From assembly GCA_046733215.1 (NCBI GenBank), contig JBKPOS010000010.1:1-59824 (forward strand): a stretch of DNA of 59,824 nt, given 5' to 3'. The stretch comes from Gemmatimonadota bacterium. Lineage in GTDB: Bacteria > Gemmatimonadota > Gemmatimonadetes > Gemmatimonadales > GWC2-71-9. The notes under the pieces were generated by a model. It searched no databases and was not told the origin of the DNA. It saw only the letters and a program-made list of their open reading frames with translations. A program made the translations under genes and the position numbers. Numbering within the stretch: position 1 is the stretch's first letter; each line of letters starts with the position of its first letter. Shown piece after piece: positions 1-59,824 of the stretch.

Positions 1-872
1 TCGGCTCGGATCCGCATGGTCCCGGGATCGCGAAAGAAGTCGATCGTGGCACCGGTGTCGCCCGGGATAGTGACCGCGTGATTTTCCAGCGTGACATCGC
101 CCAGAGCAGGGGTGAATGAAACGGCCGCGGGCCCGCCGATCGAGGGCCCGGGCCCCCAGGTGAGATCCACGCTATTGTCGTTGAAGCCGAGTCCGGAGAC
201 CGGCGCGGCGTACCACCAGTTCAGGTCGTAGCCCTCCCAGGCAGGATGGACCAGGGTCGGCTCGAACCAGCTCCCGTCGCCCACCAGATTCCCGGCAACG
301 GCCCGGACACCTTGGCTCCGGAGTTGGGCAGCGAGCCGACGCAGCGGAGCAAACGCGTCGGGCTCGCAGGCCGACGCTCGCGTGGTGTCCACGGCATAAC
401 AGCGTCGGCTCAGGGTTGGGTCGCCCCTGCCATAGAGCACCAGGTCGCCTTGCACGGTGCCGTTCACCAGCGGCCCGGTCGCGTAGAGACTTGTCCGCAC
501 TCCGCTGTCTGCCGGGAGCAGCGCTGCCGCCACCGTGCTGACCACGATCTTTGCTGTGCTGGCCGGCACGAACAGCCGGTTCGCATTGCGCCCATAGAGC
601 TGGCGTCCTCGGTCGTCTACGATCGAGATGCCCCAGAGGAATCGATCGAGCGGCGATTGGTCGAGACGCTGATCCAGTCGCCGGGTGAGCGTTTTGGCCG
701 AAGGCGGAGGAAGCGGATGCGAGCGAGCCGAAGCGGGAGCCTGACCGAGCAGCGGAGCCGCTGACAGAGTGATCAGTGCGGTAGTGGCAATAACTGGTCG
801 AACCGATCCGCCGCGGCGCGACCGGTCGGTGCGTAATAGTAGGGAACGCAGGATTGGGATGTGGATTCGCAT
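1..872 (-). CDS. dacB: D-alanyl-D-alanine carboxypeptidase/endopeptidase (PBP4, peptidase S13), 3' end runs off the window
   Basis: Not in the ORF track (no stop in window). Manual minus-strand translation from ATG 872 gives a signal-like N-terminus, RNANRLFVPASTAK (SxxK) and WEGYDLNWWYAAPVSGLGFNDN, typical of S13 peptidases. Confidence 0.85.
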   Translation of the reverse strand, partial: MRIHIPILRSLLLRTDRSRRGGSVRPVIATTALITLSAAPLLGQAPASARSHPLPPPSAKTLTRRLDQRLDQSPLDRFLWGISIVDDRGRQLYGRNANRLFVPASTAKIVVSTVAAALLPADSGVRTSLYATGPLVNGTVQGDLVLYGRGDPTLSRRCYAVDTTRASACEPDAFAPLRRLAAQLRSQGVRAVAGNLVGDGSWFEPTLVHPAWEGYDLNWWYAAPVSGLGFNDNSVDLTWGPGPSIGGPAAVSFTPALGDVTLENHAVTIPGDTGATIDFFRDPGTMRIRA

Positions 873-915
873 GGGCCGGAGCCGGCGACCGGTGAATGCG
901 TTGGGCTGCCGGCCA

Positions 916-933
916 ACGTTGACACGTCAACGT
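916..933. promoter_or_regulatory. Perfect inverted repeat ACGTTGAC-AC-GTCAACGT in the dacB/tamA divergent region; putative operator overlapping -35-like hexamers
   Basis: 8-2-8 palindrome containing TTGACA (919-924, +) and TTGACG (925-930, -). Confidence 0.45.
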
Positions 934-1065
934 AAGGCCGTCAAACTACCCATCTTAGAGGGTGACGTCAATTGCCGGCCGGGGGTGCGGAGGCCGGTCC
1001 TTCCTCCTCCGGAGTGCTGCATTTCGACCCACCGATTTTGCCGCACCCGGCCCGGGTTCGGACTA

Positions 1066-3189
1066 TTGAGAGCCAGTGCGTACGCTTTGCTGGTCGGGAT
1101 TGCGATGGTCCGATCACTCGCCGCCCAACAGGCCGATCGAATTGTGCGCCAGCTCGATTTCGAAGGTGCCAAGGCGATTCAAAAAACGACCCTCGAAGCA
1201 GCGATCGGAACGACCAACTCAGGCTGGTTTGCCACCTCTCCTGTGGTCCGCTGGATCGGCCTCGGCGCCAAGCGGTACTTCAACGAGACCGAGTTCCGGC
1301 GAGATGTTTTGCGACTCCAGGTGCTGTATAAGCGCAGCGGCTTTCCTGACGTTGCGGTCGACACCGTGGTGCGGCGCACCGACACGGACGTGTACATCAC
1401 ATTTCGTATAAAAGAAGGGCGCCCGATCCGCATCACGAAGATCACGATTCTGGGAGTGGACTCCCTTCGACAGCGGGCGCAGGAACGGCTCCTGCTCGAT
1501 CTGCCGCTCCGCGAAGGCGACGTGTTCAATCGCTACGTCATGCAGACCTCGGCCGACACGATTACTTCCCGACTCAAGAACCACGGTTATCCCGAGGCTG
1601 CCGTCTTCACCAGCTTCGAAAGCAACCGCACGGAATACACCGCGAACGTCGCGTTCGATGTCGATCCTGGGCCCCGCGCGCGCTTCGGACAGGTTCGGGT
1701 TATGGGGACCCAGCGGCTCGATTCCACCATCGTTCCGGATCTCCTGGTCGCGCGAACCGGGCGCCCGTATTCCAGGGATCTGATGTTTCAGAGCCAGCGG
1801 AACCTGTATAAGACGGATCTGGTGCGGAGCGCCACCGTCGACATCGACTCGGCGCGCTACACCCCGGGCGATTCGGTCCCGATTCTGGTGCGCTTGGCCG
1901 AAAGTCCGCCCTATCGGCTGCGAACCGGCCTGGGCTACGCGACCACCGAGTGCTTTCGGGCGCAAACCGCCTTTGCGGTGCGTAACTTTTTCGGGCATGG
2001 CCGACTGTTCGAGCTGACGGGCAACGTGTCGCGGATCGGTGTCGGCGATCCCTTCGATTTCGGATTCGGCAACAACATTTGCAGCGTCGCCGCCGAGGAC
2101 TCGATCGGCTCGGCCCGATTCAGCTATCAGGTCGCCGCCACCATCCGCCGCCCCGCCTTCGTGTCTCCGAACAACACCCTGAGCCTCACCGCATTCTCCG
2201 AGCGTCGCTCGGAGTTCAAGGTGTACGTCCGGAGTGACATCGGCTCCACCGTGGAGATCCTGCACGAGACACCGAGAAGGCGGTTTCCGGTGTCCCTCTC
2301 CTACACAATCTCATATGGCAGGACGGAGGCGACCCCGGCGAGCTTCTGCGCCTTCTTCAACGCCTGCACCCCGGACGTGATCGATCAGCTCGAGCAACGC
2401 CGCCTGCTCGCCGCAATCACCGGGCGATTGAGTATCCCGCGAGCCAATAGCCCGATCGATCCGACCCGGGGATCCAATGCCGTGCTCGAGCTGGTATGGG
2501 CCTCGAAGCTCATCGGCTCGTCCGAATTTCAGCAGTTTACCCGGGTGTTGGGCGACGTCGCCTGGTATCGCCCGCTGTCACGCGGCGTAGTGCTGACCTG
2601 GCACCTTCGTGGCGGCATGATCTTCGCACCCGAGGTCGCGTTGGCCACTGGGTCCAACGCCTTCGTTCCGCCTGAGCAACGCTTCTATGCGGGTGGACCG
2701 AATGACGTGCGCGGGTTCCCCCGCAATCAGTTGGGGCCGGTGGTATACGTCGTTACCGAGACCGCTCTGGCCAGTGTGCACGACTCGGTGTCGCTCTTGC
2801 CGCCGGACTCGGTGCAGGTCGCGCCAACCGGAGGCAACACGCTCGTCGGCGGCAACGTCGAGCTGCGCTTCCCTTCGCCGGTGCTCGGCACCCGGATGCG
2901 ATTGGCGCTCTTCGTGGATGCGGGGATGCTGTGGGAACGGGGCAGACCCGATCTGGCACCGGCCGCGCTTCGGATTACGCCCGGCGCCGGACTTCGAGTG
3001 GGGACACCGCTCGGGCCCGCCCGGTTGGACGTGGCCTATAATCCGTACTCAGCGCTCCGAGGCACCCTCTTCCAGACCGATTCGGCGGGCGCGCTCACCA
3101 AGGTGCAAGACAACTTCGCGGTGGACAAACGTTCCTCCTTCTTGGGGATTCCGCTGACCGTGCAGTTCTCGGTGGGCCAGCCGTTCTGA
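1066..3189 (+). CDS. tamA: BamA/TamA family outer-membrane protein (POTRA domains + beta-barrel)
   Basis: POTRA-like repeats, RFYAGGPNDVRGF motif, GLRVGTPLGPARLD, C-terminal GQPF; directly upstream of TamB. Start uncertain (track ORF begins at 769; TTG 1066 gives a plausible signal peptide). Confidence 0.85.
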   Translation: MRASAYALLVGIAMVRSLAAQQADRIVRQLDFEGAKAIQKTTLEAAIGTTNSGWFATSPVVRWIGLGAKRYFNETEFRRDVLRLQVLYKRSGFPDVAVDTVVRRTDTDVYITFRIKEGRPIRITKITILGVDSLRQRAQERLLLDLPLREGDVFNRYVMQTSADTITSRLKNHGYPEAAVFTSFESNRTEYTANVAFDVDPGPRARFGQVRVMGTQRLDSTIVPDLLVARTGRPYSRDLMFQSQRNLYKTDLVRSATVDIDSARYTPGDSVPILVRLAESPPYRLRTGLGYATTECFRAQTAFAVRNFFGHGRLFELTGNVSRIGVGDPFDFGFGNNICSVAAEDSIGSARFSYQVAATIRRPAFVSPNNTLSLTAFSERRSEFKVYVRSDIGSTVEILHETPRRRFPVSLSYTISYGRTEATPASFCAFFNACTPDVIDQLEQRRLLAAITGRLSIPRANSPIDPTRGSNAVLELVWASKLIGSSEFQQFTRVLGDVAWYRPLSRGVVLTWHLRGGMIFAPEVALATGSNAFVPPEQRFYAGGPNDVRGFPRNQLGPVVYVVTETALASVHDSVSLLPPDSVQVAPTGGNTLVGGNVELRFPSPVLGTRMRLALFVDAGMLWERGRPDLAPAALRITPGAGLRVGTPLGPARLDVAYNPYSALRGTLFQTDSAGALTKVQDNFAVDKRSSFLGIPLTVQFSVGQPF

Positions 3190-6100
3190 TGCGTCGCCAC
3201 ATCGCGCGATTCGTCTTTGTCGTCGGCCTCGGGTCCATCGCCGCGGTGTTGGGTGTGGTCAGCGCTCTCCTGCTCACTCCTCCGGGTCGAGATCTCCTCG
3301 CGCGACTTGTCTCGAGCGAGCTGAGCCGCGTGTTGCTTGGCTCCGTCGAAGTCGGGTCGGTATCGGGATCGTTCCTGTACGATCTTACGATCGACAATCT
3401 CGTGATCCGTGATACCAGCGGCGTCCTACTCGCCGATCTGCCGCGGGTACGCGTGGGCTACCGCGTGCCCAATTTCTTCGCCCGTCGATTCGTGCTCGGT
3501 CGACTGCAGGTGGAGCGCCCCACGATCCAGCTGCTCAAGCACCGCGGCGGACGCATGAACTACGAGGAGGTGCTCCGGCTGGGAGGCGGAAAGGGCGGAG
3601 GCCCGTCACCCCTGATCGAATTCCGTGATGTGCAGGTGCGGGAGGGTACACTGCGGCTCATGCTGCCTTGGTCGCCCTCGCCCCAGCTCCGCACCGAGGA
3701 GCAGCGTGATTCGGCGCTGGCTGCCGAGCGGAATCGCGCCGGCAGAGTGATCGAATCCGGACCGGAGGGGCTGCGAAGAGTCATCGATGTCACGGACCTC
3801 ACCGCGAAGCTCGACCTCATGCGGATCAGCACTCCGGATCGCAAGCCGTTCACCATCGACATCGACACACTTGCGGCCCGGGTGAGCGATCCACAACTCA
3901 CCATCCGCGACGCGGCCGGCCGCGTGCGGCTGCGGGGCGACAGCGTCGTGTTCAGCCTCCGCCGAGGCGCTTTGCCGCACTCCCGGTTTGCGGGCGGAGG
4001 CGCGGTCACGTGGCCTCACGATACGACGCTCTACGATCTCCAAGTCGTTGCGTCACAGGCCAGCCTCGCCGATCTGCGCTGGATCTCGCCCAACTTTCCG
4101 GACCTCACCGGTCGCGCGGTCGTCGCGGCTCGCTCGGAAAACGGCACCCGAACTGCCTACGTCGTGACCAATCTCCATCTCGTGCGCGGCCCGACTCGCG
4201 TCGACGGACAGCTCACGGTTCTGGACGATCGGAAGCGCGGACTCGGGGTTCGCGATCTTCGTCTCACCCATACCGCGCTCGATCTGGACGAAGTTCGCCC
4301 TTTCATGCCGGACCTCCCCTTCTACGGAACGCTCACAGGCACGACGATCGCTACGGGCTTCCTGGATGCGCTGGACGCGAGGATGAACTGGGACTTCACT
4401 GACGAGGAGGTGGCGGGACATCCGGTGACCCACATCGTGGGGAACGGTCAGGTCAGTGTGCGACCCGGGCAGGGGTTGGCCTTTCAGGGACTCGAAATCA
4501 CGGAATCGGACATCGATCTCGGCACAGTGCGTCGGCTCGCCCCGGCGGTGATTCTCCAGGGTCGCCTTGCAGCCCAGGGCAGACTCGAGGGACCGCTTAG
4601 GAACGTGACCTTCAACGGGACTGCGCGCCACTACGACGGGAATTCGCCTTCCAGCGAGCTGGAAGGCATGGTCCATCTCGATACCCGCCGCGACACCTTG
4701 GCTCTTGCCACCGACATCGCGCTCCAGCCGCTCGTGTTCGATGGCATTCGTCGCTCGTTCCCCGAGCTGACGAGCACCGGGTCCATCACCGGACGGGTTC
4801 GGCTCGAGGGAACCCTGGCTCGTCTCACCGTGGACGCGTCGGTGAGCGGCGAGATCGGGACGATCGAGGCGAAGGGCGGCGCGACGGTTCAGCCGCCGCA
4901 TTGGGGAGCCCGTGATCTCGCACTGCAGTTCCAGCGACTCGACCTCGCTGCATTACGAGGCAGCGGCCCGACGACCAACCTGAACGGTTCGCTTCGGGTC
5001 ACGGGAGAGACCGATACCGCCCGCGCGCCGGAAGCGGACCTCGACGTGGTTCTGGGCCCCGGGCGGGTGCGCGATCTGCGACTCGACACACTGGTTGCCC
5101 GGGGCTCCGTGCACGACAGCCTCATCAAGGTCGACACGCTCGAGGGCCGGCTCGCCGGCGTCACCGCGCGGGGGCGGGGAACGCTCGGCTGGGCCCGTCC
5201 TCACGAAGGACGGATGTCGTTCGATCTCCAGACCGACAGCCTCGGCATTTTCGATTCGCTGCTTACCGTGTGGACTGGGTTGACCCGGGATACCTCGCGT
5301 GATGCGGTTCCCCTGACCGGTACTGCCCAGGGCTCGCTCACGCTGGGACGGAGTCTCGACTCGCTCGACGTGGCTGCCTCCTTCGTGGGCAAGAAGCTGG
5401 GGTGGAGCACGCTGCGCGCGCCGGCTGCGATTGGTGCGTTCACTTACGTGGGTGGTCACCGGCCCCGCATGACCGCGGCGTTCGGCATCGACTCGCTGGC
5501 CATGCGCCAGCGCGTGTTCCGGCGGCTCGGTCTGCAGGCGCGCGGTTTCACCGATTCACTCGAGTGGAACGGGGCAGTGGCCATCGGCAACGAGGTGGCA
5601 TCGCGGCTCACCGCCGGCGGTCGCTGGTGGCACCACAGCGACGTGCAGCGGTTCGCGGTGGACGCATTCCAGGCCCGCCTCGCGTCGCGCAGCTGGGGGC
5701 TGACCGCTCCGGTGCTGATCAGCCTGTCGGATTCGGCGCCGTCGGTCACACCACTCGATCTGGAAGCAGATGACGGATCAGGACGCCTGCTTGTCAGCGG
5801 GCGGCTCCCCGGCACTGCACCCGGGGACCTCACGCTGGATGGGTTCGGGGTCGGGCTGCGCGATCTTTACGGGCTGATGCAGCTCGACACTACCGGCGTG
5901 GACGGGGGATTGGGACTCAGGCTCGTTTTGCGCGGTACGGCGCGGGAACCGGTGATCGAAGGCGGAATCCGCCTGGAAGACGGCGTCGTGCGTGACGCCC
6001 AGATTCCGTTCGCGCACACCGTGCTGAGCTATCGAGACCGGCGCCTCACAGCGCACGCCGGTCTCATCCGGACCGGGGCGGAGTTGCTCGAGGTAAACGC

Positions 6101-7589
6101 TCAGCTGCCCATCGACCTCGGCTTTACGGGGGTCAAGCAGCGGGAGCTCGATGGCCCGATCAGCGTGAAAGCCCGGGCCGACAGCGCCGATCTGAACCTG
6201 CTCGAAGCCGTGCTCTCCGGCATTCAGGACGTGGAGGGACAGTTCGTCGCCGGAGCCGAGATCAAGGGAACGTGGGCCAAGCCGGAGATCAGCGGCTTCG
6301 TCAACGTCACCCACGGCGCCATGACTATTCCGGGCATCGGCGTGCGTTATGCGGCCATTCTGGGGAGGGGCGAGCTCCGCGGCGACTCCCTCCTGGTGCC
6401 CTACGCGCTGGTCACCAGCGGTCTGGGGACGCTGCAGATCACGGGCGGGGTGCGCTTCGACAGCCTTTCCCGGCCGCTGCTCAACCTGGACCTGGAGGCG
6501 CACCAGTTCGAGGCGCTCAAGATTCGCAACTTTCTCGACCTGACGGCGAGCGGCTTCGTCCAACTGCGTGGCCCCGTGCTCAACGCGGTAGCCACGGGTC
6601 GGGCGTCCGTAGACGAAGGCGTCTTTTATTTCGCAGACCTGATCAACAAGAACGTGATCAATCTCGAAGATCCCACCATCGCCGACCTAGTCGACACCTC
6701 GCTCGTCCGGCGAGCCAAGCTGGGCTCGCAGATTCAGAACCGGTTTCTCGACTCGCTCACCGTGAACAACCTCCAGCTCGCAATGGGGCCCGGCGTCTTT
6801 CTGAGATCCACGGAGGCCAACATACAGCTCTCGGGTCGGGTAGCGGTCAGTAAGACCAAGCGAGAGTACCGCCCGGTGGGGACGCTGGATGCGGTACGCG
6901 GAACCTATGCCCTCAAGATCGGGCCGGTGACCCGCGACTTCACGGTGGACAGTGGTTCGGTGCGCTACTTCGGTACACCGGATCTGAACGCCGAGCTCAA
7001 CATTACCGCACGGCACATCGTCCATACGGTGCGGACCAATGAGGAAATCCCGGTCATCGCACGGATCACGGGGACCTTGTTCGATCCCAAGCTTTCTCTG
7101 GAAAGCACCGTGCGGCCGCCCATCGCAGAGACGGACCTCGCCTCCTATTTGATCTTCGGTGCGCCGGCGTCGGACGCAGTGGCGGCCGGGCAGCAGACTG
7201 CGATTCAGAGTGCGTTGGCCGCCTTCTCCAGCGAGGTCGAACGGTTCCTCATCTCTGATCTGGGCGTGCCGATCGACTACGTCGAGTTCCAGCCAGGCTT
7301 GAGCACGGGCGCCGGGGTTTCAGTGAGTCGATTCGCCTTCGGGTGGCGGGTCGGGAACAAGAGCTTCGTGACGCTCAATGCGGGTTTCTGCGGAGGTGCC
7401 GCTCAATCCACTCCGTTCGGACCGGAAAATTTCGGCGCCAGCTTCGAGTATCGGTTCAGTCGCGCCTGGCGATTCCAGACCAGCTTCGAGCCCACCTTCA
7501 CCAACTGCTCGCTAGCGGGGTACAACTCGACGTTCACCAGCAGCCGCTATCAGGTCGGCGCCGACGTGTTCTGGGAAAGAGAGTTTTAG
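3189..7589 (+). CDS. tamB: Translocation and assembly module TamB (AsmA-like, DUF490 C-terminus)
   Basis: 1466 aa, N-terminal TM anchor, beta-rich repeats, C-terminal GTLFDPKLSLES...LASYLIFG; overlaps tamA stop. Confidence 0.85.
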   Translation: MRRHIARFVFVVGLGSIAAVLGVVSALLLTPPGRDLLARLVSSELSRVLLGSVEVGSVSGSFLYDLTIDNLVIRDTSGVLLADLPRVRVGYRVPNFFARRFVLGRLQVERPTIQLLKHRGGRMNYEEVLRLGGGKGGGPSPLIEFRDVQVREGTLRLMLPWSPSPQLRTEEQRDSALAAERNRAGRVIESGPEGLRRVIDVTDLTAKLDLMRISTPDRKPFTIDIDTLAARVSDPQLTIRDAAGRVRLRGDSVVFSLRRGALPHSRFAGGGAVTWPHDTTLYDLQVVASQASLADLRWISPNFPDLTGRAVVAARSENGTRTAYVVTNLHLVRGPTRVDGQLTVLDDRKRGLGVRDLRLTHTALDLDEVRPFMPDLPFYGTLTGTTIATGFLDALDARMNWDFTDEEVAGHPVTHIVGNGQVSVRPGQGLAFQGLEITESDIDLGTVRRLAPAVILQGRLAAQGRLEGPLRNVTFNGTARHYDGNSPSSELEGMVHLDTRRDTLALATDIALQPLVFDGIRRSFPELTSTGSITGRVRLEGTLARLTVDASVSGEIGTIEAKGGATVQPPHWGARDLALQFQRLDLAALRGSGPTTNLNGSLRVTGETDTARAPEADLDVVLGPGRVRDLRLDTLVARGSVHDSLIKVDTLEGRLAGVTARGRGTLGWARPHEGRMSFDLQTDSLGIFDSLLTVWTGLTRDTSRDAVPLTGTAQGSLTLGRSLDSLDVAASFVGKKLGWSTLRAPAAIGAFTYVGGHRPRMTAAFGIDSLAMRQRVFRRLGLQARGFTDSLEWNGAVAIGNEVASRLTAGGRWWHHSDVQRFAVDAFQARLASRSWGLTAPVLISLSDSAPSVTPLDLEADDGSGRLLVSGRLPGTAPGDLTLDGFGVGLRDLYGLMQLDTTGVDGGLGLRLVLRGTAREPVIEGGIRLEDGVVRDAQIPFAHTVLSYRDRRLTAHAGLIRTGAELLEVNAQLPIDLGFTGVKQRELDGPISVKARADSADLNLLEAVLSGIQDVEGQFVAGAEIKGTWAKPEISGFVNVTHGAMTIPGIGVRYAAILGRGELRGDSLLVPYALVTSGLGTLQITGGVRFDSLSRPLLNLDLEAHQFEALKIRNFLDLTASGFVQLRGPVLNAVATGRASVDEGVFYFADLINKNVINLEDPTIADLVDTSLVRRAKLGSQIQNRFLDSLTVNNLQLAMGPGVFLRSTEANIQLSGRVAVSKTKREYRPVGTLDAVRGTYALKIGPVTRDFTVDSGSVRYFGTPDLNAELNITARHIVHTVRTNEEIPVIARITGTLFDPKLSLESTVRPPIAETDLASYLIFGAPASDAVAAGQQTAIQSALAAFSSEVERFLISDLGVPIDYVEFQPGLSTGAGVSVSRFAFGWRVGNKSFVTLNAGFCGGAAQSTPFGPENFGASFEYRFSRAWRFQTSFEPTFTNCSLAGYNSTFTSSRYQVGADVFWEREF

Positions 7590-8485
7590 TGGCGCGTGCG
7601 CTCCTGATTACCAATCCCGCCGCCGCCCGAACCCAACCGCTCGGTATCACCATCGTACGCGATGCACTCAAAGCCGCTGGCTGGATGACCGAGGTGCTGG
7701 CGACCGGAGGAGCCGGCGATGCTCGGCGTCTGGCCGAGTACGGGCGCGAGCACGCGGTGGATCTCGTGGCGGTCTTTGGCGGTGACGGCACTACCATGCA
7801 GGCCGCGGCCGCTCTGGTTGGAACCGACATCGCACTCGGCGTCATCCGCGGGGGAACCGGCAATCTGCTGGCCGGGAATCTCAGGATACCGGCCTCGCCT
7901 GCCCGCGCGGCAGAAGTCCTGATTCGCGGCAAGACCCGCCGGCTCGATCTCGGTCGCATGGAGCGGGTCGATGGGGTTCACTACTTCGCGGTAGCGTGCG
8001 GCGCGGGCATGGACGCCCGAGTCATGGCCGGCACGCCGTCGGAGCACAAACGGCGCTGGGGCATGGCGGCCTACGTCGCGACGACGCTCCGCTTGATCGG
8101 CGAGGTGCACAGTACGACGCACCACGTGGTGGTGGACGGGGTGGACTACGAGGCTACTGCTGCGATGATCCTGGTGGCCAACTGTGGCGAGATCATCCCC
8201 CCGTATATCCGGCTTGGCGCGGCGATCAGCCCGGAAGACGGCTTGCTCGACATCGTGGTGATGCGGGCGGACAGCTTTGGCGAGAGCGTGCGCGCCGTCT
8301 GGGAGCTGCTTCGGGCTCGCGGGCCGGCTCGCCCGCAGGGCCTGGTGGGCTTTGCCCGTGGGCGGGAGATCAGCGTAGAGGCCGCTCACCCTGAGCCAGT
8401 GCAGTTGGATGGCGAGGCCGCAGGGGAAACGCCGTTCACCGCAACCGTGGTCCCCCGCGCGATCAACGTGGTCGTTCCGGGCTGA
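7589..8485 (+). CDS. Diacylglycerol kinase family lipid kinase (YegS/DAGK)
   Basis: NPAA, GGDGT, GTGNLLA and QLDGE motifs; GTG start overlaps the tamB stop. Confidence 0.9.
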   Translation: MARALLITNPAAARTQPLGITIVRDALKAAGWMTEVLATGGAGDARRLAEYGREHAVDLVAVFGGDGTTMQAAAALVGTDIALGVIRGGTGNLLAGNLRIPASPARAAEVLIRGKTRRLDLGRMERVDGVHYFAVACGAGMDARVMAGTPSEHKRRWGMAAYVATTLRLIGEVHSTTHHVVVDGVDYEATAAMILVANCGEIIPPYIRLGAAISPEDGLLDIVVMRADSFGESVRAVWELLRARGPARPQGLVGFARGREISVEAAHPEPVQLDGEAAGETPFTATVVPRAINVVVPG

Positions 8486-8601
8486 TTCCTGCCAGTGGGC
8501 TGTTCCCTTTTTTGACAGTAAATGCTAACTTTGACTCTGTCTGCCGAACCGCAACGCTTACACATCTCCACACCGGTCCCCCCGATCCCCTTCGGTGTCA
8601 G

Positions 8602-9948
8602 ATGGCTGATTCCGTTCTCCTGATCGACGACGATGTCGACGTCCTCCGCGGCATCGGTAACTATTTCGAGCGCTTAGGCTACGAGGTCACGCGGGAATTG
8701 AGCGGCGAGGCCGGCCTGGCCACCTTCGACCGCCTGCGACCCGATGTCGTCATACTGGACCTGCGCTTGCCGGGGATGGACGGGATGGAGGTCCTGGAGC
8801 ACCTGCGTCAGCGTGACGCTGCCGTCATTCTACTCACCGGCAACAGCGACGTGCCGACCGCGGTCAGGGCCATGCAACTGGGAGCGGAGAACTTCTTGAC
8901 CAAGCCGGTCGACATGGCGCACCTGGCGGCTGCGACTGCCCGGGTCGCCGACAAGGTGCGGCTTCGCCGGGTCAATGAGGCGCTGCTCGGCCAGACCGCC
9001 GCGGGACCGGGGCTCGATTCGCTCGGCACCTCTTCAGCGATGCAGGAGTTCGCGCATCAGGTGGCACTGCTGGCGCAGAGCGAGCGTACCACGGTGCTGC
9101 TCACCGGCGAAAGCGGCACTGGCAAGGGATGGGTCGCCCGGATGATTCACGATCGGAGCCCGAGGGCCAAGGCGCCGTTCGTGGAAGTGAACTGTGCCGG
9201 CCTGAATGCGACCTTCCTCGACTCCGAGTTGTTTGGTCACGAGAAAGGTGCATTCACCGACGCGAAGGACCGCAAGCAGGGACTCTTCGAGATTGCAGAC
9301 CATGGTACGATTTTTCTCGACGAGATTGGTGACCTGGCGCCCGAGTTGCAGCCCAAGCTTCTCAAGGTTCTCGAGACGAAAACCTTTCGTCGGCTGGGCG
9401 GCACGCGTGAGATCACCGTGGATGTCCGCCTGGTCGCCGCGACCAACCGGAATCTGCAAAGCGAAGTCGAGGGCGGCCGTTTCCGCGAGGATCTGTATTA
9501 TCGCCTCAGCGTCATGCCGCTTCAGCTCCCCGCAGTGCGGGACCGCTCTCGCGAGGATCGTCTCGCCCTGATTACCAAGTTGGGGAGTGACCTCCGGGTC
9601 GAACTCCCGGAGGCGCCGGCCACGTTTTCCAGCGAGGTAGTCGAGCGCTTGTTGGCCTATGGCTGGCCCGGCAATGTCCGTGAGATGCGCAACGTCCTCG
9701 AGCGCGCCATGATCCTCGGCCGCGGCCAACCCGCGATCAGCGTCGAGCACCTGCCCGGCGAATTCCGGGCCCGCCCGGGTGTTGGCGATCGGAGACACAC
9801 TCCGCTCAGTCTCGATGATCTCGAACGGCAGCACATCGAGCGTACCTTGAAGCATCATGGCGGCAATCGGACCAGGGCCGCGCAGGAGCTTGGAATCTCC
9901 CGTGCCACTCTCATCAACAAGATCAAGCGGTACAGCATCAGTGCTTGA
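8602..9948 (+). CDS. Sigma54-dependent response regulator (REC + AAA+ + Fis HTH; NtrC family)
   Basis: Receiver DDD/DLRLP, GESGTGK, ELFGHEKGAFTDA, FLDEIG, WPGNVRE, NRTRAAQELGISRATL. Confidence 0.95.
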   Translation: MADSVLLIDDDVDVLRGIGNYFERLGYEVTRELSGEAGLATFDRLRPDVVILDLRLPGMDGMEVLEHLRQRDAAVILLTGNSDVPTAVRAMQLGAENFLTKPVDMAHLAAATARVADKVRLRRVNEALLGQTAAGPGLDSLGTSSAMQEFAHQVALLAQSERTTVLLTGESGTGKGWVARMIHDRSPRAKAPFVEVNCAGLNATFLDSELFGHEKGAFTDAKDRKQGLFEIADHGTIFLDEIGDLAPELQPKLLKVLETKTFRRLGGTREITVDVRLVAATNRNLQSEVEGGRFREDLYYRLSVMPLQLPAVRDRSREDRLALITKLGSDLRVELPEAPATFSSEVVERLLAYGWPGNVREMRNVLERAMILGRGQPAISVEHLPGEFRARPGVGDRRHTPLSLDDLERQHIERTLKHHGGNRTRAAQELGISRATLINKIKRYSISA

Positions 9949-10005
9949 CCGGAACGCCCCGCTGAGCCGATGAGCGAGCACTACCATCCCAAGGAAAAGG
10001 ACGCG

Positions 10006-10155
10006 ATGCATTGTCGCGCGTGCGGCCGCGAGGAGCGGGCGTCCGAGGGGTATCCCTGCGTCGAGTGCGGCACCTTCATCTGCCTCATCTGTACCTTCCG
10101 CGGCGTGAATCATTGCTCCGAGTGCGCCGCGAAGCTCGGCCGGGCGCCTACCTGA
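10006..10155 (+). CDS. Small Cys-rich putative zinc-binding protein (4 x CxxC)
   Basis: MHCRACG...CVECG..ICLIC...CSEC; AAGGA upstream of ATG 10006; fills the gap in a + strand run. Confidence 0.7.
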   Translation: MHCRACGREERASEGYPCVECGTFICLICTFRGVNHCSECAAKLGRAPT

Positions 10156-10931
10156 CCGCCATCGTCGCCTTAGCTGCCGTCACCCCGTTACTCGGCGAGC
10201 CTAGCCTTCGAACCGAGCAGGTTTCGCAGTTGGTCGTGGGCGACACCGGCGAGGTACTCGACCGCAAGGCGGAGTGGCGCCGAGTGCGCCTCGACCGCGA
10301 CGGCTACGAAGGCTGGATCCACCGCGGGTTCGTGCGGGAATGGACTAAGCGGGAAAGCGATGCGTGGAATGATCGGGCGCGGGCTTGGAGCGAAGGTGCC
10401 GAGCTCGATCTGAGTGGTCGTCGAGTGCGACTTCCACTCCGCTCCCGAGTGGCCCTGGTGCCAGACGGCGTGCTCCTGCCGGACGGACGCGCTGGGCGCG
10501 TGGTGCGGGGCTCCGTGCGACGATTTTCCGAGGTTCTGGCCGAGTCGCGCTCGGTATCTCCGGAGGAATGGACCGCGCGTCGCTTCATCGGGGCGCCGTA
10601 CCAATGGGGTGGGGTCACTCCCTGGGGTGTCGACTGTTCGGGCCTGGTGCAGACGGCCTTTGCGGCGCGAGGCCTGGCCCTCCCGCGGGACGCTGCACAA
10701 CAAGCCTGCGAAGGCAAGGAAATCCTCCCACGCGACATTCAGCCAGGCGACCTGCTTTTCTTCCGGGGCGAGATGAGCAGCGGCATCACCCACGTGGCAT
10801 TCGCCGGCGCCGGTGAGACCCTGGTGCACTCGACGGTCGCCTGTGGCGGCGTGCTGCGCGAGTCCTGGCGACCCGGAACTCGGGCTGCCGGGCTCCGCGA
10901 GCGGCTGTTGGTGGTCCGCCGTATCGGGTGA
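10152..10931 (+). CDS. SH3-like + NlpC/P60 (C40) peptidase
   Basis: SQLVVGD...DGYEGWI SH3-like region; PYQWGG..GVDCSG, GDLLFF and HVAF motifs. Start uncertain (CTG overlapping the upstream TGA). Confidence 0.88.
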   Translation: MTAIVALAAVTPLLGEPSLRTEQVSQLVVGDTGEVLDRKAEWRRVRLDRDGYEGWIHRGFVREWTKRESDAWNDRARAWSEGAELDLSGRRVRLPLRSRVALVPDGVLLPDGRAGRVVRGSVRRFSEVLAESRSVSPEEWTARRFIGAPYQWGGVTPWGVDCSGLVQTAFAARGLALPRDAAQQACEGKEILPRDIQPGDLLFFRGEMSSGITHVAFAGAGETLVHSTVACGGVLRESWRPGTRAAGLRERLLVVRRIG

Positions 10932-10975
10932 GGCGGGTCGGCCCGGTTCGGCGCCCGCCCCTCTATTTTCCCGCG

Positions 10976-11674
10976 ATGACCCTGCGGCGACTGATTCTCT
11001 TCGACATCGACGGCACCATTCTGTTGACCTCGGGTGCCGGCCGGCGCGCCATCACGGCCGCGCTGTCCGAAGTCGTGGGCGCGAGCGACGCCTTCGGACG
11101 GATCCGCTTCGACGGAAAGACCGATCCTCAGATCGTTACCGAGATGTTGGCATCGGCCGGAGACCCGGGACCACATTCCGCCGAACGGGTTCGAAGCCTG
11201 TGCGACCGCTACGTCACCCTTCTGGAACGAGAGCTCGCCGTACCTGTGGGCGTCACGCTCATGCCCGGCTTTCCCCAGATTCTCGACCGCCTGGAAGCGG
11301 AAGGGGATGTCATGCTCGGCCTCCTCACCGGCAATCTCGAGCGAGGCGCCGCGCTTAAGCTGAGAGCTGCCGGACTCGATCCGAGCCGCTTCAAAGTCGG
11401 CGCCTACGGCTCGGACTCGGCCGAGCGACGTGAGCTGCCGCCGATTGCGGCGCGCCGTGCCGAGCCCTTTTTCGGACGCCCGCTACGCGAGGGCGAAGTG
11501 GTGATCATCGGCGATACCCCCGCGGACATCGCGTGCGGTGCGGGCATACGGGCTCGAGCTATCGGTGTCGCGACCGGCTTCTATTCGGTTGCTCAGCTCG
11601 AAGCCTGCGATCCGCACGCCGTCTTCGCCGATCTGGCTGACACCGAGCGCGCTCTCGAAGCAATCCTCGCTTGA
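10976..11674 (+). CDS. HAD-superfamily hydrolase
   Basis: LFDIDGT, LLTGN and IGDTPAD motifs. Confidence 0.9.
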   Translation: MTLRRLILFDIDGTILLTSGAGRRAITAALSEVVGASDAFGRIRFDGKTDPQIVTEMLASAGDPGPHSAERVRSLCDRYVTLLERELAVPVGVTLMPGFPQILDRLEAEGDVMLGLLTGNLERGAALKLRAAGLDPSRFKVGAYGSDSAERRELPPIAARRAEPFFGRPLREGEVVIIGDTPADIACGAGIRARAIGVATGFYSVAQLEACDPHAVFADLADTERALEAILA

Positions 11675-11675
11675 C

Positions 11676-12275
11676 ATGGCTCAGGAGCTCGAGCTCAAGA
11701 CCGTTGTGCCCGAGCCTGCCACTCTCAGGGCTCGCCTGCTCGCGGCTGGGGCGACACTAATCTTTCGCGGCGTCATGGAAGACCGCCGTTACGATCGCGA
11801 CGGCGCGCTGCTGGCGCGCGACGAAGTTCTCCGGATTCGTCGATTCATCGAAGCGGGAGGAGGTTCCGAGGCTGAGTTGACCTGGAAAGGTCGGACCCGC
11901 CGATCGGCGGACGGATACAAGCTGCGCGAAGAGCTGAGCTGCCGAATCGCCGTCGGCGCTGAAACCGTCGGCTCGATTATCGAGGCACTGGGGTACCGGG
12001 TCAGCCAGGCGATCGATCGGTATGTCGAGCTGTATCGGCTGGCCGAAGCCGTGCTCCGGGTCGAGTGGTATCCTCGGATGGACGTGCTGCTCGAGGTGGA
12101 AGGATCGCCCGTTGCAATCGAGGCCGCTGTCGTCGCGACGGGACTTCCTCGAGACAGCTTCACGGCCGAAATGTTGACCGATTTCGTACAGCGGTACGAT
12201 GCGCGTGGCGGAAAGAGCGCCGTTCTCGCGGTGGCCGATCTCGCCGGCGAACCGCCGGCCTGGGAGGGGGTTTGA
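11676..12275 (+). CDS. CYTH-domain protein (class IV adenylate cyclase-like)
   Basis: N-terminal ELELK (ExExK), LRIR, LTWKG, LEVEG. Confidence 0.8.
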   Translation: MAQELELKTVVPEPATLRARLLAAGATLIFRGVMEDRRYDRDGALLARDEVLRIRRFIEAGGGSEAELTWKGRTRRSADGYKLREELSCRIAVGAETVGSIIEALGYRVSQAIDRYVELYRLAEAVLRVEWYPRMDVLLEVEGSPVAIEAAVVATGLPRDSFTAEMLTDFVQRYDARGGKSAVLAVADLAGEPPAWEGV

Positions 12276-13024
12276 GCGCCCAGCCTCAGGTCACCTCACG
12301 CGCACTGGTCCCGGAACTCGGTCCGGCGCTCGGCCGACTGTGCAATCGGGCTGAGCCCGCAGGCGGCCGCTGGGTCACCCTGGACGACATCCGCCTCGAG
12401 CTCGCGACCCGGATCTTCGAGCTTGCGGGGGCAGCTCGCGCCTTTGCGTCGGCGGACGATCGCCCTGCCGCGGTGAGCTCGCTCAATCGTCAGGCCTGGC
12501 TCTCCGAATGGGAACGCGCAGTAAGCGCGAGCACCGAGCGCATCGTCCAGGCCGTCAATCTCCGATTCGACTCGGCGGGCCTCGAGGCCCGGCTCCGCAC
12601 GCGCCGGCGGAAGGAACTGCTGCTTGCGGAGCCGGATCGCCTAGCCATATCTGGTCGATTGGGCGCAGGCAGCCTCCCGTTCCTCATTGCTCTCGACGAG
12701 CTCGAGCAGGTGGTGCCGGGCGCATCGGCCCCCGGTGCGCGAGGAGAGGCAGCGGTCTTGGAGTGGCAGGACCGGATTCTGTCGACCGCCCGCCGGCTGG
12801 AATCGGCCTGGCTTGCGCTCGAATCAGCCGCCCGCCGCGAGGAGACCCTTTGGAGTCCGGAAATCAGCCGGGTTCGATCGTGGCGGCGTCCAACCTGGCC
12901 GGTCTGGCTGGTGACCGGTGTGGTGCTTGGCCTAGCCACCTATCTCGGCCTCGTTCTGGGCGGGTATCTCCTCGTTCCAGCACCGTTGCTGCCACTGACC
13001 CAGGAGGTTTGGAAACGATTCTGA
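12272..13024 (+). CDS. Hypothetical helical protein with C-terminal transmembrane anchor
   Basis: TTG start overlaps the upstream TGA, GGAGG RBS; hydrophobic C-terminal segment WPVWLVTGVVLGLATYLGLVLGG. Confidence 0.6.
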   Translation: MSAQPQVTSRALVPELGPALGRLCNRAEPAGGRWVTLDDIRLELATRIFELAGAARAFASADDRPAAVSSLNRQAWLSEWERAVSASTERIVQAVNLRFDSAGLEARLRTRRRKELLLAEPDRLAISGRLGAGSLPFLIALDELEQVVPGASAPGARGEAAVLEWQDRILSTARRLESAWLALESAARREETLWSPEISRVRSWRRPTWPVWLVTGVVLGLATYLGLVLGGYLLVPAPLLPLTQEVWKRF

Positions 13025-13084
13025 CAACATCCCTTCCAATTGCGAATGGCGCGCTCTAGTATCTAGCGGCACATTCAAATCTTT

Positions 13085-15232
13085 TTGAAAATGATTCTCA
13101 TCGGTGGCATCGCTCGGACTCTTCTGACCCTGGCCCTTTGGGCGCTGCCGGGGCAGCAGCCTGCCAGCGATCAGGCTCCCGCCCTTCGCCGGCTCGCTGC
13201 AACGGCCGCGCTTGGCGCGCAGGAATATCGAGCCGGTGTTCAGAACGGCCGTGTGATCGCGAAACCGGAAATCGAAGAAGCCCGCCTGTTCTTTGCCGAA
13301 GCTCGCCGAAGCGCCGGATTGCTCTCGCCAGAGGTCAGCAGCTCGACCGTCCGGGCGCTCGACGAGATCGCCGGCCTGGTGGATGCGACCGCGAGCCCTG
13401 ACACGATCCAGGCCCGAGTCCTTGCGCTCACCAACTCATTGTCCCAGCGGCTTGGTATTTCGCTCGAAGAGATTCCGGCCGAGACGCCGTCTCTCGCGCG
13501 AGGTGCCCAAGTCTATCGGGAGAATTGCGCGAGCTGTCACGGTGACCTGGGCCGAGGGAACGGCCCCATGGCGGCGGGATTGGATCCCAAGCCCGCCAAC
13601 CTTTCCGATGCCGCCGCGCTGAGCGATGCGTCTCCCCTCGATTTTTATCGCCGGGTCACCATCGGCGTCGTGGGAACCTCGATGCCGGCCTTCGAGGGTC
13701 GTCTGTCGGCCGACGATCGCTGGGCAGCCGCGGCATATGCCACGTTGCTCCGGCTTCCAGCCCCCAAGGGAGAAGTGCCGCCCTCCCTGCGTCGGTTCGA
13801 CCGAACTGCCCGCCTCACCGACTCCGAGATCAGGAAAGAGATGGCCGCTGCATCAGCCGACACGGCGTCTACCCTGGTCGCAGCGGTGCGCAGCATCCAG
13901 GAGCAGGCGGATGCAGCAGCGACGGCACGCATTTTCGCCCGGGTTCGAAGCCAACTGGATTCAGTCGACCATCTGGCCCGCGCCGGTCGCGGGGCGGAAG
14001 CCAGCTCAGCCGCGTTCAACGCGTACATGACGTTCGAGCAGGTCGAACGGTCGGTCAGGGCAAAGCATCCCGATCTCGCCAGCTCACTCGAAAACCGCTT
14101 CGCCGCGCTCCGAACCAGAGCTGCCGGCGGAGCCACTACCGTGGAGCTGGATGGCATCCAGCGCGGCCTCGCTGCTGATCTCGAGAATGCCGAGCGGGTG
14201 CTGGGTGAGACGTTGTCGCCGTTCAACCTGTTCCTGCAGTCGTTCGTGATCCTGGTGCGTGAAGGCCTCGAGGCCATTCTCGTACTCGGTGCGCTGATGA
14301 CCTTCCTGGCCAAGACGGGCGCCGCGAATCGCAAGCGGGACATTCACGTGGGCGTTGGAGCGGCGGTGGCCGCCAGCCTGCTCACGGCCTTCGTGCTGGA
14401 GACAGTGTTCCGACTGAGCCCAGCCCGGCGCGAGGCGCTCGAGGGGCTCACGATGGTGGCCGCCACCGGAGTCCTGTTCTACGTGAGCTATTGGCTGCTT
14501 TCGAAGATGGAAGTAGCCAAGTGGAACCGTTTCGTACGCGGCAAAGTACAGGATGCCGTCAGCAGCGGCTCGGCCCTGGCGCTCGCCTCGGCGGCATTCC
14601 TTGCGGTATACCGCGAAGGGTTCGAGACGGTCCTCTTTTACAAGGCCTTGTTCGTAGCGGGCGGGTCGGGCGGCTCGACGGCTGCTGTCCTCGCGGGCAT
14701 AGCGCTTGGTGCAGTCGTGATGGTCTTTGTCTATGTGGCGATTAATCGGTTCGGGGTGCGGCTGCCGCTCAAGCCGTTCTTTGGCGTGACCAGCGCGTTT
14801 CTCTACTACATGGCCTTTGTGTTCGCGGGAAAGGGAGTGGCCGAGCTGCAGGAAGGCAATCTCGTACCCACCACGATCGTCTCCTGGGCTCCGCGGATCC
14901 CGGCCCTGGGTATCTATCCCACGGTTGAGTCGCTGACAGCCCAAGCCGTACTGCTCGTTCTTCTGGTGATCGCTGTGGTATGGACGTTCGTGATCGAGCC
15001 GCGGCGGCTCCAGGTCACCTCCGTGATGGTTCCCGAGCCGGCCCGGGAGCCGGTATCAGCTCCGTCACGGGCGGCTGCGTCCGGCGTCGTGCCGGTCGGG
15101 GCCAAACAGGAGCTGCTGCGCTCGCTCGAGCGGATGGAAGCCGATCTCGCTGAGCTGAGGGCAGAGGTGGAGCGCATGCGCGCGCACCTCAGGGCCCGCG
15201 ACTCACAGACTGTTCCGCGCAACAATCCGTAA
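13085..15232 (+). CDS. Cytochrome c-fused FTR1 family iron permease
   Basis: CASCH heme motif; REGLE and REGFE FTR1 motifs; multiple TM helices. Start is TTG 13085 or ATG 13091. Confidence 0.92.
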   Translation: MKMILIGGIARTLLTLALWALPGQQPASDQAPALRRLAATAALGAQEYRAGVQNGRVIAKPEIEEARLFFAEARRSAGLLSPEVSSSTVRALDEIAGLVDATASPDTIQARVLALTNSLSQRLGISLEEIPAETPSLARGAQVYRENCASCHGDLGRGNGPMAAGLDPKPANLSDAAALSDASPLDFYRRVTIGVVGTSMPAFEGRLSADDRWAAAAYATLLRLPAPKGEVPPSLRRFDRTARLTDSEIRKEMAAASADTASTLVAAVRSIQEQADAAATARIFARVRSQLDSVDHLARAGRGAEASSAAFNAYMTFEQVERSVRAKHPDLASSLENRFAALRTRAAGGATTVELDGIQRGLAADLENAERVLGETLSPFNLFLQSFVILVREGLEAILVLGALMTFLAKTGAANRKRDIHVGVGAAVAASLLTAFVLETVFRLSPARREALEGLTMVAATGVLFYVSYWLLSKMEVAKWNRFVRGKVQDAVSSGSALALASAAFLAVYREGFETVLFYKALFVAGGSGGSTAAVLAGIALGAVVMVFVYVAINRFGVRLPLKPFFGVTSAFLYYMAFVFAGKGVAELQEGNLVPTTIVSWAPRIPALGIYPTVESLTAQAVLLVLLVIAVVWTFVIEPRRLQVTSVMVPEPAREPVSAPSRAAASGVVPVGAKQELLRSLERMEADLAELRAEVERMRAHLRARDSQTVPRNNP
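13086..13100. promoter_or_regulatory. Putative Fur box (7-1-7)
   Basis: TGAAAAT-G-ATTCTCA versus the 7-1-7 consensus TGATAAT-N-ATTATCA (2 mismatches), at the start of an iron permease in AT-rich context. Confidence 0.65.
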
Positions 15233-15256
15233 CGCTGTCGTCCATCCTCGGTCGAA

Positions 15257-15278
15257 ACGGCCCGCCGGCGCGGGCCGT
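15257..15278. terminator. GC hairpin after the FTR1 gene (possible terminator or stabiliser)
   Basis: ACGGCCCGC-CGGC-GCGGGCCGT; no clear U-tract on +. Confidence 0.35.
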
Positions 15279-15301
15279 ATGCGTTGGGACAGGAGGTAAT
15301 C

Positions 15302-15628
15302 ATGATTGCAAGAACCTGGCACGGGATGGTGCCCGCAAAGCGGGCCGACGAGTACAAGGCATATCTTGAGCGAACCGGACTGCCCGATCTTCGAGCGACG
15401 CCGGGCAATCGTGGCGTCTGGGTGCTGCGTCGAACCGAAGGCGATCGAACCCACTTTCTGCTCGTGTCGCTTTGGGACTCCATGGACTCGATTCGGGCGT
15501 TTGCCGGCGACGACGTCGAACGGGCTCGCTATTATCCGGAAGACGAGGCCTTTTTGCTCGAGCTGGAGCCGCACGTCACCCACTACGATGTCATAGCTCG
15601 GCCCGCTGCAGCGGAGGTACGCGGATGA
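15302..15628 (+). CDS. Antibiotic biosynthesis monooxygenase (ABM) family protein
   Basis: MIARTWHG...SLWDSMDSIRAFAGDD..ARYYPED; AGGAGG RBS. Confidence 0.8.
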   Translation: MIARTWHGMVPAKRADEYKAYLERTGLPDLRATPGNRGVWVLRRTEGDRTHFLLVSLWDSMDSIRAFAGDDVERARYYPEDEAFLLELEPHVTHYDVIARPAAAEVRG

Positions 15629-16107
15629 CCGAAACCGAACGGATCGTGGACGAACTTCGCCGCGCGCATGATCGGGGCGCGTGGCACGGACCGTCGGCAC
15701 GCGAAGGCCTGGAGGGCATCACCGCGCCGGCCGCGGCGAGCCACCCGATCCCGGGTGCTCACTCTATCTGGGAGCTGGTTCTACATCTCACGGCCTGGCG
15801 GGGTGAAGTCATGCGACGATTACAAGGCACCGAGCCGGGATTGCCGCCGGAAGGGGACTGGCCGCCTGTTGGAGACACCAGCGAGGCAGGTTGGGCCGAG
15901 GCTCGCCGTCGGCTGGAAGACTCGCACCGGCAGCTGGCAGCGGCCGTCGCTCGATTCGCGGACGAGCAGCTCGACCAACCGGTAGGGCGAAAGCCGCCCG
16001 AGCCCGCGCTGGGTAACGTCGGGACGTATTACGTGATGCTGCACGGCGTGGCTCAACATGATGCCTACCACATGGGCCAAGTGGCCATTCTGAAAAAGGT
16101 GGTCTGA
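15625..16107 (+). CDS. DinB family protein
   Basis: AWHGPS, HSIWELVLH, QHDAYHMGQ His triad; ATGA overlap. Confidence 0.88.
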   Translation: MTETERIVDELRRAHDRGAWHGPSAREGLEGITAPAAASHPIPGAHSIWELVLHLTAWRGEVMRRLQGTEPGLPPEGDWPPVGDTSEAGWAEARRRLEDSHRQLAAAVARFADEQLDQPVGRKPPEPALGNVGTYYVMLHGVAQHDAYHMGQVAILKKVV

Positions 16108-16109
16108 CG

Positions 16110-16146
16110 AAAAGCGAACGGTCCGCCGTTGTCGGCGGACCGTTCG
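16110..16146 (-). terminator. Intrinsic terminator (14-bp stem), U-tract on the minus strand; possibly bidirectional
   Basis: CGAACGGTCCGCCG-TTGT-CGGCGGACCGTTCG (16115-16146) preceded by AAAAG on +. Confidence 0.8.
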
Positions 16147-16254
16147 TCAGTGAGGTGGCAGATCGCCCCCTGAGTTTTCGGAAACGGACCTAAGTGTCCG
16201 CTCCACCCTTCTTCGACCTGCCACTTTTCCGTTGGAGCGGATCGCTCCGTCGCG
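16110..16254 (-). ncRNA. Candidate sigma54-dependent structured small RNA (~145 nt)
   Basis: Lies between a perfect -24/-12 promoter and a terminator; 5' hairpin 16234-16248, long stem 16155-16165/16214-16224, inner stem 16180-16189/16196-16204. Confidence 0.6.
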
Positions 16255-16264
16255 CTCTTGAAAA

Positions 16265-16280
16265 AGCAAGGCAGGTGCCA
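16265..16280 (-). promoter_or_regulatory. Sigma54 (-24/-12) promoter
   Basis: Minus strand TGGCACCTGCCTTGCT matches TGGCAC-N5-TTGCW exactly. Confidence 0.8.
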
Positions 16281-16297
16281 GTTGTGCGTCAGAGAGT

Positions 16298-16310
16298 TAA
16301 TAGCTTGGAA
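16298..16310 (-). promoter_or_regulatory. IHF-like site
   Basis: TTCCAAGCTATTA contains the CAA-N4-TTR core, in an AT-rich stretch just upstream of the sigma54 promoter. Confidence 0.4.
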
Positions 16311-16358
16311 AACTGTGACTTAGCTCTAAAAGCGGCATTTCCTTGGACGCCCTTTTTC

Positions 16359-16375
16359 TGTCAGCAATCTTGACA
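16359..16375. promoter_or_regulatory. Putative enhancer (UAS) palindrome TGTCA-N7-TGACA
   Basis: TGTCAGCAATCTTGACA lies ~105-120 nt upstream of the predicted sigma54 TSS, a typical bEBP site distance. Confidence 0.5.
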
Positions 16376-16416
16376 CAACCCGAACAGCAAATGGAAAGTC
16401 CCGTTACTGCATAGGC

Positions 16417-17283
16417 TTAGGCGGGCGCAAAAGTCTTTGCCGACGTTCCCGCGTTGTCAGGCGCTAGATACGGGCCTGCCGGGACCTCGGCCTCGCCACG
16501 CCAGCGCGCCAGCAAGGCTGCCCCGATCAGCACCAGCAGAATGCTGGTAAGCTGAGCCAGCGTGAAACCACCCCACAGAACTCGATCGTCTTTGGCCCGC
16601 AGTATCTCGACAAAGAAGCGCTCTATTCCGGCCAGTACGAGATAAAGGCCAAACAGCCACCCTGTCGCGCGCGCCCGGGTCCGTAATGCCCAAAGGATTG
16701 CAAAGGCCACCAGCATGATCGCCACTTCATAGAGCTGCGTGGGGTGTACCGCGAGCACCGTGCTGGGATCGGTACCCGGCGCGATCGGGATTCCGAACTG
16801 CTGTTGCAGGTTCGCGGCTGTAGACGGTGGCAACCCTTTGGGAAACCGGACGGCCCATGGGAGGGAAGTGGGCCGGCCATAATCGTCGTTTACGAGAAAA
16901 CATCCTACTCGCCCGAGCGCGTACGCGGCAGCAAGAGCCGGGGCGCCCAGCTGCATGGTCCATCGCGTTGGGACCTTGAGTCGCGCGCCGTTTGCAAGAA
17001 CCGCCAGAACTCCGCCGATAAAGCCGCCGTACCAAACGAGTCCCCCGCGAGAGAACAGGGCGCTGGGGTCGTGAAAGAGCGCGACGTACCAGAGTTTTGC
17101 TCCCACGATTCCACCCACCACTGCGGCAGCCACGAAGTCGCCGGCGTACTCCTCTCGGAGACCGCGCCGGCGCAGCTCCAGCGAGATGAGCCAGCCGCCG
17201 ACCAGGAACGCGACCATCATCATGATCCCGTACCCCGTGATCTCGAAGCGGCCAAGCTGAATGGTGAGCGGGTAGATCGTCAT
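16417..17283 (-). CDS. lgt: Prolipoprotein diacylglyceryl transferase
   Basis: GGLVWYGG, GRVGCFLVNDDYG, HPTQLYE, RFFVEILR. Confidence 0.95.
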   Translation of the reverse strand: MTIYPLTIQLGRFEITGYGIMMMVAFLVGGWLISLELRRRGLREEYAGDFVAAAVVGGIVGAKLWYVALFHDPSALFSRGGLVWYGGFIGGVLAVLANGARLKVPTRWTMQLGAPALAAAYALGRVGCFLVNDDYGRPTSLPWAVRFPKGLPPSTAANLQQQFGIPIAPGTDPSTVLAVHPTQLYEVAIMLVAFAILWALRTRARATGWLFGLYLVLAGIERFFVEILRAKDDRVLWGGFTLAQLTSILLVLIGAALLARWRGEAEVPAGPYLAPDNAGTSAKTFAPA

Positions 17284-18338
17284 GCCAACGTCCTGTCGGG
17301 ATCCGGGGCTCGGAGGCCCGGGATCGGGAGGTCGTCCCTGGGCTCGAGGTCCCAGCGACTTCGTTCACCCTGAGCGAGCCGCCAACCCCCTGCGGCCGCG
17401 ATCATGGCGGCATTGTCGGTGTTCAGGCGGGGAGAAGCTACGCTGACCCGCGCGATCCCCGCCAGCCTTGCGCGAAGCCGTTCCATCAGCCCTCGGTTAC
17501 AGGCCACCCCGCCGCCGATCATCGCTTGAGGATAATCGAGCGCTTCGACAGCGTGCGCAGTCTTCTCGACCAGCACCTCGAGAGCGGCATCCTGGAAGCC
17601 TCGGGCCAGATCGGCCCGGTCACGCGCGAGGTCGTTGCTCGCTCGTACGGCGCGGAGGACCGCGGTCTTGAGTCCGCTAAAGGAGAACTGGTAGGGCTCG
17701 TCCGCGCGACTCAGCTCAGCCAGCAATGGACGCGGAAAGCGGAACCGATCCGGCCGTCCCTCGCGTGCGAGCCGTTCGAGCGGAGCCCCGCCGGGATACC
17801 CGAGACCGAGCAACGTCGCGACCTTGTCGAACGCTTCACCGGCCGCGTCGTCCAGGGTTTGACCGAGAAGCCGGTAGTCGCCCCAGCCGGGCACGTCCAG
17901 CAGCATCGTGTGCCCGCCGCTCACCAGGAGCGCCACGAAGGGCGGTTCGAGCTCTTCGTCCTCGAGCGTAGGAGCGAAGAGATGGCCTTCCAGGTGGTTG
18001 ACGCCGAGAAACGGAATGTTGCGAGAATAAGCCAATCCCTTCCCGTACATCACGCCGACCAGAAGCGCCCCGACAAGCCCGGGGCCTGCGGTCACGACGA
18101 TCCCATCGATGTCCTGCAGCGTGAACGCAGCATCGGCCAGCGCACGATCCACCACGCTCCCAATGGCCCGTACGTGGGCTCGGCTCGCCAGCTCGGGCAC
18201 CACGCCGCCAAAAATGCGGTGAATGTCCTGGGAAAGGATCACCAGGCTCTTCAGCTTCGGCCGCACTCCATCCAGGGCGAGCACGGCTGCCGAGGTCTCG
18301 TCGCAGGAGGTTTCGATCCCGAGGATTCGATCAACCAT
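17280..18338 (-). CDS. tsaD: tRNA N6-threonylcarbamoyltransferase TsaD
   Basis: LGIETSCDETS, GGVVPELASRAH, NHLEGH, SGGHT, DDAAGEAFDK, TDNAAMIA. Confidence 0.97.
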   Translation of the reverse strand: MVDRILGIETSCDETSAAVLALDGVRPKLKSLVILSQDIHRIFGGVVPELASRAHVRAIGSVVDRALADAAFTLQDIDGIVVTAGPGLVGALLVGVMYGKGLAYSRNIPFLGVNHLEGHLFAPTLEDEELEPPFVALLVSGGHTMLLDVPGWGDYRLLGQTLDDAAGEAFDKVATLLGLGYPGGAPLERLAREGRPDRFRFPRPLLAELSRADEPYQFSFSGLKTAVLRAVRASNDLARDRADLARGFQDAALEVLVEKTAHAVEALDYPQAMIGGGVACNRGLMERLRARLAGIARVSVASPRLNTDNAAMIAAAGGWRLAQGERSRWDLEPRDDLPIPGLRAPDPDRTLA

Positions 18339-19251
18339 GCTCGGTGCGGTGGCAAGAGACGCTGTCCGGTGTCGCCTTTCCGGTGAGGCCGGCCGGCACC
18401 ATCACTCTAAGTCCGACGCGGGTGGGCGAGGTTCCCACCACTGCGCCGGCAACCAGTGTGACCGTGACGCTGTCCGGAGTGAGCTGGGCCAGTCGATACC
18501 GCGGGCCTCGAATTCGCACGGTCACCGTATCACGGTCCAGCTTGAGCGCCGACCCTGACGGCAGCTGCACCGGAACCGGCCAAAGGGTTTTCTCGGCGAT
18601 TGCCTGCACGTTGAGCGTGAGCGTCACCCGGTTGGGAAAGACTCTAACCGGGCCGAAGCCCGTCGTGTCCACCATCACGCGCTCCTCGGTCGGGCCGTCG
18701 GCGCTGGCGATTTCGAGCGGTACTGTCGTCACCGAGTCGATTGCTGCCACGCCGTCGCGAGGTCCGGCCAGCCGCACTTCGCCGGGCACCACCGCGATAC
18801 CGCCTACCAGTTCGAATCCCGAGTCCGATTGAATTCTCACTACTGGGCGCACCGGTACGCCTCGCTGGGCCACCGGATTCAGCTCGACAGTGACTTGACG
18901 TGGCTCGAGGTCCTGAATCCGCACGTTGGGGTTGCCTGGCAGGACGACGTCGGACGGGTCGATGTCGAGACGGACACTGTCCGCGGTAAGGGTGTCGGGA
19001 AGAATCCTGGTGAAGAACAGATTGTCGCGGGACAGCCGAAGCAGCTCCCGCCGGGACCCTACCGCAGTGGCGTGTAGCGGCTCGAGCGCCCGGACTACGG
19101 CTCTGCCCGGCGGCGGCTGAACCCGCAACTCAACCTGAAGCAGCCCGCTGGCGGGCTCTTCGCTCGAGGCAACGAGCCAAAGCAGAACCGACAGGGCCAC
19201 GGCGGTGAGCTTGAGAGGCCAGTCGGCGGTGAGCGCCGTGGGCAGCCTCAC
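18331..19251 (-). CDS. YbbR/CdaR-like domain protein
   Basis: N-terminal WPLKLTAVALSVLLW anchor; repeated P..V.L.GP beta domains. Confidence 0.75.
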   Translation of the reverse strand: MRLPTALTADWPLKLTAVALSVLLWLVASSEEPASGLLQVELRVQPPPGRAVVRALEPLHATAVGSRRELLRLSRDNLFFTRILPDTLTADSVRLDIDPSDVVLPGNPNVRIQDLEPRQVTVELNPVAQRGVPVRPVVRIQSDSGFELVGGIAVVPGEVRLAGPRDGVAAIDSVTTVPLEIASADGPTEERVMVDTTGFGPVRVFPNRVTLTLNVQAIAEKTLWPVPVQLPSGSALKLDRDTVTVRIRGPRYRLAQLTPDSVTVTLVAGAVVGTSPTRVGLRVMVPAGLTGKATPDSVSCHRTEHG

Positions 19252-19252
19252 C

Positions 19253-19798
19253 TCAGGACTCGGCTTTTCCTTCGTTCAGCAGTCGCTCGATGAGCGCCCG
19301 GTTGACGGGCGAGCTCCAGTCATGGGCGCCGATGACCCGCTTCACAATCGTGCCATTTCGATCCAGCAAGAAGCTCTCGGGCACACCGGTGGTTTGATAC
19401 GCCTGCTGAATGGCGGTGGAGCGATCCTGAAGAATGTCGAAAGTCAGATGGAGGGCTTGTCCAAAGTTCCGGACATCCGTCGGATCGCTTTCGTCAATGC
19501 TCACGGCGGCGATCTTGAAACCCCGGGATTCGAGGGAGTCGTAGAGGCGCTGCATCGAAGGCATTTCGACCTTGCACGGCTCGCACCAGGTCGCCCAGAT
19601 GTTCACCAGCGTCACCTTGCCCTTGTAATGCTTGCGCAGGGAGACCGTGTCGCCGGTGGCGAGATCGACGACTTTGAAATCGGGAGCCCGCGAGCCGACG
19701 GCAACCGGCTCGGACCCAGGGCCGTACTTGACCAGAGCGGTAGCGCCAAGCGCGAGCCCGACAAGAACGGCCAGCACAGCCAACCACTGTTTGGACAT
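19253..19798 (-). CDS. TlpA/ResA family thiol-disulfide oxidoreductase
   Basis: LVNIWATWCEPCKVEMP, GVPESF. Confidence 0.92.
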   Translation of the reverse strand: MSKQWLAVLAVLVGLALGATALVKYGPGSEPVAVGSRAPDFKVVDLATGDTVSLRKHYKGKVTLVNIWATWCEPCKVEMPSMQRLYDSLESRGFKIAAVSIDESDPTDVRNFGQALHLTFDILQDRSTAIQQAYQTTGVPESFLLDRNGTIVKRVIGAHDWSSPVNRALIERLLNEGKAES

Positions 19799-19804
19799 GG
19801 TCTC

Positions 19805-20470
19805 CTACACGCGAACGGCGCAGCACCGCCGAAGCGCGCGCGTTGCTTCGCCCGGGTCCGGGGTTCCGAAGACGGAAGTACCGGCGACGAATGCATCGGC
19901 GCCGGCCTCCCACGCGGTGCCGATCGTCTCGAGCGTAATTCCGCCATCCACCTCGAGGGTCGCCCGGCTCCCGCGCGCGTCGAGCAGGGCCCGACAGCGA
20001 CGGATCTTGTCGGTCGCTGCCGGAATATAGGCCTGGCCACCGTAACCCGGATTGACGCTCATGATGAGGACCAGGTCGACGTCGTCCACCACCTCCTCCA
20101 GCAGGGTCAGTGGAGTGCCCGGGTTCAAGGCCAGTCCGGCCAGCATGCCGTGCTCGCGCACCGCGGCGAGCTGCCGCTGCACGTGCACCGTTGCCTCAGG
20201 ATGGAACGTGAAGACGGCTGCCCCGGCTTGCGCGAAATCCTGGATGTATTTCTCGGGCTGCTCGACCATGAGATGAACGTCCAGTGGCAAATCGGTCAGT
20301 CGAGCCAGAGCGCTGATCATCGGCACCCCGAACGTAAGGTTGGGCACAAAATGCCCGTCCATCACGTCCACGTGAATCCAATCCGCGCCACCCTTCTCGA
20401 CGGCTCGAATCTCATCCGGAAGACGTTCAATGGCAGCGCTCAACACGCTGGGCGCAATGCGCACGCTCAT
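19805..20470 (-). CDS. rpe: Ribulose-phosphate 3-epimerase
   Basis: IAPSVLSA, HVDVMDGHFVPN, DVHLMV, MSVNPGYGGQ, EVDGGI. Confidence 0.97.
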   Translation of the reverse strand: MSVRIAPSVLSAAIERLPDEIRAVEKGGADWIHVDVMDGHFVPNLTFGVPMISALARLTDLPLDVHLMVEQPEKYIQDFAQAGAAVFTFHPEATVHVQRQLAAVREHGMLAGLALNPGTPLTLLEEVVDDVDLVLIMSVNPGYGGQAYIPAATDKIRRCRALLDARGSRATLEVDGGITLETIGTAWEAGADAFVAGTSVFGTPDPGEATRALRRCCAVRV

Positions 20471-21147
20471 CGGCGGGCCCCGGTGACCATGGGCTGAACG
20501 ATGCGGGCGGTCTGCGCTGTTCGGATCTTGGGTTGCCCACTCACGACAACGTCCACCGGTCCGCCGAGGTCGCGTCCGCCTCCGGCCGCCGGACGGGTGG
20601 CGACCACGATGTTGGGTTCCGGATCCGACGCCACGGTGTCCACCTTGCCGACCTTGAGTCCGGCAGCCGCAAGCACCTTCACTGCGTAGGGCAGGCCCAG
20701 TCCGACGACATCGGGAACGGGCACCTGTTGCGGTCCGGCACTGGTCACCAGCGTTACGATGCTGTTCTGAGGCAGAATCATGCCCGGCGGCGGGTCCTGC
20801 CAGACCACTGCGCCGCGCGGAATCGTCGCATGCGGTCTCTCGTCATCGCACTTGGTCCGAAAGTCGAGGTCCTTGAGCTTGCTATGCGCCTCGCCGGCCG
20901 GCAGCTCGAGGACTCGCGGCACGGCGTGGTCCTTGGTGAACAACGGAACCGGCGAGAGCCACGCCGATGCAATCAGATACCCAACCCCAAACGTCGTGCC
21001 GACGATGAGAAAGTCACGGAGCAGTCGGCGCCCGGAGATCGTGCCGCCGCCTGACTGAGCTGGTTGCGCAGCCTCGGGCTGTGCTCGTTCAACTCGAGGT
21101 TTGGGCTGCCGGTTTCGAGCCCAGGGCACCTGCCGACGGAATCTCAT
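20467..21147 (-). CDS. PASTA domain-containing membrane protein
   Basis: TM helix followed by two PASTA-like repeats (VPRV...QDPPPG; VPDVVG); ATG 21147 overlaps the rsmB stop. Confidence 0.8.
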   Translation of the reverse strand: MRFRRQVPWARNRQPKPRVERAQPEAAQPAQSGGGTISGRRLLRDFLIVGTTFGVGYLIASAWLSPVPLFTKDHAVPRVLELPAGEAHSKLKDLDFRTKCDDERPHATIPRGAVVWQDPPPGMILPQNSIVTLVTSAGPQQVPVPDVVGLGLPYAVKVLAAAGLKVGKVDTVASDPEPNIVVATRPAAGGGRDLGGPVDVVVSGQPKIRTAQTARIVQPMVTGARR

Positions 21148-22442
21148 GCGAGCCGTCTCAATCGGGCTGCGTAGGCGCCGTCCATCCGATCCCGCTGGGG
21201 CAGGGTCATGAGATCTCCGTTCGACGTGAGCAATGCCGGCAATGCATCGTCGGGTGTTTCCCGCTCGAACTCCGAATGCTCCCTGAGAAAGGCCTCGATC
21301 TGACCTTCGTTCTCTTCCGGCTCCAGGGAGCAGGTCGCATAGACCAGCAGACCTCCGGCCTTGACAATCGAGGCGCCGGCGGCGAGCAGCTCCGCCTGAC
21401 GTTGGGTCAGCGCCCCCAATGCGTCGGGAGTGACGCGCCACCGGGCATCTGGATGCCGCGCGAACGTGCCGGTTCCGAGGCAGGGCGCATCGAGCAAGAC
21501 CGCATCCGCTTCTAGCACCGGGGGGTGGCGAGCATCGGCCAGCACGATGCGCTCGCGTCCGCCGACTCTCCGAAGATTTTGGCGCAACCGCGCCACGCGG
21601 GCTCGGCTCAAGTCCGCCGCTACCACGCGAACCCCCAATCGGGCCAGTCCTATGGCCTTTCCCCCCGGGGATGCGCAGGCGTCGTAGGCGAAACAACCGG
21701 CCGGCAAGGCTGCATACCAGGTGACCAATGCTTGCGCCGGATCCTGGACCAGAAAATCACCTTCCGCGAACCCGGGCAGCTGCTCGGGACGCGAGCCCGA
21801 CACCGCGATACCAGCGCCCCAGGGAGCCGGCGTGGCCCGGATCCCCGCCGCAGCAAAGCGCCGCAGGATCGCGTCTCCCGATTCCCGTGCCGGCTGGATG
21901 ACCAGCCCAGGCCGCGAGTTGTTCCATCGGAGCAGGCGATCGGTATCTTCCGCACCAAATCGCTCGAGCCATCGCCGCACAAGCCATTCAGGATGTGAAT
22001 GGCGGGCCGCGAGATCGAGCGGCCCCACACCGCGCGACCGAGTGCGCGGGGCCTCCCGTGTCATCCGCCGAAGGAGTGCGTTCACGAACCCTCCGGCACG
22101 CGCCCCGCCGGCCTCTCGCGCGAGGGCCACGCTGGTACTGACGGCCGCGTGCGGCGGAACCCGATCCAACGCGGTGAGTTGGTAGGCGCCCAGGCGCAGA
22201 ATGTTCTGCAGCGTGGGCGGCACACTGGCCCAGCCCTTCACCGCGAGTGGCTCGAGCCGCTCGTCGAGTCCGGTCCGGCGGCGCAGCACGCCGGCCGCTA
22301 GCTCGTGTGCCAATCTGCGGTCGGCCTCGGGAAGCGGCCGCAAGGATTGATCCAGAGCTGCATCGAGTGGGCGGCCCGCGCGTACCTGTTCAAGAATGGC
22401 CAGCGCCGCTCGGCGCGGAGCAAGACCATCGTCAGCCGGCAT
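21144..22442 (-). CDS. rsmB: 16S rRNA m5C967 methyltransferase RsmB (NusB-like N-terminus)
   Basis: LRLGAYQL, FVNALLR, VQDPA, DACASPGGK, DAPCLGTG, YATCSLEPEEN. Confidence 0.92.
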   Translation of the reverse strand: MPADDGLAPRRAALAILEQVRAGRPLDAALDQSLRPLPEADRRLAHELAAGVLRRRTGLDERLEPLAVKGWASVPPTLQNILRLGAYQLTALDRVPPHAAVSTSVALAREAGGARAGGFVNALLRRMTREAPRTRSRGVGPLDLAARHSHPEWLVRRWLERFGAEDTDRLLRWNNSRPGLVIQPARESGDAILRRFAAAGIRATPAPWGAGIAVSGSRPEQLPGFAEGDFLVQDPAQALVTWYAALPAGCFAYDACASPGGKAIGLARLGVRVVAADLSRARVARLRQNLRRVGGRERIVLADARHPPVLEADAVLLDAPCLGTGTFARHPDARWRVTPDALGALTQRQAELLAAGASIVKAGGLLVYATCSLEPEENEGQIEAFLREHSEFERETPDDALPALLTSNGDLMTLPQRDRMDGAYAARLRRLA

Positions 22443-22480
22443 TGCGACACGAAATTTTCACCGCGGAATCGCGGTAAGGA

Positions 22481-23290
22481 TCATTGCTGCAGCATTCCCT
22501 GCGTCGGGCTCGAGGGTATCGCCACCTCGCGGCGGGGCATGCGCCCTGCCAGGAAGGCGGCCCTCCCCGCGTCGACCGCCCACCGCATGGCCCAGGCCAT
22601 CCCGGCCGGATCTTTCGCCTCGGCCAGCGCGGTGTTCATGAGGATGCCGTCCACGCCCTGTTCCATTGTCAGGCAGGCATCGGACGCGGTGCCCACGCCG
22701 GCATCCACGATGACTGGCACGGATAGCCGCTTCTTGATGGATCGAATGGAGTAGGGATTGAGCAGGCCCAGGCCGCTTCCAATGGGAGATGCGAGCGGCA
22801 TCACGGCGGCGCAGCCGACATCTTCCAGCCGCAGCGCCGTGACCACGTCGTCGTTGGTGTAGGCGAGTACCTTGAAGTCGTCGCGCACCAGCTCGCGAGC
22901 TGCGGCGAGCAGCCCCTCCGTGTCCGGCAACAAGCTCTCCCGGTCACCGATGACCTCGAGCTTGACGAAATCGTTGAAGCCTGCCTCTCTGGCCAGGCGG
23001 GCGTAGCGAATCGCCTCGTCTGCGCTGTAGCAACCCGCCGTATTTGCCAGCAGGAAGAACTGATCGGGATTGAGATGGTAGAGAATGCCTTCGTCCTTGG
23101 TCCGATCGAGATCGACCCGGCGCACGGCCACGGTGACAATCTCTGCGCCTGACGCCTCGATGGCGCGCACCATCTCCGCGTTCGACCGGTACTTGCCCGT
23201 GCCCACCATGAGGCGCGATCGAAAGCTTCGACCACCAATCGTGAGTGGGGAGTCGAGCACGGTTTCGACGGCAGAAAGCATTCCGGTCAT
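22481..23290 (-). CDS. thiG: Thiazole synthase
   Basis: SRLMVGTGKY, NTAGC, VKLEVIGD, MPLASPIGSGLG, DAGVG. Confidence 0.97.
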   Translation of the reverse strand: MTGMLSAVETVLDSPLTIGGRSFRSRLMVGTGKYRSNAEMVRAIEASGAEIVTVAVRRVDLDRTKDEGILYHLNPDQFFLLANTAGCYSADEAIRYARLAREAGFNDFVKLEVIGDRESLLPDTEGLLAAARELVRDDFKVLAYTNDDVVTALRLEDVGCAAVMPLASPIGSGLGLLNPYSIRSIKKRLSVPVIVDAGVGTASDACLTMEQGVDGILMNTALAEAKDPAGMAWAMRWAVDAGRAAFLAGRMPRREVAIPSSPTQGMLQQ

Positions 23291-23293
23291 CGG

Positions 23294-23500
23294 TCAGCCT
23301 CCACCGACGAAGTGCACGAGCTCGACAGAGTCGCCCGCGGCCAGTGCGACCTCGCCCAACCGGGGTCGGCGCACGATGCTCCGATTGTGCTCCACGACGA
23401 CCGTTCGGGAGTCGAGCCCGAGGTGCTGGAGCAGGTCGTCGAGCGTGGCAGGGGCCGGAATATTTCGGGGTTCACCATTGACCAGCAGATTGATTTCCAT
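23294..23500 (-). CDS. thiS: Sulfur carrier protein ThiS
   Basis: VNGE...VEHN...ELVHFVGGG C-terminus. Confidence 0.95.
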   Translation of the reverse strand: MEINLLVNGEPRNIPAPATLDDLLQHLGLDSRTVVVEHNRSIVRRPRLGEVALAAGDSVELVHFVGGG

Positions 23501-23528
23501 GAACGAAAGATAACCGCGCCGCCCTCGC

Positions 23529-24149
23529 TCAGGACCAATGATCGAGGAACGCGATGATGGCTTTGGCTGGGTCGGCGGCAAGCCATAGCGCCCGAACCGC
23601 GGCTACACCGTAGGCACCTGCCGAAAGCAACTCCGGCACGCATGCAGCGGTCACGCCCCCGATAGCGATAACCGGGAGGCCCAGTGAGGCGCACGCCTCC
23701 ACCAGCGGAACGCCGGCAGCTCGCTCGTGGTGACTGGGCGTCGGGTAAATCGTGCCGACCATCAGATAGTCAGCACCCTCGGCTCGAGCGGCCATCGCCT
23801 CTTCGACCGAATGGACCGAGCGACCGATCCAGCCGTGGGTGAAGACCTGACGGGCGTCTGCGGGTGCCAGATCGGTCCTGCCCAGCTGAATCCCGTGAGC
23901 GTGAACGGCAGCAGCGATGTCAGGGCGCCCATTCACGAATACCGATGCTTCGGGCGGCCGGGACAGTGCGATGAAACGCTCGGCGGCGCGCGTCAGCATT
24001 CTGGTGGGGGCGGTTCGATCGCGGGCATGGAGCGCGACAGCGGAGCCGCCGGATGCCAGAGCAGCGGCTCGCACCCCCAGATCGTCGAGCGCCAGCACGC
24101 CAGCGTCGCTGATCGCGTGAACCCGGGGCAGGGGTCGCGACAGGTTCAC
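23529..24149 (-). CDS. thiE: Thiamine-phosphate synthase / TenI family
   Basis: VNGRPDIA, GRSVHS, GADYL, YPTPSH, AIGGV; adjacent to thiS/thiG. Confidence 0.8.
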   Translation of the reverse strand: MNLSRPLPRVHAISDAGVLALDDLGVRAAALASGGSAVALHARDRTAPTRMLTRAAERFIALSRPPEASVFVNGRPDIAAAVHAHGIQLGRTDLAPADARQVFTHGWIGRSVHSVEEAMAARAEGADYLMVGTIYPTPSHHERAAGVPLVEACASLGLPVIAIGGVTAACVPELLSAGAYGVAAVRALWLAADPAKAIIAFLDHWS

Positions 24150-25075
24150 GCGAGCTGGTCGCCGACGGCGATGCCTCGCCCGCGCACCCAGGCGTCCACG
24201 GTAATCCTCGTCTTTCCAGCGGGCTGAACTTCCACCACCTCGATGGCATCGTCGCGGCAGGCGATGACGAGCCCGCGCCGGCCGGCAGCGAGAACCTCAC
24301 CCGGTGGTCCGCTGCCGCTCACTACACGAGCGCCGAAGAGCTTCACCGGTGCCTCCCGGTGCATGCTCCAGGCGCCCGGAATCGGATCGAATGCGCGGAC
24401 TTTGCGTGCTGTGCCGACGGCCGGCGCGGAGAACGAAAGGCGAGTCGCCTCCCGATCGATTTTAGGAGCGTAGGTCGCTGCTGTGTGATCCTGCGGCTCG
24501 CCTGGCAGGTCAGACTTGGCGAGCCGCGCCATGACCTCGAGCAGGGTCTTTGCCCCGAGGTCTGCCAGTCGATCGCTCAGGCTGCCGCCGGTTTCGTTGG
24601 GAGCAATGGAGCAAGTGGCGCGCTGCAGTACGGGTCCACTGTCGAGGCCGGCCTCCATCCGCATGATGGAGACGCCGGTGATCTCTTCACCGTTCAGGAT
24701 CGCCCACGGAATCGGTGCGGCTCCCCGGTAACGAGGCAGCAGCGACGCATGAACGTTGATCATCCCGAGCGGCGGGACAGCGAGTATCTCGGGCCGCAGG
24801 ATGTGGCCGTACGCGACCACGACGCCGAGATCCGGCTTGAGGTGCCGTAACGATGCGGCGAAGAGGTCTCCGACGGGGCGCTCCGGCTGCAGGATCGGAA
24901 GCCCGGCGTCAATGGCGGCCCGCTTGATGGGAGGTGGAATGAGGAGGGTTCGCGAGCGTCCCTGAGCCCGGTCAGGCTGAGTGACAACGCCGACGATCTC
25001 GCTCCGATGATCCAGCAGTGCTCGAAGAGACGGCACCGCAAACTCCGGGGTGCCGAAGAAGGCGACGCGCATCAC
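24146..25075 (-). CDS. fmt: Methionyl-tRNA formyltransferase
   Basis: FFGTPEFAV, TQPDR, NVHASLLPRYRGAAPI. Confidence 0.97.
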   Translation of the reverse strand: MMRVAFFGTPEFAVPSLRALLDHRSEIVGVVTQPDRAQGRSRTLLIPPPIKRAAIDAGLPILQPERPVGDLFAASLRHLKPDLGVVVAYGHILRPEILAVPPLGMINVHASLLPRYRGAAPIPWAILNGEEITGVSIMRMEAGLDSGPVLQRATCSIAPNETGGSLSDRLADLGAKTLLEVMARLAKSDLPGEPQDHTAATYAPKIDREATRLSFSAPAVGTARKVRAFDPIPGAWSMHREAPVKLFGARVVSGSGPPGEVLAAGRRGLVIACRDDAIEVVEVQPAGKTRITVDAWVRGRGIAVGDQLA

Positions 25076-25608
25076 TCCGGTCGGGCGGCCGCCGGCTGCA
25101 CCTCTTTGATGTAGCTCGTATCATCCCGGTGCTCCCGCTTCCAACGCGCGAGCAGAACCCGCCGCTTCATCAGACCCAGGTGATCGAGGAAGAGGATGCC
25201 GTCGAGGTGGTCGATCTCGTGCTGGATGGCGCGAGCGGCGAGTCCGCCGGCCTCCAGCCGGAACGGCTTGCCCTCGCGGTCGAGTGCTTCGAGCACCACC
25301 CGTTCGGCCCGGGTCACATCGCCATAGATGTCCGGGATCGAGAGACATCCTTCTTCCGCGGTGGCCCGGCCTTCGGCTTCGACGATGACGGGGTTTACCA
25401 TGGCGAACCGCTGCCCCTCGGCGTCGATCACCGCGACTCGGCGTGCAAGTCCAACCTGGTTCGCGGCCAGCCCAACCCCTCGGGAGGCGTCCATCGTCTC
25501 GAACATCTGGTCGATAACACTTCGAAGGTCATCGTCTACTTCGGCCACCTCGGCGCTTCGCTGCCGTAAGACTGGTGACCCGAGCAGGTGCAAAGGGAGT
25601 GGGGTCAT
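25072..25608 (-). CDS. def: Peptide deformylase
   Basis: GVGLAANQVG, EGCLS, QHEIDHLDG. Confidence 0.97.
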   Translation of the reverse strand: MTPLPLHLLGSPVLRQRSAEVAEVDDDLRSVIDQMFETMDASRGVGLAANQVGLARRVAVIDAEGQRFAMVNPVIVEAEGRATAEEGCLSIPDIYGDVTRAERVVLEALDREGKPFRLEAGGLAARAIQHEIDHLDGILFLDHLGLMKRRVLLARWKREHRDDTSYIKEVQPAAARPE

Positions 25609-25934
25609 CCAGTCTGTGTGGGCGCGTTGGTTTGACCGACCCGGACGATACGGGCACGCTCCACCACCACTGTGGCGGACCCGCTTTCGACCGTGACGCG
25701 GTCGTCCTTGATGTCCTTCACTTTGCCGATCAATCCGCCGCTGGTGGTGATCTCGTCTCCCTTCTTGAGTCCGGCCAGGAGCGCCTCGTGCTTCTTCCTG
25801 GCCTGACCTTGAGGTCGGATAATGAGGAAGTAGAAGACCAGGCCGATGGCGACGACCTGCATGATGAGGATACTGAAACCGCCACTCCCGGAGCCCGGGG
25901 CGGGCGCCATCGCGAATAGCACGGCAGGGGTCAC
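25605..25934 (-). CDS. yajC: Preprotein translocase subunit YajC
   Basis: FYFLIIRPQ, LKKGDEITTSGGLIG; GTG 25934 overlaps the tgt stop. Confidence 0.93.
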   Translation of the reverse strand: MTPAVLFAMAPAPGSGSGGFSILIMQVVAIGLVFYFLIIRPQGQARKKHEALLAGLKKGDEITTSGGLIGKVKDIKDDRVTVESGSATVVVERARIVRVGQTNAPTQTG

Positions 25935-27058
25935 GAGTGTCCTCGGTGGTAGCGGTCGAGCCAGGCTCGGTGCCAGTGGTCGAAAGTGCCGTCGCAGATT
26001 CGCTCGCGCGCCTGCTGGGCCAGCCGGATCAGGAAGCGAATGTTGTGAATCGAGACCAGCCGCAACGCAAGCATGTCCTCGACCATGAAGAGATGGCGCA
26101 GGTAGCCGCGCGGAAACGTGGTGCAGGTCTCGCAATCACACTCGCTATCCAGCGCCGCCCGCGAGCCCTTGAACGACGCGCCTTTCACGTTGACTCGACC
26201 GGTTGGAAGCCAGGCCGTTCCGTGACGTCCGTTGCGCGTTGCTGCGACGCAGTCGAATAGATCCACGCCGCGAGCGATACCCTCGAGCAGGTCGGGCGGA
26301 AAACCGACGCCCATAAGATAACGGGGGATCGTCGGCGGCATGGTCGCGTCCAGACCCTCGAGCACCCGGTGCATCACTTCCTTGGATTCTCCCACCGAGA
26401 GCCCTCCGATGGCGATGCCGCTCCAGGGCCCCTGCTCCAGGATTCCTTTGATCGAGCGGGCGCGAAGGTCGTCGTAGCTCCCCCCCTGAATGATGGGCCA
26501 GAGAGTCTGAGCCTCCTCTCCATTCTGTAGCCGCTCGTGTTCCGCCCTACATCTCGCCAGCCACCGGAGGGTTCGTTCCATTCCCTCACACGCGAGTTGA
26601 TAGGGAGCTTGGCCGGGGACCACGTGGTCGAACGCCATCGCGACGTCGGCGCCGAGCATCCACTGAATTTGGGTGGCGCGCTCGGGCGTGAGGGTTCGCA
26701 GGGAGCCGTCGACGTGACTGGTAAATGCAACACCGTCTTCACCGATGGTGCGGAGACCTTCCAGAGAAAAAACCTGAAAGCCGCCGGAGTCGGTCAGCAT
26801 GGGCCCGTTCCAGCCGGTAAACTCGTGGAGGCCGCCCATCGCCGCGATCACATCTTCGCCCGGGCGCAGGTGAAGGTGGTAGGTGTTGGCGAGAACGATC
26901 TGCGCTCCGGTTCGGCGTACGTCGGCCGGATGGAGTCCGCGGACGACTCCGTGAGTGCCCACCGGCATGAAGGCGGGGGTTTGGATTTCGCCGTGCGGCA
27001 GGCTGAGGCTGCCGGCCCGTGCGGAGCGGGAGGTGGCGTGGACGCGAAAATGGAACAT
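25931..27058 (-). CDS. tgt: tRNA-guanine transglycosylase
   Basis: TPAFMPVGT, NTYHL, TDSGGFQVFSL, YLMGVG, CDCETC zinc site. Confidence 0.97.
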   Translation of the reverse strand: MFHFRVHATSRSARAGSLSLPHGEIQTPAFMPVGTHGVVRGLHPADVRRTGAQIVLANTYHLHLRPGEDVIAAMGGLHEFTGWNGPMLTDSGGFQVFSLEGLRTIGEDGVAFTSHVDGSLRTLTPERATQIQWMLGADVAMAFDHVVPGQAPYQLACEGMERTLRWLARCRAEHERLQNGEEAQTLWPIIQGGSYDDLRARSIKGILEQGPWSGIAIGGLSVGESKEVMHRVLEGLDATMPPTIPRYLMGVGFPPDLLEGIARGVDLFDCVAATRNGRHGTAWLPTGRVNVKGASFKGSRAALDSECDCETCTTFPRGYLRHLFMVEDMLALRLVSIHNIRFLIRLAQQARERICDGTFDHWHRAWLDRYHRGHS

Positions 27059-27071
27059 GGGGTGGGGAAGA

Positions 27072-27169
27072 AGCTATCAGCTATCAGCTATCAGAGGCGC
27101 CCAGCCATGGCGAGCCGAGCGGCTCCCTGTTGGACTGATAGCTGATAGCTGATCGCTGATTGCTGGTAA
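27072..27169. repeat. Inverted heptamer arrays (AGCTATC)x3 ... (CTGATAG)-like x4-5
   Basis: 27072-27094 and 27135-27169 are mutually complementary 7-nt tandem repeats between dinB and tgt. Confidence 0.85.
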
Positions 27170-27170
27170 C

Positions 27171-27701
27171 TCACCCCAGTATCCGATCAAGCTGCCTCCG
27201 ATGCACCAAATCATGCCCCCCGATCATGCGCACGATGTGCTCCACGCTCTCGAGGCCACGCTCGCTGTGCAGCCCCGCACGCTTCCACTGCGCCGGCTCC
27301 AGCCCGCGCAGCAGGCGAAGATTGGCGCCGCGGAGTACGGCGAGCTGCGCCAGGATGTCCGGCAACGGCATCTCCCGATACCGGAATGTCCGGGCCCACG
27401 CGTCCTGATCGTATCCCTGGAGCGCGGGGGTATCCTGGGTGAGGATCATGCGCACCCGAAAGCCGTACACCAGTTCTGTGTCGGCCAGATGATGGACGAC
27501 TTCCATGGCGGACCACTTCCCGGGAGCCTCCGGTTTCCGGAGGACAGCGGGGTCGAGGCCGCGGACGCGTTGCTCGATCCACGGAACCAGCTCGGTCATG
27601 ACGACAAGTGGGTCGCGGTCGCCAAGCACTTCCAGTATCGCGCGAGTGTACCCGGCGGCTGCAGCCGGCGCCGTGCCGGCGGGATTGGAGAATGTGGTCA
27701 T
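27171..27701 (-). CDS. DinB family protein
   Basis: PGKWSAMEVVHHLAD, YDQDAW, GHDLVHRRQ; GGAG RBS before ATG 27701. Confidence 0.88.
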   Translation of the reverse strand: MTTFSNPAGTAPAAAAGYTRAILEVLGDRDPLVVMTELVPWIEQRVRGLDPAVLRKPEAPGKWSAMEVVHHLADTELVYGFRVRMILTQDTPALQGYDQDAWARTFRYREMPLPDILAQLAVLRGANLRLLRGLEPAQWKRAGLHSERGLESVEHIVRMIGGHDLVHRRQLDRILG

Positions 27702-27712
27702 ACGCAACTCCA

Positions 27713-27742
27713 CTGATGGCTGATAGCTGATAGCCGATAGCT
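27713..27742. repeat. Heptamer array (CTGATAG)-like x4
   Basis: CTGATGG CTGATAG CTGATAG CCGATAG between the queA stop and the dinB RBS. Confidence 0.85.
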
Positions 27743-27747
27743 CGTGC

Positions 27748-28797
27748 TCAGATAATTACCATGGCGTCGCCGTACGAATAGAACCGATAACGCCGCTCGA
27801 TGGCATGGCGGTATGCCGCTCGCATCGCCTCGTGACCCGCGAACGCGCTGACCAGCATCAATAACGTCGATCTCGGTAAGTGGAAGTTGGTGATGAGCCG
27901 GTCGACAATCTTGAATCGGTAGCCAGGCAGAATGAGCAGGGAGGTCTCTCCCGCGCCGGCTCTCACCACGCCGTCCGCAGACGCTGCACTTTCCAGCGCG
28001 CGAACTACGGTGCTTCCGACCGCCCAGATCCGCCCTCCCAGCCGGCGGACCTCTTTCGTCAATGCCGCCAGCCGATCCGGGATTTCGAATCGTTCGGTCT
28101 GCATGGCATGGTCTTCGATCCGCTCGGTCTCTACCGGCTTGAAGGTGCCTGACCCGACCTCCAAATCGAGACCAGCGATCACCACGCCCCGCGCCGACAA
28201 CGCATCGAGCAACTGATTGGTGAAATGCAGGCCGGCCGTGGGCGCCGCCACGCTGCCTTCCCGTTTGGCATACACGGTTTGATAGCGGCTGGCGTCGATT
28301 GGCCCAGGCTCGCGGGAGATGTAGGGCGGAAGCGGCAGCCGACCGCGCCGTTGCATGATCTCCTCGGCGGTCGCTCCGACAACCTGCACACGCCGATGGC
28401 CGTCCGGCAGAACCTCGAGGGTGTCGACCCACACGCCCGGCTCGAGCTCCACCCGCTTACCGGGCTCGAGGGCACTGCCGGGCTTGCCCAGCGCCAGCCA
28501 GCCACCCTGCGAGGCCGGCCGAATCAGCAGCACCTCGGCCGCGGCACCTGACGGCCGGCGACCAATGAGTCGCGCTGGGCGGACCCGCGTAGTGTTGAGC
28601 ACGAGCAGATCGCCGGCGGGAATGAGCGTCAGCAGATCGCTGAAGATCAGGTCTTCCAGCATCTGGCCGGTCGGCTCGCATTCACGAGCGACCAGGAGCA
28701 GGCGACTGGCCGTCCGCTCTTCAATTGGAGTTTGAGCAATCAGTTCGGGCGGCAGCTCGTAATCGAAGTCGGACGCCGTGTATTGCCGTTCGGTCAA
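27748..28797 (-). CDS. queA: S-adenosylmethionine:tRNA ribosyltransferase-isomerase
   Basis: [54 protein letters not shown] start overlaps the ruvB stop. Confidence 0.97.
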
Positions 28798-29813
28798 AAG
28801 AGCGCGGCCTGAGTCGAGGGTGGCGCGATCCCGAATCGCCGATAAGCGTGAGCCGTGGCGCAACGGCCGCGGAGCGTCCGCTCCAGGAATCCCTGCTGGA
28901 TCAGGAAGGGTTCGTACACTTCTTCCAACGTGCCGGCGTCTTCGCCCACGGCTACGGCTACCGTGTTGAGGCCCACCGGCCCGCCTCCGAACTTCTCGAT
29001 GATGGTGAGGAGGATCCGCGCGTCCATGTCGTCCAATCCAAACTCGTCCACGTTGAGTCGGCTCAGCGCATCGTTCGATACCGCCCCAGTGATGACGCCG
29101 CCGGCGCGGACTTGCGCGTAGTCACGCACGCGCCGTAAGAGCCGATTCGCGACTCTAGGGGTGCCTCGACTGCGACGGGCGATCTCGAGTGTCCCTTCCT
29201 CGTCTATGGGAACCTTGAGGATGTGCGCGGAGCGAGTGACTATGGTCCGCAGGTCCTCTGGAGGGTAGAAACCCAAGCGTTCCACAATCCCGAAACGCGC
29301 CCGCATCGGCGGCGTGAGCTGCCCGAATCGGGTTGTCGCGCCGATCAGGGTGAAGCGCTCGAGACTCATGGGGATGGTTTGAGCATGGGGACCGTCGGCG
29401 ATCCGGACGTCCACCCGGAAGTCCTCCATTGCCGAGTAGAGGTATTCCTCCAGCGCTGGACGTAGGCGATGGATCTCGTCGATGAAGAGCATGTCACCGG
29501 TCTGCAAGCCCGTGAGTAAGCCCACCAGGTCGCCGGGCTTCTCCAGCACCGGCCCCGACGTCGTCCGGAGCTGCACCCCCATCTCGCGCGCCATTAGCAT
29601 CGCCAGCGTCGTCTTACCCAGTCCTGGCGGGCCAAAAAACAGGATATGGTCGAGCGTCTCTTTGCGCGCCCGAGCAGCCTCGACTGCTATCTGAAGTGAG
29701 GCTTTGACCTGCGCCTGACCGACGAACTCGTCCAGCCGCGACGGCCGAAGCGCCGCATCGGCGGCGGGCTCATCGGGAAGAGCAGCGGGAGTGGTGATTT
29801 GAAGTTGGGCCAT
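28794..29813 (-). CDS. ruvB: Holliday junction branch migration ATPase RuvB
   Basis: [46 protein letters not shown]. Confidence 0.98.
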
Positions 29814-29826
29814 TGGACCTCGACTG

Positions 29827-29901
29827 CGTGAACGGTAAACGGTGAACGGTGAACGGGGCACTGCGTGCGGCGGATTCCCCCGTTTACCGCTTACCGTTCA
29901 C
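29827..29901. repeat. Inverted heptamer arrays (GGTRAAC)x4 / (CGTTYAC)-like x3
   Basis: 29827-29858 is complementary to 29877-29901; overlaps the 3' end of the Zn-ribbon ORF. Confidence 0.85.
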
Positions 29902-30066
29902 AGCGGTCCATCGCACAATCGGGCGGTCGCCGGGTTCGAGGTCCTGCACCGCGCCACAGTGGTTGCAGCGGTCTGTGGTTCGTGCGGTGCCCAGGGGAAC
30001 CAGCTTGCGGTTCGTGGTGCCGCAGCGAGGGCAATTCCATTCGGCGGTCACTGCCGGCAAGGTCAT
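29884..30066 (-). CDS. Small zinc-ribbon protein (2 x CxxC)
   Basis: [10 protein letters not shown]...DRCNHCG; GGAGG RBS; co-oriented between ruvA and ruvB. Confidence 0.7.
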
Positions 30067-30097
30067 CGGGCGCGGCCTCCACCAGTCTGTTTCATTC

Positions 30098-30691
30098 TCA
30101 TTTGCTGGCGCCGGTCAATGCTGCCAGTGCCCGTCGAACGACGGCTGCCGTACCGCCAGTCGCACCGTTTGCGACTACGCTTCGCACGGCGTCTTCGGCC
30201 GCAGCCGGGGCATATCCCAACGCAAGCAAGGCGCGCACCGCCTGTTCCGAACCGGTGGGCGGCTGCTCGGGCGGGGCGACCGACAAGTCGTCGAAGCGGT
30301 CCCGGAGCTCCAGCACGAGTCGCTCGGCCTTTTTTCGGCCAATACCGCTGACCGTGCTGAGTGCCGCAATATCTCGATCGCGAATACTGCGGACAGTGCG
30401 ATCCGGGCCTAGCGCCGACAACACGGCCAGGGCGAGCTTCGGACCGAAGCCGCTCGCGCCGAGCAACCGCTGGAAGATTACTCGGTCGGTTGGTCGATCG
30501 AATCCGAACAGGGCCCACCCGTCTTCGCGGACGACCAACTCGGTGTACAAGTTGACGCGAGCGCCGCGCGGAGGCAGCCGTTCGAAAACGCCGAGCGGGA
30601 CCGTCACGGCATAGCCGACACCACCATCGGTCTGCACCACGACCGTCTCGCCCTCGCGATCTGCAAGGACGCCGGTGATGCTCGCTATCAT
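30098..30691 (-). CDS. ruvA: Holliday junction branch migration protein RuvA
   Basis: MIASITG, GGVGY, VVRED..LFGF, GFGPKLAL, GIGRKKAERL, ALLALGY. Confidence 0.97.
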   Translation of the reverse strand: MIASITGVLADREGETVVVQTDGGVGYAVTVPLGVFERLPPRGARVNLYTELVVREDGWALFGFDRPTDRVIFQRLLGASGFGPKLALAVLSALGPDRTVRSIRDRDIAALSTVSGIGRKKAERLVLELRDRFDDLSVAPPEQPPTGSEQAVRALLALGYAPAAAEDAVRSVVANGATGGTAAVVRRALAALTGASK

Positions 30692-31197
30692 CTCGCGCCC
30701 CAAAGCGCGCGCCCTCCGGGGGGTCGACCCGCCCGGACCAGGTGCGTCAGTGCGATCGCGACGCCATCGGCCGCGTCCGCCGGCGCCGGCGCCTCACGCA
30801 GGCGAAGCAGCTGCGCCACCATGTAACCCACCTGAGGTTTGAGGGCTGCGCCGCGCCCGACCACGGTCTTCTTTACCATGGCGGGGGTATACTCGGTGAC
30901 CGGCACGCCGGCCTCCTCTGCCGCTAGCAACACTACACCGCGCGCATGGCTCATGACCATAGTCGTGCGCGCGTTGCGGGCATAGAACACGCTCTCGACC
31001 GCCACCATGTCGGGTCGATGGCGAGCAAGCAGGGCGGCGATGCCGTCATGGATGATGCGCAAACGGGAAGGGAGCGAGTCGCGAGGGCGGGTGGTCAGGA
31101 TGCCGCACTCGACCAGCCGGGCGGAGCGGCCGGCAACCGACTCCACCACCCCGAAGCCGAGGACGGCGGTGCCGGGGTCGATGCCGAGCACCTTCAT
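30688..31197 (-). CDS. ruvC: Crossover junction endodeoxyribonuclease RuvC
   Basis: LGIDPG, AVESVF, ARGV, DAADGVAIA. Confidence 0.96.
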   Translation of the reverse strand: MKVLGIDPGTAVLGFGVVESVAGRSARLVECGILTTRPRDSLPSRLRIIHDGIAALLARHRPDMVAVESVFYARNARTTMVMSHARGVVLLAAEEAGVPVTEYTPAMVKKTVVGRGAALKPQVGYMVAQLLRLREAPAPADAADGVAIALTHLVRAGRPPGGRALWGAR

Positions 31198-31210
31198 GCG
31201 GCCGGCCGGA

Positions 31211-31960
31211 TCAGGCCTCTGCCTCAGCCAGCTGTGCCGCGTCGATGTCGAAGTTCGAGAAAACCTTTGAGACGTCTTCCAGTTCCTCGAGGCTCTCGAC
31301 CAGCTTGAGGATCTTTTCGGCGTCGGGCCCTTCCACCTTCACCGTGTTCTTGGGCACCATGGCAAGCTCCGCCGATTCGATGGCCATCCCACGGCTCCGG
31401 AGCGCATCCTGAACGGCATGAAAGGCGCCCGGTGTCGTCGTCACGATGTATTGCTCGCCATCTCGGCTGAAATCCTCGGCCCCGGCGTCGAGCGCTGCCT
31501 CGAGCGTGGTGTCCTCGTCCAGCTTGCCGGCATCCAGGTAGACCTGCCCCTTGCGCTCGAACATCCACGCGACTGAGTTCGACGCGCCGAGATTTCCGCC
31601 GTTGCGGCTGAACGCATGGCGTATTTCCGCCACCGTTCGGTTCGCGTTGTCGGTCGTGGCCTCGATGAAAATTGCGGCGCCTCCGGGCCCGTAGCCCTCG
31701 TAAGTGAGCTCCTCGAACGCGGCGCCGTCGAGCTCGCCGGTGCCCTTCTTTACGGCCCGCTCGATGTTCTCCTTGGGCATGTTGACGGCCCGAGCCGAGT
31801 CGATCGCGAGTCGCAGACGAGGATTGCCGTTGGGATCGCCACCGCCCGCCTTCGCCGCGACGGTGATTTCCCGGATGATCTTGGTCCAGGCCGAAGCCCG
31901 GCGCGCATCGGTCACCGCCTTTTTCCGTTTGATCTGCTTCCATTTGCTGTGTCCAGCCAT
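31211..31960 (-). CDS. yebC: YebC/PmpR family protein
   Basis: MAGHSKWKQIKRKK, GGGDPNGNPRLR, YEGYGPGG. Confidence 0.97.
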   Translation of the reverse strand: MAGHSKWKQIKRKKAVTDARRASAWTKIIREITVAAKAGGGDPNGNPRLRLAIDSARAVNMPKENIERAVKKGTGELDGAAFEELTYEGYGPGGAAIFIEATTDNANRTVAEIRHAFSRNGGNLGASNSVAWMFERKGQVYLDAGKLDEDTTLEAALDAGAEDFSRDGEQYIVTTTPGAFHAVQDALRSRGMAIESAELAMVPKNTVKVEGPDAEKILKLVESLEELEDVSKVFSNFDIDAAQLAEAEA

Positions 31961-32008
31961 CACCGAACTCCTTGCGGCTCCCGAAGTTGCACAAACATAA
32001 GCCGCGGT

Positions 32009-32884
32009 TCAGTCGCGGTCCAGCAGGTCTTCGAAACGAAGCCACTTCTGATGGAAGAAGAGATCTACGAATCCGGTTGGCCCGTTCCGATTCTTGAGCA
32101 GCATGAGCTCGGTGGCGCCTTCAACGCCGTGGCCCGGCCGATACATCTCCTCGCGATAGAGCGCGAGCACGATGTCGGCGTGTTGCTTGACCGCACCGCG
32201 CGCGCCCAGGTCATCGAGCGACGGTCTCGGATCGGGCCGCTCACGCCGATGGCCCGGCAGCTGAGCCAGGACCACCAGCGCCACATTCGACCGAACCGCG
32301 AGAGATTTGAGCCAACGCATCGCGACGGCCGTGCGCTCGTCTTGCCGAGGAGCGACCCCGGTGGGTTGAAGGAGCTGGAGGTAGTCGAGGACGACCAGTC
32401 CTCGGCGGGGAATCCCCTCGAGAGCGGCTTCGATTTCACCGAACCCGGGCTCGAGCAGCGCTGCGAGGCGGAGCGGCAGATCGCGCTGGACCACCGCCGC
32501 CGCCGCCACTGCAGCGCGGCTGGATTCGTTGAGCCGACCCTGTCGCAACTCATCGATCGACACGCGGCCTTCCATGGCAAGGGCACGCTCGCGCAGACGC
32601 TCCTCACCCATCTCCCCTGAAATCACCAGGGTCGGCGTGCCAAGCCGCGCCGCGCGCAAGGCGAGACCGAGCCCGAAAGCCGATTTCCCGCTGCCGACGT
32701 CGCCACAGAGCACGATCAGGTCCTGGCGACGGAAGCCGCTGCCCAACGTCCGATCGAGGGAAGGGAAGCCTGACGCCACGGTATCCGGCGACGGGTTACC
32801 CGCACCGGCGGTGTCGATCCGAGCCACCAGCGCTTCGAGCGGCGTCGCGGGACGCCGTCTCCCAGGCCGACGTAGCTCACTCAC
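32009..32884 (-). CDS. DnaB-like helicase C-terminal (RecA-fold) domain-only protein
   Basis: SGFPSLD, GSGKS, SGEM, LDYLQL, LAQL, QHADIVLALYREE, KNRNGPTG; no N-terminal DnaB domain. Start GTG 32884 inferred. Confidence 0.85.
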   Translation of the reverse strand: MSELRRPGRRRPATPLEALVARIDTAGAGNPSPDTVASGFPSLDRTLGSGFRRQDLIVLCGDVGSGKSAFGLGLALRAARLGTPTLVISGEMGEERLRERALAMEGRVSIDELRQGRLNESSRAAVAAAAVVQRDLPLRLAALLEPGFGEIEAALEGIPRRGLVVLDYLQLLQPTGVAPRQDERTAVAMRWLKSLAVRSNVALVVLAQLPGHRRERPDPRPSLDDLGARGAVKQHADIVLALYREEMYRPGHGVEGATELMLLKNRNGPTGFVDLFFHQKWLRFEDLLDRD

Positions 32885-33248
32885 AGCGGAGCGCAGTTCG
32901 AGCTGCCCGGGCGGCCAGTGCCAATGCATCTCCCGCATCTGGTCCAGCGCCTTCACGTGCCGGCGCCACCAGTTGGCTCAGAGCCTGAGCTGCCGCAAGC
33001 TGGTTGCCGCGTTCCAGTTCCCCCAACGCCGCGGTGAGCGCCCGTTTGAGCGGTGGTGGAAGGGTCAGGCTCGAAACCCGGTGCCCCAGCGCGGCAACTC
33101 GCTTCCGATGGGCTCGGTCGGGCGGCGCGGGGTCGGCAAACAGATCCTGGGCGACGCGCACGGTAAGCCAGAGAGCAAACACGCCGTCGCGCCGGGGTCC
33201 GCGAGAAGCCCGGGGCAGCAGCATCAGGAGCGGTGCAGCCCAGCTCAC
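32877..33248 (-). CDS. Hypothetical helical protein
   Basis: GTG overlaps the GT9 stop; end overlaps the DnaB-like start; GVFALWLTVRVAQD. Confidence 0.55.
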   Translation of the reverse strand: MSWAAPLLMLLPRASRGPRRDGVFALWLTVRVAQDLFADPAPPDRAHRKRVAALGHRVSSLTLPPPLKRALTAALGELERGNQLAAAQALSQLVAPAREGAGPDAGDALALAARAARTALRCE

Positions 33249-34270
33249 GTGAGCGCCCGACAGAGGGCGGTGTATACGGCGTCCGGCTGAATCTCTTGCA
33301 GGCACAAGTGGTGGCCGAGCGGACATTCGGCGCCGCCACCGACACGGCATGGGCGGCACGACAGGTTGCGCTCCAGCACGAAGGCCCGGCTCGAGTTGTA
33401 CGGGTGATAGCCGAACGCTCGGACCGTTGGCCCGAACAGCGCCACAAGAGGCGTTCCCACCGCCGAAGCAATGTGCATCGCTCCGGTGTGTCCGGTGACG
33501 AGCGCAGCGGATCGCTTGAGCAGGGCCCCGGTTCCCTGGAGCGACAGCACGCCGGCAGCGTTCACCGCTCGCGCGCTGCTCCGTGCGGCGACCTCGGCCG
33601 CGAGCATGGTGTCATCCGGCCCGCCGACCATGACGGCATCGGCTCCGGTCGCGACCACTCGGCGGACCAGCTTGATCCAGTATTCCAGTGGCCAGCGCTT
33701 GGTTGCCACTGATGCGCCCGGAGCGAACGCGACGAACGGCCGCTGGATCCCGACGTTCGCCTGGGCGAGCCATGCCTCGGTTTGGTGTTCGATTTCCGGA
33801 TTGAGAAAGAACTCCGGTGGCCCGCCGTCAGGCGCGATGTCGAGGTCACGAGCGGCATCGAAGTAGCGCTCGGCGACAGTGACGTCTTCCGGATAATGAT
33901 TGCGTTTGGTGCGAACGAGGATCTGTCGCGCCAGACGGTACTGCGGAGCTGAGCGCCACCGTCCCGGGACGAGAACCCGTAGTAGCCAGCTTGCCGGGCT
34001 GTTCTCCAGATCGAGGAAATAGTTGAAGCGGGTGGCGCGAAGGCGGCTGGCAACCCGAAGCAGTGAGTCCCCCGGTGCGAGCCCCACTACGTCATCGACA
34101 CGCGGATTGTCGGCCAGCAGGGGCGCGTAGCGGCGGCGGGTGAGAACCGTCAGCCTAACTTGCGGATGCCGTTCGCGGATGACCCGGAACAGCGGTGTCG
34201 TCAGCAGCACGTCTCCCAGCGAGCCCAGCCGCACCGCGAGTATGTGGGGAGAGACAACTATCAGGTTCAC
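33245..34270 (-). CDS. Glycosyltransferase family 9 (LPS heptosyltransferase-like)
   Basis: RLGSLGDVLLTTP, PGASVATKRWP, TGAMHIASAVGTP.VALFGPT, CRPC. Confidence 0.92.
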   Translation of the reverse strand: MNLIVVSPHILAVRLGSLGDVLLTTPLFRVIRERHPQVRLTVLTRRRYAPLLADNPRVDDVVGLAPGDSLLRVASRLRATRFNYFLDLENSPASWLLRVLVPGRWRSAPQYRLARQILVRTKRNHYPEDVTVAERYFDAARDLDIAPDGGPPEFFLNPEIEHQTEAWLAQANVGIQRPFVAFAPGASVATKRWPLEYWIKLVRRVVATGADAVMVGGPDDTMLAAEVAARSSARAVNAAGVLSLQGTGALLKRSAALVTGHTGAMHIASAVGTPLVALFGPTVRAFGYHPYNSSRAFVLERNLSCRPCRVGGGAECPLGHHLCLQEIQPDAVYTALCRALT

Positions 34271-34365
34271 TTGGGGAATGTACGGACCGCCCGGGAGTGG
34301 TGCCAGCGGCCAAGTGCTTTGGCTGCCGCGTTGTGCACCTTTCTCCGCTGCCCTACTTTTCGGCC

Positions 34366-35931
34366 ATGGCGCGTCCCAGGAGCATCCTCTGGGTGGACGA
34401 CGAGGTCGAGAGCCTCACGTCCCACATTCTTTTCTTGCAGGAGCAGGGCTTCGCGGTCGAGACCGCCACTCACGGTGACGACGCGATCGTGCTGCTGCAA
34501 CGCCAGAACTACGGGGTGGTGCTGCTGGATGAGCAGATGCCCGGCCGCAGGGGGCTCGAGCTGTTCCATTCGATCCGCGCCATGGACAACGCCCTGCCCG
34601 TCGTGATGGTCACCAAGAGTGAAGAGCCGGACACGCTGCGCGACGCGATCGGCGCGGAGGTTTCCGACTACCTGACCAAACCGGTCAATCCTCGTCAAAT
34701 CCTTTCGGTCGTCACCCGCTTGCTCGAAGGCGATCGCATCCGTCAGCAGCGGCTCTCCCGTGACTTCACCACTCGCTTCCGCGAGCTCGAGTCGCGTCGA
34801 CACGCACCGATGGCGTGGCGCGAGTGGGTGGAGCTCGTCGTGGAGCTGGCCGAATGGGAAGTGCGGCTGGGCGAGGCGGACGAACCCGGCTTGCAGGACG
34901 CGCTGCAGACGCTTCAGGACAGTATCCGGGAGGATTTTGCCGGTTACCTCAGGAAGCATTACGCCAGCTGGCTGCACGACCCGCGCATCGACCGGCCGCC
35001 GCTCTCGGTGGATATCGGCGCGGAATTTCTGCGTCCGCTACTCGACAGCCACCGACGTGCCATGCTGGTGGTGGTGGACTGTCTTCGCCTGGATCAGTGG
35101 GCGATGCTCCGCCCAATCATTGCCCGGCGCTTCGATGTCGAGAGCGCGCACTACTTCTCCATCCTGCCCACCGCCACACCGTTTGCCCGGAATTCGATCT
35201 TCAGCGGGCTGTTCCCGGCCGAGATCGCGGCCCGGTATCCCCGCTGGTGGGTGGAGCAGGATGAAGCCAGCCTGAATGCCCACGAGGCGGAGCTTTTGGT
35301 GGAGCAGCTGCGCGAAGTGTGCGGCCGCAACGTGCCGGTGCGCTATGAAAAGGTCTTCACCTCGTCCGATGGCGAGAGCCTGCTCAAGCGTTTGCCTGGA
35401 CATCTGGCCCAGGACGGCGTCACGGCGCTCGTCTTCAATTTCATCGACCAGCTGACGCACGGACGAACCGAGAACCTGACGCTCTATGAAGTCGCCCGCG
35501 ATGCCTCATCGTTGCGAAGCCTGACGCGGACCTGGTTCGAGCGCTCCCCACTGTGGGACGCGCTCAGGGAAGCGGAACGGCGCGGCGTCCCAGTCCTGCT
35601 CACCACCGACCACGGCTCTATCCACTGCCATACCCCGGCGACGGTGTACGCAAAGCGCGACACCACGTCGAACCTGCGCTACAAATTCGGCGACGATCTG
35701 AAGGCTCAGGACCCGGAGGCTGCCCTCATCGTGGAGGACCTGCCCAGCTTTGGCCTTCCCGCCCGAGCGCCGGGGACTCGGCTCTTGCTTGCCACGGGTG
35801 ACCGGTTCTTCGTGTATCCCACCAAGCTTCGCGAGTACCAGGCCAGATATCGCGGCGCTTTTCTCCACGGCGGTGTTTCCCCGGAGGAAGTCGTGCTGCC
35901 TATCGCATTGCTGACGCCGAGGCGCGGGTAG
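34366..35931 (+). CDS. PorX-like response regulator with PglZ/alkaline-phosphatase domain
   Basis: ILWVDDE, LLDEQMPG, MVTKSEE; VDCLRLDQW, SILPTATPFARNSIFSG, TTDHG, HGGVSPEE. Confidence 0.9.
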   Translation: MARPRSILWVDDEVESLTSHILFLQEQGFAVETATHGDDAIVLLQRQNYGVVLLDEQMPGRRGLELFHSIRAMDNALPVVMVTKSEEPDTLRDAIGAEVSDYLTKPVNPRQILSVVTRLLEGDRIRQQRLSRDFTTRFRELESRRHAPMAWREWVELVVELAEWEVRLGEADEPGLQDALQTLQDSIREDFAGYLRKHYASWLHDPRIDRPPLSVDIGAEFLRPLLDSHRRAMLVVVDCLRLDQWAMLRPIIARRFDVESAHYFSILPTATPFARNSIFSGLFPAEIAARYPRWWVEQDEASLNAHEAELLVEQLREVCGRNVPVRYEKVFTSSDGESLLKRLPGHLAQDGVTALVFNFIDQLTHGRTENLTLYEVARDASSLRSLTRTWFERSPLWDALREAERRGVPVLLTTDHGSIHCHTPATVYAKRDTTSNLRYKFGDDLKAQDPEAALIVEDLPSFGLPARAPGTRLLLATGDRFFVYPTKLREYQARYRGAFLHGGVSPEEVVLPIALLTPRRG

Positions 35932-36971
35932 TGACGCCCAGCTTCAACGCCCGGGTGCTCCTGGTCGCCGCCGCCGGCGCCGACTGCTTCCCTCACGCTC
36001 CGCTCCACCGTCGCGCGCTCGAACGGCTGGGATGCGAGGTCGAGTTGATCGACCTGGACTATGGGCACGGCTGGGGTCGGTTGCTGGGTTTGCCCACGCT
36101 GGCCCCACGCCTGCGGCGAGCGCTGGCCCGGCAGGAACCGGAGCTGGTGGTGGTCCTGGACGAGCTCCCCCTCCAGGCGGACGTGATCGCGGCTCTGCGC
36201 CGCGTTTCGGGCGCGCGTTGGGCGCTCTGGGCCACCGGAGAAACGCCGCCGTCCCGGCGGCACCGCTTGAAGCAGGTGAGTTCCTGTTTTGACGCCCTCT
36301 TCGTTGCGTCGACAGGTGCCCGGATCGATCTCGGCTCGAACGGGGGCCCGCCCGTTATCTACCTGCCCGATGGATGCGATCCGTCGGTCTGCCGACCCAT
36401 GCGCTCGCGGGACCAGTTCCGGGCCAACGTCGTGTTCGCGGGCCGGGCGACGCCGCATCGCGAGCGGTTGCTCGCGGGGCTGGCGGAATTCGGTCTCGCT
36501 GTTTGGGGGCCCGGCTGGCGACGGACTCAGCTCCGCGATTATTGCCGCGGTGAGCGCCTCGGAATAGGTGATTACGTTCGGGCTTATGCCGGCGCTACGG
36601 TCGCGATGAACCTGCATCGGGAAGACCCGGCCATGGCAGGCGAAGGCTGCAACCGGCGCCTCTTCGAAATCGCGGCCATCGGCGTGCCCCAGGTGGCCGA
36701 GCAGTGCGCCGACCTAGCGCTGCACTTCATCCCTGATCGGGAGGTAATGGTAGGAAGGGACGAGCGGGAGCTGAAAGAATTGGTCCGGGCCTCGCTTCAC
36801 GACGGGACAACCGCCGAGGCTGTCGCGGCCGCCGGCCGGCGCCGTGCTCTTACGGAACACACGTTGATGCATCGGTTGGCAGTTTTGCTCCAGGTAGTGC
36901 GCGGTGTACGGGACCGCCAGCCGATGGTTATCGAAACCCCGGCAACTTCACTCTATACGCTGCAGCGCTGA
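35931..36971 (+). CDS. Glycosyltransferase, CgeB/Glyco_trans_1_2-like
   Basis: VVFAG..TPHRE, VWGPGW, MNLH, NRRLFEIAAIG, EHTLMHR. Confidence 0.8.
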   Translation: MTPSFNARVLLVAAAGADCFPHAPLHRRALERLGCEVELIDLDYGHGWGRLLGLPTLAPRLRRALARQEPELVVVLDELPLQADVIAALRRVSGARWALWATGETPPSRRHRLKQVSSCFDALFVASTGARIDLGSNGGPPVIYLPDGCDPSVCRPMRSRDQFRANVVFAGRATPHRERLLAGLAEFGLAVWGPGWRRTQLRDYCRGERLGIGDYVRAYAGATVAMNLHREDPAMAGEGCNRRLFEIAAIGVPQVAEQCADLALHFIPDREVMVGRDERELKELVRASLHDGTTAEAVAAAGRRRALTEHTLMHRLAVLLQVVRGVRDRQPMVIETPATSLYTLQR

Positions 36972-36992
36972 CGGCTCGACTCGCCATCCCTC

Positions 36993-38180
36993 GTGCCCTC
37001 CGACCTACTGCTGACGTTGGCATTTCCGCCGATGGGCGGTGGGGTAGCGAGATGGATGTATGAGATCGCTCGGCGCTATCCCGCCTCCGGGATAGTGGTC
37101 TCGACCGCGTCCCACCCCGACGCCGCGGACGTCGACGGAACGCTTCCGCAGCCGGTGGATCGTCTGCCGATCTCTGCCAAGCGCCTCAAGACACTTCAAG
37201 GACTCATGCTCTGGGCCCGTCGGTCGGCGGTGCTGGCCCGCTCCCACGGGGCCCGGTTTACCTGGTGCGGCGACATACATCCCGCAGGCTATCCCGGCAA
37301 ATGGACCCTTGAACGGGTAGGAACTCCGTTCGGCATCCTGCTTCACGGGCCCGATCTCCTGGTGCTGCAACATCACGTACATCGATCAGCGATGAAGCGC
37401 CGAAGCGCCCGTGCGCTGCTGGGAGCGGCTGCCGTCCTGGTAGCCAACAGCGAGTGGACTCGAGGCCTGGCCCAGTCCCTGTTGCGCGAGCTCGAGCTCG
37501 AGCCCGGTGGGGATCGAATCCGTGTAGTTCCGCTCGGAACTGATCCTGACTTCTTCCGGCCGGGCGAATCCACCTCTGGTATTCGGGAGCGTTACGGGCT
37601 CGAAGAGGGCCGTTGGATCGCGTCGGTATCGCGACTGGCGGCTCACCGGGGCATCGATGTGGTGCTGCGCGCGCTGGCGCTCCTCGATGACCGTGAAGCC
37701 GATGTCCGTTACGCCGTCGCCGGTACCGGCGATGCTCGCCGTGAGCTGGAGCTGCTTGCCGCAGAGCTTGGCGTGGATCGGCGAGTCCGCTTTCTGGGCG
37801 GCGTTGCCGATGCCGACCTCCTGGGGCTCTACAACCTGGCTGAGGTCTATGTCGCTCCTGCCCGGCGAGCCCCGCTCGTCGGGGAAGGGTTTGGACTCGC
37901 CTTGGCAGAGGCCTCGAGCGCCGGCAGGCCGGTGATCGCCTCTCGAGCGGGAGGTGTTCCGGAAGCCGTGCGCGACGGGCAAACCGGATTGCTGGTCGAC
38001 CCCGACCGCCCGTCAGAGTTGGCCGATGCGCTACGACGGCTGCTGCGGGATCGGACGCTGGCTCGAAAGCTCGGGGTGGCAGGTCGGCGGGAGATCGAGC
38101 GCTACTACAACTGGGATAGGGTCACGTCTGACCTGGCGAAGATTGCCGCGGATGCGGCGGGAGTCAGAACCGGAAGTTAG
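36993..38180 (+). CDS. Glycosyltransferase family 4
   Basis: FPPMGGGV, ANSEWT, EGFGLALAEA, GGVPEAV.DG.TG. Confidence 0.9.
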   Translation: MPSDLLLTLAFPPMGGGVARWMYEIARRYPASGIVVSTASHPDAADVDGTLPQPVDRLPISAKRLKTLQGLMLWARRSAVLARSHGARFTWCGDIHPAGYPGKWTLERVGTPFGILLHGPDLLVLQHHVHRSAMKRRSARALLGAAAVLVANSEWTRGLAQSLLRELELEPGGDRIRVVPLGTDPDFFRPGESTSGIRERYGLEEGRWIASVSRLAAHRGIDVVLRALALLDDREADVRYAVAGTGDARRELELLAAELGVDRRVRFLGGVADADLLGLYNLAEVYVAPARRAPLVGEGFGLALAEASSAGRPVIASRAGGVPEAVRDGQTGLLVDPDRPSELADALRRLLRDRTLARKLGVAGRREIERYYNWDRVTSDLAKIAADAAGVRTGS

Positions 38181-39130
38181 GCCGCGTCCGTGAGCTCAGC
38201 CGCGGTCCGTGGTTGTGCGGGCAGTACGGCAAAGGCCGTAGACGGCCGGACCGGCCGTTCGTCGGCAGGAGGCCAGCGGGGGTGCGGCGCCTCGGCGATC
38301 TGGTCGAGTCGGCCGCCGAGCAACTCGAGGGCGTCCCGAGTCGCTTCGTATCCCGCCGCGATAAGCTCCGGGGTCTTGTCGAAGGCAAACATCGAGATGG
38401 CGGCCACTGGCGGCTGGATCAGTACCAGCGGCGGACCGCCCCACTTGCGCAGCGAAGCCTCGATCTGGGTCTGCATTACGATTTCGAGCCCGCGAATGTA
38501 GGTCGCCGCAAACCCGGCCAACTCGGGCCCGCTACGCTCCACGCTCGTGGCTGCGACATTCACCGCGATGATCGGCCAGGGAGCCGTCGAAGCTGCCACT
38601 TGAACAGGCAGGTTTTCGATGATAGCCCCATCGACGTAGCGGCGTCCGTTAATTTCGTGCGGCGGGAAAATGCCCGGAAGCGCACAGGAGGCGAATACCA
38701 CGTCGGTCAGTCGGGCGTCGCGTGTTTCCGGGCTGCCCCAGACGCATTGACGACCGGATGCCAGATCTACCGTGTTTACCAGGAGGCGGTGCTTGAGATC
38801 GTCGAAGGTGCAGGTGCCGACGATGCTGCGGATCAGCGTTTCGAGCGGTTCTCGGCGATAGACGGCAGGTGACATCATTCGCCGGAGCGCCATATCCGTA
38901 TGGGCAACTCTGAAGACATGGCGTCGCTCCACCCGCAACGCGCGAGCTGCCATCTCTTCGGCGGACATCCCGCAGGCCCAAGCGGCGCCGATCAGCGATC
39001 CCATGCTCGACCCCACGACGAGATCGGGTACGAGTCCCCGTTCCTCAAGAGCGCGAAACACCCCAATATGGGCGAGACCCTTAAGGCCGCCTCCGCTCAA
39101 AACCAGGGAAAATTGGGTCGCTTGTTTCAC
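38177..39130 (-). CDS. Patatin-like phospholipase
   Basis: LSGGGLKG, GSSMG, DGA motifs. Confidence 0.92.
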   Translation of the reverse strand: MKQATQFSLVLSGGGLKGLAHIGVFRALEERGLVPDLVVGSSMGSLIGAAWACGMSAEEMAARALRVERRHVFRVAHTDMALRRMMSPAVYRREPLETLIRSIVGTCTFDDLKHRLLVNTVDLASGRQCVWGSPETRDARLTDVVFASCALPGIFPPHEINGRRYVDGAIIENLPVQVAASTAPWPIIAVNVAATSVERSGPELAGFAATYIRGLEIVMQTQIEASLRKWGGPPLVLIQPPVAAISMFAFDKTPELIAAGYEATRDALELLGGRLDQIAEAPHPRWPPADERPVRPSTAFAVLPAQPRTAAELTDAA

Positions 39131-39165
39131 CTGCTTGCCTCGACCGAGTACCCCGCCCTAACCTT

Positions 39166-39181
39166 TGCAATCCCGGTGCCA
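39166..39181 (-). promoter_or_regulatory. Sigma54 (-24/-12) promoter for the patatin gene
   Basis: Minus strand TGGCACCGGGATTGCA, an exact consensus match 36 nt upstream of the start codon. Confidence 0.75.
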
Positions 39182-39316
39182 GAGGGGGATCGGCATGCGA
39201 CAATGCCAAAATTTGCAGTCCTTACCCACGAAGGGGACAAACGTGGGCGAGCGACGTCCTGAGGTGGCTACTTCCCTGCGGGTGGCGTTGAAACTATTAC
39301 CAACGTTCAATGGGCT

Positions 39317-40489
39317 GTGGCTGACCTTGTGAGCGCGCCGTTTTCCCCCCTCGCCCTCCGAACGGTCGAATTTCCCTGGACCAGCGACGTCATCTATCTC
39401 AATGCGGCCGGCATTGGGCCCCTGCCTGAACGATCCCGCCGGGCGCTCGAGGAGTTCGCCGCCCTCAGGGCGGCGCCTCATCGGATCTCCGAACGGCACC
39501 TGTTTGGAACCCTGGCTGAGTCCCGCCGCCTTGCAGCCGCCTTGATCAACGCCGACCCAGCGGAGATCGCCCTGGCCCAGAACACGAGCTACGGGGTGAA
39601 CCTCGCCGCACGGGGTCTGCCGCTCGACCCGGGCGACATCATCCTGCTCAGTGATCGCGAGTTTCCCGCGAACGTCTACCCCTGGCTTGCGCAGCGGGAT
39701 CGCGGAGCCGAAATCGAAATCGCGCCGACTACCCCGCAAGGTTGGCCCGACGAAGCCTACATGCTCCAGCGAATGGCACATCCGCGCGTGAAAGTGCTCG
39801 CGGTGTCGCTCACCCAGTTCGCCAACGGTTACACGGTGGACCTTGGGGGTCTCTCGCGAGTGGCTCGAATGACGGGGACATACCTCGCAGTCGATGCGAT
39901 TCAGGCGGTGGGGCAAATGCCTGTCGACGTTCAGAAAACTCCGGTTGACCTCCTTGCCTGCGGAGGCCAGAAGTGGCTCCTCTCACCCTGGGGCTCCGGC
40001 TTTGTGTACGTGCGTCGGGAACTAATTCCCAAGTTGGCGCCTGCGGATGTCGGTTGGCTTGCCTTCGAGGGCACGGACGACTTGAGCCGACTCACAGCCT
40101 ACGACACGACGCTTCGCTCCGATGCCCGTCGTTATGAGCTGGTGACCTTGCCGTATCAGGACTTCGCAGGCTTCAATGCTTCGGTGGCCCTGCTGCTCGA
40201 GGTTGGGATCGCAGCGATACGCGACTACTTGCGGGCGGTCATTCAGCCCGTTCTTTCCTGGGCGGCGAGTGCCGGGGTACGCGTAACTTCGCCCCAGGGG
40301 GCCCACGGATCGGCAATTGTTTGTTTGGATCTACCCGACGCTCCCCGCGCCTATCGCGCACTCAAGAGGGAGGGCATCGTTGCCACAGTGCGGGAAGGTG
40401 TGGTGCGCCTGAGTCCCCATCTCTACAACACGCCCGCAGAGCTGGAAAAGGTGGCGGAAGCGCTGGACACGGTAGCGGCCGGGACGTAA
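39317..40489 (+). CDS. Class V PLP-dependent aminotransferase family protein
   Basis: YLNAAG, EFPANVYPW, VDAIQAVG, GGQKWLLSPWG, RLSPHLYN. Confidence 0.88.
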   Translation: MADLVSAPFSPLALRTVEFPWTSDVIYLNAAGIGPLPERSRRALEEFAALRAAPHRISERHLFGTLAESRRLAAALINADPAEIALAQNTSYGVNLAARGLPLDPGDIILLSDREFPANVYPWLAQRDRGAEIEIAPTTPQGWPDEAYMLQRMAHPRVKVLAVSLTQFANGYTVDLGGLSRVARMTGTYLAVDAIQAVGQMPVDVQKTPVDLLACGGQKWLLSPWGSGFVYVRRELIPKLAPADVGWLAFEGTDDLSRLTAYDTTLRSDARRYELVTLPYQDFAGFNASVALLLEVGIAAIRDYLRAVIQPVLSWAASAGVRVTSPQGAHGSAIVCLDLPDAPRAYRALKREGIVATVREGVVRLSPHLYNTPAELEKVAEALDTVAAGT

Positions 40490-40517
40490 CCTCAGTCATC
40501 TCCTAGCATCGATTCGT

Positions 40518-42065
40518 ATGAATTTCGCCGACATGCTTCGGGCAGGATACGGATTCTCCGATCCTTCTGTTGTCTTGGGCGCCGCACTGGATGGGACCAG
40601 CGTAGTTCCGAACCCGAAGGTTCGGATCCCCGTCGCGATGATGAACCGTCATGGCCTCATTGCCGGGGCTACCGGCACGGGTAAGACTCGAACCCTCCAG
40701 TTGCTTGCGGAACAGCTCTCCGCGGCGGGCGTGCCGGTATTTGCTGCCGATGTCAAGGGCGATCTCTCCGGCATCGCACAGCCCGGAGAGGCGAACGATC
40801 GCGTCAGCGCTCGCGCTAAGGAGGTCGGCTACAACTGGAAGCCTCTGGCTTGCCCCACCGAGTTCGTGAGTCTGAGCGGCAAGATCGGCGTTCCTCTGCG
40901 CGCGACGGTGAGCTCGTTCGGACCGCTGCTCCTGGCCAAGTTGCTTGACCTCAACGACACTCAGTCGAGCGTGCTGGCCATGGTGTTCAAGTATTGCGAC
41001 GATAATCGGCTTCCGCTGCTCGATCTCTCGGACCTCAAAGCTGTGCTTCAGTACCTGAGCTCGAGCGAGGGCAAGAGCGCCCTTGCCGGCTATGGCGGCA
41101 TGTCGGCCGCGTCGGTTGGAGTGCTACTTCGCAAGATGGTAGAGCTCGGTGCGCAGGGGGCCGAGCCGTTTTTCGGCGAGCCGGAGTTCGATGTAAAGGA
41201 ATTCCTCCAGACGACATCGGATGGACGCGGCATAGTCACGTGCCTCGAGCTCGCGGATGTGCAGGACACGCCTCGACTCTTCTCAACTTTCCTAATGTGG
41301 CTTCTGGCGGAGCTGTACCACAATCTCCCCGAGGCGGGTGATCTGCCGAAGCCGAAGCTCGTGTTCTTCTTCGATGAGGCCCACCTGCTCTTCGACGATG
41401 CCTCCAAGGCATTTATGGAGCAGGTGCAGCAGGTCATTCGGTTGATCCGGTCCAAGGGCGTCGGCGTGTTCTTCGTCACCCAGACACCGAAGGACGTCTC
41501 CGACGATGTGCTGGCTCAGCTCTCGAACCGGGTACAGCACGCCCTCAGAGCCCACACCCCGAACGACGACGCAGCGCTCAAGGCGACGGTTCGTACCTTT
41601 CCCAAGACCACCTTCTACGATCTCGAGGAAACGCTGACCTCGCTGGGTATCGGCGAAGCGGTAGTGACGGTGCTCGACGGACGCGGAGTGCCCACACCCG
41701 TGGTTGCCACCCGCCTGGTTCCACCGGCATCCCGAATGGCGGGATTGACGCCCGACGAGCTGCAGGCTGATGTACGGCAATCGCCCTGGCTGGCTCAGTA
41801 CGGCCAGTCCGTCGATCGGGAGAGCGCTCGGGAGATGCTGGCGAGCCGGATGGAACGAACCACCCCGCCCGCCGCTGCACCGGCGAGCCCCGTTCCTGCC
41901 GGCGGTGGCAAGGCCACCAAGACCGTCGCATCGGTGGCTGCCGGTGCCATGGTCGGAGCACTCTCGAGCTCGATTGGAAGAACGATTGGCCGGGAAGTGG
42001 TGCGCGGCTTGTTCGGACTGCTGGGGGCGAAGCCCGGTTCCGGCAGCCGACGAAGCAGATGGTAA
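40518..42065 (+). CDS. DUF853/YjgR HerA-like ATPase
   Basis: NRHGLIAGATGTGKT, DVKGDLSG, FFDEAHLLF, RLIRSKGVG. Confidence 0.92.
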   Translation: MNFADMLRAGYGFSDPSVVLGAALDGTSVVPNPKVRIPVAMMNRHGLIAGATGTGKTRTLQLLAEQLSAAGVPVFAADVKGDLSGIAQPGEANDRVSARAKEVGYNWKPLACPTEFVSLSGKIGVPLRATVSSFGPLLLAKLLDLNDTQSSVLAMVFKYCDDNRLPLLDLSDLKAVLQYLSSSEGKSALAGYGGMSAASVGVLLRKMVELGAQGAEPFFGEPEFDVKEFLQTTSDGRGIVTCLELADVQDTPRLFSTFLMWLLAELYHNLPEAGDLPKPKLVFFFDEAHLLFDDASKAFMEQVQQVIRLIRSKGVGVFFVTQTPKDVSDDVLAQLSNRVQHALRAHTPNDDAALKATVRTFPKTTFYDLEETLTSLGIGEAVVTVLDGRGVPTPVVATRLVPPASRMAGLTPDELQADVRQSPWLAQYGQSVDRESAREMLASRMERTTPPAAAPASPVPAGGGKATKTVASVAAGAMVGALSSSIGRTIGREVVRGLFGLLGAKPGSGSRRSRW

Positions 42066-42085
42066 AAGCAGGGAATCGCCTCACA

Positions 42086-42120
42086 CCTTTCCGTTTTCCT
42101 TTTCTCCCCTTCTCCCATTT
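42086..42120. repeat. Degenerate pyrimidine-rich ~7-nt periodic tract at the tyrS 3' end
   Basis: CCTTTCC GTTTTCC TTTTCTC CCCTTCT CCCATTT. Confidence 0.35.
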
Positions 42121-43420
42121 ACTGCAGTATTAGTTTCACGAAGTTCTTCTTCCCCTTCCGGAGCAACACCCAATTCCGGCCGGCGAAATCGTCGGACGTA
42201 ATCCACCGGTTGACGTCATCCACCTGTTCGCCGTTCACGTAGATCCCGCCCCCCTGGATGCTTCGGCGCGCGTCGGCTTTGGAGGACGCGTGCCCGGCCC
42301 GTACGAGGATGTCGATCAACGGCATCTTGTAGCCGAATTCCGCCCGCGGAACCATCGTCACCGGGATGTCGGTGCTTTCGGCGATCACAAGCAGCGCATC
42401 CGCGCTGCCGCTCTGTGCCACCGGTCCTGAGCTTCGCCGGAACAGCGCTTCACTCGCCTGCCGGGCCTTGTCGGCCTCATTCCGGCCATGGACGAGTGCA
42501 GTGACCTCCCAGGCCAGACGGCGCTGGCCCGGCCGGCCAGCCGGGTCGGCCGACTGCTGCGACACCACCTCGCCGATTTCGCCAAGCTCGAGAAACGTGA
42601 ACAGCTTGAGGAAACGCTCCACGTCCCGGTCGTCACTGTTCAGCCAGAACTGATAGAACTGATACGAGCTGGTGCGGGCGGGATCGAGCCAGACGTTCTC
42701 ACCTTCGCTCTTGCCGAACTTCGCCCCCGACGCTGCTGTAATGAGCGGGTACACGAGCCCGTGCACCTCGCGTTGCTCCCGCCGCGCGACCAGCTCGATG
42801 CCGGCAGTGATGTTCCCCCACTGGTCGCTGCCGCCCATCTGCAGCTCGCAGCGCTCGCTCTTGTAGAGATGCCAGAAATCGTAGGCCTGGACCAGCATGT
42901 AGCTGAACTCGGTATAGGAGATTCCCGTCTCCATCCGGCTTCTCACTGACTCCTTCTGCATCATGTAGTTCAGCGTGAAATGCTTGCCCGTATCCCGGAG
43001 GAACTCCATGAGACTCAAGGGCCGCAGCCACTCCGCGTTGTTCCGCATGCGGGCGTAATTCGTGCCGCCATTGGGGTCATTGTCGCCTTCGAACCGGAGG
43101 AATCGACCGAGCTGCGACTGGATTGCCGCCGCGTTCGCATCGATCTGCTCCAGCGAGAGCACCGGGCGCTCCTGTCGTTTCCCGCTGGGGTCGCCGACCA
43201 TGCCGGTGCCGGCTCCTATCAGCGCAATGGGAGTCCCCCCCGCCCGCTGAAGCCAGGCCAGGCCCATGACCGGCACCAGACTCCCCACGTGGAGGGAGTC
43301 GGCGGTTGGATCGAATCCGATGTACGCGGTGATCGGTCCCTGAGCCAGGCGTGCCGCGAGGCCGGGAGTTGCGTCCTGAAGGAACCCGCGGTCGGCGTAG
43401 AGCTGGAGAAGGCTGGACAT
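42119..43420 (-). CDS. tyrS: Tyrosine--tRNA ligase
   Basis: GFDPTADSLHVG, GDPSG, QAYDF, GGSDQWGNI, KFGKS, S4 domain ending LRKGKK. Confidence 0.98.
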   Translation of the reverse strand: MSSLLQLYADRGFLQDATPGLAARLAQGPITAYIGFDPTADSLHVGSLVPVMGLAWLQRAGGTPIALIGAGTGMVGDPSGKRQERPVLSLEQIDANAAAIQSQLGRFLRFEGDNDPNGGTNYARMRNNAEWLRPLSLMEFLRDTGKHFTLNYMMQKESVRSRMETGISYTEFSYMLVQAYDFWHLYKSERCELQMGGSDQWGNITAGIELVARREQREVHGLVYPLITAASGAKFGKSEGENVWLDPARTSSYQFYQFWLNSDDRDVERFLKLFTFLELGEIGEVVSQQSADPAGRPGQRRLAWEVTALVHGRNEADKARQASEALFRRSSGPVAQSGSADALLVIAESTDIPVTMVPRAEFGYKMPLIDILVRAGHASSKADARRSIQGGGIYVNGEQVDDVNRWITSDDFAGRNWVLLRKGKKNFVKLILQ

Positions 43421-43428
43421 GGGAAAAG

Positions 43429-43504
43429 CGTAAACGGTGAACGGTGAACGGTAAACAGGGTACCTGGGAGGGGCCGCTCACCGTTCACCCCTTCACCGTT
43501 TACG
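43429..43504. repeat. Inverted heptamer arrays (GGTRAAC)x4 / (CGTTYAC)-like x4
   Basis: 43429-43456 is complementary to 43475-43504; same unit as at 29827. Confidence 0.85.
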
Positions 43505-43549
43505 CCGTTGTAGCTGTTCTAGCCCCGGTCGTCCGGCTAATTTCGGGTC

Positions 43550-45895
43550 ATGCTCACCCGCATAACCGCACCCCTGGTCCGGGCCTGGAAGACGCCGCGG
43601 GTCCGCCGAGGCGTGCTGGTCGGCGTCCTCGCACTGGTAACCCTCGGATTCGCAGTGGTGCTGGCGGCGTGGACCGGCGCCTGCGGCGGCAATACCTGCC
43701 CGTCGATCGAAGGGCTCGATCGCTACGATCCCAATCAGGCGGCGAAGGTCTATGCCGCCGACGGGCGTCTCATCACCGATCTCGGCCTGGAGCGTCGCAC
43801 GGTCGTGCCGCTGGGAGAAATGTCGCCCTACGTCAAGGCGGCGTTCATCGCGACCGAGGACAAGCGGTTCTACGAGCACAAGGGCATCGACTGGGTCCGC
43901 GTCTTCGGTGCGGTGAAGGCAAACGTCTTCAAGCTGCGTTTTGCCGAGGGTTTTTCCACCATCACCATGCAGCTTGCCCGTAATCTCTGGCCCGAGGACA
44001 TCAGCGGACGGGACAAGTCGCTGCGGCGGAAGCTCCGGGAAGTAAAGGTCGCACTCGAGATCGAGCGGAAATATCCCAAGGACAAGATTCTCGAACTGTA
44101 CCTCAATCAGATCGACCTGGGGAACCGAGCCTACGGCGTTGAGACGGCCTCGCAGCGGTATTTCGGCAAGTCGGTGCGGGATCTCAATCTAGCGGAAGCA
44201 GCCACGCTCGCGGCGATTCCGAAGGCGCCGTCGCGCTACAATCCGCGCCGTAATCCAAACATGAATCTCCAGCGGCGCAACACGATCATCAACCTGCTCC
44301 GCGACGACCAGGCACTCTCCGAGCGAGATGCCGAGCGATGGAAGGCGTATCCGCTGCTGCTCTCGTCCCACTCGGACTTCAGCGGGGTGGCCGAGTATTT
44401 CGTGGAGTACGTCCGCCAGCAACTGGACGCCCGCTTCGGCCCTGACCTCTACCGGGAGGGCTTGCGGATTTACACCACGCTCGACCTCGACATGCAGCAG
44501 GCCGCCGAGCGCGCCCTCGAAGCTCGGCTCGAGGCTATCGAAGATGGGGCTGACGGGAAGTTCTCCTGGCAGACCTATCGGCAGTACCTCGACGCCCACG
44601 CGGATACGCCGGAGGATCACGGCAATACACCGACGCCGTACCTCCAGGGGCTCGTGGTCACGCTTGAGGCCAAGACCGGGGCAATTCGCGCAATGGTGGG
44701 AGGGCGCGACTTCGAGGACAGCAAGTTCAACCGGGCGACCCAGTCCCGTCGCCAGCCGGGGTCCACCTTCAAGCCCATCGTGTATTCGGCCGCAATCGAG
44801 GCCGGTTACCCGCTCTCCTACGTAATCGCGGACGATCCGCTCACGGTCGAGCTCCCGCCTCCGCAGGGCATGTGGATGCCCCAGAACTATGATCTCGAGT
44901 TCGAGGGGCCGATGACACTGCGGCGCGCGCTCATGCTGTCGCGCAACATCGTCGCGGTCAAACTGGGTATGGAGGTGGGTGAGCAGGCCGTCATCGCGGA
45001 AGCAGCCAAGTTCGGCTTGACGACCAAGGTTCCCCCCGTTCCCTCGATTCACATCGGCTCCGCCGACGTCATTCCGCTCGAAATAATTGCGGCCTACACC
45101 ACCTTCGCGAATCTCGGCGTCCGCACCGTGCCGACCGCGATCTTGCGAGTCGAAGATCGCAGCGGGAAAATGCTCTGGCAGCCACAGGTGAAGAGCGAAG
45201 TCGTGATGGATACGCTGCACGCCTGGCTCATGAACGATGCGCTCCGCGACGTAGTCCGGCACGGTACCGCATTCGGCGCCGTCACCGCACGCAACTTCCC
45301 GGCACCGGCAGGCGGCAAGACCGGAACGACCAACGACGGCTTCGATGTCTGGTTCATCGGGTTTACGCCGGACCTCGTGACCGGCCTATGGATCGGCTTC
45401 GACCAGCCCAGGAAGATCAAGAGCAACGCCCAGGGAGGCATCCTCGCGGCCCCGGCGTGGACCGCGATGATGAAAGAGATCTACGATCGGCGGCCGATTC
45501 CGGCTGCATGGCCTCGGCCCGACGGACTCGCGGCACTCGACATCGACCGGAGCACCGGCTTCAAGGCAACGCCGTTCTGCCCCAAGGAATTTCACTACAT
45601 CGAATCGTTCATTCCGGGTACCGAGCCTTCCCAGTTCTGTCCGGTTCACTCGCCCTTCAACCTGGGAGGTAACGGGGCGAGTCCGATGGGCGGGGCACCT
45701 CCACCTCCGACAGCGCCCAACCCATCTCAACCTCCGACTTCGGGTACGCTGGGCGGAACCACGCCTCGTCCGGGACAGCCCGCTTCGCCGGCCCCGGGCG
45801 GGGGCACCTCTGCACCGAACGGTGTCATGGGCGGAAGTGGACCGCCTCCCTCGAGTGGTGGACCTCCTCCGTCACCCAGGAAGCCCCCTAACTGA
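43550..45895 (+). CDS. mrcA: Penicillin-binding protein 1A family (transglycosylase + transpeptidase)
   Basis: EDKRFYEH, GFSTITMQLARN, RKLRE, PGSTFK, SRN, KTGT; Pro/Gly-rich tail. Confidence 0.93.
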   Translation: MLTRITAPLVRAWKTPRVRRGVLVGVLALVTLGFAVVLAAWTGACGGNTCPSIEGLDRYDPNQAAKVYAADGRLITDLGLERRTVVPLGEMSPYVKAAFIATEDKRFYEHKGIDWVRVFGAVKANVFKLRFAEGFSTITMQLARNLWPEDISGRDKSLRRKLREVKVALEIERKYPKDKILELYLNQIDLGNRAYGVETASQRYFGKSVRDLNLAEAATLAAIPKAPSRYNPRRNPNMNLQRRNTIINLLRDDQALSERDAERWKAYPLLLSSHSDFSGVAEYFVEYVRQQLDARFGPDLYREGLRIYTTLDLDMQQAAERALEARLEAIEDGADGKFSWQTYRQYLDAHADTPEDHGNTPTPYLQGLVVTLEAKTGAIRAMVGGRDFEDSKFNRATQSRRQPGSTFKPIVYSAAIEAGYPLSYVIADDPLTVELPPPQGMWMPQNYDLEFEGPMTLRRALMLSRNIVAVKLGMEVGEQAVIAEAAKFGLTTKVPPVPSIHIGSADVIPLEIIAAYTTFANLGVRTVPTAILRVEDRSGKMLWQPQVKSEVVMDTLHAWLMNDALRDVVRHGTAFGAVTARNFPAPAGGKTGTTNDGFDVWFIGFTPDLVTGLWIGFDQPRKIKSNAQGGILAAPAWTAMMKEIYDRRPIPAAWPRPDGLAALDIDRSTGFKATPFCPKEFHYIESFIPGTEPSQFCPVHSPFNLGGNGASPMGGAPPPPTAPNPSQPPTSGTLGGTTPRPGQPASPAPGGGTSAPNGVMGGSGPPPSSGGPPPSPRKPPN

Positions 45896-45896
45896 G

Positions 45897-47138
45897 ATGC
45901 CGGCCGTCCGGCTTTCCGCCGGGTGGGTCGTGCCGATCGAAGGGCCGCCGATCTCCAACGGGGCTGTTCTCGTCGGACCAGACGGCCGGATCGTCGGACT
46001 CGGTGCGGACGCCCAGGTGCCGCGGCCCGTCAGCGTGCCCGTGCATCACTACGCTGGTGCCGCAATCCTCCCCGGGCTCATCAATACTCATACCCACCTC
46101 GAGCTGACCGATCTGGCCGGACAGGTTGAAGAGGACGACTTCTCGGCATGGATTCGCCGGCTGAGGGAGCTCAAGGAGCAGTGCGGCACGGAGCAATACC
46201 TCGCGGCGGCCAAGCGTGGGGTGGAAACCTGCTGGGCGTCCGGGGTCACCACTGTCGCCGATACCGGAGACCGTGCTGTCGTCTTGCAGGCGCTCAGGGA
46301 ATGCGGCGGTTCTGGTATCGCGTACCAGGAAGTCTTTGGTCCGCATCCAGATCAGGCCCCGACCAGCATGGCTCGGCTCCGCGAAACGGTTGCGAAGCTG
46401 CGTTCATTCGAGTCGGACCGAGTCCGCCTCGGCATCTCACCCCATGCGCCGTATACCGTGAGTGGTCAGTTGTACCAATTGGCGGCGGAGTTCGCGGCGA
46501 GGGAGGGGTTGCCAACCGCCGTGCATCTGGCCGAATCGTTGGCAGAGACGCAGCTTCTCCGTGCGGCAGCCGGACCGTTTGCCGACGCGTGGCAACGACG
46601 GGGTATTCCGCTTCCTGTGATGCCGGGTCGCTCACCGGTCGCATGGCTGGGCGAGCATGGCGTGCTGACCGAGCGAACACTGTGCATTCACGTGGTGCAG
46701 CTGGATGCGGCCGATGTCGCTCGACTGGCGGCGGCCGGGGTAGCTGTGGCGCATTGCCCCCGCTCGAATCGCCGTCACGGCCATGGCGCTGCCCCCCTCG
46801 CTCGGCTGCTCGAGGCAGGGGTTCGGGTTGGCGTGGGGACCGACTCGGTCGTGAGCCTGGGGCCACTGGATCTCCTGGCCGAAGCCAGAGCGGCTCGCGA
46901 GCTGGCGTCGCTCTCCTGGGAGGAGGCCTTGCGCCTTGCCACCCTCGACGCGGCTCGCGCTTTGGGCCTGGAACGCGAGGTAGGGAGTCTCGCACCACGG
47001 AAGTGGGGTGACATCACAGTGGTGCGGCTGGAGGAAGACCAGCGTCCGCTAATGGAACAGATCGTCAGGAGTTCGAGCGATCGGATCATGGCGACTTATC
47101 TAGGAGGCCGGCGGGTGTACGAGGAACCAATCGGATGA
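45897..47138 (+). CDS. Amidohydrolase family (deaminase-like)
   Basis: PGLINTHTHLE, SPHAPY, HLAES, HCPRSN, GTDS. Confidence 0.9.
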   Translation: MPAVRLSAGWVVPIEGPPISNGAVLVGPDGRIVGLGADAQVPRPVSVPVHHYAGAAILPGLINTHTHLELTDLAGQVEEDDFSAWIRRLRELKEQCGTEQYLAAAKRGVETCWASGVTTVADTGDRAVVLQALRECGGSGIAYQEVFGPHPDQAPTSMARLRETVAKLRSFESDRVRLGISPHAPYTVSGQLYQLAAEFAAREGLPTAVHLAESLAETQLLRAAAGPFADAWQRRGIPLPVMPGRSPVAWLGEHGVLTERTLCIHVVQLDAADVARLAAAGVAVAHCPRSNRRHGHGAAPLARLLEAGVRVGVGTDSVVSLGPLDLLAEARAARELASLSWEEALRLATLDAARALGLEREVGSLAPRKWGDITVVRLEEDQRPLMEQIVRSSSDRIMATYLGGRRVYEEPIG

Positions 47139-47578
47139 AAGTGCAGCGACAGGCGACAATTCTGCGTATTGTGCGCGAGCGGCGGATCCACAACCAGGAA
47201 GACCTGCGGCAGGCGCTCGTCTCGGAAGGCTACGGGGTGACCCAGGCGACTCTCTCTCGCGATATTCGTGAGCTGGGTCTCGCCAAGCTGAGCGACCCCC
47301 AGCATGGCGCCTATTATGCTCATCCGACGGACGGGAATCTTAAGCCCGATCTCGCCCACGTCCTGCCTGCGCTGGTTGTGAGCGTCGACGGGGTGGGCCC
47401 GTTTCTGGTGCTCAAGACCGCGACCGGTTCGGCGGGAGCCGTGACGGCTGCCCTGGACCAGGCAGGCTGGAGCGAGGTGATGGGAACGTTGGCAGGTGAT
47501 GACACCGTCCTCGTCATCACGCGGGGAGAGCGACTCCGCCAGGCAGTCGCCAAGCGCATCGCGAGCATGTTGCGTTAG
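47135..47578 (+). CDS. argR: Arginine repressor
   Basis: QEDL, VTQATLSRDIRELG, GTLAGDDT. Confidence 0.93.
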   Translation: MKVQRQATILRIVRERRIHNQEDLRQALVSEGYGVTQATLSRDIRELGLAKLSDPQHGAYYAHPTDGNLKPDLAHVLPALVVSVDGVGPFLVLKTATGSAGAVTAALDQAGWSEVMGTLAGDDTVLVITRGERLRQAVAKRIASMLR

Positions 47579-47670
47579 CTCACCTTCCGGTGGCCGCTAC
47601 GGGAAATGACGCGGCGCGCCCAGATACCGGTTTTTCTTTAGGAAGACCAAGTTCTCTCGGAGTCCTGTTC

Positions 47671-48864
47671 ATGAGCCATCTCGTTAGCGCCGCCATCGAC
47701 CGTCGGGGCGGGCCGGTCAACGAGTGCGCAGTTCTTTCGGAAGCTCTTCTCTGGTCAAGCCATGAAGCCACGATCTGGAAGCCCCAGCGCTTCGAGGGCC
47801 AACCGCACTTTTATCCGGTGTACCGGTGGGGAGAGTTGTACTCCTACTCGCTGCTTTCGCTGATCCTCCACAAGGGAAGCCTTCACCTAAACCCTCGAGC
47901 CGCCCAGCAAGCATCGGCGCCCGGTTTCGTATATCAGTCAGTCGGCCATGGGGGCCGGGAAACCATCGACCGCGACATCATGCGAGTGGGAGGGCCACTC
48001 AAGCCCGGCTTCGAGATCCGCGAGCCTCGGGAGTTCGTGCGACGACTCGGTGACGCAATGCGGGAGGACGTTGCGGGGATCGAGGCCCGCAATCCGACCT
48101 GCACCAACGTCTTGCTCTGTGGGGGCCGCGACAGCTTGAATCTCCTTTTCCTGCCTTGGAACAACCCTGTAATCGTCGCCAGCGCCCTTCCGAACTACGC
48201 TCTGGTCCGAGAGTTTATGGATCGAAACGGACTTCGTTTCGATCTCGTCCAAATCGACGATCTTGACGCCAGCTTGCTCGAGACCGAGATCTTGATCAAC
48301 GCCTGCCGCAACAACCTGGCACATTGTCGATGGGGACCGGACCTGGTTCGACTTGCTGCCAGCCTTGGCGGTAAGGTGGTCTTCTGGAAGGGCCAGCTCG
48401 GCGATTCTTTGCTCCAGCCAAAGTGGCGGATCTACTCCAACGGACCGGATCGGTTGCGGCAGCTGCAGCAGAGGGCGGCCGGCTTCCTGGGTGGCCGTGG
48501 TGAAATTCGCTTGGATCGGTTTTTCGACCGCTCAACCCTCCGCCAGTGGCGCTACGTGCGCGCTCAATGGACACGCGGAGCAATGTGGCAGGGCGCCCAC
48601 ACCGGTTTACTGCGGGAAATTACCGACGCGCTGGTGGTTTCGGCCTATCACGGCCCCGCGGCGCGCCGCGTGCGCGGCCAAGTAGACCTGCGGTATGCAG
48701 TCACCGAAGACATCCGGCCTACGCTGGGTGAATATCTCGCCGCTAGGCCGCTGATCTATCCAGCGAGCAACCCCAGTCCGCCGCTTTCTGCGATTCGCAG
48801 CGGGGGGGCCTATTTGCCGCGATTTGTGGATGCAATAAAGCGTTTGGGAGCCTCCGTTTTTTAG
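47671..48864 (+). CDS. Hypothetical protein, possibly asparagine-synthase-like (adenine nucleotide alpha-hydrolase fold)
   Basis: LCGGRDS resembles the PP-loop LSGGxDS; KGQLGDS resembles the GxxGD motif. Start uncertain. Confidence 0.5.
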   Translation: MSHLVSAAIDRRGGPVNECAVLSEALLWSSHEATIWKPQRFEGQPHFYPVYRWGELYSYSLLSLILHKGSLHLNPRAAQQASAPGFVYQSVGHGGRETIDRDIMRVGGPLKPGFEIREPREFVRRLGDAMREDVAGIEARNPTCTNVLLCGGRDSLNLLFLPWNNPVIVASALPNYALVREFMDRNGLRFDLVQIDDLDASLLETEILINACRNNLAHCRWGPDLVRLAASLGGKVVFWKGQLGDSLLQPKWRIYSNGPDRLRQLQQRAAGFLGGRGEIRLDRFFDRSTLRQWRYVRAQWTRGAMWQGAHTGLLREITDALVVSAYHGPAARRVRGQVDLRYAVTEDIRPTLGEYLAARPLIYPASNPSPPLSAIRSGGAYLPRFVDAIKRLGASVF

Positions 48865-48950
48865 GGTCAAATCTGCTATCTAGAGGCAAAGTGGCTTCCT
48901 CGAGGGGGAGGCGAAGCGCCTAAGCAAGCAGCGTCCTGTGATTTCGGATC

Positions 48951-48996
48951 AAAAGAAGCCGCGCGATCCGCTCCGGAGAGCGGACCGCGCGGTTCT
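48951..48996 (-). terminator. Intrinsic terminator of the lipoprotein gene
   Basis: GCCGCGCG-A-TCCGCTC-CGGA-GAGCGGA-C-CGCGCGGT hairpin with AAAAGAA on the + side (U-tract on -), just after the stop at 49008. Confidence 0.75.
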
Positions 48997-49007
48997 GCGT
49001 CGGGAGC

Positions 49008-50606
49008 TTACTCGACTGAAGCGCGAGTCGGCCCCACCCGATGACGATCGAAGAAAATCGCGACCGCTCCCGGCCACATGCCGGCCTGGCGATAGAAGGC
49101 GAGCTTCGAGAGCAGAGCGCTGGTGGTCTCGTCGTTGATGGTTTGCTTCACGAATCGGGTGCACCGGCAGTCGGGGAACGTCTGTTGCACCCCGTTATAC
49201 CACAATTCGACCCAGCCCTGCGTCGGGTCCTTGGAGAACTTCACGTGCACCATGAAGTCGTGCCACCTGCCCTTCACAATCGGCGTCCTCCAACCCCCCG
49301 GGTACTCGAACTGGGTGGCCCCGCTGGACTCGTTGTGGGTCAGCGCCAGGTGGGCGGCACCGGATCCACCGCCCGGCGAGCCGTAGAAGCTTTGGAGAAT
49401 GACCCAGCCGTGGGACGGCACCTCCGGCATGTTGGTGGGGAGGTACAGGCTGAAGGCGGCCCAGTCTTCGTCGCCGGCTTTGATATAGTTGGAGCTCCCG
49501 ATTTGAGCCCGCGGGTTCTCCGTGGGGGTACAGGGATACACGTCGCTGTCGTAGACGTTGAAGCGGGCGGCGTAGGTGCCCTCGCGTGGGGTGGGCCAGG
49601 TGGGCTGAGAGCTCGCCGAGTACACGGTGACGCGGTCCGGAGTACACTGCTGCACCATCGTATACTGACGCAGATTGCCGGTCTCGAAGTTGCCCGTGAA
49701 CGACGCCCCGGACGATGTCGGGGCTGTGATGCTAACGCTGCTCGTATCCGCCATTCCCCCTTGTGCGGTCGCGATGACTCGGTAAGTGCCTCCGCTCAAC
49801 CCGGCTACGTAGTAACCCGTCACCGAAATCGACCCTCCTGTGGCGCTATAGGCAACTGGCACGTCGGGCGTAATTGTCCCGTCGGACAGATGTCCGACCA
49901 CGTTGAACTGAAGGCCTTGGCCGGCGCTGAGAGAGACGCTGGTGGGAGCCAGGGTGATTGACGTAAGCGTGGCGGGAGGTACCGTGACCACAGCCGTATC
50001 GGCGAGGCCGGTCGTGACGTGCTTGGCGATCACGTGGTAAGTGCCGGGACGACCTGCGGTGTATAGGCCGCCCTGGTCGATCGCTCCACCGTCAGTGCTC
50101 CAATCGACACCGATTTGTACCTGGGTGCCATCGCTCCGAGTCCCCACCACCGAGAACTGTCGTTGCGTTCCCCCGGCGACGGTCGCCGTCGTCGGCGTCA
50201 GCGTGACTTTGACGAGCGTGGGCTGTGTGGGGACGACGATCACTATCGACGTATCAGGCTGGTTGTGCGGGTTACCCTTGCGGCGCCCAACCACCTTGAA
50301 GGATCCGGTGCCGGACGATGCGTAGTTACCGCTGGCGTCGATGGTACCACCGGTGGCCGTCCACTCGATGGACGTGACCTGACTCGATCCTGGTATGAGC
50401 GACTCGAACGCCCTGAAGAGAACGCCTTGGCTGCCTTCGAGGGTTACGGCGCGCGGATTAAGGGCGACCGGACCATCGGTACCCGTATCCACGGGACGGT
50501 TGAGAGAGGGGTCGGTCGGCTCGCCGGCTGAGCACGCGGCCAGGAGCAGAAGCGGGCCGAGTCGAAGGCGAGCAAGGCGTCGCGACAGCTTGTAGGTGTA
50601 CGTCAT
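49008..50606 (-). CDS. Lipoprotein with Ig-like repeats and a C-terminal polysaccharide-lyase-like (concanavalin-fold) domain
   Basis: LLLLAAC lipobox; three repeats of W/Y..TGG.I...G.Y.A; C-terminal GNFETG...ARF...PRAQ...GRWHDF..HVKFS.D...GWVELW.NG. Confidence 0.75.
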   Translation of the reverse strand: MTYTYKLSRRLARLRLGPLLLLAACSAGEPTDPSLNRPVDTGTDGPVALNPRAVTLEGSQGVLFRAFESLIPGSSQVTSIEWTATGGTIDASGNYASSGTGSFKVVGRRKGNPHNQPDTSIVIVVPTQPTLVKVTLTPTTATVAGGTQRQFSVVGTRSDGTQVQIGVDWSTDGGAIDQGGLYTAGRPGTYHVIAKHVTTGLADTAVVTVPPATLTSITLAPTSVSLSAGQGLQFNVVGHLSDGTITPDVPVAYSATGGSISVTGYYVAGLSGGTYRVIATAQGGMADTSSVSITAPTSSGASFTGNFETGNLRQYTMVQQCTPDRVTVYSASSQPTWPTPREGTYAARFNVYDSDVYPCTPTENPRAQIGSSNYIKAGDEDWAAFSLYLPTNMPEVPSHGWVILQSFYGSPGGGSGAAHLALTHNESSGATQFEYPGGWRTPIVKGRWHDFMVHVKFSKDPTQGWVELWYNGVQQTFPDCRCTRFVKQTINDETTSALLSKLAFYRQAGMWPGAVAIFFDRHRVGPTRASVE

Positions 50607-50625
50607 CGGGGAAGTCCTCTGGGTA

Positions 50626-50682
50626 GAGAAAGCCGAAAGCCGCCAACCCGGAGCCTCGGTGGAGACTTCCGTCGCTGGCGGC
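50626..50682 (-). terminator. Riboswitch expression platform (terminator competing with the aptamer 3' strand)
   Basis: GCCGCCAGC (50682-50674) pairs with GUUGGCGGC (50647-50639), followed by UUUCGGCUUUCU. Confidence 0.6.
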
Positions 50683-50767
50683 CCGGCTGGCGTGACGATC
50701 AGGTTCGATCGTGGTAGCCCCGAAGCTCTGTGCCGCCGCCTTTCGGCGGCTTTACTCTGAGCAGCAA
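50672..50767 (-). ncRNA. GEMM-I (c-di-GMP-I class) riboswitch, A20 variant
   Basis: Minus strand UUGCUGCUCAGAGUAAAGCCGCC-GAAA-GGCGGCGGCACAGAGCUUCGGGGCUAC...GCCAGCCGGGCCGCCAGCGA: P1, GAAA-capped P2 and P3 align with the Vc2-type consensus. Confidence 0.85.
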
Positions 50768-51102
50768 TGGAGATGGCGCCGGTGCGAAGCGCCTATGGGG
50801 TTGTTTGGGCGGGTTATCTGGCAACTTCTGATCCACGGCGTTGCCACGGCGAGAGCAGTTCTGCAGAATCAATTGCCACTACACGAGTTGCTTCGTTGTG
50901 ATGTCTGTTAACTAGACGAATACACGCTGTAAAAAACTTGGAAGTCCGTCTTCAAGCGGTCTTGAATGCCGCCGAGGAGTCCAGAATCTGCAAGGAACGA
51001 CAACCCTTGCGCCGATACGCGTTTCGGGGTCTCAGTCCCTCCCTTGCCGGGCCGGGGTAAGGCCGGTTAGCATTTGACGGCTCTTGCGGTTACGGGAATC
51101 TC

Positions 51103-51660
51103 GTGCGCTGCCTCGCGCTTAACGCCTCGTTCGAACCCTTGACCATGGTCCCGGTGCGGCGGGCGCTGCGCCTGGTGATCGAAGGGAAAGCTGAGATCGT
51201 CGAATCGGACGGTGCAGATGTCGTCCGAAGCGAACGGCTCGCCTTCCCCAAACCGGCCATCATTCGGCTGGTCAAGTTTGTGCACGTTCCCCGCCGGTTC
51301 CGCCGTCAAGTCACCAACACCTTCCTTTTCGCTCGCGACGGATATCGCTGTCAGTATTGCCATCGAAGCCAGCTCGAGCTGCGACACCGCGAGTGCCTAA
51401 CGCGCGACCATCTGGTGCCCCTCTCTCGCGGCGGCGACAACGAGTGGACCAACTGCGTCACTGCCTGCAGTACCTGCAACACCAAAAAGGGCAATCATCT
51501 CCCGGCAGAGTGCGGCATGCATCCGTTGGCTGCGCCGCATGAGCCCCATTTCGTGCATCTCTCCTGGGCCGTCCGGCGACTCACGGCTCAACAGGCGAAG
51601 TACATTCGACTCTTTTACGGCGAAGCGGCACTTCGCGCTTTGGGCGGCATCGCGGTTTAA
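51103..51660 (+). CDS. HNH endonuclease (McrA-like family)
   Basis: LNASFEPL N-terminus, RDGYRCQYC, TRDHLVPLSRGG, WTNCVTACSTCNTKKG. Confidence 0.92.
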   Translation: MRCLALNASFEPLTMVPVRRALRLVIEGKAEIVESDGADVVRSERLAFPKPAIIRLVKFVHVPRRFRRQVTNTFLFARDGYRCQYCHRSQLELRHRECLTRDHLVPLSRGGDNEWTNCVTACSTCNTKKGNHLPAECGMHPLAAPHEPHFVHLSWAVRRLTAQQAKYIRLFYGEAALRALGGIAV

Positions 51661-51676
51661 TGGTGGTGAGGACACT

Positions 51677-52207
51677 CTGACCGCACCAAAGATCCTGCTC
51701 CGTGAAGACAAGGCCCCTCCTTCTTACGCCGGAAGCGCAGACCTTGCCTGGGCTTTGATCGCCGGTGTTGGCTTTGTCCTGCTCGCGACAAATTTTTTTG
51801 ATTTGCTGGGCTTCGCGGCGATTCCCCGCGCCGTTGGTTTGCAACAATGGGAGCAGAGCGCCGTAGCGCGGGCTTACGAGACTCTTCCGCTCATAACTCT
51901 CGGACTGGTGCTCCCTCTGTCCGCCGGAATAGCCAGCGGAAGGCGCAGGCTGGTGCTCGTGATGGTCTGTGTGCTGATCCCCTTTGGGACATTGCTCTTG
52001 ATTACGCCCCTCCTGTACATCTCCGGCCTGGTGACGGCCTGGTACGCGGGGGAGGATCCGGTCGAGCGCTTCAGCCTGAAGGACGGCATCATCAACCGCG
52101 CCGCTTGGCGCGCCACGATCTACCCCTTGTTGTACCTCTGGTTGGGCCTCAAAGGAGTGTATTGGGCCCACACGCCCCAGCACGTCCTGGGGCCTCCACC
52201 GACCTGA
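51677..52207 (+). CDS. Hypothetical membrane protein (~4 TM)
   Basis: Four hydrophobic segments; start uncertain (CTG 51677 after GAGGA). Confidence 0.55.
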   Translation: MTAPKILLREDKAPPSYAGSADLAWALIAGVGFVLLATNFFDLLGFAAIPRAVGLQQWEQSAVARAYETLPLITLGLVLPLSAGIASGRRRLVLVMVCVLIPFGTLLLITPLLYISGLVTAWYAGEDPVERFSLKDGIINRAAWRATIYPLLYLWLGLKGVYWAHTPQHVLGPPPT

Positions 52208-52255
52208 TGCGGCTCCGGCGTTGGGGAACTGGTACACCAGTTCCTCAAGCGCTGC

Positions 52256-53473
52256 TTACGTAGAGCTCAGGACCGATCTGAGCCGCCAGCCCAGGGTCGC
52301 CGCAACCACACCGACGCAGCACTCAGCTAGGGTCGTGGTTTCGCCGAACAGTGCGGGAATCGCCAGCAGTCCAAGTAGGAGCAGTAGAACTAGAATGGCT
52401 GCGGCATATAGGGGCTTTGTGCCGGTACCCCGCAGCCAAAAGCTCACGAGCCCGAGCCAGCATCCCACCCAGAAGGCCGAGACCCAGCCGGCCTCGGATC
52501 CGAAGGCGTAGTCGAATGGCAGCAGCAGGCTCCATCCCCATTGAGCGCTCAAGGGCAGGACACGCGACCGTCGGCCAGTGGGCCCGTTCGCCTCGATGAT
52601 GAGCCGGTTGTCCCGAACGCCGCCCGCGATGGTTAGTGTACGCCCCGTCGTGTTCTGAAAGACGCCGGGCAACCGAATTGCCGGCGGCCGAAGCTCGAAG
52701 TCGATGGCCCGTGCACGAAGTCGGAACAGGAGATCGTCTTTCCATTGAGCGAGCACGAGGATCTCCCGTTGCTCGTCGTCGAAAATGCTCGCAAGCGGAG
52801 CGATCCCTTTCGTAGGGCCGGCCGGCTCGGCGACCGCAGTGACCAGTTCGCCGCTAAGAAGCTGGTGACGGACCTCGGCAGAATTGGTCAGGCGATGCCC
52901 CGGCAAGGTGGCCGTGCCGATCCGCGCATCGAGAAGTCGGCCGGGGAAGGTGTCGAACTGACCGAGGTCGGCGGCACGTTGGCCCCAGTACACAGTGGTA
53001 GGCAAGGCGGGTCGCACTGCTGCGCCGGTCAGGGCGACCTGAGCCAGCCAGATCAAGGCAGTTGCGGAGGCGAGCACACGAGCTGTCGAACGGTTGGGGA
53101 TGACCCACGCACGCCATGAACCGGCCAGGATGGCCCCAAGCGCGGTGCCGATCGTGTTGGTGATGAGGTCACTCAGCGAAGCGTCGCGCCCGATGATCGC
53201 GACATATTGCGCAAGCTCGATGGAAAAGCTCAACAACGCGCCCAGCGCTATTGCTTGTCGCCGCGGCACGCCCAGCAGGGCAAGCCCCGCACCCAGCGGC
53301 ATGAAAAGGGCAACGTTGCCGAGAACATCCACCATCCCAAGGTCGCCGCACACGAGGCACCAGATCGGCGTCTGTTCGACCAGGGCTACGCGTTCGGGAT
53401 GAGGGACCAGCGTCGCGGCGGCAATGAGGACGAGTGCCGCCAGCGTGATTCCCCAAGCCGCCCAGCGTGGCAC
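52256..53473 (-). CDS. VanZ-family membrane protein
   Basis: DVLGNVALFMPLG, SFSIELAQ..IIGRDASLSDLITNTIG. Start uncertain (GTG 53473 or 53509). Confidence 0.8.
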   Translation of the reverse strand: MPRWAAWGITLAALVLIAAATLVPHPERVALVEQTPIWCLVCGDLGMVDVLGNVALFMPLGAGLALLGVPRRQAIALGALLSFSIELAQYVAIIGRDASLSDLITNTIGTALGAILAGSWRAWVIPNRSTARVLASATALIWLAQVALTGAAVRPALPTTVYWGQRAADLGQFDTFPGRLLDARIGTATLPGHRLTNSAEVRHQLLSGELVTAVAEPAGPTKGIAPLASIFDDEQREILVLAQWKDDLLFRLRARAIDFELRPPAIRLPGVFQNTTGRTLTIAGGVRDNRLIIEANGPTGRRSRVLPLSAQWGWSLLLPFDYAFGSEAGWVSAFWVGCWLGLVSFWLRGTGTKPLYAAAILVLLLLLGLLAIPALFGETTTLAECCVGVVAATLGWRLRSVLSST

Positions 53474-53617
53474 GTGGCCACCCGCTTCATGCTGCTTGAT
53501 GTGTGTCACCGCGTCGTCGGCAGAGTCACGTGCATGCCTGGAAGAATGATCGGCACCGAAGATCCTCAGGACAGAGTCCGCTGACAAGCCACCGCGTGGT
53601 GTTCGTATATTCCGCTG

Positions 53618-54460
53618 ATGCCCGAGCCCGCTTGCCATGTATTCTCGGTCGATCTCGAGGAATATTTCCAGGTGCTTGCCTTCGAGCGCGCCGTGCCACG
53701 CGCCCAGTGGGATTCAATGCCGAGCCGTGTCGAGGCGAGCGTGAACCAGTTGCTCGAGCTGCTGGCTCGGCACTCCGCCACCGCGACATTCTTCACGGTC
53801 GGCTGGGTTGCGGAGCGCAAGCCCCGACTGATCAAGCGCGTGGCTGAGCTCGGGCATGAAATCGCGTCGCACAGCTGGTGGCATCGCCGGGTCACAGCAC
53901 TGAGCCCGAGCGAGTTCAGAGACGACATCCGTCGCTGCCGCAGCGTGCTGGAGGATCTGAGCGGCCGCCCGGTGAGAGGTTTTCGCGCGCCGAGCTTTTC
54001 CATCGTGCCTGGAACCGAATGGGCGTTTGACGTGCTCATCGAAGAGGGGTACCGCTACGACTCGAGTGTATTTCCCATCCGGCGGCCGGACTACGGATAT
54101 CCGGGGGCGAGCCCCGACCCCTATCAAATTCGGCGCCCCGCAGGAGTACTGCTCGAGTTGCCCATGGCCACGACCGTTGCTGCTGGCGTGCGGCTCCCCG
54201 CCGCCGGCGGCGGATATTTCAGGCATCTTCCGTATGCGCTGACGGTGCGTGCCCTGCGCGACCATGAGGCGCGTGGCAGTGCGGCGATGTTCTACATTCA
54301 TCCGTGGGAGATCGATACCGAGCAGCCGCGTATTCCCGTTTCGCCGATCACTCGGTTCCGACACTACGGCGGCCTGTCGCGAACCCTTCCACGACTCGAG
54401 CGCCTGCTCGCCACATTTCGATTCGTGTCGGCCGAACGCCGCTACGAACTCGCCGCATGA
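53618..54460 (+). CDS. Polysaccharide deacetylase, PEP-CTERM/exosortase A-associated type (DUF3473)
   Basis: SVDLEEYFQV, ATFF, GHEIASH, GFRAPSFS, YDSS, GGGYFR, FYIHPWEID..QPR. Confidence 0.9.
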   Translation: MPEPACHVFSVDLEEYFQVLAFERAVPRAQWDSMPSRVEASVNQLLELLARHSATATFFTVGWVAERKPRLIKRVAELGHEIASHSWWHRRVTALSPSEFRDDIRRCRSVLEDLSGRPVRGFRAPSFSIVPGTEWAFDVLIEEGYRYDSSVFPIRRPDYGYPGASPDPYQIRRPAGVLLELPMATTVAAGVRLPAAGGGYFRHLPYALTVRALRDHEARGSAAMFYIHPWEIDTEQPRIPVSPITRFRHYGGLSRTLPRLERLLATFRFVSAERRYELAA

Positions 54461-55479
54461 CACTTACGGTCTCCGAGTTCGATGGGGTTGCGGAGGTCTG
54501 GGATGGCTTCGCACGCCAGCACGAGGGCTGGACCCACTTTCACCTGTATGGGTGGAAGCGAATCATGGAAAGCGTGCTCGAGCACGAATGCCTGTACTTG
54601 GCGGCCCGCGATCGCTCCGGAATGTTGCAGGGTGTGCTGCCGCTGGTTCGAGTACGCAGCGCCGTTTTCGGCCACTTTCTGGTCTCGATGCCTTTCCTCA
54701 ACTACGGAGGACCACTCGGCTCAGCAGAGGCGATTCGCGCCTTAGCGGACCACGCCACCGCATTGGCTGACAAGGACCGCGTCAAGCTGCTCGAGATGCG
54801 AAGCCGCGTGCCGCTACCGCTCGAGCTGCCCGTATCGCACCGCAAGATCACGGTTGTGCTCGATCTCCCGGAGAAGGCCCCTGAGCTCTGGAGCCAGCTC
54901 GGCTCGAAACTGCGGAGCCAGGTCAAGCGACCCCAGAAGGAGGGTGTCGAGATGCGGTTTGGCCTTGAGGAGGTTGAGCCCTTTTTTGCTGTCTTCGCTC
55001 GACACATGCATGATCTGGGGACCCCGACGCAACCTAAAAGGCTGTTCCGCGCCGTGGCCGACGCATTTCCCGATAGCGTCTGGTTCGGCTGCGCGTACCA
55101 CCAGGGCCATCCAGTGGCCGGTGGAGTTGCGTTTCGATGGGCTCAGGAGATCGAGATGACCTGGGCTTCTTCCCTGACAGCCTACAACGCGATCGCGCCC
55201 AACATGCTGCTTTATTGGTCGTTCATGGAAAAGGCGGTAGCCGACCGCTTGGCTCTCTTCAATTTCGGGCGCTGCACGCCTGGTGTCGGTACACACCGCT
55301 TCAAGCGGCAATGGGGGTCGCGAGACGAGCCGTTATGGTGGTATCAACGGGGGCGAGAAACCGCCGCCACTCCCTCGCCGGACGACCCAGCGTTCGCTTG
55401 GGGACCTCGCCTCTGGCGCCGTCTGCCGCTTCCTCTTGCGACGGCGCTCGGTCCGCGTGTCGTTCGCCTGATCCCGTGA
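54457..55479 (+). CDS. FemAB-related (GNAT) protein, PEP-CTERM/exosortase-associated type
   Basis: FHLYGWK, GVLPLV.VRS..FG..LVSMPFLNYGG, HDLGTP, PNMLLYW, FNFGR, FKRQWG. Confidence 0.9.
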   Translation: MTLTVSEFDGVAEVWDGFARQHEGWTHFHLYGWKRIMESVLEHECLYLAARDRSGMLQGVLPLVRVRSAVFGHFLVSMPFLNYGGPLGSAEAIRALADHATALADKDRVKLLEMRSRVPLPLELPVSHRKITVVLDLPEKAPELWSQLGSKLRSQVKRPQKEGVEMRFGLEEVEPFFAVFARHMHDLGTPTQPKRLFRAVADAFPDSVWFGCAYHQGHPVAGGVAFRWAQEIEMTWASSLTAYNAIAPNMLLYWSFMEKAVADRLALFNFGRCTPGVGTHRFKRQWGSRDEPLWWYQRGRETAATPSPDDPAFAWGPRLWRRLPLPLATALGPRVVRLIP

Positions 55480-56669
55480 GGCTGCGAGCGCAGCCGCCGG
55501 TTCATTCCCCGATTGGGCCAGCAGCACTTCTCGCCGGCCTTCGCGCAGCTGTTTTCGGAAGCGCGACCGCGAGAACGCGTGTTGAACGCCTCCTGCTCGA
55601 TCGGTATCGGAGCCGCGGGGTGATCCTGACCGACAGCGGGACGACGGCGCTGAGTCTTGCGCTCCGGCTGGCTGTGGCGGAACGCCCGGGACCCGTTGCT
55701 CTTCCCGCATATTGTTGCTACGACATCGCCACGGCTACGGACGCCGCCCAGGTCGAGTTCGTGCTCTACGATATCGACCCGGCGACGCTCGGCCCCGATC
55801 CGGAGTCGCTCCGCGCGGCGCTCGATCGAGGCGCCCGAGTGGTCGTCGTCGTTCACCTCTACGGGATCCCGGTTGATCTCTCGTCCATCAAAACACTGAC
55901 GGCCCCGGCGGACGTCATCATCATCGAAGACGCGGCCCAAGGCGTGGGGGCGCGCTTGAACGGTCAACCTGTCGGAAGCTTCGGTCGATACGCCGTGCTT
56001 AGCTTTGGTCGCGGCAAGGGAATGACCGGGGGCAGGGGAGGTGCCCTCCTCACCAATGCTCCGGATGCTGCCGCACGTCTGACGGGGATGGGCGGCGTGT
56101 CAGGTGGGGCTTCGGGCAGCGGGCGGGATGCAGCCCTGCTTTTGGCCCAGTGGGTCCTCGCTCGGCCCTCACTCTACGGGGTGCCGCTGAGTCTGCCGTT
56201 CTTGCGTTTGGGTGAAACAGTCTACCGCGAGCCTACGGCGCCAGCGGCGCCGTCCGGATTCGCGCTCGGTACCCTGACGCGCACGCTCCACCTCGGAGAG
56301 GCCGAGGCTGAGCAACGCAGGGTCAATGCGGCGTGGCTCCTCCAGCGGCTTCCCGACAACGGGTTGGCTTCAGCTCCGCGTATGCCTACCGGCGCCCTAC
56401 CGGGCTTCCTTAGGTTGCCTCTGCTTGTGGACCCGGCGGCCCTATCCCGGTTTAGGGACGAGCAGTTGCGGAGTGTAGGCGTCTGGCGTGGATATCCCAC
56501 TGCGCTGCCGGATCTGAAAGGGTTCGGCTCCCGTCGGCGTGATCCGGAGCACGCAACGCCGGGCGCACGAATCCTGGCAGAGCGTCTTTTCACCCTTCCA
56601 ACCCATGGACTCTTGAATGACGAAAGTCGACGTGCGCTGGCGGTGCTGCTTGCTCCGACCAAGGACTAG
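55476..56669 (+). CDS. DegT/DnrJ/EryC1/StrS family aminotransferase
   Basis: DSGTTAL, VHLYG, IEDAAQ, SFGRGK, TLPTH; GTGA overlap. Confidence 0.85.
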   Translation: MRLRAQPPVHSPIGPAALLAGLRAAVFGSATARTRVERLLLDRYRSRGVILTDSGTTALSLALRLAVAERPGPVALPAYCCYDIATATDAAQVEFVLYDIDPATLGPDPESLRAALDRGARVVVVVHLYGIPVDLSSIKTLTAPADVIIIEDAAQGVGARLNGQPVGSFGRYAVLSFGRGKGMTGGRGGALLTNAPDAAARLTGMGGVSGGASGSGRDAALLLAQWVLARPSLYGVPLSLPFLRLGETVYREPTAPAAPSGFALGTLTRTLHLGEAEAEQRRVNAAWLLQRLPDNGLASAPRMPTGALPGFLRLPLLVDPAALSRFRDEQLRSVGVWRGYPTALPDLKGFGSRRRDPEHATPGARILAERLFTLPTHGLLNDESRRALAVLLAPTKD

Positions 56670-56775
56670 TGCGTCGCTATTAGGCTGGACGAGTACCTCA
56701 GGCCTCGGCTAATTGCATGCGCTCAGATTCACGCATGAACCTCGACAGCAGGCAACGCACCTGGATCGCCCAACT

Positions 56776-57585
56776 ATGAGCCTTCGAAATTTCGTGCAGC
56801 GGGGTGCAGGGCGGATCGCCCGGGAGTTTCGGCGCGCCGGCGGCGGACCTTTTCCCAGCCGACACGATCGGAGGCTGATAGTCCATTGCGCCCACCACCG
56901 GGTCGGTAGCGCCTGGTTTACGAGGGTGCTCAGGACCGTTGCGGAGCAGTATGGGTTGCATTTTCAGAACTGCACCCAGGCTGATCTTCGCCGAGATACG
57001 GACGTGTTCCTGCAGGACCACAGCCTCGTGGACCTAACCCAGCTGCCGCGGCATCGCGGCTCGCACATGATCCGCGATCCGAGAGATGTCATCGTATCGC
57101 GGTACTTCTTTCACCTGTGGACTGTCGAAACGTGGGTTCATGTCCCGGACGCAAAGTACGGCGGTCGCACCTACCAGGAGTACTTGAACTCGCTCGACCA
57201 GGAACAAGGGATTCTGGTTGAGATCGATCGATTCGTAGACTACGGCCTGGCGCATATGAGAGACTGGAACTACTCCAATCCTGATTTTCTCGAGCTTCGC
57301 TACGAGGCGATCATCAAGGACGAAGAGGCTGTCTTCCGGCGTCTGTTCGGCCACTATGGATTCCGCCCGGAAGCGATCGAACGCTCCGTCGAAATCGCAA
57401 AACAATTCAGCTTTGAGCGGCAGACCAAGCGCAAGGTCGGACAGGTAGAGGCAAAGTCGCACCTCCGGTCAGGTCGGCCGGGCGAGTGGCGGGATATACT
57501 GAGTGCGACTCATAAGGCCCGCTGCAAGGAGGCCTTTGGCGAGGTACTTATCAAGCTCGGGTATGAAACCGGCTATGACTGGTAG
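56776..57585 (+). CDS. Sulfotransferase domain protein
   Basis: HHRVGSAW (5'-PSB-like), IRDPRDVIVS (3'-PB), LRYE, RSGRPGEW. Confidence 0.82.
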   Translation: MSLRNFVQRGAGRIAREFRRAGGGPFPSRHDRRLIVHCAHHRVGSAWFTRVLRTVAEQYGLHFQNCTQADLRRDTDVFLQDHSLVDLTQLPRHRGSHMIRDPRDVIVSRYFFHLWTVETWVHVPDAKYGGRTYQEYLNSLDQEQGILVEIDRFVDYGLAHMRDWNYSNPDFLELRYEAIIKDEEAVFRRLFGHYGFRPEAIERSVEIAKQFSFERQTKRKVGQVEAKSHLRSGRPGEWRDILSATHKARCKEAFGEVLIKLGYETGYDW

Positions 57586-57724
57586 GTGGTCGGTGAAGAA
57601 AACCCGCCCGCAGATCGTCTTGATAACATGCTGTAGGACAATGGCTTGCCTTGGTCTTCTGCTTGAACTAAAGCCGCGCTAACCGTATTGTTTGACGGGA
57701 TGCGACGCACGCTGGGAGTGCAGC

Positions 57725-58717
57725 ATGATCGAGCGTTTTGCCCTCATCATCGGGGCGATGAAGTGCGGCACATCGAGCCTCTTCAATTACCTAGCGCAAC
57801 ACCCGGAGATTGCTGAATCGCGCCCGAAAGAGATCGGGTTCTTTGACAACGACGACCACTGGGCGCGTGGACGAGACTGGTACGAGGCCGCATGGCGCTG
57901 GGACCCGGCACAACACCGGGTGGCGTTGGAGGCATCCACGGGCTACACCAAAGTGCCCACTATGCCAAACGCCGCTGCGCGAATCGCGACCTATCCGGCG
58001 AAGTTCCAGTTCCTTTATATCATGCGGAATCCGCTGGATCGCTACGAGTCGCACTACAGCCACAAAGATGCGCGGAAGGAGCTTCAGCAGGCCCGAATTT
58101 CACTCAAAGAGGCTCTGAAAGATTTCGGCCATGCTCTGGTCGGGAGAGCGCGGTATGCTGGCCAGCGCAGCCCAGTTGATTGGGTCAAGGATTCCGGCCA
58201 CGAAGAGGTGCGAGCTGGGCTCCGACGTGCGCGAGTTCAGCTCAATCGGGCGCTGACCGACTTTGATCCCCACATGGTGGCGACATCTCAATATGCTCGC
58301 CAACTCGATGAGTACTACCAACGGTTTCCCGCTGGAGATATCCTGCTGCTCAATCTCGATGATCTCTCTGCCACGCCGCTGGTTGTGCTGCGGCGGATTT
58401 GCCAGTTCCTCGGGGTGGATCCCGATTTCCAATTCAGCGGAACCGATCGGCGGCACAACCGGTTCGATGACGCGCCAGGAACCCACCTGCGGGCGGAGGC
58501 GATTGCGCGTTCACCGGGTGTGAGTCGGGTGCTCCGGTTAGTCCCGAAATCGGCCAAACAGGCGGTCCGACGACTTCTGGCCAGGCGCCAATCCCACAAG
58601 CACGCTCGGCTTGACCCCCAGGAGCGACAGGCGCTGTTGGCTGTCCTGACGCCCGATCTGCGTCGGCTTCGGGACGAATTCGGATTTGATCCAGCCTGCT
58701 GGAACCTCCGAGTCTGA
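57725..58717 (+). CDS. Sulfotransferase
   Basis: IIGAMKCGTSSL..YL.QHPEI, KEIGFF, EASTGY, MRNPLDRYESHY. Confidence 0.88.
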   Translation: MIERFALIIGAMKCGTSSLFNYLAQHPEIAESRPKEIGFFDNDDHWARGRDWYEAAWRWDPAQHRVALEASTGYTKVPTMPNAAARIATYPAKFQFLYIMRNPLDRYESHYSHKDARKELQQARISLKEALKDFGHALVGRARYAGQRSPVDWVKDSGHEEVRAGLRRARVQLNRALTDFDPHMVATSQYARQLDEYYQRFPAGDILLLNLDDLSATPLVVLRRICQFLGVDPDFQFSGTDRRHNRFDDAPGTHLRAEAIARSPGVSRVLRLVPKSAKQAVRRLLARRQSHKHARLDPQERQALLAVLTPDLRRLRDEFGFDPACWNLRV

Positions 58718-58858
58718 CGCCTGACACTGATAGGGAGCGGCGAGAACGTGCTTGCCGCTTTTCACACGTACCGGGTCCTCGCGAACCTGGACCTGATTCT
58801 TCTCCCACGAGACGCCCCCGTTGACTCCGGGTTGAGCTGCTCTTCACGTGCCTGACTC

Positions 58859-59611
58859 ATGGCTTCCGCCTATTACCGCCTCGTCACCCGTCTCTTGCCC
58901 GAAGTCGAGTATCACCAGAACAAGTACGCCAAGAAGTTGGACACATTTCTGGGGGCGGGCCACCGTTGGCTGGATCTCGGCGCGGGCGCCAGCCTGCACG
59001 GAGGCTGGGGCGGAAGGTCTCAAGCGGACCTTGCTGGGCGGGCGAGTTTACTGGTGGGCTGCGACATGGAAGCCTATAGCTTGCGTGAGAACCCCTATCT
59101 TACCGCAGGGACGGTAGCCGATGGCGGGACGCTCCCATTTTCTGACTCGACTTTTGATCTCGTGACTGCGAACATGGTTCTTGAGCACTTGAGCGATCCC
59201 CTCGTGGTGTTTAAGGAAATAGCCCGAGTGCTCAGGCCCGGCGGCCGTTTCGTTTTCGTGACGCCGAATCGTGGGCACCCGGCCGTTCGTCTCTTGTCAC
59301 TAACCTTGTCCCGCGCCGCACGACGGCGCGTCGCCGCGATCCTCGAGAATCGCGAGCTCAAAGAGGTTTTCCCGACCTTCTATCGGGCAAACTCCCCGCA
59401 GGCGATTCTGGCAGCGGCAGTGCAAGCCAACCTTCGGGTTGTCGACCTGGAGGCCTTTTGCTCGTTTCCAATGATCAAGTTTGCTCTTCCGATGACTTGG
59501 CTGGAGTGCTGGTGGATACGCGTAACACTCCGTCCGTCACTGGAGCGCTTTCGGTCGAACATTGTGGGGTGCCTTGAACGACCTCACGGAGCGCTACCTC
59601 CTTTGCGATGA
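58859..59611 (+). CDS. Class I SAM-dependent methyltransferase
   Basis: LDLGAG, LPFSDSTFDLV, VLEHL, RVLRPGG, TPN. Confidence 0.88.
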   Translation: MASAYYRLVTRLLPEVEYHQNKYAKKLDTFLGAGHRWLDLGAGASLHGGWGGRSQADLAGRASLLVGCDMEAYSLRENPYLTAGTVADGGTLPFSDSTFDLVTANMVLEHLSDPLVVFKEIARVLRPGGRFVFVTPNRGHPAVRLLSLTLSRAARRRVAAILENRELKEVFPTFYRANSPQAILAAAVQANLRVVDLEAFCSFPMIKFALPMTWLECWWIRVTLRPSLERFRSNIVGCLERPHGALPPLR

Positions 59612-59824
59612 AGTCGGAGGCCCTGGAGCCTGAGGCTGTGTGGCGCCCCTGTGTCACCGCGCTCACCGCTGCAACTGCAGGAACTCTCCAGATTAGCGAA
59701 ACACGATTCAGCGTTAGAGGACCTAGGACTCCAGTCGGGTAGGACGCATTGGCTAAACGCTTGGGAGCCATGTGAATAGATGAAGCTCGAGCGTTTGATT
59801 GAACCTGGCCTCCCACCTCTTGCG

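Follow-up and report, generated by a model that had tools for sequence, protein, structure and literature searches.

In the window analyzed here, the whole stretch of 59,824 nucleotides from a Gemmatimonadota bacterium, the gap between a DinB_2-family gene and lgt almost certainly holds a real non-coding RNA gene, located on the minus strand. As judged by comparison with its homologues, the element belongs to a real, undescribed and clade-restricted family of small RNAs with a well-supported candidate activator. The same comparison provides the promoter, enhancer phasing, fold, terminator, non-coding character, clade restriction, three alternative builds and the match between the enhancer and the activator loop. 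The gap measures 309 bp (16108-16416) rather than the 310 bp given in an earlier sequence-only reading, and the flanking gene named dinB in that reading is a member of the DinB_2 superfamily (PF12867, Pfam), not DNA polymerase IV. The parts described by the reading are present in the places it gave: the TGTCA-N7-TGACA palindrome (16375-16359, minus-strand reading), the IHF-like site CAAGCTATTA (16307-16298, minus strand), the sigma54 box TGGCACCTGCCTTGCT (16280-16265, minus strand), a fold with a 5′ hairpin, an 11-bp stem, a purine-rich internal loop and an apical stem, and a 14-bp terminator with a U tract (stem 16146-16115, four U at 16113-16110). Palindrome, IHF-like site, box, fold and terminator recur in more than 200 distinct homologues, every one from Gemmatimonadota. 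The features are as follows.

16417..17283, minus strand: lgt (PF01790), the fixed upstream neighbor, outside the RNA gene.
16426..16442, minus strand: distal enhancer site, weak in the source genome (matrix score 5.2, 162 bp upstream of the box).
16359..16375, no strand assigned: proximal enhancer palindrome (matrix score 16 at 95 bp from the box).
16298..16307, minus strand: IHF-like site between enhancer and promoter, a putative binding site from its recurrence in homologues.
16265..16280, minus strand: sigma54 -24/-12 box, with a predicted start near 16254 (sequence; homologue promoters).
16234..16248, minus strand: 5′ hairpin of the predicted fold, variable in sequence and missing in some homologues (L025).
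16155..16224, minus strand: core module (covariation in 87 modules; covariance model R1, 99.4 bits).
16165..16173, minus strand: UCAGGGGGC, kept even in the most divergent homologues, its AGGGGG predicted unpaired.
16110..16146, minus strand: intrinsic terminator, a 14-bp stem and short U tract (fold; two-sided changes in the consensus stem).
8602..9948, plus strand: NtrC-family response regulator, candidate activator (Pfam: receiver, AAA+, Fis-type HTH).

The distal enhancer site overlaps the 3′ end of lgt. In the homologues, strong distal sites cluster 158-162 or 147-150 bp upstream of the box, and the proximal sites lie at 90-96 or 79-82 bp, two positions that differ by about one turn of the helix. 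IHF-like matches recur around 25 and 40 bp upstream of the sigma54 box, and AT-rich columns mark these positions in the anchored promoter consensus. The exact TGGCAC-N5-TTGCW box and the exact palindrome occur twice each in the 3.66-Mb genome.

The folding energy of the 152-nt stretch is -77.6 kcal/mol (z = -5.2) and none of 200 shuffles is as stable. The core module is built of the 11-bp P1 (16224-16214 with 16165-16155), an AAGAA/AGGGGG internal loop, the 4-bp P2, an A-rich bulge and an apical stem. Across 87 modules, which are related and partly pattern-selected sequences, 98.6% of the cells in the 70-nt core are paired and 14 of 24 pairs show two-sided change, while slid-partner controls on the same modules reach 32-47% paired; given this relatedness and selection, the shuffle figures are not to be taken as probabilities. 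The 26 homologues found by BLAST give the same structural picture. Two-sided changes are also found in the consensus stem of the terminator, and a hairpin followed by U is present in 188 of 237 predicted transcripts. The sole element kept throughout the homologues is UCAGGGGGC, invariant in the 26 BLAST-found homologues and in the 15 model-found modules examined; its AGGGGG has a predicted unpaired probability of 0.99-1.0. The most divergent members, in genus g108 (41 bits), keep P1 and UCAGGGGGC and have lost the opposite AAGAA strand. In their predicted structure UAUCAGGGGG is left single-stranded, with the G run in an open bulge. Because g108 keeps the helix and UCAGGGGGC while losing AAGAA, the working part would be the G run atop a helix.

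A search for homologues had been proposed by the sequence-only reading, and the promoter and stems are conserved at homologous loci, as are the enhancer spacing and the terminator, with compensatory changes in the structure. In a DNA search 27 of 101 genomes matched. Within the genus every one of the 17 other members was hit, within the family 25 of 60 genomes, and outside the family there was one match, to the terminator only. A pattern scan of GTDB contigs recovered at least 121 loci in 29 of 64 parts (approximately 270 are estimated overall), of which 120 are titled Gemmatimonadota and one uncultured bacterium, and a metagenome scan added 120 further loci. The covariance model matched 30 of 151 genomes of the phylum; the 28 strong matches (73-103 bits) all fall in family f1, and the two weak ones (about 26 bits) were rejected on inspection. 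No model match was found in 31 genomes of the sister family f2. The single match in viral contigs is a chance one, inside an AT-rich coding region. In a family-wide sample the RNA is present in 36 of 151 genomes and 19 of 78 genera, and the model scan finds one copy in the source genome (G000).

A quick TsaD+Lgt tree of 53 rows, made after eight rows of insufficient length had been set aside, unites all 24 carriers and eight genomes lacking the RNA in a single clade (SH-aLRT 99). We read the RNA as confined to one clade of one family of soil-dwelling Gemmatimonadales, with one gain and several losses. No module follows lgt in 29 RNA-negative genomes, one of whose loci ends just past lgt and one of which is mis-anchored, and a search for cis copies of the motif in five RNA-negative relatives reached at best E 0.23. 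One RNA-negative clade member (G055, L208) carries a terminator-like hairpin and heptamer repeats after lgt, possibly a deletion scar. The unpublished genomes G005, G008 and G133 were included in the alignments, model and tallies, and G156 in the 6S tally described below; no conclusion rests on any of the four.

The 237 distinct predicted transcripts fall into three builds at one locus. The first, with a single core, accounts for 183 transcripts, of which 177 have a sigma54 box. In the second, the tandem-core form, the hairpin-plus-core unit is duplicated, and the box is present in all 18 (195 of 201 outside class C). The third, class C, includes 36 transcripts with a different closing stem, and a sigma70-type box is found in 32 of these copies. 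The sigma70 form of genus g62 occupies the same position between lgt and FTR1 as the sigma54 forms; therefore, the promoter was swapped. Some genomes with the sigma70 form carry two or three RNA copies. The description of the RNA as signal-induced accordingly holds by inference for the sigma54 forms only, and does not extend to the genus with the sigma70-type promoter.

The enhancer consensus is YGTCRA-N5-TYGACR, found at 90-96 or 79-82 bp and again at 146-150 or 156-164 bp upstream of the box. With a matrix trained on these same homologue promoters, scores above 8 are reached by 93 of 94 promoters of the common single-core type. A rarer single-core type reaches them in 4 of 10 promoters, and the tandem form in 1 of 12. 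Most promoters without the TGTC..GACA enhancer carry CCGGAA/CCGGCA repeats instead. Such repeats, together with A/T runs, form a second enhancer type that replaces TGTC..GACA in g13 and g34 (L172, L175, L179, L021, L451) and was not found in G000. No other enhancer-linked promoter in G000 is comparable, and the top rank of the RNA promoter is circular, since the matrix was trained on its homologues. A sigma54-like box at 39166-39181 (minus strand) precedes a patatin-like gene (39130-38177; family guessed from sequence), with a weak enhancer match (score 6.0).

The regulator at 8602-9948 is likely to be the activator of the RNA, since the state of its sigma54-contact loop tracks the presence of the enhancer across genomes and it is one of only five candidates in one of them. 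G000 encodes 12 enhancer-binding proteins and the enhancer-bearing genome G041 encodes five, which match five of those in G000; the regulator is among them. It is present in 18 of 19 mapped loci, about 6 kb from the RNA and with no adjacent kinase gene. Enhancer-binding proteins touch sigma54 through a GAFTGA-type loop (PMC8657755). The loop of the regulator is intact, reading GAFTDA or GAYTDA, in all 25 enhancer-bearing genomes examined, and also in the carriers G264 and G265, which lie outside the enhancer-scored set. In genomes that bear the RNA and lack the enhancer it is degenerate in 12 of 13 (five of five sigma70-form genomes, four of four in g13, two of two in g34, and G215) and singly changed in the remaining one (G043). 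Within the clade, seven of eight RNA-lacking genomes have a degenerate loop, the exception being G040, and nine of ten genomes placed outside the clade have an intact one. The loop outcome for G050, G043, G046 and G022 was predicted before being tested. The genomes with degenerate loops are kin and, in the quick tree, represent some six or seven lineages rather than twenty independent events. The regulator is intact in most genomes outside the clade and in the RNA-lacking G040, and therefore it is older than the RNA and has other targets. Its DNA-binding helix is kept in all orthologues whose match reaches it. The sigma54-contact loop and Walker motifs have been lost several times beside this almost invariant helix, as if the protein had repeatedly been turned into a plain DNA-binding regulator. 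PilR was rejected as the activator, since enhancer scores at the pilA promoters do not exceed 3 and no PilR orthologue is among the five activators of G041.

The same enhancer is found at a second kind of gene. In the 1.2 Mb of G192 examined there is one other promoter with a strong enhancer (score 22.6). Behind it lie three genes of the DUF4402 type and one for a 998-aa protein that contains carboxypeptidase-regulatory-like and SdrD B-like domains. When 45 genomes were searched with the exact pattern, ten matches resulted, seven at the RNA, two before the same DUF4402 operon (G204 and G046) and one unrelated, against eight matches in the reversed control. The DUF4402 operon thus lies behind the same enhancer and sigma54 box in G192, G204 and G046 (L503:7856-13394, L539, L543); it was not found in G000. 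We take DUF4402 proteins to be fimbrial subunits, and no literature linking DUF4402 with pili was found. The regulator itself lies among tamB, yegS and NlpC/P60 genes. From the fimbria-like operon behind the enhancer in three genomes and from these neighbors, we infer that the signal concerns the cell surface. A Flp pilin promoter was dropped as a co-regulated target; it scores 8.2 in G000, but exceeds 8 in only one of the eight other genomes in which the promoter was found.

In the proposed mechanism, binding of the regulator to the TGTC..GACA enhancer would induce sigma54 transcription of an independent, trans-acting small RNA of around 145 nt, from about 16254 to 16110. The stem-framed UCAGGGGG loop would then bind and titrate a protein as a decoy, and tandem cores or additional gene copies would raise its dose. 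Taken together with the titration step, the chain as a whole has slightly less than an even chance of being correct. The conservation resides in the helix-framed loop, while the linkers and the 5′ hairpin vary. A protein site is favored over a pairing seed or a Shine-Dalgarno mimic because the helical frame is fixed, the linkers are variable and the unit is duplicated in tandem. Also in favor of the decoy, neither Hfq nor ProQ was found in G000, and 641 orthologous leaders of G000 and G192 showed no complementary site in common. Against the decoy, no partner was found among CsrA, RapZ (PF03668), Hfq (PF17209), ProQ and RRM proteins in G000, a genome that is 94.8% complete. Of 151 genomes, nine encode RRM proteins, and no RNA-bearing genome of the family-wide sample is one of these nine. 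Furthermore, the single-stranded UAUCAGGGGG of g108 would serve equally well as a pairing seed and as a protein site.

A wider version of the decoy reading is tentative and falls well short of an even chance. It describes a new class of sponge RNA, in which a structured G-loop titrates an RNA-binding regulator of an unrecognized family in a host without Hfq, CsrA, RapZ or ProQ, as an arm of a surface-attachment switch. If the sponge reading is true, its input has been rewired at least twice (another enhancer in g13 and g34, sigma70 in g62), its dose has been raised by tandem cores or copies, and the partner would be an undescribed global regulator of an abundant soil lineage.

Alternatively, the RNA may act by base pairing, which is an unlikely but serious reading. 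Its G-rich seed, UCAGGGGGC, would anneal to the C-rich strand of a leader and expose a masked ribosome-binding site, as in GlmZ, or sponge a C-rich small RNA, and a leader site of the CCCCCUGA type would be expected in common among carriers and absent in losers. Consistent with such a role, no element other than UCAGGGGGC is universal, in g108 all of it is single-stranded, and CCCCCTGA occurs 69 times in G000, 16 times outside called genes and 14 times near starts. However, the UC and the last C of UCAGGGGGC are locked in helices in most members, the G000 site before a PilS-like kinase is not conserved in G192, several of the sites in G000 look like IHF boxes, and neither Hfq nor ProQ was found in G000. 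No site for 7-9-mer seeds is shared in 641 orthologous leaders of G000 and G192, and no antisense target is common to the compared genomes, in a screen which covered 1.2 Mb (about 41%) of one second genome, where 1 of 14 candidate leaders had an orthologue.

The loop could also mimic a Shine-Dalgarno sequence, with AGGGGG binding the tail of 16S rRNA and parking 30S subunits or a ribosome-associated factor. Judged by eye, AGGGGGCGAUC pairs with the G192 16S tail GAUCACCUCCUUUCU at 10 of 11 positions, with one G-U. Yet the GAUC of this match lies inside P1, and its changes follow those of the 5′ strand instead of preserving complementarity to 16S, no start codon is kept downstream, and the G run is invariant where drift to GGAGG, the commonest leader 5-mer, would be expected. 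Such mimicry is improbable.

Whether the element is a gene of its own can be considered from its relation to lgt. At all 112 loci with sufficient flanking sequence, lgt lies upstream in the same orientation. This linkage, the lack of an evident terminator between lgt and the sigma54 promoter, and RNA-library contigs that span the promoter would suit a cis-acting part of the lgt operon's 3′ UTR, with a role in stability or termination and an incidental promoter. The conserved sigma54 box, phased enhancers and IHF-like sites speak against it, as do the replacement by a sigma70-type promoter in class C, the copies away from lgt and the 29 RNA-negative genomes in which lgt ends without the RNA, and a mainly cis role is very improbable. 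A 2.7-kb ORF intervenes between lgt and the RNA in G161, and a third copy in G140 lies at an unrelated locus, which marks the element as an apparently independent gene and not as part of a 3′ UTR. Every copy comes with a predicted promoter and terminator of its own.

Small shares of the window are present in seven RNA runs, whose contigs are unstranded, shallow and chosen for containing this stretch. Contigs of three runs extend from 16157, 16172 or 16180 to 16374, one covers 16255-16405, and another joins 16164-16262 with 16338-16401. Together they cover 16157-16405, reach about 120 nt upstream of 16254 and do not stop there. Other parts of the operon are also present in two runs, and run X6 covers lgt rather than the gap. 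At 93% likeness no contig of run X7 was placed on the element, but such an absence carries no weight. The contigs spanning the promoter fit read-through from lgt, or DNA. The gap is present in RNA libraries, and the start at 16254 is a prediction. The contigs of three rhizosphere runs end exactly at 16374, on the border of the enhancer palindrome, and leave no loose end; this common end may come from one sampling campaign.

The sequence-only reading had offered as its own alternative a 25-aa ORF, which exists but is not conserved among the homologues. A short reading frame whose three rare arginine codons (CGA AGA AGG) serve to produce a peptide or to stall ribosomes is barely credible and was rejected. 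In its favor, the stem opens with GTG (194 of 202 first modules), and the host seldom uses AGA and AGG (1.95 and 3.7 per 1000). Against it, the ORF varies from 14 to more than 100 codons, the invariant 3′ element is found in each of the three frames, class C modules have GTC in place of the start codon (35 of 35), the start is buried in the 11-bp stem, and the codon run is broken in G264, which reads GGA, and in g108, which loses the arginine codons. By this comparison the core encodes no conserved peptide.

The Rfam scan proposed by the sequence-only reading gave no family match (best E 0.22, to the terminator only), and in seven other loci, including six variant homologues, no module matched better than E 0.53. 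No description of this RNA was found in the literature searched, chiefly titles and abstracts; the claim that it is not a described family stands on both searches. Likenesses to the T-box, RNase P, lambda boxB and Y RNA, noted by eye and followed by the Rfam scan, were dropped, as the pairing partners differ. Identity with SRP RNA, RNase P RNA or tmRNA is ruled out by the presence of all three elsewhere in G000. 6S RNA was not found in G000, and its Rfam model matches none of 72 family members, RNA-bearing or not. Replacement of 6S was rejected; its absence is common to RNA-negative relatives and hence there was no swap. Two genes that flank 6S in other classes abut in G000 (C170, approximately 4325-6255). 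Among other RNA elements of the genome, a c-di-GMP-I riboswitch lies at 50674-50766 on the minus strand (53.9 bits, above the Rfam gathering score), and a sigma54-like box is located around 45 nt before a c-di-GMP-I-GGC riboswitch match at L245:5545-5680 (G000:C9; 54.5 bits, below the gathering score of 59).

Gemmatimonadota are common in soil, and the literature searched yielded no small RNA described from them. As the RNA is near-invariant and the usual partners were not found, its partner or target should represent new post-transcriptional control. The family also offers natural experiments: around eight losers within the clade, two promoter rewirings and tandem expansions. With these, the partner could be sought through gene co-loss and the activator tested with one binding assay.

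Several known RNAs share parts of this design. Like 6S RNA (RF00013), the element has a long helix with an internal bubble. It differs in its 70-nt core, 5x6 loop, clade restriction and possible tandem arrangement; the length of about 185 nt, the zapA-linked locus and the model match of 6S RNA are lacking. CrcZ and CsrB/RsmY are signal-driven RNAs in which many short single-stranded motifs titrate Hfq or CsrA. The predicted signal-driven transcription and the repeated putative binding units are similar here, but they consist of one or two large structured modules with no repeated GGA or ARN motifs, and CsrA and Hfq were not found. CrcZ is listed as an RpoN/CbrB target in a table of PMC8657755.

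Pxr of Myxococcus (PMC5684412, PMC11928866) is a sigma54 small RNA of one clade, with three stem-loops, a linked NtrC-like regulator gene and a conserved, essential SL1. The present element is likewise a clade-restricted, predicted sigma54 small RNA with three stem-loops, linked to an NtrC-like regulator gene. Unlike Pxr, it has no Rfam match, its conservation lies in the middle stem while the 5′ hairpin varies or is missing, and its regulator lies 6 kb away with no adjacent kinase gene.

A parallel in regulatory design exists with GlmY/GlmZ of Enterobacteriaceae. PMC3045617 and PMC4152352 describe for them a sigma54 promoter, a TGTC-N10-GACA enhancer, an NtrC-type regulator and IHF sites, the loss of sigma54 control to sigma70 in some lineages, and GlmY as a protein decoy acting via a stem-loop. 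The present family differs from them in having no sequence or Rfam model match at E up to 10, an enhancer spacing of N9 rather than N10, no RapZ or Hfq found in G000 and one copy there, so that no decoy/effector pair exists. It shares the sigma54 promoter, the TGTC..GACA enhancer, a candidate activator of NtrC type, the IHF-like sites, the sigma54-to-sigma70 switch and, in the proposed mechanism, decoy action through a stem-loop. Since this parallel comes without shared sequence, it suggests that the same regulatory design arose twice.
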